Shown here: positions 1-64,000 of the stretch, one piece after another
Layout: each line of letters begins with the position of its first letter
How positions within the stretch are numbered: the stretch's first letter is position 1
NCBI GenBank assembly: GCA_951406725.2
Contig: OX597822.1
Span: 23,684,001 to 23,748,000 of the forward strand
From: Octopus vulgaris
Lineage: Eukaryota
Direction: 5' to 3'
DNA length: 64,000 bases
Notes under the pieces: generated by a model
Databases searched by the model: none
What the model saw: only the letters and a program-made list of their open reading frames with translations
What the model was told of the DNA's origin: nothing
Translations under genes and position numbers: made by a program

Positions 1-84
1 GTTTTTGCTTATTTCGATGATTGGGATCCGGGAACGATGATTACAGTTTCGAAGAGCTTTTTGTTAAATAAGTTGGTTTCGGTA

Positions 85-385
85 CTTATTTTTAAAGGTT
101 AGTACTTATTCGATCGGCCTATTTTGCCGATTCGCAACGTTACGGAGACGCAAACAAACCAACGCCGTTTGTCAAGCTGAAGGTGGATGCAAACACAGAC
201 ACACACACACGTGTATATATACGATGGACTTCCACACACTTACCGTCTACCAAATTCACTCACAAGGAATTGATCGACCTGAAACTATACCAAGAAGACA
301 CTCGCCCATGGTGCCCCACAATAGGACTGAACTCAAAACCACTTGACTGCCCAGCGAGCTTCTTAACCACTCAACCGTATCTATT
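85..385 (-). mobile_element. Degenerate tRNA-derived SINE, family B
   Basis: Diverged reverse-complement match to the family B copies at 35127-35525 and 58819-59240 (e.g. 'ccgtctaccaaattcactcacaagg', 'gtacttattcgatcgg'). Confidence 0.7.
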
Positions 386-739
386 TTGTTGCATCTGATT
401 TGTGTTCAAATGTTTTTCTTGACGAGAATATTAGTGAAATGCCAAAGGGCAAAAATGACTTACGAGACCAAAAAGACATTCGTTTCCTCTGTATCCGGTC
501 AACTTCTTAATTTTGGTTTCATTCACTTCGCAAATATTGCTAATAACCTTGAAACAGACTCATACAACATATTCAGTTTCGTTTTCTATCAGTGATAAAA
601 GTTAAGAACACACGATTATGGATATACTGTTATAAATTAATGTTTTTTATTCGTATTAAGTAGTTATGTCTGGGACAATGTAGCCAGTAGCCATCATTCA
701 GGCTAGTGTTTGTCGACTGTCTAAGATTGTTATTTGTCT

Positions 740-826
740 GTGAGCCCCAATAATATCAACAACAACAATAATAATCATAATAATAATAATGATGATAATG
801 ATGATGAGATGGTAATAATTATTATG

Positions 827-893
<67 letters not shown>
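740..893. repeat. (AAT)n/(GAT)n microsatellite; representative of dozens of simple repeats (AT, AC, AG, AAT, CAT, CTA/CCA, ATAC, AGAT, CTTT) across the window
   Basis: Directly visible tandem trinucleotides; such tracts explain the poly-I/Y/H-T/V-C ORFs in the track. Confidence 0.95.
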
Positions 894-894
<1 letters not shown>

Positions 895-1274
895 TGGCAA
901 TGGCGGTTCGGTAGATATTATGAGGTCGGTATGTTAACTGGATTGGAAAAGGCATTTAAGCATCGTATACTCTAGGTTTATAGCATTTCAAGGGCCTGTC
1001 CTTAATATAAATTCTTGTTGAGGCGTCTTTAACGACATTCAAGAGAATGTAAAGGTGACATTAATGACAATAAACACCAAACATTAAGATTCGCACACAT
1101 TCTTACATATACAAACGCACGTACATGCACACACACATACACGCAAACACAAATACGCACACACAGACGCACACGCGCATGCACACAACAACATACGTAG
1201 ACATATGACTATGTGTATCTATATGCATATATATACACACACGCATTTTATAATTATATATATATATATGTATG

Positions 1275-1372
<98 letters not shown>

Positions 1373-1621
1373 GTATATATATATGTATATATATATATGT
1401 ATGTATATATACATGTGTGTGTGTGTGTGTGTGTGTGTTGTTTATGGATATATATAACTCTTTCTTTGTTGTTTTCATTCCTGTGTGTTGACTGCAACCT
1501 TAGAGCGGTTTAGCTCTTATTTCTAGCAATGTAGGTGTTTCCTAACACCCTCGTCACTTTTAGCGACATTTGTAATTCTCTTTTTTGATGAAACATTACA
1601 AACTGCTGTTTATATTATATA

Positions 1622-2392
1622 TCTCTCTATAAAAAAATTGAAATGCGTTTTTACCGCTTGGATCGCTTTCAAGGCCACTACATCTCGTCCGATTGACTCC
1701 AGAATTTACAGGGACATGTAAAATGAGGTGACGATGTCCGTGGGCAACCTTAGAAATCCCTATCTTAAAAGGTGTCGTTGCTAGGGCCAAAAGCCCACTT
1801 TGACAAGTCCACTCTCGTTCTTTAATGTATCTGTCTTCCTCAACTCACTCTCGCTATTTCCTCTCTTCCCAGCACTTTTTCACTCACTCTATTTCATACA
1901 TTCCCATTACTTTCACTTCCTCAAACGGCCTTCTTTTATGTATCTGTCTGCATTCATAGAGAGAATTACCATCGCCACCACCAACACACAATCATGACAA
2001 CACATATTATTAATCTCGCCATCGCATTCTATTGTCTGCCTGTCAACGCGCCGATCGAGCAAATACAAACAGAACACGCCAACGAGCGTTCGTGTTCTGG
2101 TGATAACGTAGGTTTTTCGTATCTATTACATTTTAACGTTTATTTAGAACCCTGCAAATTTTTCGTGCTAAATTTTCATTTTTTACTACTTTATTATTTT
2201 TTCTTAAATTGATGCTTTTCATAAAATTAATTCTAATTGTCTGGGTCAACAGTTCGTTTCCTCGGTGGATATGGAAATTCCTATTACCCGTCAGAGAAAA
2301 AACTCCAGCAGCTCACAAATATTTCAACAAAGACAAGGTTACCTGCTTACCAGTCGAATTCAGCGTCAACGCTCACGTATGACAGAGACTCC

Positions 2393-2466
<74 letters not shown>

Positions 2467-3295
2467 CATATATATATATATATAATGTGTGCATTATGTG
2501 GTCGTTTGAGCTGAAAATATGCACACCTATGTTAAAAGTGCTGGCAAGTTTGCATGACAACTATTTTTTTCCCTCAAATGAAAGGCGTGACCTCTAGGAC
2601 AAAATTCCTCATCTTATAAAATGTGGCCCCACTAGACCCGAATGAAATCGGGTTATATTAAGCAAAATGTGAAAAGGGGTGTAAATGGGGCTGGAAGGAG
2701 ATTAAAATTTAAAGGAGCGGGTGTTTAGAAATTCTCTGTTACATCAAGCTAAAAAATTTGCGCCAGCCTTTTAATCGTCAATGTGTTGCCGTTCACGATG
2801 AAGAAGTTTTGAATGCTTGCCATGGTGAGTCTACTGTCGTGAGAAAGAATCACTTCAAAACTTGGTGTTTAGGGATTTTCTTTTACATCATGTTCAAAAT
2901 TTTACGCCAGCCGTTAAACTGTCAAAACGTTGCTGTCCGTCGTTAAGAAATGCCGGCCATGATGACTCTACTATCCTCAGATTCTATCCCTTCAAACTTT
3001 GGTTTCCAATATTTTTATTATTTTTATTCAGCTCGCAAGTTCGTCTGTCCCTTTTAAATGTTAGTGTTTTGCTGTCTGCCTTGAAGCAGACCTTTCCGTT
3101 GTTACTGTCTGATATTTATGATTGATCTTTCTAAATATTTTATTTCTCAACTTACTCAAGATCTTCTGTTGTTTATAAATGGGAGAGAGATAGATAAAGA
3201 TAGAGAGTAAGAGAAAGCGAGGGAGAGTCCGAGAGAAAGGAAGAGTAAGAGAGTGGGGAAAGTGAGAGAGAAAGGAGAGAGAAACAAAGAGGGAG

Positions 3296-3344
<49 letters not shown>

Positions 3345-3690
3345 GTTTAACGTCCGTTTTCCGTGCTAGCACGGGTTGGACAGTTCGACGGGGTCTGGGA
3401 AGCCAGGAGACTGCACCAGGCTCCAGTCTGATCTGGCAGAGTTTCTACAGGTGGATGCCCTTCCTAACGCCAACCACTCTGTGAGCGTAGTGGGTGCTTT
3501 TTTCGTGCCGCCGGCACAGGTGCCAGGGGGGCTGGCAGCGGCCACGATCGGTTGGTGCTTTTTACGTACCACCGGCACAGAAGCCAGTCAAGGCGGCGCT
3601 GCAATCGGCGACGTTTGGATGGTGCTTTTTACGTGCTGAAAGGAAGCAACCACACTCTTACCCGCGCGTAGAGCGGGTCACCTTCAGCTA

Positions 3691-3691
<1 letters not shown>
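1622..3691 (+). mobile_element. Non-autonomous Helitron, copy 1 (with nested insertion)
   Basis: Starts A^TC(tctctata) and ends with hairpin cccgc-gcgtaga-gcggg (3661-3677) followed by CTAG (3688-3691)^T, the canonical Helitron termini. A long homologous copy lies at 40359-42107. Confidence 0.75.
3298..3635 (-). mobile_element. SINE-like repeat with RTE-type motif and (GAT)n tail, nested in the Helitron
   Basis: Minus strand contains ggttggcgttaggaagggcatcc and ends ...ggaaaacggacgttaaac(gat)n. It is absent from the second Helitron copy. Confidence 0.7.
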
Positions 3692-3741
<50 letters not shown>

Positions 3742-3769
3742 CACACACGCGCGCACGCACATACACACA

Positions 3770-3933
3770 TAGGAGCAGACGTGGCTGTGTGGTAAGAAGC
3801 TTGCTTCCCAACCACATGATTCCGGGTTCAGTCCCACTGCGTGGCACTTCGTGTAAGTGTTTTCTACTATAGCTTCGGGCCGACCAAAGCCTTATGAGTG
3901 GATTTGGTAGACGAAAACTGAAAGAAGCCCGTC

Positions 3934-3935
<2 letters not shown>
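3770..3935 (+). mobile_element. Family B SINE, 5' half
   Basis: gtggctgtgtggtaagaagc (A box) ... gggttcagtccc (B box) ... ggatttggtagacgaaaactgaaagaagcccgtc. Confidence 0.85.
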
Positions 3936-3989
<54 letters not shown>

Positions 3990-3992
<3 letters not shown>

Positions 3993-5100
3993 CCAAATAA
4001 GACAAAGAAGGAGCTTAGCACATTTTTAATGACCAGTTACAATTGTTTCGGTAACAACATTGATTTAAACATCATTGCACGCAAAACCTCCATCTGAAAA
4101 GCTATGCAATATTTGCACTTTTATACATTAGCTTGGCACTTCATCAAACTTGCATGAAACGGTACACTCTTATACTGTGCGCCTATCAGGTGTTGTATTC
4201 TGCTTGAATCGGGAGGATTATATTTTTACGCTCCGCTAGATCCACACAGTGGATTTACCGGTGTGATAACTGGATTTTCTACACATGCAGAAATGTAAAA
4301 TCTTTCTTGAGACTCCAATTCAAGAGTGTAGATTTTTCGAGCTTTGGTTGAGTGCTGCACTGGAAATACTCCGATTTTCAACCATTTCTGGATCATAATG
4401 TGTGTGCGAGCGTACGTGTGTGTATATCTGTGTGCGCGCGCGCGTGTGCATGCATACACTCACAGAAAGAGTGCTACCAACAGTTGTAGCACAGGAGCAG
4501 CGTGACAATATATAAGCAAAGATATTCCTAAACAAATTGAATTACGAATAAGCACTGAGATTGGGTTGGTTGCCAAAAAGTTATCAAAAAAGCTTCATGC
4601 ATTTATCTACTTATAAAATACGCGCAAGACATGATATATATTTATCCATTTTCTCACAAGAATATGTAACATTTGCAGGCCTTCTGTATCATTTGGGTAA
4701 ATACACACAATAGCAAGAAAGTAGGTTTTCTAAATGAAATGTTAGTGTTGGTGAATATATGAACTCTTTTTATTATATATGACCATCTTCCGTTGTAGGT
4801 CAAATCGAGTGTGTGAGAAATAAGTTACTTTAACCAGTTGGCAGTTGGAAATTACCCAATAAACGGCAAAGGAAATGTCTACACGAATTTACCAGTTCAG
4901 ATCTTTTATTCAAACTTGCGAAATACTGTAATAGGCTGTTAGACTTTCTGAGAGATGAATATCATACCTTCCGGCCTTGTTAATTTACGAGCATGCATGT
5001 TCTAATGGACCAATCAATTTTATGATTATCAATATTATTACATTATAAATTCCTACCTATATTCGGAGAGTGTGTAGTGAGATATCAGTTTGAGTATCCC
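3990..5100 (-). mobile_element. Degenerate 3' end of a Penelope-like element (GIY-YIG C-terminus plus putative pseudo-LTR)
   Basis: Minus-strand fragments read TLSEY..IDWSI..LNKRSELVNSCRH (about 5075-4880), resembling the PLE endonuclease C-terminal motif. A hammerhead-like motif lies downstream at 4033-4152. Confidence 0.55.
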
Positions 5101-5409
5101 AATGTATAGATATGAAGCAGAATATTAAAAAAGTGTTTCAATAAGTTCTATATAGTTTTATTAAGTTTTATATATAAGTTATATTATTATATAAGAGAGA
5201 TATTTTCCAGTGAGCAAATATATTAAAAATTTCATATATTATGGTCAACGGGGAAATGCTTATTTATATTTATAAGAATTTAAAAAACCCTGGCAAAAAT
5301 AGAAGGAAAATTTAAACTGGAGTGAAGGTTATTTCGTATTTTCCTTTCATATTTTTATATTAATGGATATTTAGAGATGTTGATATATCATTATGATAAT
5401 CAGTAGGAA

Positions 5410-5612
5410 GGCGGCGAGCTGGCAGAAATGTTAGCACGCTGGGCAAAATGATTAGTAGCATTTCTTCCGGCTTTACGTTGTGAGTTCAAATGACGCAGAG
5501 GTCAATTTTGCATTTCATCTTTTCGGGGTCGTTAAAATAAGTACCAGTTGAGTACTAGGGCCCATACAATAGACTGGTTTCCTTCCCCCCAAATTTCAGA
5601 CCCTGTGTCTAT
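5410..5612 (+). mobile_element. tRNA-derived SINE, family A
   Basis: ggcggcgagctggcagaa...gagttcaaat...tttcatcttttcggggtcgttaaaataagtaccag; the central domain resembles the Meta/Sauria-type SINE core (from memory). Confidence 0.85.
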
Positions 5613-5621
5613 AGTCTAAAA

Positions 5622-5812
5622 CAGTGCTTTTCAAACTTTTTGCTGGAGCGGAACCCCAAGAAAACATTTCACTGGTTCGAGGAACCCCTGTGCAATAATT
5701 TAATTGTCTTATGCACACATATCTGCACAGGAGAATTAAAAATTACTGTCGATTTTAGCATTTTTGTAACTTCTTGCGGAACCCCTGGACTGTACTGGCG
5801 GAACCCTAAGGT
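5622..5812. mobile_element. hAT-type MITE fragment
   Basis: Begins CAGTGcttttcaaactttt with repeated ggaaccc subterminal motifs; the right TIR appears truncated. Confidence 0.55.
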
Positions 5813-5904
5813 TTATTATAATACAATTATAATAATCAGTAGCACGATTAAAGGATACAGCGGCAGGGGATAGTTTAGATAAGTGTTTCCTAATATTGGA
5901 TTCA

Positions 5905-6250
5905 AATTTTGACACAATTTCAGGGAAGGGCTAAGTCGATTACATCGACCCCAGTACCGTACTGGTACTTATATTTTATTGACGCCGAAAGGATAAAAGT
6001 CAAAATCGAGCTCGGCGGATTTTGAACTCAGGACGTAATGACGGACGAAATGCTGTTAAGCATTTTGCCCGATGTTCTAACGATTCTGCCAGCTAACCGC
6101 CTTTAAGTATTTACTAATATTCTTTTCTACTCTAGGTACAAGGCCCGAAATTTTGGGGGAGAGGCCCAGTCGATTAGATCGACCTCAGTACGCAACTGGT
6201 ACTTAATTTATCGACCGCGAAAGGATGAAAGGCAAAGTCGATTTCGGGGG
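5905..6250 (-). mobile_element. Two family A SINE copies
   Basis: Reverse-complement family A sequence at 5905-6103 and 6121-6250. Confidence 0.85.
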
Positions 6251-6355
6251 AGTGTTTACTAATATTACCAAATGAATTTTAAATTTCAAGGGATTTGCGT
6301 GAAATGGTTGGAATCTATGCTAATATGATGTATTTTCTAGTCAGGTTCACTGTAA

Positions 6356-6413
6356 CGGCAATACTCGGCAATACTCGGTAATACTCGGCAATACTCGGTA
6401 ATACTCGGCAATA
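6356..6413. repeat. 10-bp tandem repeat (cggYaatact) about 6 copies
   Basis: Directly visible, with cggca and cggta variants. Confidence 0.9.
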
Positions 6414-7030
6414 TGTCAGTCTAGACACTTAAATTTGTATGCTATGTGACATTTAAATTTAACTATTTAAATATATGCGAATGAATCTTTTCTTAGTCGC
6501 ATCTATTGCTTGGTCATCCATACCTCGCAAATGGTGTTTTTACTTCACGTGACTTAGCCGTTCAATAAATAGATAACGATAAAATAATCACCAGCAGTGA
6601 CGTATCAATATGAAGTGTGGCCTCAGGCTATTGAAGCTGTGAGGTCGCTAAACCCACAAAAGATACCATAACTGGAACTATTCATACATCTTGACCGGAA
6701 CCTCGACCGCTTAAACACGTAGGCTTCAAGCTTTTAGATAAATCCAGCACTGAGTATCGGAACTGAGATGAGCACAGGATAGGAATCGATGTAATCGACG
6801 AAAGACAGTTGAAGGTGGTACCAGAGTGTGGCCGCAGTTCAAGTTGACTGATATCAGTAAAAATAAATAATAAAGAAAGAAAAAAATTACAAAAAAATAA
6901 GATAAATAAAGACAAAAACAAAAGCGAATTGCGACAAACCAGTAGCAACAGCAACAATCCGGAATTAATAAATGGATTATCAACAACCTCCCCAACGCCC
7001 ACCAAAAGAAACCAATAACTGTAGTCGTCA

Positions 7031-7178
<148 letters not shown>

Positions 7179-7202
7179 GCACACACAAACACACACACAT
7201 GC

Positions 7203-7233
<31 letters not shown>

Positions 7234-7249
7234 TGCACACTCACACACA

Positions 7250-7296
<47 letters not shown>

Positions 7297-7761
7297 ACAC
7301 ATGTTTATTGTATGCAAGAGAAACAGCTGTGATATCTGGTGATGTATAATTCTCTCATAGTTTACTGTTATAAATAAATATGTTTGTTTTCACGATTCAG
7401 CAGACACAACTGAGAATTCGATCTCAATCAATATTTAGATAAATATATGTACATCCATATATATATGTGTGTGTGTGTGTGTGTTTGTGTATGTATAGCT
7501 GTGTGTGTGTATATGTATGTGTGTATGTGTATGTGTGTTTGTGTTTTTGTGCATTTATGTATGTGTGTATGTATATATATACATACATTATATATATGTA
7601 TATATATATATGTATGTATTTGTTTGTGTATGTGTGTTTGTGTTTTTGTGCATTTATGTATGAGTGTATATATATATATATACATTATATGTATGTATGT
7701 ATGTATTTATATGCATGTATGTATGTATGTATGTGTGTGAGTATACACACTCACATGCACA

Positions 7762-8614
7762 CAAGGTGCATTCCAGAAGTGTTGAAACTTTTTTAAAAAG
7801 AGGCAGTTATAACTGTTGTAGAATTTTGTAATTTTAGCATATCATTACTATGCATCTAATAAGCTGACCTGCCACCTTTTGTAATTCCAGATTGAAGGAG
7901 AGGGCTTTAACAGCACTTTGATCACGCTCTACTAAACACTACTTGTTAGAGCTGACGAGTTCGCAGAATGCAGTCGTAATGTGAAGACGTTTTTTCAAAC
8001 TCACTAAACAACGAAGTTTTGTGTAAAATTGGGGGAAAAACGCTACAGCAACTTATCAAGCGCTCCAGACTGCTACGGATTAACTTGTACGAACCGAACA
8101 TCTGTTTTTCGCCGGCACAAGAGGTCAAGCAAAGCATGTGCACCAGGAAGGTTATGCTGATCCTCCCCTACTTTTGTACTGCAAGGGCAGCATCCATCTA
8201 CAGGGTTCCCTCTGGCCAGACGGCCAACAATAAGAACGGAGAACTTTGTCGAGGATTGGAAGAAATTCAGGAAGTGATTTCGTCGCAAAAGGCCAGAGTA
8301 CCTTCACCAAGACAATGCCCCACTCCGCAGTTCCATCCTGGTAAACGACTTGTCAGAGGTGGGCTTCAAATCTGTTCCTTATCTGCCCCCCTACAGTCCA
8401 TACATTGCTCCCTTGACATTTGGAGGTGAAGAAGAAGGAGGCTGTAACAAGGGTCCTGGATGCATTCACTTAAGAGGATTTCCATGGGGCCTTCACAAAG
8501 TGGCTGGAGCGCTAGCTACAACACATACCTTGAAGTTAGGGATTCCCGCTTTGAAAACTAAATATTGTACTTTCTCACCTGAAAACATTCTCAGAACTTC
8601 TAGAATCTACATAG
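7762..8614 (+). mobile_element. Decayed, internally deleted mariner (Tc1/mariner) transposon
   Basis: Broken frames read FCV/CKIGGK.., RQSMCTRKVMLI, HQDNAP and PPYSPYIAP (mariner YSPDLAP motif). Imperfect TIRs: caaggtgcattccagaagt / acttctagaatctacatag. Confidence 0.75.
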
Positions 8615-9049
8615 TATAAATCTCTCTCTCTCTCTCTCTATTGTGTGTCTCCCTCTTTGTGTGTTTCTCTTTGTCTCTCGCTCTCTCTCTCTCTCTGCAT
8701 ATGTATATACATATACACGCATGTAAATTATTATATTAAAGAGCTATAAATATGTGTGCGTATGTTTGTTTGTGCGTGTGTGTGTGTGTGTCTGTCTGTC
8801 TGTCTGCGCGTGTGTGTATTTGTACATAGGGAAAATGGCTTTTCTTTTAGACATGATATATTGAAAACACAACTATGTTGTAATTTGTTATTTTTCATTA
8901 GGGTCTCTTCGTATCATGGTATTAGAGTTTTATAGTTCGTTCAGCATATTACAGTTCCCCAAATCAATTTTGTCTGCGTTTTCAAGCTGTCTCAGTGTCA
9001 TCTTCAGGATGTGATGAGTGTTTTCTGAAACCACTGAATACAACTGCAC

Positions 9050-9651
9050 TACATGGAAAGCCCGTGCTGCAACTACTAATAACATCAATCGCCAAAGAAT
9101 ATAAATAGTACTCATAAGTGGAAAAGCACGGATAAATATACTTCCAGAAGGAGGGAAAAGGACATAAGGCCATCCCTTCAAATAAAATATACGAGACAGA
9201 CGAAATATGGAAGGGATATTGGGAGCTGGCCGTGAATTTGGAAAGGCTGTTAATATTTCCACTCATAAAAAACTTAATTCTATAGAACACAGAACGGAAA
9301 ATTGGAATTTTGCTGGCGCTGACAGTGCCATGGGAAGAGAACGTCGCTAATGCAGAGCAACGGAAGGAGAAGAGATATGAAAAATTAATCGAAGAGTGCA
9401 GAGAACAGGGATGGACTGTCGAGTATTACCACCTGGCAGTGGAGGCTAGAGGCTTCATTGAAAAGAAAATGGTGACGTTATTTAAAAGAAGGCCTGCATT
9501 TTTGAGCTCAGAACTGAGAAAAGTAATAAGGAGGATACAGGAGGCAGTGGAAAAAGTCAGCTTCTATATATGGCTGAAACGAGAAGACCCAAAATGGCTC
9601 GAAAGCTATAACATGCCGACTGGCTGGCTGACACTTAAGCAGCATCACTGA
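9050..9651 (+). pseudogene. C-terminal restriction-like endonuclease of a HERO-like non-LTR retrotransposon (degenerate)
   Basis: WELAVNLERLLIFP...LTVPWEENVANAEQRKEKRYEKLIEECREQGW..VEARGF matches the HERO-type ELTVPWEE/K..KY/VEVGCRGF pattern; the PD motif appears deleted. Confidence 0.7.
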
Positions 9652-9916
9652 TTGACAGGTGGGCCAAGGTAGCGGTCTGGTTCATACCGCCCCCTCTCCT
9701 CCTGGTTCAAAGGCTTGTACCATCAGCTTTGGCTGCTGGAATTGAAACTAACAGGACACTGTTGGAAGGCAGGCTTAGAGAGGGCGCGGGCTAAAACTAC
9801 GCGCCCTTCCCCTCCATTGGTCAGTACAAGCCTATACAGTGTCACGTGACAGTTAGCGGCGAGTAGTTAAAGGGAAATTTGGCAGGATGGTCAGTCATCC
9901 GCTGATATTCGTTACA

Positions 9917-10150
9917 AGGCGGCGAGCTGGCAGAAACGTTAGCACGCCGGGCGAAATGCGTAGCCGTATTTCGTCTGCCGCTACGTTCTGAGTTCAAATT
10001 TCACCGAGGTCGACATTGCCTTTCATCCTTTCGGGGTCGATAAATTAAGTACCAGTTACGCACTGGGGTCGATGTAATCGACTTAATCCGTTTGTCTGTC
10101 CTTGTTTGTCCCCTCTATGTTTAGCCCCTTGTGGGTAGTAAAGAAATAGA
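9917..10150 (+). mobile_element. Full-length family A SINE with target-site duplication
   Basis: Near-consensus copy; gatattcgtt occurs on both sides (9904-9913 and 10149-10158). Confidence 0.9.
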
Positions 10151-10226
10151 TATTCGTTGACGCTGCATCGAAGAAACTAAAGAACAGAAGAAAAGGGAGA
10201 AAGAATAAATGCACTCAACACCAGAG

Positions 10227-10370
10227 CTGAAGACTCCTCTGAAAGGGAGGACGTCGAAAACGGTATAGGAGTAGGGGCCGAAACCGGGCGTGGTTCCTCA
10301 TGATGATGACTTTAGCCATTGGATCCTATAAAGGAGCTGTTGAGGTAGCGAACTACGAAACGTGGTTGGA
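10227..10370 (+). ncRNA. Cluster of degenerate hammerhead-ribozyme-like motifs in the putative HERO 3' region
   Basis: Boxes CTGAAGA (10227), ATGATGA (10300), CTGTTGA (10337) and GAAA (10256, 10280, 10357); stem II gtag-cgaa-ctac; stem tcct-ataa-agga. Confidence 0.45.
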
Positions 10371-11886
10371 ATTCCTGTACTGGCTCTTTTTTTATAGAGG
10401 GCAGTTTATGTTTACACAAATTTACGGCCATAATTCTGTTCATGCAGACTTGCTAGCTAGAATTCAACCGTTATAACGTTGGGGTTCTGCGTCATCGGGC
10501 CACAATTAACATACAGACGACATACATACTTCACGATCAAGATAAACACGTCAACGTTGACATGTAGCTCTAACGTCCAAACATTACAGATCTTATGACC
10601 TGTAACCTTAACGCTCAAATGGTCAAATTCTGGTTGTAAAATGCATCATTTTACTTTCTCTCTCTCTTGCTCTGTCTGTCTGTCTGTCTGTCTCTCTCAC
10701 ACACACACACACACACTCACTTACTCACTCACTCACTCATTCACTCACCCGCTCTCTTTCTCACTCTCTCTTTCTCTGTCTGTCTGTCTCCCTCTTTCTT
10801 TCTCTGTCTCACACTCACTCACTCTCTCTCTTTGTCTATCTGTCTCTCTCCATGACTCTCTCTCTCTCTGTCTATCTCTGTCTATCTATCTGTCTCTCTC
10901 ACTTACTCTCTCTTTCTCCTTGTCTCTCTCCCTTCCTCTCTCTTTTATTTTTCATGCATCAGTGATTCAATTACTTGATTTCCAGTCAAGATAAAAACAA
11001 CAAACAAACAAAGCAGCACACACTATATCGCTCGCGAAACGTATATCGAACTCTCATAACTACCGTATTTTAAAGTCAATCGAAGATATAAATGATTCAC
11101 TCTCATCAGTTATTCATTACAACCTTTAGTTTCCTCAACTCTGAATAGACGAAAGAAGACAAAGTCGTCTTTAGTAGCGAAATGTGAACTCAGAAACGCA
11201 TGGTTCCTCCCAGCTACATACCTCTGTGCCAAGTGGAGCGAACCGCTTTTTACACAGAGCAATATCTAAAAGCTTCATTTACAGCTAAAGATTAACAGAT
11301 CAATTTTTATTTTTTATATTTTTACTTTATCAGATTAGCATTGGGAGGATGTCTTGTTCTTACGTGCGTTATAAGGAAGTGACTAAAACGTCATTGGCAA
11401 CGAAAGTTATTGAATTTGACGAAATGAAATCAAAGAAACACAGCCTTAGGTTAAAGAATACTTTAGATATATTAATTTCCGTACTAACTGCTTTTCACGC
11501 CTAAACGGAGTTAAATGATGCTTGATACAGAAGGAAGTATGGATGGAAGTCAAACAAAAGTTCGTAATGTCTTGTGTGCAAGAACACAGCTTTTGTTGCT
11601 GATGCAGCTCAGAATCTTAAGCACCTAGCAACGCTGTTAGTTAGAATCGTGTCTTCGCTAATTCTAACATGCATCCATTAATCCAGAACATTCTACTTTC
11701 AATCTATCTCCGCTCCGTGTCCTCGTCTTTATTCTGGCGCGCGGACATGATTTATTCGGATGGATTCGATTCACCTACCTACATTCTGGGGTGGGGGGAA
11801 AACGCAGGACTTCCCGTACATATAAAACTTTTAAATAGAAACCTCCCTGTACACACACGATTACTCACGTACGCACGCGCGCACAC

Positions 11887-11922
<36 letters not shown>

Positions 11923-12006
11923 ATTCATACACGTATACGTGTATGTGTTTCTCTTCCTATGTCTGTCTGTCTCTCTCTCTCACTCTCTCTCTATATATAT
12001 ACACAC

Positions 12007-12060
<54 letters not shown>

Positions 12061-12812
12061 CTATATATATATGTATGTATATATGCATATATATGCGTGT
12101 ATAATTATATATACATTTATATGTATGATATATACACAAACATACACACACATATATGTATTATGTATATATCAATGAATGCATATATATGTAAGTATTT
12201 AATTATATATACAATTTTACGAGTATATATATATATATTATATATATGTGTGTGTGTGTGTGTATATATAAATGCATTCATATATATATGCAACACACAA
12301 TGCTGATACACACATACAAACGCACAAACGAATGTTTATATATGCATATGTGTGTGTGAGTGTATAATGTGTATATGTATATATATATATATCTGTATAC
12401 ATATACACACAGGATATATGTGTGTGTGTGGGTGTGGATGGGTGTGTGTAGATATGTATACACATGGTTTTAGGTGCATTCAATGTATACACATACAGAC
12501 ACACATACATGTGAGCATACCATCATACATACACGGACGTGCAGTGAGTCTTCCAAATTTAATTAGACACGTCATACACAGGGTATTCCTATCGAGACAT
12601 TTTATTGATTCGTCTTTGTCGAATCTAATGTCATTTCCTCTCGACCTGTCTGTTCGTTGGTCGGTCTGTCAGTCTCTCCCTAAAAATGCACACACACACA
12701 GACACACACACACGCGCGCGCGTATTTCCGTACTTTTTATGCTTAACTTGTTATGATGTTACGGTACTTATCAAAGAAACATAAACACATACATTCATAT
12801 ATATGGAGGAGC

Positions 12813-13343
<531 letters not shown>

Positions 13344-13344
13344 A

Positions 13345-13375
<31 letters not shown>

Positions 13376-13386
13376 GTACATACATA

Positions 13387-13433
<47 letters not shown>

Positions 13434-14758
13434 TACTAAAATCTCGGACCGACTGTGCCTTGGATGTGAATTTGGTAGATGGAAACTACGTGTCTGTCTT
13501 GTGTCTGTGTTTGTCGCTGTTGGTTTATTTATGTTCCTATGCTGTAGCAATTTGGCAAATAGACAGATTAAAAATAGATACTGAGGTGGGTTGATCTGTT
13601 CGACGAAAGCAAAAAAAGACCCTTCAAGGTAGTGCTGGTTTATTTACATCCCTATAAAGTAGCGGTTTAGCAAAAGAGACCGATAAAATAAGTACCAAAC
13701 TTAAAAAATATATTATGAGGTGGACCGATCTGTTCTGCAAAAGCAAAAAAGATCCTTAAAGGGAATGTCCCCATCATGGTCGCAGTCCAATAACTGAAAC
13801 AAGTAAACGGTAAAAGGTAAATAAAATAACAAACAAAAAAATTAAAAGTATGGCTGACTGCAATTCTAATTAATCTGGAAACAACCAGCTTACCATTCCT
13901 CTAATTCAATTCTTTGTTTCGTAACAATTTTCAGTGGAATAAATCAGTAGAATTACAATTTATTGATTTTGGTAGATGTTTTTTTTTTCCCTCGTTCTCT
14001 AAATAAAACATTGCCGAGTTGTCGTGAAATAATCAATGAAGATATCTATAAACGAAAAAAATAAGGCATCTGCTGACTTAGCGGTAATTTAAACTTTCAA
14101 GATTTATTAGTCGTTAATACACAAGCGAATGTGTGTGCTTACGTCATGGAAAAAACTTTAAAGTAAAAAAAAAAAAATAATTAAAAACAAGAGAGACTGA
14201 AATATGAATGACACTCGTATGATGTTCTATCTATATATCGGTTGGTATTTTATTTTGCATTGTACAATTTTTATCGAATGAAAAACAAACCAAAATTCGA
14301 TATATTGAATAGTCTTGTGTTGCGTTGTGATGTGCTGTTGTCGTGTCTTTTTGTCTTGTCTCGTCTTGTCCATTTACTTGTCTCTGCATATTCATCATTT
14401 CGGTATGACGTAATAATAATAATAATAATACGGAGGTTACGTGACGGCGAGAGGACGGTCTATCGTGGTCCGTCCGACGTCCTTTCGCCGCAATCTCTCG
14501 AATCCAGACTTATTCATCATCATCATCGTATTCGTCGTCGTCGTCTTTGTCGTCGTCGTCGTCATCCTCGTCGTCGATATAATTATCATCACCACTACCA
14601 CCACCACCACCTCCATCATCATCATCATCATCATCGTCATAGTCATCTACATCGTCGTCGTCGTCGTTGCCGTCATCATCATTATTATTACTACCACAAC
14701 CACCATTATAGTCACTACAATCATCCTCAGTATCATCATCATCACCACCACCACTACT

Positions 14759-14800
<42 letters not shown>

Positions 14801-16134
14801 TACATCGTCGTCGTCGTTGTCGTCGTACGATGACATCGCTAGAGACTCTACTAGCACCCCCCAACCCCAACTCAGAGCTTACATTCCTGCATTATCTCCA
14901 CACCAAATGTCTCTCACTTTAAATTCCGAATCTCTTGTGATGAATTGCTATTCAGAATAGGAGGACAACTTGTTACTTTGCCCAATCAGATGACGGACAT
15001 CTCCAAAATAAACAAATCACGATACTATAAGCCCATCTTTTGCTTCAAAGCAGTACTCTAAAAATCTGTGCTGTACGTTGAGTGTTAGGGGTTGAGAACA
15101 TTTGAGAATTAAAGGAATATAGCGAGAGTACCGTATTTCTTAAGAGCATTTCATTGCCTCCACCTCATTCTCACCCATGATTGTAATAATGGGTACCTGT
15201 GTCTAGCGCAGTCAAAATAGCTGTTGTATTTGATGGGCATATTAGATGTACTTCAGATTCAGCAGCGTATATTCCGGGGGACAAATACTTTAAATGCATT
15301 AAGGCATATAATATAGGACCCAGAGATGATTGTTTGAGACATCCTTTGGGGGGAAAAAAAGTGCGTTTTATATGCTATCAAATAGGTATCTAATGTAGGG
15401 AGATTTGCTCTGGTTGGTTTGAATCGAGGGATGAAACAAAATGAGAATTACTCCTGGAAACCGTGGGAATCAACATGGTGGACATACAATTTCGTTAGAG
15501 GGAACAATTAAGCAATCAATAATCAACAATGGAATTTGAGATTTTGGAAGATGGAATCGTATCGATGAAATTGGCTAGGGTGATCCAGTTCCGAAAATGG
15601 AACCACAAACACAAGATCAAGTACAATCTGTGCTGACATTTATAGAACAGGCGATCGTAGATGTCATGCAACCAGCGAAAGATTTTAATCCGGGTAAGCT
15701 TAACCCGTTATTGATTTTATTGGCTTCTAATTGGGGTGTTTAAAATCATCCTTCGGGTAGGAGTTTTAATCCGTCGCCCGATTGCCTTTAACAGAATTCA
15801 CTTTATTGAAAGCATCCGCATCGGGTTTCCGGTTTGAGGATAAACTTCATCATCATCCCCACCACCCACGCACTCAGTATCGGAGGCTCTGAGCAAAAGC
15901 AAAAACAATGGATGGAGGTATAGGCACTGTCCTTCCCCCACCACATATAACCGGATTACTAGATACCCACCCCACCCCCATCTCTCTACGTGAGTGGATT
16001 AGTTTTGAACGACTCAGTCCGAAATGGTTTCTGAAATTTTGGCTTCCGAACGCATGAAAAGGAAACAACAACATTAACCACAACACAAACAACAACAATA
16101 ATAACAGCAGCAGCAGAAATAACAGCAACAACAA

Positions 16135-16206
<72 letters not shown>

Positions 16207-16294
16207 TTACTACTACTACTATTACTACAACAACAAATACCATCACCTCCTCCTCCTCCTCCTCCTCCTCCTCCTCCTCCTCCTCCTCCTCCTC

Positions 16295-16337
<43 letters not shown>

Positions 16338-16752
16338 GTATTATAATTCTTAATTTCATTTCAAGCTTGAATTCAATTTATTTTCAGACGTACTCCGAAA
16401 GAAAGAAATAAAATACGAAAAAAAAAGAAAAAAGGAATTACATTAAATTAAATCATACAAAAATAAAATAAAATAAAACGTTGTGTAAACGTAGAATTGG
16501 CATTAAATAATACAAACACGGAGAGATAATAATGTCAAAAGTAAAAATATAAAAATGATTTTGGTAAAAATAATAGTTCAGCTTGTATTATTTGGTTGTG
16601 ATGGCGAAGTTAGCGCTGTTTCGCCAAACATGGAAACGAAGAAGGACTTCACAATTGCTGAGCCACAAATCGTGAATGGTAGACAATTTTTAGTGTTGGT
16701 CGTGGAGGAGAATCGAGAGAGAGAGGGGGAGGATGAGGGATAAGTGAAGAGG

Positions 16753-16783
<31 letters not shown>

Positions 16784-16897
16784 GAGAAGGAAGAGGAGAG
16801 AGAGATAGAGTTGAAAGGGAAACAAGCAGACGGAAAGAACCAAAAGACAGAAAGAAAAAGAGAAAAATATAGAAGCGAAGAAGAGCACGATGTGTGT

Positions 16898-16929
<32 letters not shown>

Positions 16930-18841
16930 ATGTGTGTGTGTGTGAGTATGTGTGTGTGTGTGAGTGCGTGTGCGCGTATGTGTGAGGGGGTATGAATGTA
17001 TGTATGTGAGTGTATGTGTATGTGTATATATGTGCGTGTGAAGATGTGTGTGTGAAGGTGTATGTGTATGTGTGTGTGTGCGTGTGTGAAGTTGCGTATG
17101 TGTGTGTGAGTGTGTGTGTATGTGTGTGTATGTGTATGTGTGTGTGTATGTGCGTGTGTGAAATTGCGTATGTGTGTGTGAATGTGTGCATGTGCGTGTG
17201 TGAAGTTGCGCATGTGTGTGTGAATGTGTGTATGTGTGTGTGAGAGTGTGTGTGTATGTGTGTGTATGTGTGTATCTATGTGTGTGTATGTGTGTATGTA
17301 TGTGTGTGTATGTGTGTATATATGTATGTATGTGTTTGTATGTGTGTATATGTGTGTGTGAAGGTGTATGTGTATGTGTGTGTATGTGTGTGTATGTGCG
17401 TGTGTGAATGTGCGTATGTGTGTGTGTGTGTATGTGTATGTGAGAGTGTGTGTATGTGTGTGTGTCTATGTATGTGTGTGTGTGTATATGTGTGTGTATA
17501 TGTGTGTGTGTATGTGTATGTGTGTGTGTGTATGTGTATGTGTGTGTGTGTATGTGTATGTGTGTGTGTATGTGCGCGTGTGAAGTTGCGAAAGAGAGTC
17601 ATAACAACCGGGTTAAAACAACTCTTTATGGTTCTGTAGCGTTCGATAATAAATCTAAGACGAACGTTGAAGAAAGCAAACCAAACGATAGACAAGACAG
17701 AGAGAGAGGGGGAGGGAGGGGATGGGGAGGGAGAAAGAGAGAGAGAGAAGGAGAGAGAAGGGAGAGAGAGAGAGAGAGAGAGAGGGAGAGGAAGGGAGTA
17801 GCACTCCAGAAAAATAAAAATAAATAAATAAATAATTAAGATGTTGATAATAATGATGATGGTGGTGGTGGTGGTGATGGTGATGATGATGGCGACGGTG
17901 GTGGCAGTGATGACGACGGCCATAGAAGATACAACAGCTTCCTTCTGTTTGTTGTAACATTTTTTCTTTTTATTTATTTATTTTTTTTCTATTAGTCTTA
18001 TGAATCATTATTATATTCAAAGAAGATAACGATTTCGATGCCTTAGGGGGGAAAAACACATCGATATTGATAAATTTCAATCAAAGAAGTAGAGAGAGCC
18101 TGAGAGCTTGAAATGCTGATGGTTTTTCGAGAAGATTCTTCAGTATCTTGTTTTTCTTCTGATAATTTAACTATAACCATTTTCAAAGTTTATGGAAATC
18201 TGTTCGTTGGACTTAAATAGATTTTCTTCATTTGTTGTTTTGTTGTTGTTGTCGTTGTTGCTGATGTTGCTGTTTCTTTCACATACATACATACATATAG
18301 ATAAATATATATACACTTGGAAAAGGATGCGTGGCGTTCGATCAGGGAATCTATCTTTCTGCCCATTTCCTTCGTAAAGACAACACGTGCTTATACCTGT
18401 CTCCTCTCATAAGCTCGTCTTCGTAGCGATCATAATAATTTTTCTATCGTCTTAACAACCCTCACCGTTTGTTTTTACTATCTTGTTCTCACTGTTCTGT
18501 TCTTGTTACCACTTTCACCCTCCGCAAAAAATCCCAAATTTTATTTAATTTGCATTGCGATAAGGACTGTTTCACTGAAGTCGCGTCTTGTCTGTCCTTG
18601 CCTTCGCAACGCGGACTAGATAAAACGGGGACAACTGATGAAGGGGAATATTCTTTATGTTGCATGTCTCGTTTTTTTTCGTTCGAAAAAAAGTTCGTTT
18701 TCCATGTTTTTGTTTTTATGTTTTGGTTTCTCATTGTGTTCAACATTTTTTTGATGTCCTGTACCCATATATGCATGTATATATACATATATATGTAGGT
18801 ATGTACATATATGTATGTATATATGCATATATTTATATATC

Positions 18842-18888
<47 letters not shown>

Positions 18889-20698
18889 CAAATATATGTA
18901 TATATATATATAATTATAACAATAAGGGTTTTGCAACAAATTGCTTGACCACATACCGAAAATTTTAGAAATAGCAGCCAAAGGACTACTATTTCCTTTT
19001 TCTACAAAAATATGTCTCCACAGACAACAATATTTGTAAACTCATACATGGCTAAAAAAAAAGAAGAAAAATAATGAAATCAAACAGTCTTCGATTAATT
19101 ATGGACGTACGTTTCTGGATTAGAATCAAAAGATTCATTTCCTTCATCGACAAAATATTCCGATAAATAAATCTCGAAATGTTAGGAAAACTTACCCCCT
19201 ATATTTCTGACCAAGTGTCATCAGAACTTATAAAAGCTAATCAGCATATCCACAATTATATAGACGAGTGAATTCGTATTTCCCCACCAAATCCCTCTAC
19301 CACGTGTGTCACAAAAGAGTACTGCCGAAAAAAGATTCGTAGTATATATATACATATCGGATCGGTTTCTGATCGATAGGTATCCCACTTGTTCAATGAA
19401 GGCATCTATATATACAATGTATAGAATCCAGTGCAATTTTAGTGCAGGGTGCTGCGTAAAAACCTCTCGGAGTCACCATTCTCGATAAAGGTTTCAACAG
19501 TAAACGCAGGTTGCTCCAACTTAAACCAAGATGCTAAACACAGAATAAACGCTTAACCATAAGCTACATAGAAACATCATTACCACCAGCCTAATATCTC
19601 TAGTGCCATACCAATGGGCGTATAAAATATGAGAGATTTTTTTCTGTCACACCTTATATAGACGGTGGACTATTGCACACATATAAGCTTCTAACTTCAC
19701 TCTCAGGAAGAAACGACGCAACACCGTGTGTAACAAGGCTGTTAGCTCTTTCAATGTACAGATATGGTCATCCGGAAACTTTCACGGTTTTCATCGTTTG
19801 AATTTCGCCCTCAAAAGCTTGGTTACTAGAAACCCAAAATTTCGTGGAGTAGTCATTGTTTGAAATTAATTTTAGTTTATTTACAAAATACACGCGCGCA
19901 CACACACGCACACACAGACACACGCAAACATACTCACACACACGCATACACATGCACACACACACACAGACACACGTATGCTCATACACGTATACACATA
20001 CACATACATACATACACACACACACAAACATACACACAGACACACGCAAACATACTCACACACGCAAACATACTCACACACGCATACACATACACACATA
20101 CACACACTCACACGTATACACATTCACGTATACCCATACACATACATACACGCATAAACACACACACACGCATACTCACACCCATGCATATACACACACG
20201 TACACACACGCACGCATACATACACACGCATGCTCATACACACACATGCACATACTCACACACTCGTATACGCACAAAGTAGGAAAAGAGAAATTGCGTA
20301 AATGAATACTCCGAGGGATTTGATAGTGAGAATTCTAAATTAATTCTCCCTGTTCGGTGCATATTAGTAATTTAAATGACCGAGTATTCCTCAGACAGTT
20401 CTTCTACGTTTAATCCTAATCCTCAAGCGGACTCTGTATGGAATTATGTGTAATCATCCGAAGAGTTTCACGTAGTTTCCGTCAACTGAATTTCGCCCTC
20501 AAAAGCTTGGGTTGCCCTAAAGATATTCTAGAAACCCTAGGTTTCGTACATTTGAATTGAATTGAAGAACCTCATAGTCGTGAAAAGATACAGACAATAT
20601 ACCAACACGCATACCCAACATACAAAACACACATACACAATATACAAACATACACACACACTACATGCACATATACACAATATACAAACACTCATACA

Positions 20699-21070
20699 CA
20701 CTCTGTCGGTTACGACGACGAGGGTTCCAGTTGATCCGAATCAACGGAACAGCCTGCTCGTGAAATTAACGTGCAAGTGGCAGAGCAAGCCACAGACACA
20801 TCTAACCTTAACGTAGTTCTCGGGGAGATTCAGCATGACACAGAGTGTGACAAGGCTGGCTCTTTGAAATACAGGTACAACAGAAACAGGAAGAAATAGT
20901 GAGAGAAAGTTGTGGTGAAGGAGTACAGCAGGGTTCGTCACCACCCCCTGCCGGAGCTCGTGGAGCTTTAGGTGTTTTCGCTCAATAAACACCCACAACG
21001 CCCGGTCTGAGAATCGAAATCGCGATCCTATGACTGCGAGTCCGCTAACCAGTGGTCCATTGTACCTCCA
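20699..21070 (-). mobile_element. tRNA-derived SINE, family C (tail type 1)
   Basis: Head ggaggtacaatggaccactggttag..gactcgcagtc..tttcgattctcagaccgggcg; tail gccagccttgtcacactctgtgtc...ccctcgtcgtcgtaaccgacagagtg. Confidence 0.85.
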
Positions 21071-21097
21071 CGTTCACACGTAGCATACAAAATACAT

Positions 21098-21507
<410 letters not shown>

Positions 21508-21672
21508 GAATGGTTTAACAAAATACGCATACACAATATACAAACACAATACGCATATACAATCTACAAACACATTCTCATTATACGAACACACACATTA
21601 TATGAACACACACGCACATACACATACACAACTCAGGTTACGTATTTGACGAGTGTTTATGTCTAAGATATA

Positions 21673-21730
<58 letters not shown>

Positions 21731-22549
21731 GAAACAAACAGTCACATACACACATACACATAGTAACTCCGATTACGTATCTGATGAATGTATATGTGTA
21801 AGTCGCACCAACCAGTTTCCAGAACCATCGATGTAGGCTTCACTTATTACTGCGCATGAAGAATGGAACCGCTGCTTGCTGGAAATAGGTAAAACACCCT
21901 CACATCATACCTGAATGGCAAACCAAAGAGAGAACGTCTGCTACACGATTATTTGAAATGCTAGAAATAGTAGTCAAATCTTTCCTAGTTTACATCTTAC
22001 TCTATTAAAAACGGACGTGTTGGATAATATGACTAGGGGTCCTTCCCCTTGCAAGTATATTAGCTTGATACTCGGTGAAAGGAGAGTTTAACGTTGGTAA
22101 ACCTCTCAGTCTTATCATTAAAGGTGCGAAACTGAGTAATACAATCTGGTTGATAACTGATGAAGGATTAGGGACCTTCTGTGTTAGTTTTCGGTCCGTT
22201 CGTGTACTCAATATACGTTATACGTTTTCTATTTGTCATTTGTGCATTTACAATATTTTTTTTTCATTGGTTAAGAGGCACAGGAGTTCGGGTTCAGTCT
22301 TTCTTCGCGGCAACTTGGACAAATGTGTTGTTTTATTATAGCCCGGGCCGACCAGGGCCTTATGAGTGAATTTGGTGGACGAAAACTGAGGAAACCCTTC
22401 ATGAGTGTGCGCGCACGTGGGTGTGTTTGTGTTTGTGTGTGTGTGTGCGCGCGTGCGCGCGTGGGACGCCACACTTGGTTGGCAATTATATGTTTGTTAT
22501 AATTGTTATTGTTTTAATACGATGTCATATATCAACAGAAAATAACTAT

Positions 22550-22830
22550 CTAAAATGGCTGGTCAGTCCATCTCATGGTCCCAGCAGACAAAATGGAAGA
22601 GGCATTGCCCCAGAGGATGGTAAGGGAGATGCGTTGGAACAGCCATTCTGATTCAGGAGGTTCGTGCTTGCCGATAGCCATCTCCGCCCCGATAGCAGTG
22701 AACTGGGATGTAGTCCAGGAGCGAAGGGTCGAGAACGCCGGTGATCTCTCTAGTGCTACAGGCTCGACCACAAACTTGTGAGTGAGCTATCGATATGAAG
22801 GTATTTCGTAATTTTTAATTAGGCAATTGT
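22550..22830 (-). pseudogene. 3' fragment of a CRE-like RLE non-LTR retrotransposon
   Basis: FVVEPVALE...ESEWLFQRISLTILWGNASSILSA matches the CRE-type C-terminal P.A.E / L.QRIS.A..RGNA pattern. Confidence 0.6.
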
Positions 22831-23489
22831 TCTTAATCTAAAGATTTTTCGCGATTCACGATTATTTTTAACGACTCCATTCTGAGCGACGTGTGCTCTC
22901 CACCGTCACAGGGAGTACTGTCGTGCTGACTCGGCTACTCCGGCTTAAGTGTAAGCATACATACTTTTAGGCTATTTCTATAGGCAATATAACTTCAACC
23001 TAACTTAATCTTTGGTCGTGAATCTCTTTTATTAGATTTGAAAACGAATTACGAATAGATTTTATTATGATACCGCAGAACAGAATTTATTATGAGGAAG
23101 AGTTTCCATCTTTGGTTATGTGCAGCCTTCACTTAACACATCCAATATATGCGGCTCTGATTACATATGTGTCTGTCAGTTGCGTATGGTGGTTGCTGTC
23201 ACATTGTGTATGTGTTACCTGGCTTTTAGGGGGAAAAAATTCAACATAAAATCGTCGTAGCATTTCTATATATAAACCAATTTCATCATGTCTGAATATT
23301 TATTCCAGATTGTGTATTATTAAATCCGATAACAAATTGCGAGCAAATTATCTCCAGCAAATACAGCAAATCTTACAACAAATACAGAATTATTGCACAG
23401 AAAATTTTTCGATTTTGGTCGGTGTGTGGCGCTAAACTTACACATTTATAGCGTAGATGGTAGTCACTCGTAGTCTGAGAAAAAGGGCA

Positions 23490-23745
23490 TGTAATTTCTT
23501 GTGGAATAACCTGCACAAATGATAAAATTATAGCGATCAAATGGATGCGCTGTACATTAGCTCACGCCCGCCATCAAACTGACGTTGCCTGAACTGGTGC
23601 ACGGTGTACTACGCGTCAGATGTAGAAGTGATCGCAAAGCAACGTGAGGTTAAGAGTTTTGTTCAAGAACACAATGCATCACCTGGTCTAGGAATTGAAA
23701 CCACGATTTCGTGATCAGGAATGCAATACTATAACCACTGGATGC
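23490..23745 (-). mobile_element. tRNA-derived SINE, family D
   Basis: Homologous to 55194-55460 in opposite orientation (caggcaacgtc..tttgatgg, tttgatcgctataa, tcatttgtg). Confidence 0.65.
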
Positions 23746-25644
23746 ACCCTCGACACACCTTAGGTATAAACCACCGAGAACGTGACCGAGTTGGTAGTTG
23801 ATTGGCCGATTCGGTAGAGCGTCTTATAAATGACTCGTGACGTTCTTTTAAGGACCATTACGTTCTCGCAGAAATCGAGAGATTGATTTTGCCTTTCGAT
23901 ACTTTGGAATATAATTTTTTTTAACTTGTTGAGTCTGGACGAAGGAGCATTGTCCATGATCTTTGCAGTCCGTTTTATTTGTAACCAACATCTGCAGGCC
24001 TACATCTGCAGACGTGAGCAGGGACGGGATTCTAGAAGATCGATGCCCAGAGTGGAAGGCTTGGGCATAGATTTAGTACACGGCTGGGTGAGGGTGGTGG
24101 TGGTGGTGGTTGTGGATGCAACATGTGTGACGATGAGCGGACATTAACGACGACGTCGATGATGACGATGATGATGACGATGATGACGATGGCGATGACG
24201 ATGATGATGATGACGATGATGATGATGATGATGACGACGACGACGACGATGATGATGATGATGATGATAACGACGATGACCACTATGATGATGATGAGGA
24301 GGAGGAGGAGGAAGACGAGGATGAGGACGATGATAATGTATATATGTATGCTTCTATCTACCTATTTATGTATCCACATACACACACACACAAACACACA
24401 AAATATTTTTATTATTGTTTAAAACTTATCTACGGGAAAAGCGCTTAGTTGGCCGTATTATTTATTTTCTTTTCAATTTACTTCATTTACACTCAAAATC
24501 GATCACAGAAGTATAGATTTTCATGTAATGAAGACTGTTGTTTCTTACTGATGTATATTTTATTGCACATTACCCTAATTATCTGACCTAATTAATTGTA
24601 ATTATTTCCAATGAAGTAGTGCAACATTTATTTATTGTTAATGTTTAGTTTTTTATTCTCATTCTCTCTCGCTCTCTCCTTCCCTCTATTCGTCTCTGTC
24701 TCTATCTTCCTTTCTCTCTGTTTCTCTCTCCCTTCCCCCTCTGCCTCCCCCCTCTCTCTTTCCCTTGTACTTTATAGTTTATTGAGAGCCGGCAATCATA
24801 TTGCATATCAGCTTAAAGTTTCATCGACCGAGATCGCCAATAATTAACTATTGAATAGTTATACGGCGAGTCGTGGTTTAAATACCCACTCTGCTCAACT
24901 GCCATGCAGTATATCATGGTTTTATAACATTTCATAAAAATCATCTTTTGCTATAAGCCATAGGTGGCACACTACATTATTTTTTTTTCAATCAAATCAC
25001 CCCAAGATCAAACACATTGCATTTTTTTGTATATTTCTTCCCTCATATTTACCGTATGTTCCGGCATACGAGTTGATGTGTATTATAAACATTCAAACAT
25101 CGTCACTATCCTTCCAAATTATGCTGCATTTCATGTGGAATTTTTTAGTCCTCCAAAGTTGCCCTGATATATAAGTCGGCCATTTATTTTGCTGTAAATT
25201 TTGGTTTGCGAAAATTCGCCGTGTATACCCAAATATGGCATTTACCAGTTTCTATCAGTGAATTATACTCATGCTGGGGCAACGCTCTCAAATGACTTTA
25301 CTCGTTCATATTTTATCGAGTCCAGTAATTATTTCTCTCTTGTACATATTTTGCTTAAGTCTTATTTTAAGGTAGATAAATAAAAGCAAGAGTAAAAACG
25401 AACGTTATTAACGCAAAAAGGGAAAAAAAACCCTCAAAAAGACAGAAGTGAGGATAGTTAAACTAGAAAAAAAATTTAAGTAAATTGCAGGCTTTGATGA
25501 AGCAATAGCATGCTGCAGCGACACTCAACTCCGAGTGTACTGTTCTTTACAGCCGAATCAGCCATAAGTTGATGAAAGCAATTACGTAATTCCTCTTCTA
25601 TTGTCATTCATTCAGTTATTAATATCATCGTCTGTATTCTGCGT

Positions 25645-25896
25645 GGAGGCACATGGCCTAGTGGTTAGAGCAGCGAGTTCGAATCTCAGACCGGGCGATG
25701 TGTGTGTTTATGAGCGAAACCCCTAAGCTCCACGCGGCTCCGGCAGTCTGCTGACTCTTTCGCCACAACTTACTCTTTCCTCCTGCATCTTGCAACTCAC
25801 CTGCGATGGACCGGCGTCCCGTGCAGGTGGGGAACCTATACGCCAAGGAAACCGGCCCTTATATGAGCCAGGCATGGCTCGAGAAGGAACAAACAA
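25645..25896 (+). mobile_element. Family C SINE (tail type 2, V-domain-like)
   Basis: Family C head followed by cctgcgatggaccggcgtcccgtgcagg...ggctcgagaaggaacaaac. Confidence 0.85.
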
Positions 25897-26162
25897 TTTA
25901 TCTTCGGCAAGATATGAGTCCAGAGCAGACAAAAGAGTCCTGTTCTTTTTATCATTCATTTAATATTCTTACGCTCTGTACTCATCTTCTGGTTTATATA
26001 AGAGTCTATAGCGGAGGATTTCAGTGAATTCATGCCAGCTCACCGACGGAAATTAGGAACACTGTACATTATAAGTATAGTAAGCATATTGAGCACAAAA
26101 ACTGGTTATTAGTGTTACTGGAGCAAAACAGAATTGTGTGTAAGTGTGTGCATGTTCGTATT

Positions 26163-26305
<143 letters not shown>

Positions 26306-26497
26306 AGGGATAGACAGGAGATGAGAAGAAGTGAATTATTCTCAGTTGAATAGACTGGAGAATCTGAGAAATGATGTCCCTTGCTTAAGGGGACAACGCT
26401 CACCCGCTCCATGAAAGGAACCCAAATATGATTTACGACAGCCCAGGCGATTAACTCCCCAACCTACAAGCTCACAAACAAACCAATGACGTTGAAC

Positions 26498-27580
26498 TGG
26501 CAGAACCGTTACTGCAGCGGGCAAAATGCTTAGCGGCACTTCGTCCGCCTTTACGTTCTGAGTTCAAACTCCGCCGAGTTAGACTCTGCCTTTCATTCTT
26601 TCGGGATCGATAAAACAAGTCCCAGTTAAGCACTGGGTTGAAGTAATCGACTTAACACCTCCCCTATAATTGCTGACCTTGTGATAAAATGGGAAACCAA
26701 TATTTGTTCCTAGTCCAAAGCGGTGAGTTGGCAGAATCATTTGTGCGATGGGCAAAATGCTTAGCGGTATTTCGGCCGTCGTTACATTCTGAGTTCAAAT
26801 TTCAATATTTCTTTCTAGTCTGAGCTCAGATACCACCGTTGTTAACTTCACTTTTCATATTTTCGAAATTGATAAAAAAGAGAAGTATTAAATTACTGGC
26901 GTTGATTTTATCGATTTATTGATTTAAACTTTCTCCTTCAAAAGTTCCGGCCTTGTTTCGAAATCAATATTTTGTTTTATATAAAATAAATTCATGTAAA
27001 ATGGTTTCAGTTTTTGATACATAGCAAATTTTGAGTGGAAATTCTTACCTGAGTAGTTCTTTATTTTATCGACTTCGAAAGAATGTAAGACAAAATGTGA
27101 ACTCAGAACACAATAACTTAGACGAAACATCGCTAATATGTTTTTTCTTCGACAGTCTAGCAATTCTGCTAGTTCGAAATCGTAATAACATCCTTCATCT
27201 ATAAAAAATTCCGCCGTTCATCTTTACCGTTCATCTTTTCGTGGTCAATAAGTACCTATTTCTTTACTACCCACAAGGGGCTAAACATGGAGTGGAAAAA
27301 CAAGGACAGAAAAACGGATTAAATCGATTACATCGACCCCAGTGCGTAACTGGTACTTAATTTATCGACCCCGAAAGGATGAAAGGCAATGTCGACCTCG
27401 GCGGAATTTGAACTCAGAACGTAGCGGCAGACGAAATACCGCTACGCATTTCGCCCGGCATGCTAACGTTTCTGCCAGCTCGCCGCCTTCGTGATCAATA
27501 AGAACCAGTTGAACACTGGAGTCGATGTAGCCGATTTACGCTACCCCAGAAGTTGCAGGCCTTGTGTCAAAAATTTTAAA
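26498..27580. mobile_element. Cluster of family A SINEs in both orientations
   Basis: Plus copies at about 26498-26700 and 26718-26970; minus copies at about 27040-27180 and 27255-27489, the last nested in another plus copy. Confidence 0.8.
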
Positions 27581-27602
27581 TTAATGTCATCTGTAAATAA
27601 GT

Positions 27603-27893
27603 GGAATCACATGGCCTAGTGGTTAGAGCAGCGGACTCGCGGTCGAGGGATCGCGGGTTCGAATCTCTGACCGGGCGATGTGTGTGTTTATGAGCGAAAC
27701 ACTTAAGATCCACGCGGCTCCGGCAGAAGGTAATGGCGAACTTCTGCTGACTCTTTCGCCACAACTTTCTCTCACTATTTCCTCCTGCATATAGCAGCTC
27801 ACCTGCAACGAACCGGCGTCCTGTCCAGGTGGGGAACCTATACGCCAAGGAAACCAGCCCTTATGAGCCAGACGTGGCTCGGGAAGGAACAAA
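27603..27893 (+). mobile_element. Family C SINE (tail type 2) with 13-bp TSD
   Basis: catctgtaaataa at 27588-27600 and 27894-27906. Confidence 0.9.
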
Positions 27894-27914
27894 CATCTGT
27901 AAATAATTATCTGT

Positions 27915-28295
27915 AAATAGGCGTAGGCCTGGTTTACAAGCTGATTATGCAACCATGTGGTTTTAGGTTCAGTTCTACTGTAGCCCTAGTTCGACCAATA
28001 CCTTGAGAGTGAATTTGGCAGACGGAAACTGTGTGCAATCCTATCGTATACATATATGCGTGTATATGTACGTGTGTTTGTGTGTATATGTGTTTGTGTG
28101 TGTGTCCTGTCCTTATGTTTGTTCCCTATCACCGCTTGATAACCGGTGTTGGTTTGTTTACGTCCCAATAACTTAGCAGTTAAAAAGTACTAAAAAAAGT
28201 AAGTCACGGAGTCGATTTGTTCGATTCAATTCGTAAAGGTAGTGCTCCAGCATGGCCGCATGTCAAATGGCTCAAACAAGTAAAAGATAAAAGAA
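27915..28295 (+). mobile_element. Diverged family B SINE
   Basis: gagtgaatttggcagacggaaactg ... gtgctccagcatggccgca ... aaacaagtaaaagataaaag. Confidence 0.75.
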
Positions 28296-28580
28296 AAGAT
28301 AAATAAATAAGTGGTCGCCAGAAAGCAATAAATAAATAAATAGATAAATAAATAAAAGATTTTGCTATTGTCATTTCTTAGGTCAGAGTTGTTTGACTGG
28401 AGATGTCCTCAGGGAACCAAAAAAGGGATTTCTGAAATGTCGTTGCTCCAACGATATGACTGGAAGCCAAGTTGGCATCCCGTGGGGGAAAACGAAAAAT
28501 TGGTGAAACACTGACAATTGCTATCATCATCCCAAAAGGACAATGGATTTTTTTTTCGTTATATTATAATTCTAAATTTA

Positions 28581-28990
28581 AGGCGGCGAGCTGGTAGAAT
28601 CGTTAGCACGCCGGGCAAAATGCGTAGCCGTATTTCATCTGCCGCTACGTTCTGAGTTTAAATTCCGCCGTGGTCGACTTTGCCTTTCATCCTTTCGGGA
28701 TCGATAAATTAAGTACCAGTTACGCATTGGGGTCGATATAATCGACTTAATCTGTTTGTCTGTCCTTGTTTGTCTTCTCTGTGTTTAGCCCCTTGTGGGT
28801 AGTAAAGAAATAGAAATAGGTATTTCGTCTGTCTCTCCGCTCTGAGTTCAAATTTCGCCGAGGTCGACTTTGTCTTTCATCCTTTCGGGGTCGATAAATT
28901 AGGTACCAGCTGCGTACTGAGGTCGATGTGATCGAGGTACCCCCTCCCTAAAAAATGTTGGGCCTTATGTCTAGAGTAGAAAAGATTATA
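28581..28990 (+). mobile_element. Dimeric family A SINE
   Basis: A full copy followed directly by a 5'-truncated copy with the alternative 3' tail. Confidence 0.85.
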
Positions 28991-30126
28991 ATGCTAAATT
29001 TCCTCCCTTCATTTGTTCACTACGGCATGTGTCGCTCCACCTAGAGGAACGCTTCTCCCCCCATCTATTAGGTTTTCGCCTATGTTTCGATTATTTGCCT
29101 TATTCGTGAAGCAACGCCTGCTGGAATTGGTGAGGTTGTTTTATTTTAGGCTCTTGTACGAGTTTCGAACTCAGAACGCAGAAAACTAAAACAAATACTG
29201 CAACGCATCTGGTCTAAAAGTCTAGCAGTCCTACCATTTCACTACCCTGGATTTGTATCGTTTTTATCGACCTTACAAAAATAAAAGGCAACGCTGACCA
29301 CGCCGGAATTCGAACGCAGAAAGTTGGAACGAATACCAAGGGGCATCTGGTCAGACATTCTTACAGTACCACCAGCCAATCGCTCTGGGCTTATACTTTT
29401 TTTATTATATCCCTCTAGCAAACGCAGAATGTCGGGAAAAAATACCGCAAGACATCCATTCCAATGGTTGCCCAGTTACGCCAATCCACTGCCCTGGAGT
29501 AATATATATTTATCGACCCCGAAAAGATAAAATGCAAAATAGATGGTAACAGGATTTGAACTCAAAGTGCAGTATTGGAACAAAAAAACCTGTGAAATTT
29601 TGTCCTACGATTTAACAATACTGGCAACACGTTGCCTTTTCCGTTAAAATTTATATAATATTGTTGCCTTTTCCGTTAAAAACATATAATATTGTTACTA
29701 AATTTCAGTATACCATTATAACATTGTGTTGCGTTAGTATAACAGGATAATATTAGTATACCGATATCACATTGTTACTTAATATTAAAACTTTATTGTA
29801 ATGTTGTTTGGTTTTCTTTTTAATAAAAGCGGATTAACGGAAAACTTGACAATCTAATGCTATGTAATGTGTATGTGTGCGTGTGTGCGTGTGTGTGTGT
29901 GCACGCGCGTGTCTGTATTCAGACTAAACATCAATACGTTTATACACAACACTTTCAAATAAACTCCTGCATATGTTTGACTAAACGCCAACATATGTTC
30001 AAATACTACGCTTTCAGATATTCGACAAAACTCTAATATTTTGTCAAATACCAGCGTATGTCCAAATGAAACGCCTTCAAATGTCAAGCTAATTACCACC
30101 TGATGTTCAGTTAAACACCGACATAT

Positions 30127-30280
30127 ATTTTTCTTTATTACCCACAAGGGGCTAAACACAGAGGGGACAAACAAGGACAGACATAGGTATTAAGTCGATT
30201 CCATCGACCCCAGTGCGTAACTGGTACTTAATTTATCGACCCCGAAATGATGAAAGGCAAAGTCGACCTCGGCGGAATTT
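30127..30280 (-). mobile_element. 5'-truncated family A SINE with 16-bp TSD
   Basis: ttaaacaccgacatat at 30111-30126 and 30281-30296. Confidence 0.9.
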
Positions 30281-31126
30281 TTAAACACCGACATATGTTC
30301 AGCAAAGCACCATCAGATGTTCAGCTAAACATTCCAACTTCAGATGTTCAAACAAAACATCAGCCGTATCAATCGTCGTCAAAGTAAGTCTCTCTGTAGT
30401 TGTTTGACTGTTGGACAGAAAAACGAGATCTCCCTGAAATCCAAATCCTTTTCACATCATTCTAAAACAACGAACAAAACATATTGAACAATGTGAACCT
30501 AGGTCATATTATCTGAATAAATAACGAGATGGTAACAACATGAAAAACTTTGATCATATTTATGCACACTTATGGCCGACCTAAACAACAATTTTAACAT
30601 TCAAGCCGGGATCAATCTGTAATGATCCTGTACACATTTCCCACCTTGTCTGATTAACTTACTATACAAATTCTAAGCTATTCACAGAACAGAGTGTTAC
30701 CCACTTAATAATAAACAAAGCTTCCATTCAGAAACAGGCTATACGAGTTTTGCCCTAGTATTGAAATGCATTGTGTGTCTAGTTTTTTTTCTTCTTGTAT
30801 CTTTTATCTGTTACATAGCGAATTTCTGCTCACTTTAAATTGTTCTGCTCATATTGCTTCCAATTAAACCATCGAGATATGGTGCTTATCCTTTAGCACT
30901 CGTACCTTATTTTACATTTCGAATAACACACATTATAAGCTCTTTGCAGAAAATGTTTTAGTTCTACAGCGAAAGCTTTCATAAGTTTGAACACCTGGCG
31001 GTGTTGAGTCGTGTTTGAACATATATTGATGTTTAACTGAACGTATGTTGGCGTTTAGTTTGAACATATGAAGGCGTTGTGTTTGAACTTGTGTTGGTAT
31101 TTAGCTGAACACATGTTGGTATTTGT

Positions 31127-31425
31127 GGAGGCACAATGGTCCAGTGGTTAGGACAGTGGACTCGCGGTCGGAGGATTGCGGTTTCGATTCCTAGACCGGG
31201 TGTTGTGTGTGCTTATTGAGCGAAAACACGTAAAAGCTCCACGAGGCTCTGGCAGGGGGTGGTGACAACCCCTGTTGTACTCTTTCGCCACAACTTTCTT
31301 TCACTCTCTCTTCCTGTTTCTTGAGTAACGCTGCGATGAACTGGCATCCCGTCCAGTGGGAGGGGAACACATACGCCACAGAAACCGAGAAACCGTGAGC
31401 CTGGCTAGGCCTGAAAAGGGCGACG
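31127..31425 (+). mobile_element. Family C SINE (V-domain-like tail)
   Basis: ggaggcacaatggtccagtggttagg...gctgcgatgaactggcatcccgtccag. Confidence 0.85.
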
Positions 31426-31984
31426 TTTTTTATGTTGGTGTTTAGTTAAACATATAGCTGTATCATTCCTTGACTATGTCTTTCCTTTCAATCACTAACA
31501 TACATAAAATTGGATGATAATCCCATCAAAATGAACCACTTCATCCCTACATTTTTATTTCTCAACCAACTAAGGTATAGTAAAGATATGGGCGCTTCTG
31601 TGTTTTCTTAGATAGGGATTGGAGTCACAGCACACTGTATCTTAAAGTGAACAACCTTGTGTCATTATGTTCGCTTATAAAAGTTAAAATTTGGCCCATT
31701 AGGCCGGAAATTGTCTTGAGTTCCTTTGGCGTTTATACGACTGAGAAAACATGACCACCTCCTGGTGGAGACATCAGTCACCGCAGTTAGGAAGAGCAAA
31801 AGCTTTTCATTAATATTTATTGGTATATGGAGGTGAGTTATGATATTTTGCTAATATGAAAACCACGCATCTAACTGTCTTTCTGTCCAGTACTTTCTTC
31901 AGTCACAAAATCTTCGTTTGTTGTTTAACCCCAGGTCAGTTTTGATCAAGTAAGCACATGCTCAAGAACATTTTAGCCATGGCA

Positions 31985-32310
31985 AACTCGGCACGTGGTT
32001 TAGCGGTTAGGACATTCGGCTCACGATCGTAAGCCGTGAGTTCGATTCCCGGCGGCGCGTTGTGTCCTTGAGCAACACACTTTATTTTAAGCTGCTCCAG
32101 ACCATTCAGCAGGCAAAAAATAAGTTGTACTTGTATTTCAAAGGGCCAGCCTTGTCACACTCTGTGTCACGCTGAATATCTCTGAGAACTACGTTAAGGA
32201 TACGAGTGTCTGTGGAGTACTCAGCCACTTATATGATGATTTAACGAGCAAGATACTCCGTTGATTGGATCAACTGGGACTCTCGTATTCGTATCCGAAA
32301 GAGTGCCAGT
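31985..32310 (+). mobile_element. tRNA-derived SINE with a different head/middle but tail type 1
   Basis: Head gtggtttagcggttagg..gagttcgattccc and middle gtgtccttgagcaacacac; the tail is shared with 20699-21070. Confidence 0.8.
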
Positions 32311-32605
32311 TGAGAAATCTATGACATCATTCGGCATGTCCTCTCCTAAGACGGTGGGTACGTGCGTGTGATCTGAAGGAGGTTTAGCTACTATTTCTAG
32401 CAATATCGAACGACCATGTAGAGACTGCCGCGGTGGCTCAAGGGACTTGCCACGTTGGCTCGCATTAGATGGAGAAAATGTATTTGCTGAAACCAGTCAA
32501 TCTTCAATTGGATTGGCTTAATTCTGGCTCTGTTTAACATCACTGTCGAATCAAGTAAATTTACAGTGCAGTTCATGACAAGACATCAAATGCCAAACAA
32601 AAAGA

Positions 32606-32655
<50 letters not shown>

Positions 32656-33113
32656 CAACAACAACAATAAGGAAAATGAAATGAACAAAACAATGCGAAT
32701 AGCGACAACAATAACAATAGCAACAATAACAACAACAATAATAATTATTATTGTAGTTGTTGCTATTATAGTGATAACAATAAGGATAATAAATAATAGC
32801 AATAAAACTAATAATAATAATACTAATAATAACAATGACAATAATAATACCAGTAACAACAACAAATCAATCGGTTACTTGCGATGGAAAATACAAGAGA
32901 GTAAAATAAAATAAAATAAGATAAAATAAAATAAAATAAGATAAAATAAAATAAAATAAGATGAAATAAAGAATTCCAAGATGGTTTTCTCAATTCTATT
33001 TGACGACTTAGTATATTTATAGGAAATGAATTATTTGTGAATTGCTGCAGCACATCGTCTAAACTAAATGTTTTTCTTTTTTTCTCTCATTTTGTTTCTA
33101 CTTTGCCAATACG

Positions 33114-33258
<145 letters not shown>

Positions 33259-33363
33259 TACATACATACATATATGTATATATGTATATGTATATATATA
33301 AATATAAATATATATGTATAGATATATGTATGTGCGTATGCATATATAAATATGTATGTATGT

Positions 33364-33400
<37 letters not shown>

Positions 33401-33430
33401 TTATGTTTGTATATGTAAATGTAAATATTA

Positions 33431-33494
<64 letters not shown>

Positions 33495-33499
33495 GTATG

Positions 33500-33570
<71 letters not shown>

Positions 33571-33885
33571 ATATATATATGTTCTTTTACTTCCTACGTA
33601 AATAATAACTTTAATCCGTCATGTTGAAGTAATTTGATAACTGACATTTCACAAAACAATAAGCAAAGAAACTGGGAAGAAAATACAACAAAATAACGAA
33701 ATAAATTAAAGAACAATAAATGGTTTTGTTTGTGTTTTCTTATTATTTTCCTTTACGCGTGACATTGATAAAATGCAATCTGCACTTGTAATTCAAAAGT
33801 GTCGGTCACACAAGCACACAGCAATGACGACGACGACGACGACGATGATGATGGTGATGATGATGATGGTGGTGATGATGATTTC

Positions 33886-33941
<56 letters not shown>

Positions 33942-33945
<4 letters not shown>

Positions 33946-34190
33946 TCTACTGGAAGCACAAGGCCTCATATGTGGGGGAAGAGATTAAGTCGATTACATC
34001 GACCCCAGTGCGTAACTGGTACCTAATTTATCGACCCCGAAAGAATGAAAGGCAAAGTCGACTTCGGCGGAATTTGAACTCAGAAACAAAGTCGACCTCG
34101 GTAGAATTTGAACTCATAACGTAAAGACGGACGAAATGCTGCTATGCATTTTGCCTGGCGTGCTAACGATTCTGCCAGTTCGCCGCCTTA
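33942..34190 (-). mobile_element. Family A SINE ending in (TTA)n
   Basis: Reverse-complement family A sequence with a short internal duplication (aaagtcgac..gaatttgaactca twice). Confidence 0.85.
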
Positions 34191-34420
34191 ACTAATTTTA
34201 ACAAAAAATATCGTTTTCGAAAATTAAAAATAGTATATATATTTAATTAGTGTAATTATCATAATTATAGCCAGTAATTTATGAAAAAAACATTACTGAA
34301 GTAGTTGATTGCCAACTTAAGTAGATTTTCTGCTGCTGTTTGCAGCAGCCGTAAATTCTCGCCGTTACACCACACTATGCAATGGCGGTAGAAGGGTCCT
34401 ATCAGCCAACATAGAAATAG

Positions 34421-34860
34421 AGGACGAGAGGGTTTATATAAATCTGATGAAACGAATTATCTCAATGCTAGACATTAAATAAATGACCAAAGTTATGCTG
34501 TGAGGAAGTAAAATTATATCCCGGACAGTGGAGGTAGGAGAAATCTCATAGCATTGAATAAAATGGTTGTAGACAAGAGGGTTTATATAAATTCAGATGA
34601 AACGAATTTTGTCTGATGTCAGGCATTTGATAAGTGATCGCTGTAATGTTTTAAAGAGACTAGGGAGAAAGGGAGTTTATATAAAATCTGATGAAACGAG
34701 TTTTCCCTTGTGTCAGACATTTAATAAGTGACTGGTGTTATCTTTCAAAGAGGTAGTAGACAAGATGGTTTATATGAATTCTGATGAAACGAATTCTGTC
34801 TGAGGTCAAATAATTTAATATGTGACTTGTGTTACGTCATGTGGAAGGAGAATTATTTCA
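34421..34860. repeat. Degenerate tandem repeat, 4 units (about 93-94 bp)
   Basis: gtttatat..aat(c)tgatgaaacga recurs at 34432, 34581, 34675 and 34768. Confidence 0.8.
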
Positions 34861-35126
34861 CATATAACAAACTGTAACACAATATATGTGGTTCGATAAC
34901 ATGAAGTTGAGCTAGAAATGATTAGAATCAAATGAATCTAAACTATGTAGTTTTGTGTTCGAATCCTCTGAGAAAAGTATGTTAATCAAGATTTATATTC
35001 CTTCTGGTTAAATTTATGAAAAACTAATTTTCTTGTTTTTGTTGTTTAGACCCAGCACAGCTTGTAGGAGCTCTATTGGCCCATGCATCTGCACATGATC
35101 GTCAGGACTGGCAAAATGTTTTTGAG

Positions 35127-35525
35127 AGGAGTGGCTGTGTGGTAAGTAGCTTGCTTACGAACCACATGGTTTCGGGTTCAGTCCCACTGCGTGGCACTTC
35201 TACTATAGCATCGGGCCGACCAAAGCCTTCTGAGTGGATTTGGTAGACGGAAATTGAAAGAAGCCCGTCGTATATATGTATATATATATATGTGTGTGTG
35301 TGCGTATATGTTTGTGTGTCTATGTTTCCCCCCCCCCCCAACATCGCGTGACAACCGATGCTGGTGTGTTTACGTCCCCGTAACTTAGCGGCTCAACAAA
35401 AGAGACCGATAGAATAAGTACTAGGTTTACAAAGAATAAGTCCTGGGGTCGATTTGCTCGACTAAAGGCGGTGCTGCAGCATGGCCTCAGTCACATGACT
35501 GAAACAAGTAAAAGCGTAAAAGAGT
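35127..35525 (+). mobile_element. Full-length family B SINE
   Basis: tRNA head, internal TA/TG tract and gtaaaa(g/c)gtaaaagagt tail. Confidence 0.9.
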
Positions 35526-36454
35526 TCCCAATATAAACAAGTTTCTACTTAATGCTACTGATGTTTATTCAAAGGAAAGGACGCTGATTTGGGGCGACAC
35601 AGCTTGGCACTAGTGTCGATGCAAGTGTTGTGGTCAGAAACGCAAAAGGCCAGAACAGGTGTGGTAAACCGTCTCGCCCGACTAGTCCACCATCATGGAT
35701 GGGTTCTTTTTAACGATCCCGAAAAGATAATAATCGCGGTTGGTATGGGAGAGATTTGAACTCAGACACTGACAGTTGGCTTACAGGCATTGGTAAATTA
35801 GATACAACTCTGTCACAGTAATTAAGCGTTATTTCCTCTGTTTTCCTCAGACATTCCAAGGATATTCTAAATTTCAGTAAAATCTATGGAATAATATATT
35901 AACATATAACAGAGAGCTCTATTCATGGTAGAAGTATGACCGTTTAGTTTTCTTGTAGAGGGATACACAAACCATTATGTGCAGTTTCTAAGAGACAAAG
36001 ATATCTACTGCGCATTTAGAGTGAGAATAGCCTTGTTGAGAATATTCCTTGTATTTAGTTAAATCATTTCCTCTTCACGGAGCCTGCAGATAAACCAGGA
36101 TATAGAGATCAAGTCTGCTTTGCTTTTGATCCTGAAGAAGTTCATGTGATGAACATTCCCTCGAAATCAATGACTGTAAGTCTTGTTACAAGGACGTCTT
36201 CAGTACAAGCTGTGCGAAAGACAAAGTTTACTTCAGCAGACTTTGAGCTCTGAGCAGGGAGAGTCGAAATGAATCCAGTAAAACATTCCATCCGAAACTG
36301 AGCTAATTCTTCTGACTGAGCTGATTCTTCCACCTTAATTCATTCCATCCATCCATCCATCCATCCATCCATCCATACATGCATACATAATCAAAAGTGA
36401 GAAGCAACAGCATCTTCAGAGTTGGAGAAGAACTACCACTAAATCTCCACGTTG

Positions 36455-37040
36455 AGATACATAATGTCGGCTCTGCTATACCAGTGTGGAAGATATCACC
36501 CACATCATCATCAGCTACCTCCAAACGGCTACGAGATACTATCTACCCCTGAAGTATGATATAGTTTCAAATATTATTTACAATGCTATTCGTAGGAACG
36601 ACTCTCCTGACGTATACATCGAAGGCATGTCAGAACCAGCAGGTATCCACACATTCAAAAACAAAGAATACTGGTAGAACACTCCTACCCCCAAAAGCCA
36701 TGAATTCGATGCAAACATAACAGACCTGATATTGTTCTATGGGACAGGGGACAAAAGTCATGCACTGTTGTAGGGGTCAGATGCCCAGCGGACGTAAATG
36801 TACAATCAAATGTCCAGGAAAACGAGAACAATTATGGTCAATTAATGCGGGACTTACAGTTCTGGTACCCTGACTATGAATTCTCATTTGTATCCATCAT
36901 CTTAGGGGCATAGGGTTACGTATCGACAAACTTGCACAATAAACTAGAAACACTTGGTTTCACGGAAAAAGAGACGTGGTCTCTCCAAATCCATAGTGGC
37001 AGAGTGAAGATTTGTAAGACGTACCAGAAATTCTCCACCT
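36455..37040 (+). pseudogene. 3' fragment of an R4/Dong- or NeSL-like RLE LINE
   Basis: CRLCYTSVEDITHII (zinc knuckle), KHNRPDIVLWD and CPADVNV...ENNYGQL...IILGA; contains stops and frameshifts. Confidence 0.7.
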
Positions 37041-37241
37041 GAGATTCTTATGTGAGCAGATGCACACACTTTGGTGTATTATGCAGCGACAGTTCAACCA
37101 ACACACCAACTCAACCACACATTTAAAAACACCAGAAACTCTCTTGGCTCAAAAAGCCTTGTTGCTTTTTTACCAACCGGCTTGAAACTCTCTCAAGAAG
37201 AACTTAGACTAAACTCAAAGAAAAATCACACATGCACACAT

Positions 37242-37553
37242 GGAGGCGCAATGGCCCAGTGGTTAGGGCAGCGGACTCGCGGTCGTAGGATCGCGGTTTC
37301 GATTCCCGAACCGGGCGTTGTGAGTGTTTGTTGAGCGAAAACACCTAAAGCTCCACGAGGCTCCGGCAGGGGGTGGTGGCGATCCCTGCTGTACTCTTTC
37401 GCCGCAACTTTCTCTCAGTCCTTCTTCTGTTGGCCTGTTCGCTTAGCCAGCGGGGTGGCGTCATTTGAAGGCTAAAACAACAATGCGAAGCGCATTGTGA
37501 CCAGTGATGTGTAGCAACATCTGATAGCCTGGTTGGTCACGTGATCACGTGAT
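37242..37553 (+). mobile_element. Family C SINE (tail type 3)
   Basis: Family C head, then gcttagccagcggggtggcgtc...ggtcacgtgatcacgtga. Confidence 0.85.
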
Positions 37554-37841
37554 ATATATATACACAAGCATAATCTACAAATATATAAACTATTCTTTTA
37601 ATGGGTTATTTCTCCGACACAAGACGTGCTCATGCAACACTACCCTCGGAATATGTACATGACTAAAGAAGTAAAAACGTATAGACTGTAAAGTACAATA
37701 ATCTATACTATTTACAGTAGATCCTTATAAAGGGGGGCGACATAGGTGCAGTTTATGGTAAAATGAAGCACTGCAAATCCTTACGGCTGGAGACAGCATT
37801 CTTGATAATAGAGAAGAGACAATCATTAACTGCTTACTGGG

Positions 37842-37917
<76 letters not shown>

Positions 37918-37941
37918 GTGTGTGCGTGCGTGTGAATGTGC

Positions 37942-38002
<61 letters not shown>

Positions 38003-38343
38003 TGCAAGTGTTTGTATACGTGCATGTTTCTGTATTGAGCATGCATTCGTGTATATATCCGTGTAAGTATATGTGCATGTATACGTATGTGAATCTCACT
38101 ATACGTATCTTCAATATTTGAAACATACCAATTGTCTGATTGGTACTATGCAATGTGTCTTTTGGGTTCGTCCCACAAACTCTAAGATGACCCTCTCATT
38201 CCATTATATTCTTGTATATTTCTGTTATATTTTTTCCCAATTTACTTTCCAATAATGGAAAGTAGATGTGTTTATCAGTCTTCAATCCATGGTGTTTTTT
38301 AAACCAACAAAACACTTTCTTTTGTCAGTTTTACTGCCCTCCA

Positions 38344-38411
<68 letters not shown>

Positions 38412-38579
38412 TTCTTTCTTCTTTTTGACATATTTCCTTTCTCCCTTTTCCCTTCATCTTGCTTCCCTTCATAACTCTCTCTAGTATTTATTTATTTATT
38501 TATTTACTTATTTATCATTGATTATTCACTTTATATACATTTTCGATTTTATATGCTTACCACAGTCTATTATAGGATT

Positions 38580-38633
<54 letters not shown>

Positions 38634-39227
38634 TTTCTTTCTTTCAATTACAGTTCTCTCCTCACTTTTTCTCCTCTTTCCATCTCTCCTATTTCCATTT
38701 CTCTATGTCATTTGCTTTCTGTCTACTTCTCTCTCAACACACTTTTAAAACGTTTTGCCATCTGTCCAAATTTAGACATTTCTTCTCTACCATTACGCAA
38801 AAAAAAAAGTGTTCCCCTGATGATCCGTTGCGATTAAACATCCTATTGCACATGGAACATCCAATGCCATCATTCCAAGCAACTACAACGCTGAAACGTA
38901 AGTAGGGAACAAAAGATACAAACTTCGGTTTATCGTAATTTCCCCTGCATTTGCTCTGTATATCACAGCTAGTTATACTACAAAATATAGTAGTAACTTA
39001 AACACTATACTAAAAACCAAACTGAATGATGGAGATCAAGGTGGAAATCCCAAATCTACAACAGCAGTCTTACCTCTAGCTGTACACACAATGTATACAA
39101 CATTTTTTTATCGACTAATCTTAACTGATGATGCTTACAGTCATAGTCAAAACTAGATCTAACCTGAGAAGCTTCGAAGCGGTCATGGGGCGGTTGATCG
39201 GGAAGGGCATTCGCCCCCTTTTTGTTG

Positions 39228-39276
<49 letters not shown>

Positions 39277-39548
39277 GACTAATAAGTAGATAGATAGATG
39301 GATAGATAGATCAATTTTACAGAAAGCAAAAGACGAAGACAAGTAAAGGAACAAGATGCAGGTGTATTAGTTTGATACTCGGGAAGAAAGGAGAAGTCTT
39401 TAACGTTTCGAGCCTTCGTTCTTCGGCAGTAAGTGAAGAGAGGAAAAAAAATGGAGAGGAAACGAAATAGTAAAAACGGAGAGAGAAAAAGCGTGTAGGG
39501 ATTAACGTATCAACAGGGTGAAATGACCCTAGACAGACAGACAGACAA

Positions 39549-39636
<88 letters not shown>

Positions 39637-39844
39637 CTATGTTTGTGTGTTATTTTCTTGTATATATTTCTGTGTTGTATACATAGAAGTAAATCTTTCG
39701 GACATAATAAATCATTTAGAATTTCTCCATTAGCAAATAAGCAGTTTTCATATTCGTTTTCGTTATTGTTGCTATTTATTTGTTCATCAAGAGTTGGTGC
39801 GAAAATTTAATCATTTTCAATACAGAACAAAATTATATATTACT

Positions 39845-39987
39845 GTTCTATATTTAAGAGATGAGGAATTATGTACATTAATTACATTATTTACAATTGA
39901 CGGATATTTGTCCTCATCTTGTTTGTTGTTAACACAACGTTTTGGCTGATATACTCTCCAGCCTTGGGGAAATTTCGAACCTGGGTT

Positions 39988-39990
<3 letters not shown>
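39845..39990 (-). mobile_element. Second copy of the hammerhead-SINE tail (core deleted)
   Basis: Homologous to 21098-21257. The 13 nt containing the CUGANGA box are missing between ctt direct repeats; it abuts (CAT)n. Confidence 0.75.
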
Positions 39991-40027
<37 letters not shown>

Positions 40028-40039
40028 GTCGTCGTCGTT

Positions 40040-40098
<59 letters not shown>

Positions 40099-40358
40099 TA
40101 TTATTATTATATGGATAAATATATATACATACATACACAAATATATATACATACGTACACAAATAATAGAAAGTCCTTGGTACAATATTATTTGAAAAAA
40201 TTGAATAGAAATGGCTTTTCAGATAATTTTTCCACCTTAGTAATTAGATGTTTGTAAGTTATTAGGTGTTAAACAACCAATAACTTATAAACATATAGTT
40301 ATTAAAGTGGAAAGCATTTTCAGAAAATTATTTCTATTCATTTTTTCAAATATATATA

Positions 40359-41196
40359 TCTCTATATTATAAATCTGAAATGCGAAAAGTTTGTTTGTTT
40401 GTCTGGTTTTGTCATTGAGAACGGGTTAAAGGCCACTAGATCCCGTCAGATTGACTCCAAAATTTACAGAGACATGTAAAATGAGACATGTAAAATGCTA
40501 GGGTCGAAAACGCACTTTGACAAGTCTACTCTCATTCTTTTATGTATCTGTCTTCCTCCATCACTCATTCTCTTTCTTCCCTTCCCATCACTTTCTATAT
40601 ATAACGTCGTTTCACAGCGTCTATCTCCCTTACCTTCACTAACTCTTTATGACGTCGTTTCACAGCGTCCTCAATCTCCCCCTCCTCCCCGCCTTCGACA
40701 GCGCTTTCACACACTCTCTATCTCTACGTCTGTCTGCATTCATAGAGAGAATTATCATCGCCACCACAACCACCACAACCACCACCACCACCACTACCAC
40801 CACACAATCATGAAAACAAATATTATGAATCAGATATTTTTGGGGTTAATTTATATATGTGTGTGTGTGTGTGTGTTCTATATATAAATATGTATATATA
40901 ATGTATATATACAAAGTGTATATATCTGTATTTATGTATATTAAACTTTTTAATACTTTTTGATAGTTATATATATTTTTAAAAAAATTATAAATATAAA
41001 TTAATAATTTAAATTTTAAATTTAAATAATTTAAATTTTTAAATTTTATATTTTATATATTTTGTACATTATATTTTTATTTTTATGTTTTGGGTTATGT
41101 TTTTCACTGTTTAATTTGCCTAATAGTGGTTTTATCTCTAATTTAATTTATATATATATATATAATTTGTGTACATTTGTATATATAATGCGTACA

Positions 41197-41246
<50 letters not shown>

Positions 41247-42107
41247 ATCCGTATATATATATAATGTGTGCATTATGTGGTCGGTTGTGCTGAAAATATG
41301 CACACCTATGTTAAAAGTGCTGGTGAGTTTGCATGGCAACTATTTTTTTCCTCAAATGAAAGGCGTGACCTCTAGGATAAAATTCCTCATCTTATAAAAT
41401 GTGGCCCCAGTAGACCCGAATGAAATCGGGTTATATTAACCAAAATGTGTCTAAATGGAGCTTGAAGGGGATTAAAAATTACAGGAGCGGGTGTTTAGGA
41501 ATTCTCTGTTACATGAAGCTAAAAAATTTGCCCCAGCCTTTTAATCGTCAATGTGTTGCCGTCCATGATGGAGAAGTTTTGAATGCTTGCCATGGTGAGT
41601 CTACTGTCGAGAGAAAGAATCACTTCAAAGCTTGGTGTTTAGGAATTTTCTTTTACATCAAGTTCAAAATTTTACGCCAGCCGTTAAACTGCCACTACGT
41701 TGCTGTCCGTCATTAAGAAATGCCAGCCATGGTGACTCTACTATCCTCAGATTCTATCCCTTCAAAATTTTTTAAATTTTTATTCAGCTCGCAAGTTCGT
41801 CTGTCCCTTTTAAATGTTAGTGTTTTGCTGTCTGCCTTGAAGCAGACCTTTCCGTTGTCACTGCCTGATATTTATGATTGATCTTTCAAAATATTTTACT
41901 TTCACAACTTACTCAAGATCTTTTGTTGTTTATAAATGGGAGAGAGATAGATAGAGAAAGATAGAGAGTAAGAGAAAGCGAGGGAGAGTCCGAGAGAAAG
42001 GAAGAGCAAGAGAGTGGGAAAGTGAGAGAGAAAGGAGAGAGAAACAAAGAGGGAGAATGTGGTGATAAAAAACAGAAAGTAAGAACCACACTCTTACCCG
42101 CGCGTAG
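40359..42107 (+). mobile_element. Non-autonomous Helitron, copy 2
   Basis: TC start; long high-identity match to 1622-3691; ends cccgcgcgtag, lacking the hairpin 3' arm and CTAG. Confidence 0.7.
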
Positions 42108-43074
42108 TATATATTTTATTAAACTTTTAATACTTTTGATATATAAAAAAAAAAAAAAAATAAATAAATAAATAAAATAATATATAAATATAAAAATATA
42201 CATACATACATATATATATATATATTTGTATATATATATATATATATATAAAATTTATAAGTTTAAATTATTTAAATAATTTTTTATTTTTAACTTTTAT
42301 ATTTCTAAATTAATTTTATGTATTGGCTTATGTTTTACACTGTTTGATTTGCCTAATAGTGGGTTTATCTCTAATTTAATATAATATGATATAATATATT
42401 TATACTATAAAATTGGATTTAATCCTAAATCTAATTTTCCCCTGTAAGTTTGGATTTATTATATATATATATATATAAAACAAAGTGAAGTTGTAAGATA
42501 CCGCACGAGTGGAAATGTATCGACAACCCGGGTAGAATTGTTACTGCACTAGACAAAAGGTTTAACAGTATTTCTTTAACAGATGTTTATTCACTTGTCA
42601 CCTAATACTTTTTCTGTGTATGTATTTTAATACTTTTGGGACAACCAGTACTTAACACAACAAAGCTTATACAAAGCTTTACATTTTACTTTTGACAATC
42701 TTTTTCTAAAAAAGTGAAACCGGTCAAGTGAATAAACATCATTAAAATTGCTTTTTCAAACCTTCTTCCATATATGTCTGCGCGCGCGCGCGCGTGTACT
42801 GGAGACATGTAAATGGAATAACGATTCTACAGAGAATTCGCACAGATTGGACACTTAACCATTGCACAAATGAGCCAAGAGGAAACGTGCCAGATATAGC
42901 AGCGAAATCTCCGCCTCAGGTCATACCCTACTGTCTTTAAATAAAACAATAAAGAAAAAGAAAACAAAAAAAACGAAGCCAAGAACATAAATTATTAGGC
43001 AGGTTCTATGTCGTATTTGTCTAAGCAAGTGACTTTATATAAGACCGTGTGTTGACGTAGAAGCATTTACATAA

Positions 43075-43700
43075 CTTTTCTACTCAAGGCACAAAGCCCG
43101 AAATTTGCGGGGATGTGGCCAGTCGATTAGATCGATTCCAGTAAGCAACTGGTACTTAATTTATCGACTCCGAAAGGATGAAAGGCAAATCGACCTCGGC
43201 AGAATTTGAACTCAGAACGTAACGGCAGACGAAATACCTATTCCTTTACTACCCACAAGGGGTTAAACACAGAGGGGACAAACAAGGACAGACAAAGGGA
43301 TTAAGTCGATTATATCGACCCCAGTGCGTAACTGGTACTTATCTAAACGACCCCGAAAGGATGAAAGGCAAAGTGGACCTCGGCGGAATTTGAACTCAGA
43401 ACATAACGGCAGACGAAATACCGCTAAGCATTTCGTCCGGCACACTAACGTTTTTGCCAGATCGCCACTTTCGTCATTTATAATAGTCTTTTCTGCTCTA
43501 GGCACAAGGCTCGAAATTTTGGGGAGGGGGCCAGTCGATTAGATGAACCCCTGTACGCAACTGGTACTTACTTTATCGACCCCGAAAGGATGAAAGGTAA
43601 ATTCGACCTCGGGGGAATTTGAACTCATAACGTAAAGACAGACAAAATACCGCAAATCATTTCGCCTGATATGCTTACATTTCTGTCAGTTCGCCACCTT
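43075..43700 (-). mobile_element. Tandem cluster of three family A SINEs
   Basis: Repeated gtacttaatttatcgac..gaaaggatgaaaggcaaa..gaatttgaactcag blocks. Confidence 0.85.
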
Positions 43701-43959
43701 GACGGAAGTAGTAATTAATCAACGAGGAGTACACCACTAACCACTCATCAAGGTTGCGTACACATCAACTCCAATTGTTAGCCATGAACTATAAAATAAC
43801 CCTTTTCAGCTTATCGAACTTTACAATCTTCTACATCAATAAACCACCATTGTTCCTTGAAGCTGTTTGTTATACTTTCTACAGACTGCGCCTGGATCCC
43901 TGGATCTTAACTTCACACATACACACACACACACGGACACACATATAAATATACATATA

Positions 43960-44735
43960 AGATAAAAGAAGGAAAATGCACACTGTTTACATAGTTTTAA
44001 TATATTTTAAAATATATTTTATAAGTGAAACAGTATTGTGTTTGTCGACCGGTTTCAATTTCGCGAATCATGACATTGAGATTATTGTAATTTCGTATTT
44101 TCTTCAAAAGATTTTAGTTCATGTTGTGTGTAGAGAAGGTTGTGAATGAATGATTTCACAAGTAAAAAGATCTAAGGTGAGGTAATTGTTGATCGTTATT
44201 ATTGGGGACAGGGGAAACAAAAGGTAACACCACACCTCATCTGAGCTTACTATCGTATATATCAACTTATAACATTAGAAACAGTAAGGCATACATTATT
44301 GTACAAAGTCTACCTATGCTTACTAGGGATCGAAAAATGAATAAACATTCTGAAAATACATAAAGTCATCATATGTAAAATGCAATACAAATCGCTGAAA
44401 TGACTTCTAAAGCTTTACACAGCAACCACGAAACCAACGATTAAAAATGTGGACGCCCAAACTGTGGAACATGCCCCAACCTCCTGGAAGGCTCGGAATT
44501 CCAATTCAAACAAAGAGAGAGGTTAACAATTAAAACCTACTTCGCTTGCGCTTCAGAGAATCTAATTTATGTTATAACCCGTTCAGGTTGTGAATATAAC
44601 TATATAGGACAGACAAGTATGACACTCAAACGGAGAACCACACTACATTAGGAACAGATCCAGTTCCCGCAATACATACAGATTCCTTTGAGGGAACACA
44701 TAGTGAGATGTGCAGGTAATATCAAACCATACGTC
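43960..44735 (+). mobile_element. Penelope-like element fragment (linker + GIY-YIG) with inverted pLTR relic upstream
   Basis: KCGRPNCGTCPNLLEGSEF...CASENLIYVIT..GC..NYIGQT is homologous to 62121-62400; a minus-strand hammerhead relic lies at 44043-44075. Confidence 0.8.
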
Positions 44736-44820
44736 ACAGTAACTGAGGTTTGGCATCACGCTTTGAAACTTGAAGTATCAAGGAGTTTGAATCAAACAAT
44801 TTTGATCCCTATATATATAG

Positions 44821-45040
44821 CACGAGGGGTTGCTAAAGAGTTCTTGACTTTAAGGGCAGTGTAGAAGGTCCGGCTGGAGGCCCAACCCTCCGAGTTCTTT
44901 TACAGGGCTTAGAAAGACTGAAGGACCGCTGCATTAAGTGTGTGAATCCGAGAGAGAAATATGATGAATATAATCATAAGTAACTGATCCTCTTGCATTT
45001 TCTTTACCCAAAGGCAAGAACTTTTCTACACTCCTTCGTA
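44821..45040 (+). mobile_element. Mariner-derived MITE
   Basis: Imperfect TIRs cacgaggggttgctaaagagttcttgacttt / aaaggcaagaacttttctacactccttcgta; the interior resembles a transposase C-terminus (LERLKDRCIKCVN..REY). Confidence 0.7.
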
Positions 45041-46179
45041 TATCTGTATGTGTTCATTTATGTATTTTTGTATATGTTTATATACACAAAATCGTTTTCT
45101 TTAGCCCAAATGGTTATAGATCTAAAACTCGCAATAACTGGTAATGTACTGAGTGCTCACATGAATGTATTGTAATACACACAAAAATATGTATCCTGGT
45201 GTTTATATTTTTTCATATATAAGGGTGTTTTTATTCTCTCTCTTTCTTTACCTCACTTTCCCATCCTCTCTCTTTCTACCCTCTCTCTTTCTTTCCCTCT
45301 CTTTTTCTCTCCTTCTCTCTTACTCTCTCTCTTTTCCTCTTTCTCTTCCTCTTTCTTACTCTCTCTCTTTCCCTCTTTCTCTTCCTCTTTCTTACTCTCT
45401 CTTTCTCTCTTTCTCTCTTTCTCTTCCTTTCTATCTACACTATACGCTATCAATTGTGTTTCGTTCTTTACTCTTTACGATTTTTCTGTTGACCTTAAAT
45501 TCCGTCTCAAGATAAAAATCAAAATTTCACCGTGTGCCATTCAAAAAGAACAACAAACACAAACAAAATCAAACGATTACAAAAACAAACAGAAAGCACT
45601 GCAACAATAAAAGCATATAAACCATACATATAAACAAACAAATAATAGCTTTCTTACAAAGAACAATTTTCAGTCTAACACTTTTCTTTTAATAAGTCAA
45701 TGATTCACCAAAACTATACATACATTCTGTACCCATCAGAAGAGAAAAAGAAAATCGTAGTGCACCGACTGAGGCTATTTGTTGTTCGTTATTAATAAAG
45801 GGGCCTATGACTTATCTTATGATGGCAGACATTTTGGATTTATTTCCTCTTTTATTTTCGTCTTTCCCCTTTTTTTAGTTTGATTTTTATATCAGGATCC
45901 ATTGAAATCTTCTAAAGATACAGTCTACGAGATAAATCATTCAAATGGTAATAATTTAATCGTCTGAAGTTGTGTTTTTGAAGGAGATTTGATGTTAAAG
46001 TATTAAAAAAGATGAGTAGAAAGTTGGAAGAGTTTCGTGGTGTTATTTCAAGTGTATTCGCTATGTTTAATGCTTGCAAATAACTTTCATCCATCCCTCT
46101 TAAAAAACAAACATATCAACCAGAATATTTTGTTTGCAAAAATTAATTGATTGTTGTTATATACTATCATATTGCCATA

Positions 46180-46395
46180 AGGCAGCAACATGTCCGAATC
46201 GTTAGCAAGCCGGACAAAATGCTTAGCGGCATTTCGTCTGTCGTTTCGTTCTGAGTTCAAATTCCGCTGCGGTCGACTTTGCTTTTCATCCCTTTCGGGG
46301 TCGGTAAAATAAATATCAGTTGAGCATTGGGGCCGATTGAAATGGCTAAGTCTCTCTCCAGAAAATTTCAGTTCTTCCGTCAATAGTAGAAAGAA
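46180..46395 (+). mobile_element. Family A SINE
   Basis: gcttagcggcatttcgtctg..gttctgagttcaaattccgc..ggtcgactttgc. Confidence 0.8.
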
Positions 46396-46795
46396 TTTTA
46401 TCGCTACAAAGGCCTAGTATGGTCAAACGTATGTTTAGCTGGTGAGGTCAGAATAAAACCAAAACTTATCTGAGTTGTCTACCACAGTTGCAAAATAATA
46501 AAAAAAATGAAATTATTTTAGTCATTCAGTTATATTGATGTCAAAGGCAGCAATTAGGAAGAATAGCTAGCAGTATTCCTTCAGAGTTCAGTTCCTGCCT
46601 TGTGCAATATGCAACTTTTGCTTTCGCAGTTTCTATTTCGATAAAGATAATACCAGTCCGATATTAGGGTCACTTATTTCCTGCTCCCCTTCTCTCTATC
46701 GCTCTCTCTCTTCTATCTGCAACAAATTGGCAGTGCTCGCTCAGATCTGCAAAGAATTGAATCTACCAGGATTAAAATAATAAAGGTAGTGCTGT

Positions 46796-46861
<66 letters not shown>

Positions 46862-47169
46862 GTGTGTGTGTGTACGTGTGTGTGTGTGTGTGTGCATGCA
46901 TGTATATATATGAGATAATAGTTTCAGTATTAATAGTGAAAGTATTATCTCACATTACAATAATTATGTTATTGTTTCACTTTTGACACATAAAACTGAA
47001 ATAGTGTAATAGATAAACGATTGCTCTGGGCTCACATTCGGAAAGAAGCCGAAAATTCTTTTGCCCATGACTATGCATGGACCTTGAAATCGTTCCCGAG
47101 TTTCAGTGATGCACACATACAGACACACAGACAGACACATTCTCAGTTTTGTATATATAGATATATATA

Positions 47170-47330
47170 TACAACAGGCTTATTTCCAACTACCAAATCT
47201 ACTCACAAGGCTTTGGTCGGCCCGAGGTTATAGTAGAAGACACTTGCTCAAGGTGCCAATGCAGTGGGACTGAACCCGGAACAATATGGTTGGGAAGAAA
47301 ACTTTTTACCAAACAGCCATGCCTGCGCCT
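47170..47330 (-). mobile_element. Family B SINE, 5' half
   Basis: actcacaaggctttggtcggcccgagg..gtgggactgaacccgga. Confidence 0.8.
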
Positions 47331-47922
47331 ATATCTTTGAGAATTTCGCAAATTGCATTTGTACGATTCCGTTACGTTTCAGGAATTCCTCCATCGAACA
47401 AAATTATGTCACTGCTATTTTATGCAACGGTTCAGCACCGAGTCTTGGATTCATTAAGACTGCTGCCTCTTTAAACAGAACATTCATTGAAATTTAATAT
47501 CATTCCATTTTTGTTTATATGTTTTCTTCTATTTTTAAATCTAGTCTAGCAGACACACATACACACACACACAAACACACATACACACACACACACGCAC
47601 ACACGCACACACACACACACAGTGGCCGTGTTGTTTATCTACTTTTATAATTGTATGTATTTATGTATATACACATTCTTATCATTTTTTATACGTGTAT
47701 ATATGTATACACACAGACATATGTAAACATATGTGCAGGTGCATACATATATAATATATGCATACAATCATATGTGTGTGTGTGTAAGTTTGTGTGTGTG
47801 TGTATGCATATGTATACCATGTATACATATATAAAGTTATATTTATGTAAATGTATGAATATGAAATGTATATGTGTACGTATGTATATATATATATATA
47901 TGTGTATATATATATGTGTGTT

Positions 47923-47955
<33 letters not shown>

Positions 47956-48260
47956 CGCAGTGAGGAGTAAGGTCATATTCGCGATATGAAAATGTCAGTT
48001 CACTTCAGGAAATCTGTCTTCTTAGAATTACCTTTGTATTCACTACATTTTCGCATTTTTTCCCTCTCTTCTTCCATTCCAGAAGCTTATTTTCTGTCAA
48101 TGGAATGCCAACATGTAAAAAAGAATTCATTAACATTGACATGATGCTAACTAAACAATCAGAAACCAACACATTTCTTAGAAACATAACAAGCGAGAGG
48201 AGTTGTTTGGCTTGAAGTAGCCATTTTGTAGACACTAAATACATAACACGTACGCACACA

Positions 48261-48353
<93 letters not shown>

Positions 48354-48660
48354 ACACATAATGCTCAAACATCCCGCACTAATCGGGGGATACAGAAAAT
48401 AAAAATAAAAATAACAATCATGATGATGACAACGAAAACGACGACGACAATGATGATAGTCTCAAATTTAGTCACAAGACCAGCAATTTCAAAGGAGGAG
48501 GGAAAGTCGATTGAATCGACGCTATTGCTCACCTGGTACTCATTTTATCGACCCCGAAAGAGATGAAAGGCAAAGTAGACCTCGGCAGAATTTGAACTCA
48601 GAACGTAAAGACGGACGAAATGCTGCGAGCTATTTGGTCGGCATGTCAATTCGCACCTTA

Positions 48661-49435
48661 TTAAACGGGCTCACAGAGGCATTAGTGTGCAGCGCCCAAG
48701 AACAAGCTCTCAGAACAAACTACTCCAAATATTACATTGATAAAAGTACTGACTCGCCACAGTGTAGGATGTGCTCTGAGAAGGGTGAAACTATAAGCCA
48801 TATTGTTAGTGAGTGCTGTAAGCTCGCACAACACGAATACAAAAGGAGACACGACAATGTGGCCAGATATAGCCACTGGCTGTTGTGCGGTAAAGCAAAT
48901 CATGAGAGAGCCAAACAATGGTATAAACACAAGCCAGGGGGAGTAATGGGAAACGAACATTGCAAAATTACTCTGGGCTTTTAACATGCAGTGCGACCAA
49001 GTCATAGAGGCGAGACGACCAGATATCAGGTTCATCCATAAAGATGAAAAAGAAATAAAGATAATTGATGATGCAATACCAGGCGATTCGAGGGTGAACT
49101 GTAAGGAAACAGAAAAGATTGAGAAATACCAGCCACTGCGGGACGAGATAGGAAAGTTATGGGGCATGAGGAAGTAATGGTGATACCGGTGGTAACTGGA
49201 GAATTAGGAGCAGTTTCCAAGGGCTTTGAAAAACATATTAAGAATATTGGAGCTGTTGTCAGGCTCGAGATGATCTAGAAGACAGCATTGTTGGGTATAC
49301 AGCTCGCATTCTAAGGAGAGTATTGTTTTTTGAGTCACAGGAAAAGACACTACTTGAAACCTTTGGTGAGTTGTTGCTGTTTGCTTTCAAATAAAGAATA
49401 ACCGGTAATTAAGAACTATATGAGAGTCTTTCAGA
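48661..49435 (+). pseudogene. R4/Dong-clade LINE 3' end (zinc knuckle + RLE + 3' UTR)
   Basis: AQEQALRTN..CRMCSEKGETISHIVSEC..YKRRHDNVA..RRPDI..IID.AIPGD..EKIEKYQPL; frameshifted. Confidence 0.85.
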
Positions 49436-49518
49436 ATAACAATAACGATAACAACAACAACAACAACAACAACAACATTAATAATAATAATAATAATAAT
49501 AACAACAACAACAACAAC
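49436..49518. repeat. (AAT/AAC)n microsatellite between two R4/Dong segments
   Basis: Directly visible; Dong elements are known to target TAA repeats. Confidence 0.9.
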
Positions 49519-49519
49519 C

Positions 49520-51860
49520 CTCAATATTGAGTGAAAATATCTAATACAAGTGTATTGAATAATGGTATGAATGAGGCTGAAACCAAAGGTGAAAGCCTTT
49601 CGCCCAGCAGGTGTCTCGTGGTTCAACAGTGTAGGCCTGGTTGTCATCCACAGACTTCTTATACACAAAGTCAGAGGCAGAGAAGGTGGGATAAGGGAAC
49701 AAACTGAACTGTTATTGAATGCTGGATCAGACGTGGACCTAGCAGAAGGGGATTCCAACAACGCATGAAATCAGAATGGGATAGAATAGGACTCTTCGAG
49801 GTAAGTGAACAACAGTTAGTCGACCAGGCAAGAGCAATATGAATAAAAGGGTAGTTAACAGACATGGAAATTGAAGGACTAAAAAGGAAAATAGAAAACA
49901 GTGATAATATTTCACCAGCAGATAACGTGCCAAGCGAGGGCAGTGAAGATGTAGTGCAGAGTGTAAATGCAAGTGCACTCTCCGCAAATGAAATAGAAGA
50001 GCGATATCACAAGAATACGATAATGATCAACAAGACGTATTGAGGATGATGTTCCGATATATTAGAGAAGACCAGTATGAAGCACACCCCACATTTGAGG
50101 TATGTTGAGCGACGCAAGCTCAAAGCTGAAACTGAAAGAATAGATTCTATCCTTGGACTATTCCTGACGGGAAATATAACCGAAACTAACAAGATTATCT
50201 GGATTGCATCTCTGGTTGCTGCAGATAGAGTTGGATACAAAAGAAGAGAACATAATGTACACAAAGTTAGAAAGAGATTTAGGACAAATTGATAGATTGA
50301 AAAGGGGTGAGTTTCAGAATGAAAGCATAAGATTGGCAAGAACAAATAGAATACGGGATAAAGCGTATGGTGTGATATTGGAAGAATTGAAACAAAGAGT
50401 AATAGCAATCAAAGCAAAACTGGAAAGTTGTGACAGTTGAACAAAACAGATCAGAGAGAACAGATTGTCTGAAGCAAATCAGGAAAAAAAAAAAGACTGT
50501 TTCTGGAACTAGATGGGCATTACACGTAACAATTACACCAGATGTAGACAAAAGCAGGGCATTTTGTGGGGGAATCTGGGACCAACTTGTAAAGCATAAT
50601 GATGAAGCGGAGTGACTGCATGAAAACAAGATAGGTTAAGAAATATAGAAGGCAAAAACAGCATAAAAACAAGAACAGAAATTATAACAAAAGCAACCCC
50701 CAAATAGGAAGAGCTCAGAACCAGACGGGGTCCGGAGTCATTAGATTAAGACGCTGAGAGGACTCTATGAAAGGACAGTGCAACAGCTAGATGAGTGCTT
50801 GCAGGTTGGTGCAGTACCTAGCTATATGACAAAGGGAAAGACATTGCTATGTGCCAAGGATCCTGCAAAGGGTAATATTGTATCCAACTATCAACCAATA
50901 ACATGTCTTCTGCTAATGTAGAAACTATTTTGATCGACAAACTATATAGATACTTAGAAAAAAGTGGGCTGCTACCTGTTGAACAGAAAGGGCGCCGAAA
51001 AAGGAGACAGGAAAGGAAAGATCAGCTGTCAATTGATAATCTAATTATCAGAAACTGCTATAGAAGGCACACAAACCTGAGTATAGCATGAATCGATTAT
51101 CGTAAAGCATACGATATTTTTTTCTGTAGTTTCAGCTCAGAGCTGCGGCCATGCTGATGCACCGCCGTTTAATAATAATACTTTCTACTGGAAGCACAAG
51201 GCCTCAAATTTGGGGGAAGGGATTAAGTCGATAACATCGACTCCAGTGCGTAACTGGTACTAATTTTATCGACTTCGAAAGGATGAAAGGCAAAGTCGGC
51301 TCGACGGAATTTGAACTCAGAACGTAGAGACGGGCGAAATACTGCTAAGCATTTTGATAACGATCCTGCCAACTCGCCGGATTATGATAGCAAACTCTTG
51401 GATAAGAAGCATGGAAATGTATGGAGTAGCAGAATATATGAAAGGTGACGAGCTGGCAGTAATGCTAACACGCCGGGCGAAATGCTTAGCGGTATTTCGT
51501 CTGTCTTTACGTTCTGAGCTCAAATTCTGCCATGGTCAACTGCCTTTCATCCTTTCGGGATCTTTAAATTAAGTACCAGTAATCGACTGGGCTCGATCTA
51601 ATTGACTGGTCCTCTCCACTAAAATTTCGAGCCTTGTGCCTTGAGTAGAAAAGAATATATGGGAAGCTTTATATACAACAATATGAAATGTTGGAGAACT
51701 GAATTGACAGCAGGAAATCAGGTATTAGAAGAGGTAAAAATCAGAGCAGCAGTGTATCTCCACTGATCTTTGTACTGGGAATGATCCTCTTGAGCGGAAT
51801 ACTACAGAAGACAAAGTTGGCGTATGATTTGGGAAGTGGTAAGGGAAAACTGAACTACTA
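49520..51860 (+). pseudogene. R4/Dong-clade LINE 5' half (N-terminus + partial RT), interrupted by SINEs
   Basis: RRWDKGTN*TVIECW..PSRRGFQQRMKSEW..VSEQQLVDQARAI; PDGV; NYQPITCL; EQKG; IDYRKAYD; SPLIFVLGM. It ends before the YxDD motif. SINEs at about 51117-51380 and 51443-51655. Confidence 0.8.
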
Positions 51861-52367
51861 GCTTATTCTTAATCTCTCTTAATCTTATCCTTTTCATGTA
51901 AAAAGTTCTAAATCATTTGTAAAACAACAACGATGACATTTCTCTTCTGATAAACGTTAAGTCATTTAACACAACGTCGATAATCAAACATGAATATTTC
52001 TTCATTCACACCATTCTACAATGAAATCTTCAAAAACATTCCTAAGCGTTCCATACGAAAGCAAAGCGAAAGGGTCACTGAGAGCATTAATCGATATCTG
52101 TACCATATACAGGACGTTAACAACATTTAATAATAATATGCATTGTTTCTCAGAGAGAAATGATACGACGAGAAGAACAGAATTTCAGGATATCCACCTC
52201 TCAACAGTTTTATCAAATGAAACAAATGTTTGGGAAGAAATTTGAAAAGAATTTCCTGCTTTTTTGTTGTTGTTGTTTAAGCTGTTTGTTATTCGGATTC
52301 ACGAAATGGTCGGTGCAATTTTTCTATATTGTCCGATTGTGTAAAGAAACAGGATTGAAAATACAAC

Positions 52368-52449
<82 letters not shown>

Positions 52450-53663
52450 CGTGTATGCATGTATGTATGTATATATATATGCGTGTATATATATATGCAT
52501 ATATGTATGTATATAAGTATACATACATGTATATCTATATATACATATTCATATATATACATACACATATATAATCTTACTCTCTCCCTCTCTTATATAT
52601 ATTGATATATATATATATATAAACATAGATACATACATAAATACATACATACACACACACATACATACATACATAGATACATATATACATACATACATAC
52701 ACACATACATACATACATACATACACACACACATACATACATACATACATACATACATACATACATACATACATACATACATACATACATACATACATAC
52801 TCGCACGCACACACGCAAACATACATGAACATGCAGAAACAAGTGTTTACAAAAATTAAACAAATAAATAAATAAGTATAAACCGCAAAACGCGAAGACA
52901 AATTTGGAAAAAAACAAAAAACAAAAGCTAGAAAAACTCTTTCATGCAACGTTACATTTCGGTGAACATTTCAAATAGCATGAGAGGGTGGTGGCGGTAG
53001 GGGGGAGGTTGTGTGCGTGTAAGTGAGAGAGCGAGGGGGAGACAGAACATACGAATGCGTCTGAAATATGTGTGTGAGTTGTGTGTGCTAACAAGAATGT
53101 CCCGCCGTACACTTATCGTTGGCGAGAGCATATGAAAGTCATTAGGAACCAAGGTCACTGCGTTACGTTTTGTTGAGCCTCGCAATACGCATGGCGGCTT
53201 TTCTTAATTAAGCGTTGATACTGTCGCTTCTTTTACGACAAACGGTTTTAGCTGATATCTGATCTCGAACCACATGTTAACTGTTTTGTCTACACAATGA
53301 CGTACAGTGTTGTAGTGCCGCCTGTGTTGTATTTCCGCACCACTTATTATTACTCTAATAGTAGTAATACATGAGTGTGTGTGTGTGTATTTATATATAT
53401 ATATATGGATATGTGTGTGCGTATACACGGATATGCATGTAAGTATGTATGGGCATGCATATATGTATACATACATATATGTATATATGTATATACATAT
53501 AGACTATAGTAATTCCAATACTAATATATATATATATATGTATGTATGCATGTATGTATGTATTATGTATGCATGTATGTATACATACATGCATACATAT
53601 ATACATACATACATACATACATACATAGATATATTGTTTGTATGTATTATGTATGCATGTATG

Positions 53664-53695
<32 letters not shown>

Positions 53696-54059
53696 TGTAT
53701 GTTTAGACGTTATAAGAATTTAGAAGCTTTGAATGAACGTGAAATAATTCTTTTGCGTTTTGAAACTTCTAAATTTGTCGTAGATAAACTTATGAATAAT
53801 CGCATTTACATATTGGGTTAAAAACTGCCTGTAGAACTTGAACACACATCTTCTGTAAAGATTATTTATAGCTTTATCTGCTTCGAGTTTCACTACTCTC
53901 TGAAAAGAATTACATATACATGTATATGTGTGTATTAGTGTGTGTGTATATACATACATCCTTTTCTCGCGCGCACGCACACACACATACACACACATGC
54001 ACACATACATATGTGTAGAGTCTACAAAGGAGATCCAGAATTGTTCATTATAGAACACA

Positions 54060-54400
54060 CGTATTAGTGCTCAAATCATTTGAACTTACACGCCGAAGTC
54101 TTTATCAAGTGGGTATAAGAGAAATCCACGTTAGCTGATATGGAGATAGTGATGGAAATAAGCATGCGTGGCCTATTTGCTGATCTTTCCATCCTGACGA
54201 AGGAGGCCCGTATTACGGTAATATTCATATGCATCCTCTATTTGGTTGCACTTCCTTGAGCTGTTGTGCACTCCATCCGCCAATTATGAACATTAACTTT
54301 TACGCAATTCCGAGCCCCCAGAAACAGCTGTCGGACCTAAAATATCATGCCTTCTTACTTTTGCTTTCTGTATTTCTTGTACTCTATGGAAATTTATTTA
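54060..54400 (+). mobile_element. PLE 3' end/pLTR relic with hammerhead
   Basis: LNLHAEVFIK resembles the LNKRSEL..KCRH terminus; followed by CTGACGA (54194) ... GAAA-cagct-GTC (54321-54332). Confidence 0.5.
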
Positions 54401-54883
54401 TTTTGTAAATATATGAATATCTATATGCTTGTCCATGACTTGTCAGCTGAATATTTTCAGTTTTTGTCCCTCTCATTCTCGCTCCTTCTTTCTCTATCTC
54501 TTTCTCTCTCTCTCTCCTTTCTTCCTCTCTTTCTCTCTCTCGGATCTCTAGATCGTCTCCATATATATACATATCCCTATATATGTTTACATGTTTATAT
54601 GTATCTATATCTTATATATCAAACCCGAGCGTATTTATCTGCATCACTCTCTCTCTCAATACATATGTGTGTGCGTGTGTTTGTGTGCGTGTGTGTGTGT
54701 GTATGTGTGTATGTGTGTATTTGTGCGACCGTGCGCGCGTGTGTGTGTGTGCAAGTATAATTTCGTTTAGACATAACCGGGTGCAGAATGTAATATGAAA
54801 TTAAGTAAACAATAAAGCAACAAGAAATTATATCACGAACTTTATTACCTTACAGCTGTTTCGACTATAAGATGCAGTGCACG

Positions 54884-55130
54884 AGGCGCTGGCTTAATGA
54901 TTAGGGTGTTGCACACATAATCGTAAGACTATAGTTTCGATTCCTAGACCGAGCGATACGCTGTGTTCATGTGGAAAACACGTCATTTCACATTGTTTCA
55001 ATTTATTCGGCTGGCAAAGATGAATAATTCTGCAATATAGTGGTATCCGCCCAGGGGAGAACGTGTTTCGCCACAGAATCCAGGAAACTGGTCGCATTAG
55101 GCTACGGCTTTGGAGAGCCTTTCATCCTTT
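54884..55130 (+). mobile_element. Degenerate tRNA-derived SINE
   Basis: ggcgctggcttaatgattagg..gtttcgattcctagaccg and a V-like tail (ctgcaatatagtggtatccgcccagggg). Confidence 0.65.
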
Positions 55131-55193
55131 ATCTGATATGTGTGTGTATCAATATGTTATAGATATGAGATGGCCACAAAACCATGTTTAGTA

Positions 55194-55460
55194 CTTAGAG
55201 TGTTATTCGTCGTCTCAGAGGCTGTATGATCTTATGATGGACGTTTCGATTATTGGGACAGGTTCTGCATTGTGTTGTTGAGCAAAATGCTTCTTCTGGC
55301 GCTGTTCTGAGATAACTTCGACATCTGACGTGTCGCACCACCCCATGCACCTTATTCAGGCAACGTCGATTTGATGGAGCGAGTGAGCCGATGTTACGGC
55401 GCATACGTTTGATCGCTATAAATAAATCATTTGTGAAGGTTGTTTAGCAACAAATTACAA
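55194..55460 (+). mobile_element. Family D SINE
   Basis: Homologous to 23490-23745. Confidence 0.6.
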
Positions 55461-56481
55461 AATCGTCTTTCTCTCGGTCTACGAAAGACCACCACCACCA
55501 CCACCACCATCACCACCATCATCATCATCATTCGTCATCTCAGGGGAAGGTTTGTTTAACATTTATTTTGATACTCTATTAAAACAGAGGAAGGAGTAAG
55601 AGCGTGAACCCCACCCCAAACACACATACCAAAACAATAAATAAATAAGTAAATAAATAAATAAACAAACAAATAAATAAATAAATAAAAATAATAAAGC
55701 TTTGAGGTACGGTATCGCCAACAGAAACCAAACTCTGCCGAATGGTATGCGCTCGTACCGCCAGTATCTTTTTCTGCCCCACATGGTGTCCGAACTCATG
55801 GGCACTAAAACAAAACTAACCATTTTGTATTTACTCTTACCATTCTTGCAAATACAGACCACCACCAGTTTTCTTTAATTCCAGATTTTATCACATTAAT
55901 ATATGGTAAAATTCTTGCAGCTAAAACCGGAACCATCCCAGCGGAAGGAATGTAACCCGAACGGTGCACAAATACCTCTTGCAACTTTCACCTTTCGGCA
56001 ACGCAGTGAACCGTTGATTGGCCCCGGTGGACTCTTCCATGAACTCAAACGCCTAATGAGGCGCTTGTTCGCCAATGCATACATACATACGTACGTACGT
56101 ACATACATACATACATACATACATACATACATACATACATACATACACAGATACGTATACATTCATACTTACACACACACACACATATATATGATGTGTA
56201 TATATACACTTGTATGTATATATATATGTATATAGAATTACGCATATATAGATATATACATGTACATATATACACATAGTGCATACCTCTATATCTATGT
56301 ATGCGTACATGTGATATATCTATATATGCATATACATGTATTATATGTATGTATATGTATGTGTGTGTGTGCGCGCGCGTGTGTGTATACATATTCATAT
56401 GTAAGCACATTTATATATATACATATACATAGATACACAGATGCACACACATACACAGATATACACGCACATTCCATATAC

Positions 56482-56528
<47 letters not shown>

Positions 56529-56557
56529 CGTGTGTTCCTATGCATATACATATATGT

Positions 56558-56602
<45 letters not shown>

Positions 56603-56606
56603 CATG

Positions 56607-56668
<62 letters not shown>

Positions 56669-57789
56669 GGGAAAGAGAAAATCGGAAGATGTGAGGCGGA
56701 GTGTTGGAGGAGAGGTGAAGTCAAAGAAAAGTGGTGTGTCGGAGAGAGAATAATCGATAGTATATGGGAGTAATCGATACACGTCCATTGTTCCACATGA
56801 ATGCACGATACACCAAAAATACACCAAACTATTACTATCAAAGACGCATATAACTGTTCACTGTTTCAACTGTGCATTGTCCTGCACTCTGCCCTTCTCC
56901 TATATCTTCATCACCAACTTCATCATCATGATCATCATGATCATCATCATCATCATCATCATTGCCAACATTATCATCGCCCTCGTCGTCGTCATTATCA
57001 TCATCGTTGTCAATGTCGTCGTCACCATCATCATCATCATCATCATCATCATTATTATCATTAACGTTGTTGCCGTGATCGTAGTAGTAGTAGTAGTAGT
57101 AGTGGCAGTTCTTGGTCGATGTCATCAACATCATCTTCATCGCCAACGCCACAACCATCTCTACCACCACCACCACTACCACAACCACCGCCACCACCAC
57201 CACCACCACCACCACCACCACCACCACCACCACCACCACCACCGCCACCACCACCGCAATCGCGACAATCACCATCAACAACAGTACTAGTACCACCACC
57301 ACTACTACTATTACTACCATCACTACCACCACCACCATCATCATCATTTACTTCTTACCGCAGCAGCGGAAGTGGCAGCAGCAGTAGTAGTAGCAGTAGC
57401 AGCAGCGTTAAATAGAATGGAAGAACGGGATTATGCCCCTTTACATTCGATTACGCCCCTTTCCATTCAGATTCTATAGGGATCATTCTTTATCGACCAA
57501 TCAGTATTATATGATCTATTATTTTATTACCCCAAATTTTATTATCTTGTGCCGCTAACAGAAATTAACACGTGTGTGTCGGGAGTGCCTGCGTGTAAAT
57601 GTGTGCACGTGTGTGCAGGCCCCCTCAAAAAAGTGTTACATCCCCCCCTCCTGGACAAAGCAATGCCCTAGTGCCTATAGTATATATTTATTTATTGACA
57701 GCAAGCCACAACATAGGTAGAGTGGCATTGAGCTCCTAAATTCATTCCCATCGCCTGGATAAACTATCATGTGTGCCTATGCATTATAG

Positions 57790-58525
57790 TTAAGCTAAGT
57801 TAATTTTTTGGCTCAAAAAGCAAAAAGCAAGGCCATGTAGGGGTTACATGGAGTTATGTACAGGGTGGTGTTCATGCAAAGAGTTCAGGCCATTTGTGGT
57901 TAAGGGAGACTTTGAACCGAGCGGTCGTCGGCATCTTCACCATCTCGTCCGGCAGCTTATTCCACGGATCCGCAACCCGGACGGAGAAAGCCCCTCTCCT
58001 TCGATTGAGATGAAATCGTCGCAGATAGAGCTTTTCGGAGTGACCCCGCAGCCGATGCTCTGGAGCAGGAGTGAAGAACAGCTCTTTCGAGAGGTTACAC
58101 TTTCCGCTTATGATGTTGTGAGCAAGAATGAGATCACCACGGCGTCGTCGTTTTTCTAGAGAATAAAGGTCGAGCGTCTTCAGCCTTTCTTCATAAGACA
58201 AATGCTTGAGATCAAGAACCATGCGGGTAGCCAGCTTCTGGACTCTTTCGAGATGCTGTATGTCTTTGAGGAGATAAGGAGAAGAGGCTTGAATTCCGTA
58301 CTCCAATATGGGTCTCACCAGCGTGACATAGAGCGGTAGGAATATGGCTGCTGTGAGCATTCCGAATGACCGTCGAATCAAAAACAGAACTCCGCGTGCT
58401 TTGTTGGCAGCATGGACACACTGGGCCGAAGGCGAAAAGGAAGAATCCACCAAGATGCCCAGGTCCTTTACCTGGTCGGTCCTCTCCAGCAGCAGACGAC
58501 CCGGCTCGAAATCATTAAGACGGGA
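57790..58525 (-). mobile_element. 5'-truncated CR1-clade LINE (ORF2 C-terminus + 3' UTR)
   Basis: Uninterrupted frame VKDLGILVD..LYVTLVRPILEYG..LERVQKLATRMV..YEERLKTLDLYSLEKRRRRGDLI..FSVRVADPWNKLP. Confidence 0.9.
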
Positions 58526-58818
58526 TCCAGTGTGTGCAGCATCGATTGATGCTAAAAACAAATAGTGATCAAACAATAATTTAAGACATCACATTTTAAA
58601 ATTTCTCACAGCCTTCAATGTTTTAGCTTTTTTATATCAGTTTATTATTTACTTTTGTTATTGTTAACTATATTAATCGTTTGTTTAGACTTTGTTTCAA
58701 GAAATTATATGCTGGTCCGGTATTTCTCAAAATGGACAGTACTACTCGCTAGGGAGTGGTGGAAAAATTCATATCAGTATTAGGAACAAAGAAGGCGGTA
58801 GAGAGTTAATAGGTGCAC

Positions 58819-59240
58819 ACTCTCTTTTACTCATTTTTACTCTTTTACTTGTTTCAGTCATTTGACTGTGGCCATGCTGGAGCACCGCCTTTAATCGAGC
58901 AACTCCACCCCGGGACTTATTCTTTGTAAGCCCAGTACTTATTCTATCGGTCTCTTTTGCCGAACCGCTAGCTGACGGGGACATAAACACACCAGCATCG
59001 GTTGTCAAGCAATGCTAGGGGGACAAACACAGACATACAAACATACACGTACACATGTATATATATACAAATATACGAAGGGCTTCTTTCAGTTTCAGTC
59101 TACCAAATCCACTCACAAGGCTTTGGTCGGCCCGAGGCTATAGTAGAAGACACTTGCCCAAGGTGCCACGCAGTGGGACTGAACCCGGAACCATGTGGTT
59201 GGTAAGCAAGCTACTTACCACACAGCCACTCCTGCGCCTA
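58819..59240 (-). mobile_element. Full-length family B SINE
   Basis: Reverse-complement near-consensus copy including CORE-like gtggcaccttgggcaagtgtc. Confidence 0.9.
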
Positions 59241-60261
59241 TCTGTACATGTTTTTTAGTCTTAGGCTTCTACTAATTTAAATATTTTTAATGTAACATTT
59301 TCATAAACATGTTGTTGGTTACAATCACAACAATACAGACAATAGCAATACCAACGACAAAACGAACAGTAATAATATACTTCGAAATATGAATACCTAT
59401 ACCAATAAAACCGAATATAAATATACCACCTATGTTGCTAGTATTCATTTATAGACGGGTGATACTGGAGTAAGTAGACACGCGCCTCAAACTAGTACCC
59501 GGAACTAAATTTGTATGGTCTGAATATACATAAACGTACATGAAAAATAGAGATGGATCCCATTGAACCTTTGCAAGGGAGCGTTGAAAATGTGTTATGG
59601 AAAGAAATGTTTGAGATGCACGGTGCTAATAGAACGGAAAGGAAAAACATTACTAAAAAGATAGCAAATGGCAGATTAACCTATACTCTATTTACATTTG
59701 TTGTGGGATGCAACACTTCAATAGGAATATACGTATTATTGCTTTTATGTTGTGGCCATAACGCTATGATGCGGACATACGAACATACAGCAATTTATTT
59801 TTCTTAACATAACTCGTCTTTCGTTCCTTTTCTTCCGTGTTATTTTTCTTTTTGCTTTGTCTTGCTTTTCTTTCCTTTTCTGAAACACGTTTCCATCTGT
59901 CTCGTTTTATGTATTTCCCACAAATTTACTATCATATACATACATACATACACACGCACGCGCACACACAAACACATACATGTATATGCATATATATGTG
60001 CGTGTGGTTCGTATATATATTTACATACCCATTTGCGTGCCGGCGTAACTCGAAGCTGTTCTTGCCAGGCAAGTGTTTTCAGATCGTGTGTTGGAACTAA
60101 AACAATTACCGCATGAGGAACACGTTAACTATTCAAAAATACGCACCAAAAAAACCGTCAACTTCGCTTAATTATTTATTATTCGGTCCCAAAATTTTCG
60201 TCGCACCAACAGCAACCTGATCAATGACGCTGCTGCTACTACTACTACTACTACCAGCACC

Positions 60262-60329
<68 letters not shown>

Positions 60330-60348
60330 CACCACCACCACCACCACC

Positions 60349-60408
<60 letters not shown>

Positions 60409-60479
60409 GCTACTACCAAGACCATCACCACCACCACCATCAGCAGCAAATATTGCTGATGATGGTGGAAGATATGCTA

Positions 60480-62540
60480 TCCCCCACAGAGGAAGAAATA
60501 AAGATCTTGACGAGTTCTGCAGCCACATTGAGAAATTTCCCTACCATACTATACATAAACAGACAGTTAACTCAAATTTTAGCACTGCACAATGGAAGGA
60601 ACTGATAGAACTTCAAAATGATGAAGATATAACCATTAAGGAAGCAGACAAAGGAAGTGCAGTTGTAATAATGGATATATTATACTATAGAAATCTTGTA
60701 ATTTCCTTGCTTGATGACAATCAACACTATGAAAAAATCACCAACTACACCCCGCAAAAAATAATGAAAACTCTGTCTTCACTAATTAAAACCCATGAAA
60801 AGGAACTAACAACCAAAGAGATTGACTTTCTAACAAACTTTAAATGCAAGCCTAGCCTCTTCTATGGTCTGCCAAAAATACATAAAAGCCAAATTATAAA
60901 TGAAACCATTAAAAAATCACCAAAGACATACATACACACACCTAACCCGGGGGACCTAAAACTACGACCCATTGTAGCTGGCCCAACCTGTGAAACACAC
61001 AGATTAAGTCTATTTATGGACATCCTCCTGAAACCCTTCCTTAAACATATCGATAGTCATATCAGAGATGACTTCGATATGTTAAACCACCTCCCAAAAA
61101 AAGTCAAGGAAGAAACAATCATGGTGTTATTTGATGTAGTTAATTTATATACTAGTATACCTCATAATTATGGACTAGAGGCAATACAGTTCTGGCTGGA
61201 CCAATTTCCGGAAGAAATACCAAAAAGTATCAGTAAAGAATTTATTACTAAATCTGTTGAATTCATCCTACATAATAATCACTTCATGTTTGACAATACA
61301 TTTTACCGTAAAAAATTCGGAATTGCTATGGGTACAAGGGCAGCACCAGTCATTGCGAACCTAACAATGGGCTACCTGGAAATAATTGTTTACCAGGAAT
61401 CTTTATCGACCTTTGGAAACCCCCTCTCTCAATACATAAAAGAGAATTGGAAAAGATTCCTGGACGATTGTTTTATACTCTGGAATGAAAACACAGATAA
61501 ACTCCTAAAATTCAAAAACCTATTGAACAGCATCAACCCAAATATACAGTTCACAATGGAATACAACCAAAAGGAGCTTCCATTCTTAGATATACTAATT
61601 AAAAAAATTAACCTTAAGATAGAAACAGACATTTTTTACAAAGCCACAGACGCTAAACAATACCTACTTTTTGATTCATGCCACCCAAGACACACTAAAA
61701 CAAACATCCCTTTCAACCTTGCAAGAAGGACATGCACAATAGTGTTAGAACAAAATACCAAGAACTTTGGACTACAAGAACTCAAAAACACCCTAATTGA
61801 CAGACACTACCCAGCTCAACTCATAGAGGATGGGATCAGACGTGCAACAGAAACCGACATAGAAACTTTGAGAAAAGTTCAACACAACAACACACCTTCC
61901 CCGAAAATACTGCCTTACATATCCACATACAACCCCAGAAACAAAGAAGCCTTCACCATCATCACCCAGAATTTACCAATACTTCATAAGGACCCCAAGT
62001 TAAAGGAAATTCTAAACATACATAAAATCATTAAAAGCTACAAACAACCTAATCACTTAAAAAGATTCTCACAATGGCAAAATTGTTTTCTGAAATTACG
62101 GATGCAAAAGTAAAAAAAAATGTGGTAGACCAAACTGCGCAACATGCCCTAACCTTCTAGAAGGATCAGAATTCCTTTTCAAAGAGGGACAAAAATTCAA
62201 GATCAGATCCAATTTTACTTGTGCTTCTGAAAACATAATTTATGTCATAAGGTGCTCGGGCTGCCACCAAAACTACTTGGGGTCCACGGGATTATCACTC
62301 AGACGTAGATGCACACTGCATCGACAACAGATTGCATTCCCAGAATACAGAATGATACCCTTTAGTGAGCATATTGAGAAATGCGCAAAGCAACTACTAC
62401 CACAATTTTCAATCTTTCCATTCTATCAATGTGCTATTGGAACACCAACACAAATTAGATTAAACAAGGAAACATTCTTCATTGAAAAATATAAGCCTGA
62501 ATTTAACCATTCTAACAAAGAAACTCACCCCACTAAATAA
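60480..62540 (+). CDS. Penelope-like retroelement polyprotein: RT + Cys-rich linker + GIY-YIG endonuclease (5'-truncated, two frameshifts near 62051 and 62112-62120)
   Basis: KEADKG, FYGLPKIHK, LRPIV, FDVVNLYTSIP, GIAMG, RFLDD, LPFLD; then in a new frame CGRPNCATC..NIIYVIRC..YLGST..R..LH..E..FI..FN. The Cys-rich linker suggests the Neptune group. Confidence 0.9.
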
Positions 62541-62676
62541 GGGGAAAAGAAATATAAAGTGATTATCTCCCTTATACCGGAAGAAATCGCTTATTACCTC
62601 CCCCGACCTGGAACTCTTCTTTGCACTGCATAACGAAGACATAATACGATCTAAATAAAGACATCTGAGAAAAATG

Positions 62677-62713
62677 AGAAATTTGAAAAGTTAACACGAA
62701 ACCGGTAATTTCT
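62677..62713 (+). ncRNA. Degenerate hammerhead in the PLE 3' pLTR
   Basis: gaaat-TTGAAAA-gttaacac-GAAA-ccg-GTA-atttc; stem I and palindromic stem III (ACCGGT) are retained, but the CUGANGA box is mutated. Confidence 0.45.
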
Positions 62714-62879
62714 TCAAAAACTATGTTACTGTATGAAAAAATTTTATAACATTCTTCTAACATAATGACTCAAATATATTCTTTAACCTTATAAAACAAG
62801 CCTTCTGTAGTTTTTTCACTTTTTACTATATTCTATATATCCAACCATGTGCTTTCACACACCAACTTTCTCACCTATT

Positions 62880-63038
<159 letters not shown>

Positions 63039-63363
63039 GTATATATATATTTGTATATATATGTATATATATATATAATATATATATATTATTGGCTAAA
63101 CTGGCAAAATGACCATTCCGAAATATAACAATATCTGTTTCAACACACGAGTTCACATAAAAAATCTTGCACAACAAATATTTAAACGTACTAATATATA
63201 TATATATATATAAACAACTTATAAATAAGGGTAAACGAAAAAATTTCCAATGCCAAATATGCTGAAAACTGGACATATTGTCCATTACCATATAATTTTT
63301 CACAATACGCACGCTACTCGAAAAAAAGCCGACAGAAATTTCTAAAAAATTCCATTATTACCA

Positions 63364-63416
63364 TATCGGACCGATTTCAGGGTTAGTTCGTGAGAACCCT
63401 CCCTTCGTCAGTGATA
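63364..63416 (-). ncRNA. Minimal type I hammerhead ribozyme
   Basis: tatca-CTGACGA-aggg-agggtt(ctcacgaact)aaccct-GAAA-tcg-GTC-cgata; all catalytic boxes are present. Confidence 0.65.
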
Positions 63417-63593
63417 AATGTGCCAAAGAAATAAATGAGATACTTACTTATACTCATGAAGAAGCAAAACACTAAGTCATGAGCACAATTAGGTACCCCA
63501 AATACATCCAAAATAGAAATACTCCAGCCCATTCAAGACACGTGCGATTTGAACTGAGGCTCTCACAGAGTGAGAGAGTCCGGAAGTGAACAC

Positions 63594-63673
63594 TTAAATT
63601 TATATTTAATGTAGGATAAAATCATATTAAAAAATACCTTTAAGATTTTATCCTACATTAAATATAAATTTAA
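63594..63673. repeat. Perfect 30-bp inverted repeat with 20-nt spacer
   Basis: ttaaatttatatttaatgtaggataaaatc (63594-63623) / gattttatcctacattaaatataaatttaa (63644-63673). Confidence 0.95.
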
Positions 63674-63675
63674 AG

Positions 63676-64000
63676 GCCTGTTCTTCCTGCTCCAAAAAAT
63701 CGGATGTCCACGAAAGCTGCTGAGGATCATCAAATCTTTCTATGATGATATGCAAGGCACCATACAGCACAATGGTTGAACATCAGCCGGCTTCCAAATA
63801 AAAAATGGTGTAAAGCAAGGTTGTGTCCTTGCTCCTACATTATTTGACATCTTCTCACTGCTGCTGTCACATGCCTTTGAGACATCAGATGGTGGAGTGT
63901 TTCTGTAGAAGCGATGGGAAACTGTTCAATCTCGCGCGTCTGCGTGCCAAGACCAAAATCAGAAGCGTCCTGATCAAGGAGATGCTATTTGCTGATGATG
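63676..64000 (+). pseudogene. RTE-clade LINE reverse transcriptase fragment (continues beyond window)
   Basis: GLFFLLQKIGCPRKLLRII..GVKQGCVLAPTLF..DGKLFNLARLRAKTK..EMLFADD, with a stop and indels. Confidence 0.85.

Follow-up and report, generated by a model that had tools for sequence, protein, structure and literature searches.

A HERO-like element in the window

Positions 9027-10377 of the window (the whole 64,000-nt stretch of Octopus vulgaris DNA analysed here) correspond to a 5'-truncated and decayed copy of a HERO-like non-LTR retrotransposon, whose family is abundant in this genome (Table 1). The ORF fragment at its 5' end joins the endonuclease region across an internal deletion, and the 3' UTR is split by a later insertion flanked by a 10-bp duplication (9904-9913 and 10149-10158). 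This insertion is putatively SINE-like; the repeat has 18 further matches inside the window, and ARAGORN found no tRNA in it. Short frames are also present at 7980-8619, which we take to resemble remnants of a mariner transposase.

A search of the 2.8 Gb genome with the window tail gave 741 candidates, of which 40 were scored (82-88% identical), and the decayed C-terminal ORF piece upstream of the tail gave 3808; the same tail was reached by 27 of 29 ORF-anchored loci. A longer copy of the family holds a 746-residue frame that includes the reverse transcriptase (RT) domain. The ORF combines this RT with a CCHC knuckle and a C-terminal restriction-like endonuclease, these last two motifs being read by eye; a Pfam search of the ORF returned no endonuclease match. 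The best solved structure matches of the RT are R2 proteins, then LINE-1, and its motif strings, compared by eye, fit the rows HERO-1_BF, HEROTn and HERO-1_SP far better than those of R4, R5 and Utopia. Because its RT motifs match named HERO rows and its best solved relatives are R2 proteins, the element likely belongs to the HERO clade, as judged from these motif strings. It shows neither the GIY-YIG endonuclease nor the RT type of Penelope-like elements. The first-pass annotation had placed the segment in a HERO-like element, and the genome copies, the ORF-anchored loci and the RT motifs bear this out.

For more distant relatives, we aligned 47 of the 120 homologues listed and used them as query; 80 metagenome loci were fetched out of 330 matches. 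In viral contigs, a short query found no relatives and an alignment query gave a single weak RT match. Four runs guessed to be RNA contain the element, as contigs only, and no ends are visible in them.

Table 1. Features of the HERO-like copy and of the second repeat family in the window (window positions)
Position	Strand	Feature	Evidence
9027..9104	+	ORF fragment (unit 2238-2315), 5' end of the truncated copy	blastn 94%, tblastn
9109..9651	+	Decayed C-terminal restriction-like endonuclease region of the ORF; open frame 9286-9651	ORF list, genome search, blastn/tblastn
9652..10377	+	Element 3' UTR, split by another repeat	Comparison with genome copies
9914..10148	+	Later SINE-like insertion in the 3' UTR (label inferred)	Genome copies, BLAST
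10226..10235	+	5' strand of extra stem A, including the CTGAAGA box	29-copy comparison, covariation
10236..10250	+	Extra hairpin B, whose loop contains GAAA	29-copy comparison, covariation
10251..10255	+	Helix P4, 5' strand, remnant	29-copy comparison, covariation
10261..10265	+	3' strand of stem III with the GUA triplet; cut predicted after 10265	Sequence, conservation
10266..10271	+	Stem I, 5' strand, first base mutated	29-copy comparison
10274..10279	+	Stem II, 3' strand	Covariation
10280..10286	+	Catalytic GAAA and stem III, 5' strand	29-copy comparison, covariation
10287..10294	+	Helix P4, 3' strand; connects stem II to stem I at their outer ends	Covariation
10294..10299	+	Stem I, 3' strand	29-copy comparison, covariation
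10300..10306	+	CUGAUGA box, C3 mutated to A	29-copy comparison
10307..10316	+	Extra stem A, 3' strand, directly after A9	Covariation, MAFFT alignment, RNAalifold
10324..10335	+	Small hairpin 3' of the ribozyme, not a hammerhead stem	29-copy comparison, folding
10351..10377	+	Terminal hairpin and fixed 3' end of inserted copies; putative reverse-transcription start	29-copy comparison, folding
22095..22275	+	Second repeat family, 5'-truncated copy; cut after 22111, GAAA 22128, CUGAUGA 22157	Full descriptor, genome copies

The split hammerhead core and its helices

The 3' UTR of the window copy had been described in the first-pass annotation as a cluster of three hammerhead-type boxes of each kind. 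The boxes are indeed present: there is one exact CTGANGA (10227), three TGANGA (10228, 10301, 10304) and four GAAA (10241, 10256, 10280, 10357), and at least three TGANGA-type plus at least three GAAA boxes occur in only 2 of the 888 144-nt tiles of the window. However, only one of each kind is catalytic, and they form a single core made of GUA 10263-65, GAAA 10280 and CUGAUGA 10300. The box at 10227 is a strand of an extra helix, stem A; GAAA 10241 and 10357 are hairpin loops and GAAA 10256 is a linker; the box at 10304 was created by a private T-to-A change at 10309 (T in 27/29 other copies).

Comparison with the other genome copies confirmed that the unusual strand order is conserved, and exposed the private letters of the window copy. 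The order cut-site/GAAA/CUGANGA is present in the sequence and conserved among distant relatives, as is stem III (cgGTA 10261-65 with GAAAccg 10280-86), which also covaries. Stem I, proposed as tagga/ttcct, exists and covaries across families, but its first pair is broken in this copy (T10266, where 28/29 copies have G) and its register is AGGAG 10267-71 with TTCCT 10294-98. The second, type III-like unit that had been suggested does not survive: its gtag/ctac stem needs a private C-to-T at 10354 (C in 28/29 copies), and the region consists of a small hairpin and the terminal hairpin. C3 is also lost (A10300, C in 26/29 copies), and an eight-column deletion, falling between 10250 and 10251, has taken out the 5' strand of stem II together with the beginning of helix P4. 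Lacking C3, the opening pair of stem I and the 5' strand of stem II, the ribozyme of the window copy is probably inactive. Single-sequence folding of this copy is unremarkable (z -1.57), and Rfam returned no ribozyme match in the window segment or in five loci with intact motifs.

In the relatives, a descriptor holding only the core and stems I and III, with any block order allowed, detected cut-site/GAAA/CUGANGA in 23 of the 37 3' regions, where shuffled sequences gave 0.08; types I-III and the other block orders appeared in at most 1/37. Fold statistics were computed on 30 non-redundant rows, leaving out seven near-duplicates, L163 (its box was misassigned by the descriptor), the window copy and L010. 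All 30 rows carry the core bases CUGANGA, GAAA and UH, for which they were selected by the descriptor; the window copy departs from them at C3.

We tried the canonical SGC register for stem II and rejected it: the first pair forms in 2/30 rows (p=0.38), and 43.9% of positions are paired against 44.6% in shuffled sequences. The true 5' strand of stem II is a run of five bases lying 19-25 nt upstream of the cut and pairing with the strand before GAAA. Its five positions are paired in 30, 28, 29, 29 and 26 of 30 rows, and its first pair, G10.1-C11.1, is G-C in 29/30; the descriptor did not select for this stem. This partner upstream of the cut was absent from the earlier reading, as were two extra helices bridging A9 and G10.1. 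One of these is stem A, formed between a more distant upstream strand and the bases that follow A9, with pairing from the very first of them; its first three positions are paired in 29, 30 and 30 of 30 rows with six pair types. The other, hairpin B, fills the gap between stem A and G10.1 with no spare bases in most rows. A further helix, P4, starts after stem II and finds its partner just before stem I; it is paired over at least 4 bp in all 30 rows and, of the six helices, has the lowest pairing on the MAFFT alignment (74.6%). Each row's own partner pairs better than partners taken from other families in the case of stem II, stem A and P4 (p 5e-5 each).

In that alignment of 31 rows, 87.0% of the cells in the six helices are paired, against 60.3% when shuffled and 33-42% when slid, and in 24 of the 28 pairs both partners vary. 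These covariation figures are not probabilities, because the ends of the aligned segments were set from anchors chosen after the structure was seen, which favours stem A, and because the rows are related. Unprompted, RNAalifold predicted stems A, B and III. Covariation of stems I and III across distant families, which had been proposed as a check, was found. A dimeric fold, which together with a knotted one had been named as a requirement of the reversed order, is unnecessary.

A full descriptor, written after the structure was known, matched 32 of 38 ORF ends, the other six being without a match, and gave no match in controls totalling 0.49 Mb (0 in 192,450 nt of ORF interior, 0 in 299,322 nt of reverse strand). 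When no base was prescribed at positions 3 and 8, C3-G8 was found in 31 of the 32 matches and U3-A8 in one. The latter belongs to one relative family with a UUGACAA core (L167 and, by eye, L163); the U3-A8 compensatory pair is known in natural hammerheads, as described in the portions consulted of PMC3088659. The motif spans the whole RT tree (30/34 rows), over RTs 37-62% identical to that of the window family, and the four rows lacking it are scattered; L197 and L209 were left out of this tree for their short RT match. Taken together, the alignments make it almost certain that the fold is a real, conserved hammerhead variant of HERO-like retrotransposons.

Stems I, II and III flank the core, with A15.1-U16.1 and G10.1-C11.1, as in other hammerheads. 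What is lacking is the three-way junction in which A9 is linked to N10.1, two helices being placed between A9 and G10.1. The full strand order is A5'-hairpin B-II5'-P4 5'-III3'-UH-I5'-II3'-GAAA-III5'-P4 3'-I3'-CUGANGA-A3'. As read from the aligned strands, the cyclic order is reversed as it is in types SGC and CSG, with the chain open inside block C. We infer that a four-way junction replaces the A9-G10.1 bond, with A and B stacked together and stem II on the core.

The closest known fold is type SGC (HRIMA-1 and variants), described together with CSG (Eckert et al., 2023; PMC10085705). In the portions consulted of that paper, SGC shares with the HERO fold the reversed cyclic block order, the core bases, the short linker between stems I and II, and a helix joining these stems, which is P4 in HERO. 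There, however, CUGANGA is assumed to be contiguous with the stem II strand (block C); the HERO fold breaks this register, its stem II 5' strand lying upstream of the cut and the gap being bridged by two helices. The SGC and CSG examples, in the same portions, come from IMG/M contigs and one bacterium, with no retrotransposon host named. It is the text of PMC10085705 that sets the HERO fold apart from SGC; overlap with its alignment files is possible.

Neither this wiring nor any HERO ribozyme is described in the literature searched, a scope outside which subscription journals and Repbase Reports lie. The open A9-G10.1 link has no precedent in the portions consulted of PMC10085705, PMC4640811, PMC3088659, PMC7229834, PMC13708176, PMC8557442, PMC13580325, PMC7650587 and bioRxiv 10.64898/2026.07.22.740005. 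A working rule is broken here: CUGANGA need not be contiguous with stem II. Descriptor and Rfam searches would therefore miss the hammerhead class, which is abundant in animal genomes; one 20-mer of the class has 1414 exact copies in this genome. An open link spanned by a four-way junction would, in addition, give ribozyme engineers a new site for attachments.

Terminal redundancy and the copying of the element

The complete unit is 3916 nt long, and its predicted cut lies about 112-113 nt before the 3' end. Among the 40 loci that contain the start of the 5' UTR, 35 are directly and seamlessly preceded by the element's own 3' end; of the remaining five, one has an insertion between the 3' end and the 5' UTR and four start further in. 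After merging seven segmental duplicates, 29 independent redundant copies were retained, whose upstream extensions run from about 17 to 1015 nt. The cut is passed in 23 of them, and not one of the 29 extensions stops at it.

Repeats paired within one locus resemble each other more closely than repeats drawn from separate loci do (n=10, p=0.0008), and they share more rare alleles (9 vs 4.0, p=0.008). In L105 and L112, one deletion junction is repeated exactly in both rounds, and nearly so in L114. Comparison of the genomic repeats shows that both repeats of a locus come from a single template. One template read for more than one round is the simplest account of the seamless head-to-tail junctions, the repeated deletions and the likeness of the repeats, and deletions repeated in this way are as expected from a circular or end-joined RNA. 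Among near-complete relatives, 17/31 wrap or repeat at unit length, although most of these show only cyclic assembly or short assembler overlaps. L202 has 1680 nt redundant at 99.9% identity between unrelated flanks. Clear target-site duplications are few among 14 loci (L130, possibly L120).

Internally deleted mini-elements of about 360-980 nt (L087, L098, L099, L105, L112, L114) contain the ribozyme region in both repeats.

These observations may be brought together in one route. The fold would cut the RNA of terminally redundant copies, two cuts releasing one unit. Stems A, II, P4 and III span the cut, so that they would hold the two ends of the cleaved unit together for joining, either by the host RtcB or by self-ligation, on the analogy of retrozymes. 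Reverse transcription would then be primed internally, at a fixed site about 112 nt past the cut, and continue for more than one round. That the fold cleaves RNA is likely; that one unit is cut out of the RNA, has its ends joined and serves as template for more than one round of reverse transcription is the account we favour, with more reserve.

Cleavage might instead make the 3' end of the element RNA, as the first-pass annotation proposed, and the cut does fall in the 3' UTR: 31 of 32 descriptor matches place it 33-237 nt beyond the ORF match. The 29 other copies fetched nevertheless end near window position 10376-77, about 112 nt downstream of the cut, and L202 ends 554 nt downstream of it. 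A cut about 113 nt upstream of the end of inserted copies does not make that end, and we regard 3'-end processing as extremely improbable. Hardly more credible is a fold that serves as a non-catalytic scaffold bound by an element protein. The lack of precedent for the open A9-G10.1 link in the compared portions of the literature would suit such a scaffold, as would the state of stem II in this genome: a flush stem of at least 4 bp is found in 29 of 81 matched copies, and the stem is degenerate in the other 52. Few copies keep it intact because its 5' strand sits in a G/C tract (window 10246-10251) that is far more variable than its flanks and in the majority of loci is not even shared by both repeats. 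Against a scaffold, all catalytic bases, the UH triplet and the U3-A8 swap are kept across RTs of 37-62% identity, and the fold recurs in a second repeat family.

Two further explanations accept a ribozyme and dispute what follows. R2 reverse transcriptase is capable of end-to-end template jumping. The cut unit could stay linear, with the helices clamping its ends and the reverse transcriptase jumping precisely across the cut. This predicts the same genomic pattern, and eight truncated copies start within -2..+1 of the cut. Such starts are not enriched, however: 3-4 are found at -7..-5, 5 at +5..+7 and 0 at +24..+26, and with sensitivities estimated from base composition the excess is not significant (p 0.34-0.42 against adjacent windows, 0.09 against all three). 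Moreover, the bases around the cut (10261-66) are conserved like their neighbours, in 27-28 of 29 copies, with no added bases. We consider a linear jump unlikely. Somewhat less likely still is that uncut linear transcripts longer than one unit arise from partial-tandem DNA, as proposed for the pseudo-LTRs of Penelope elements, the ribozyme being limited to trimming or regulating other transcripts. Penelope-like elements do form partial tandems, according to the portions consulted of PMC8557442; variants shared between the two repeats are predicted here too, and the short TCC-type stutters seen by eye at many 3' ends resemble a real RNA end, as an uncut transcript would have. By eye, there is no excess of 3' ends running on into the bases that follow in the unit. 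Yet redundancy could only shrink at each round under this explanation, the extensions have no fixed upstream limit (about 17-1015 nt), and the loci examined included no two-unit array that could act as source. Several results also weigh against cutting, end-joining and repeated reading of one unit: starts that are not enriched at the cut, a degenerate stem II in most copies of this genome, stuttered 3' ends without run-on, the scarcity of clear target-site duplications and the six ORF ends lacking a match. It stays our preferred reading, although either of these two explanations would leave similar traces.

The system offers a test of whether a LINE can be copied from circular RNA by internal priming, a question it shares with Penelope elements and retrozymes, and the boundaries of HERO consensus sequences may be circularly permuted.

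Several known systems share parts of this route, as far as the consulted portions of their descriptions go. In non-LTR retrozymes, hammerhead tandem repeats are cut to monomers and circularised, and their RNAs can be ligated by RtcB in vitro (Cervera and de la Pena, 2020; PMC7229834); these are non-autonomous, 170-400 nt long and carry type I hammerheads, whereas the HERO-like element is 3.9 kb long and encodes an RT and a restriction-like endonuclease. Penelope-like pseudo-LTR elements likewise form partial tandems, with a truncated copy before a full copy and a hammerhead in the repeat, but have a GIY-YIG endonuclease, an RT of a different clade and minimal type I hammerheads (PMC8557442); LINEs lack terminal repeats according to the same source. 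R2, whose proteins are the nearest solved RT structures, likewise involves ribozyme processing of a read-through transcript, but it uses a 5' HDV-like ribozyme, a linear template and a fixed rDNA target, unlike the HERO-like element (PMC13708176, PMC7650587).

A second repeat family with the same fold

The full descriptor also found a second repeat family in the window, with 898 candidates in the genome, 40 of them scored; its loci include L262-L286. It forms the same six helices in different letters, and apart from one bulged position the helices are paired in 10-14 of 14 longer copies at each position. BLAST found no match between it and the HERO family. The unit is about 680 nt long (681 nt), with 132 codons as its longest stop-free frame; no ORF was found, nor any HERO profile match inside the unit. 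Copies lie head to tail in L270, L275, L278 and L284, and inverted pieces of the family lie beside L270, L275 and L277.

The layout of a retrozyme, a non-coding tandem unit with a hammerhead, is found in this second family and not in the coding main element, so the former is the closer of the two to the retrozymes of PMC7229834, in the portions consulted; from its sequence, it looks like a retrozyme. We see the broadest reading as evenly balanced: that a whole clade of autonomous LINE-type retrotransposons multiplies through circular RNA produced by a split-core hammerhead, the four helices across the cut clamping the ends for ligation, with the same fold used by non-coding retrozyme-like repeats of the same genome.

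In L279, L282 and L283, which form a duplicated cluster, truncated copies of the second family are preceded, at a distance of about 380-420 nt, by a fragment of a HERO-like endonuclease. Elsewhere, in L181, one HERO-like unit is followed head to tail by a different one (68% identical), and both carry a ribozyme of their own; this arrangement could be a chimera of the assembly. Parts of the ribozyme region also make up local tandem repeats of about 90 nt in L224/L225 and L260/L261.
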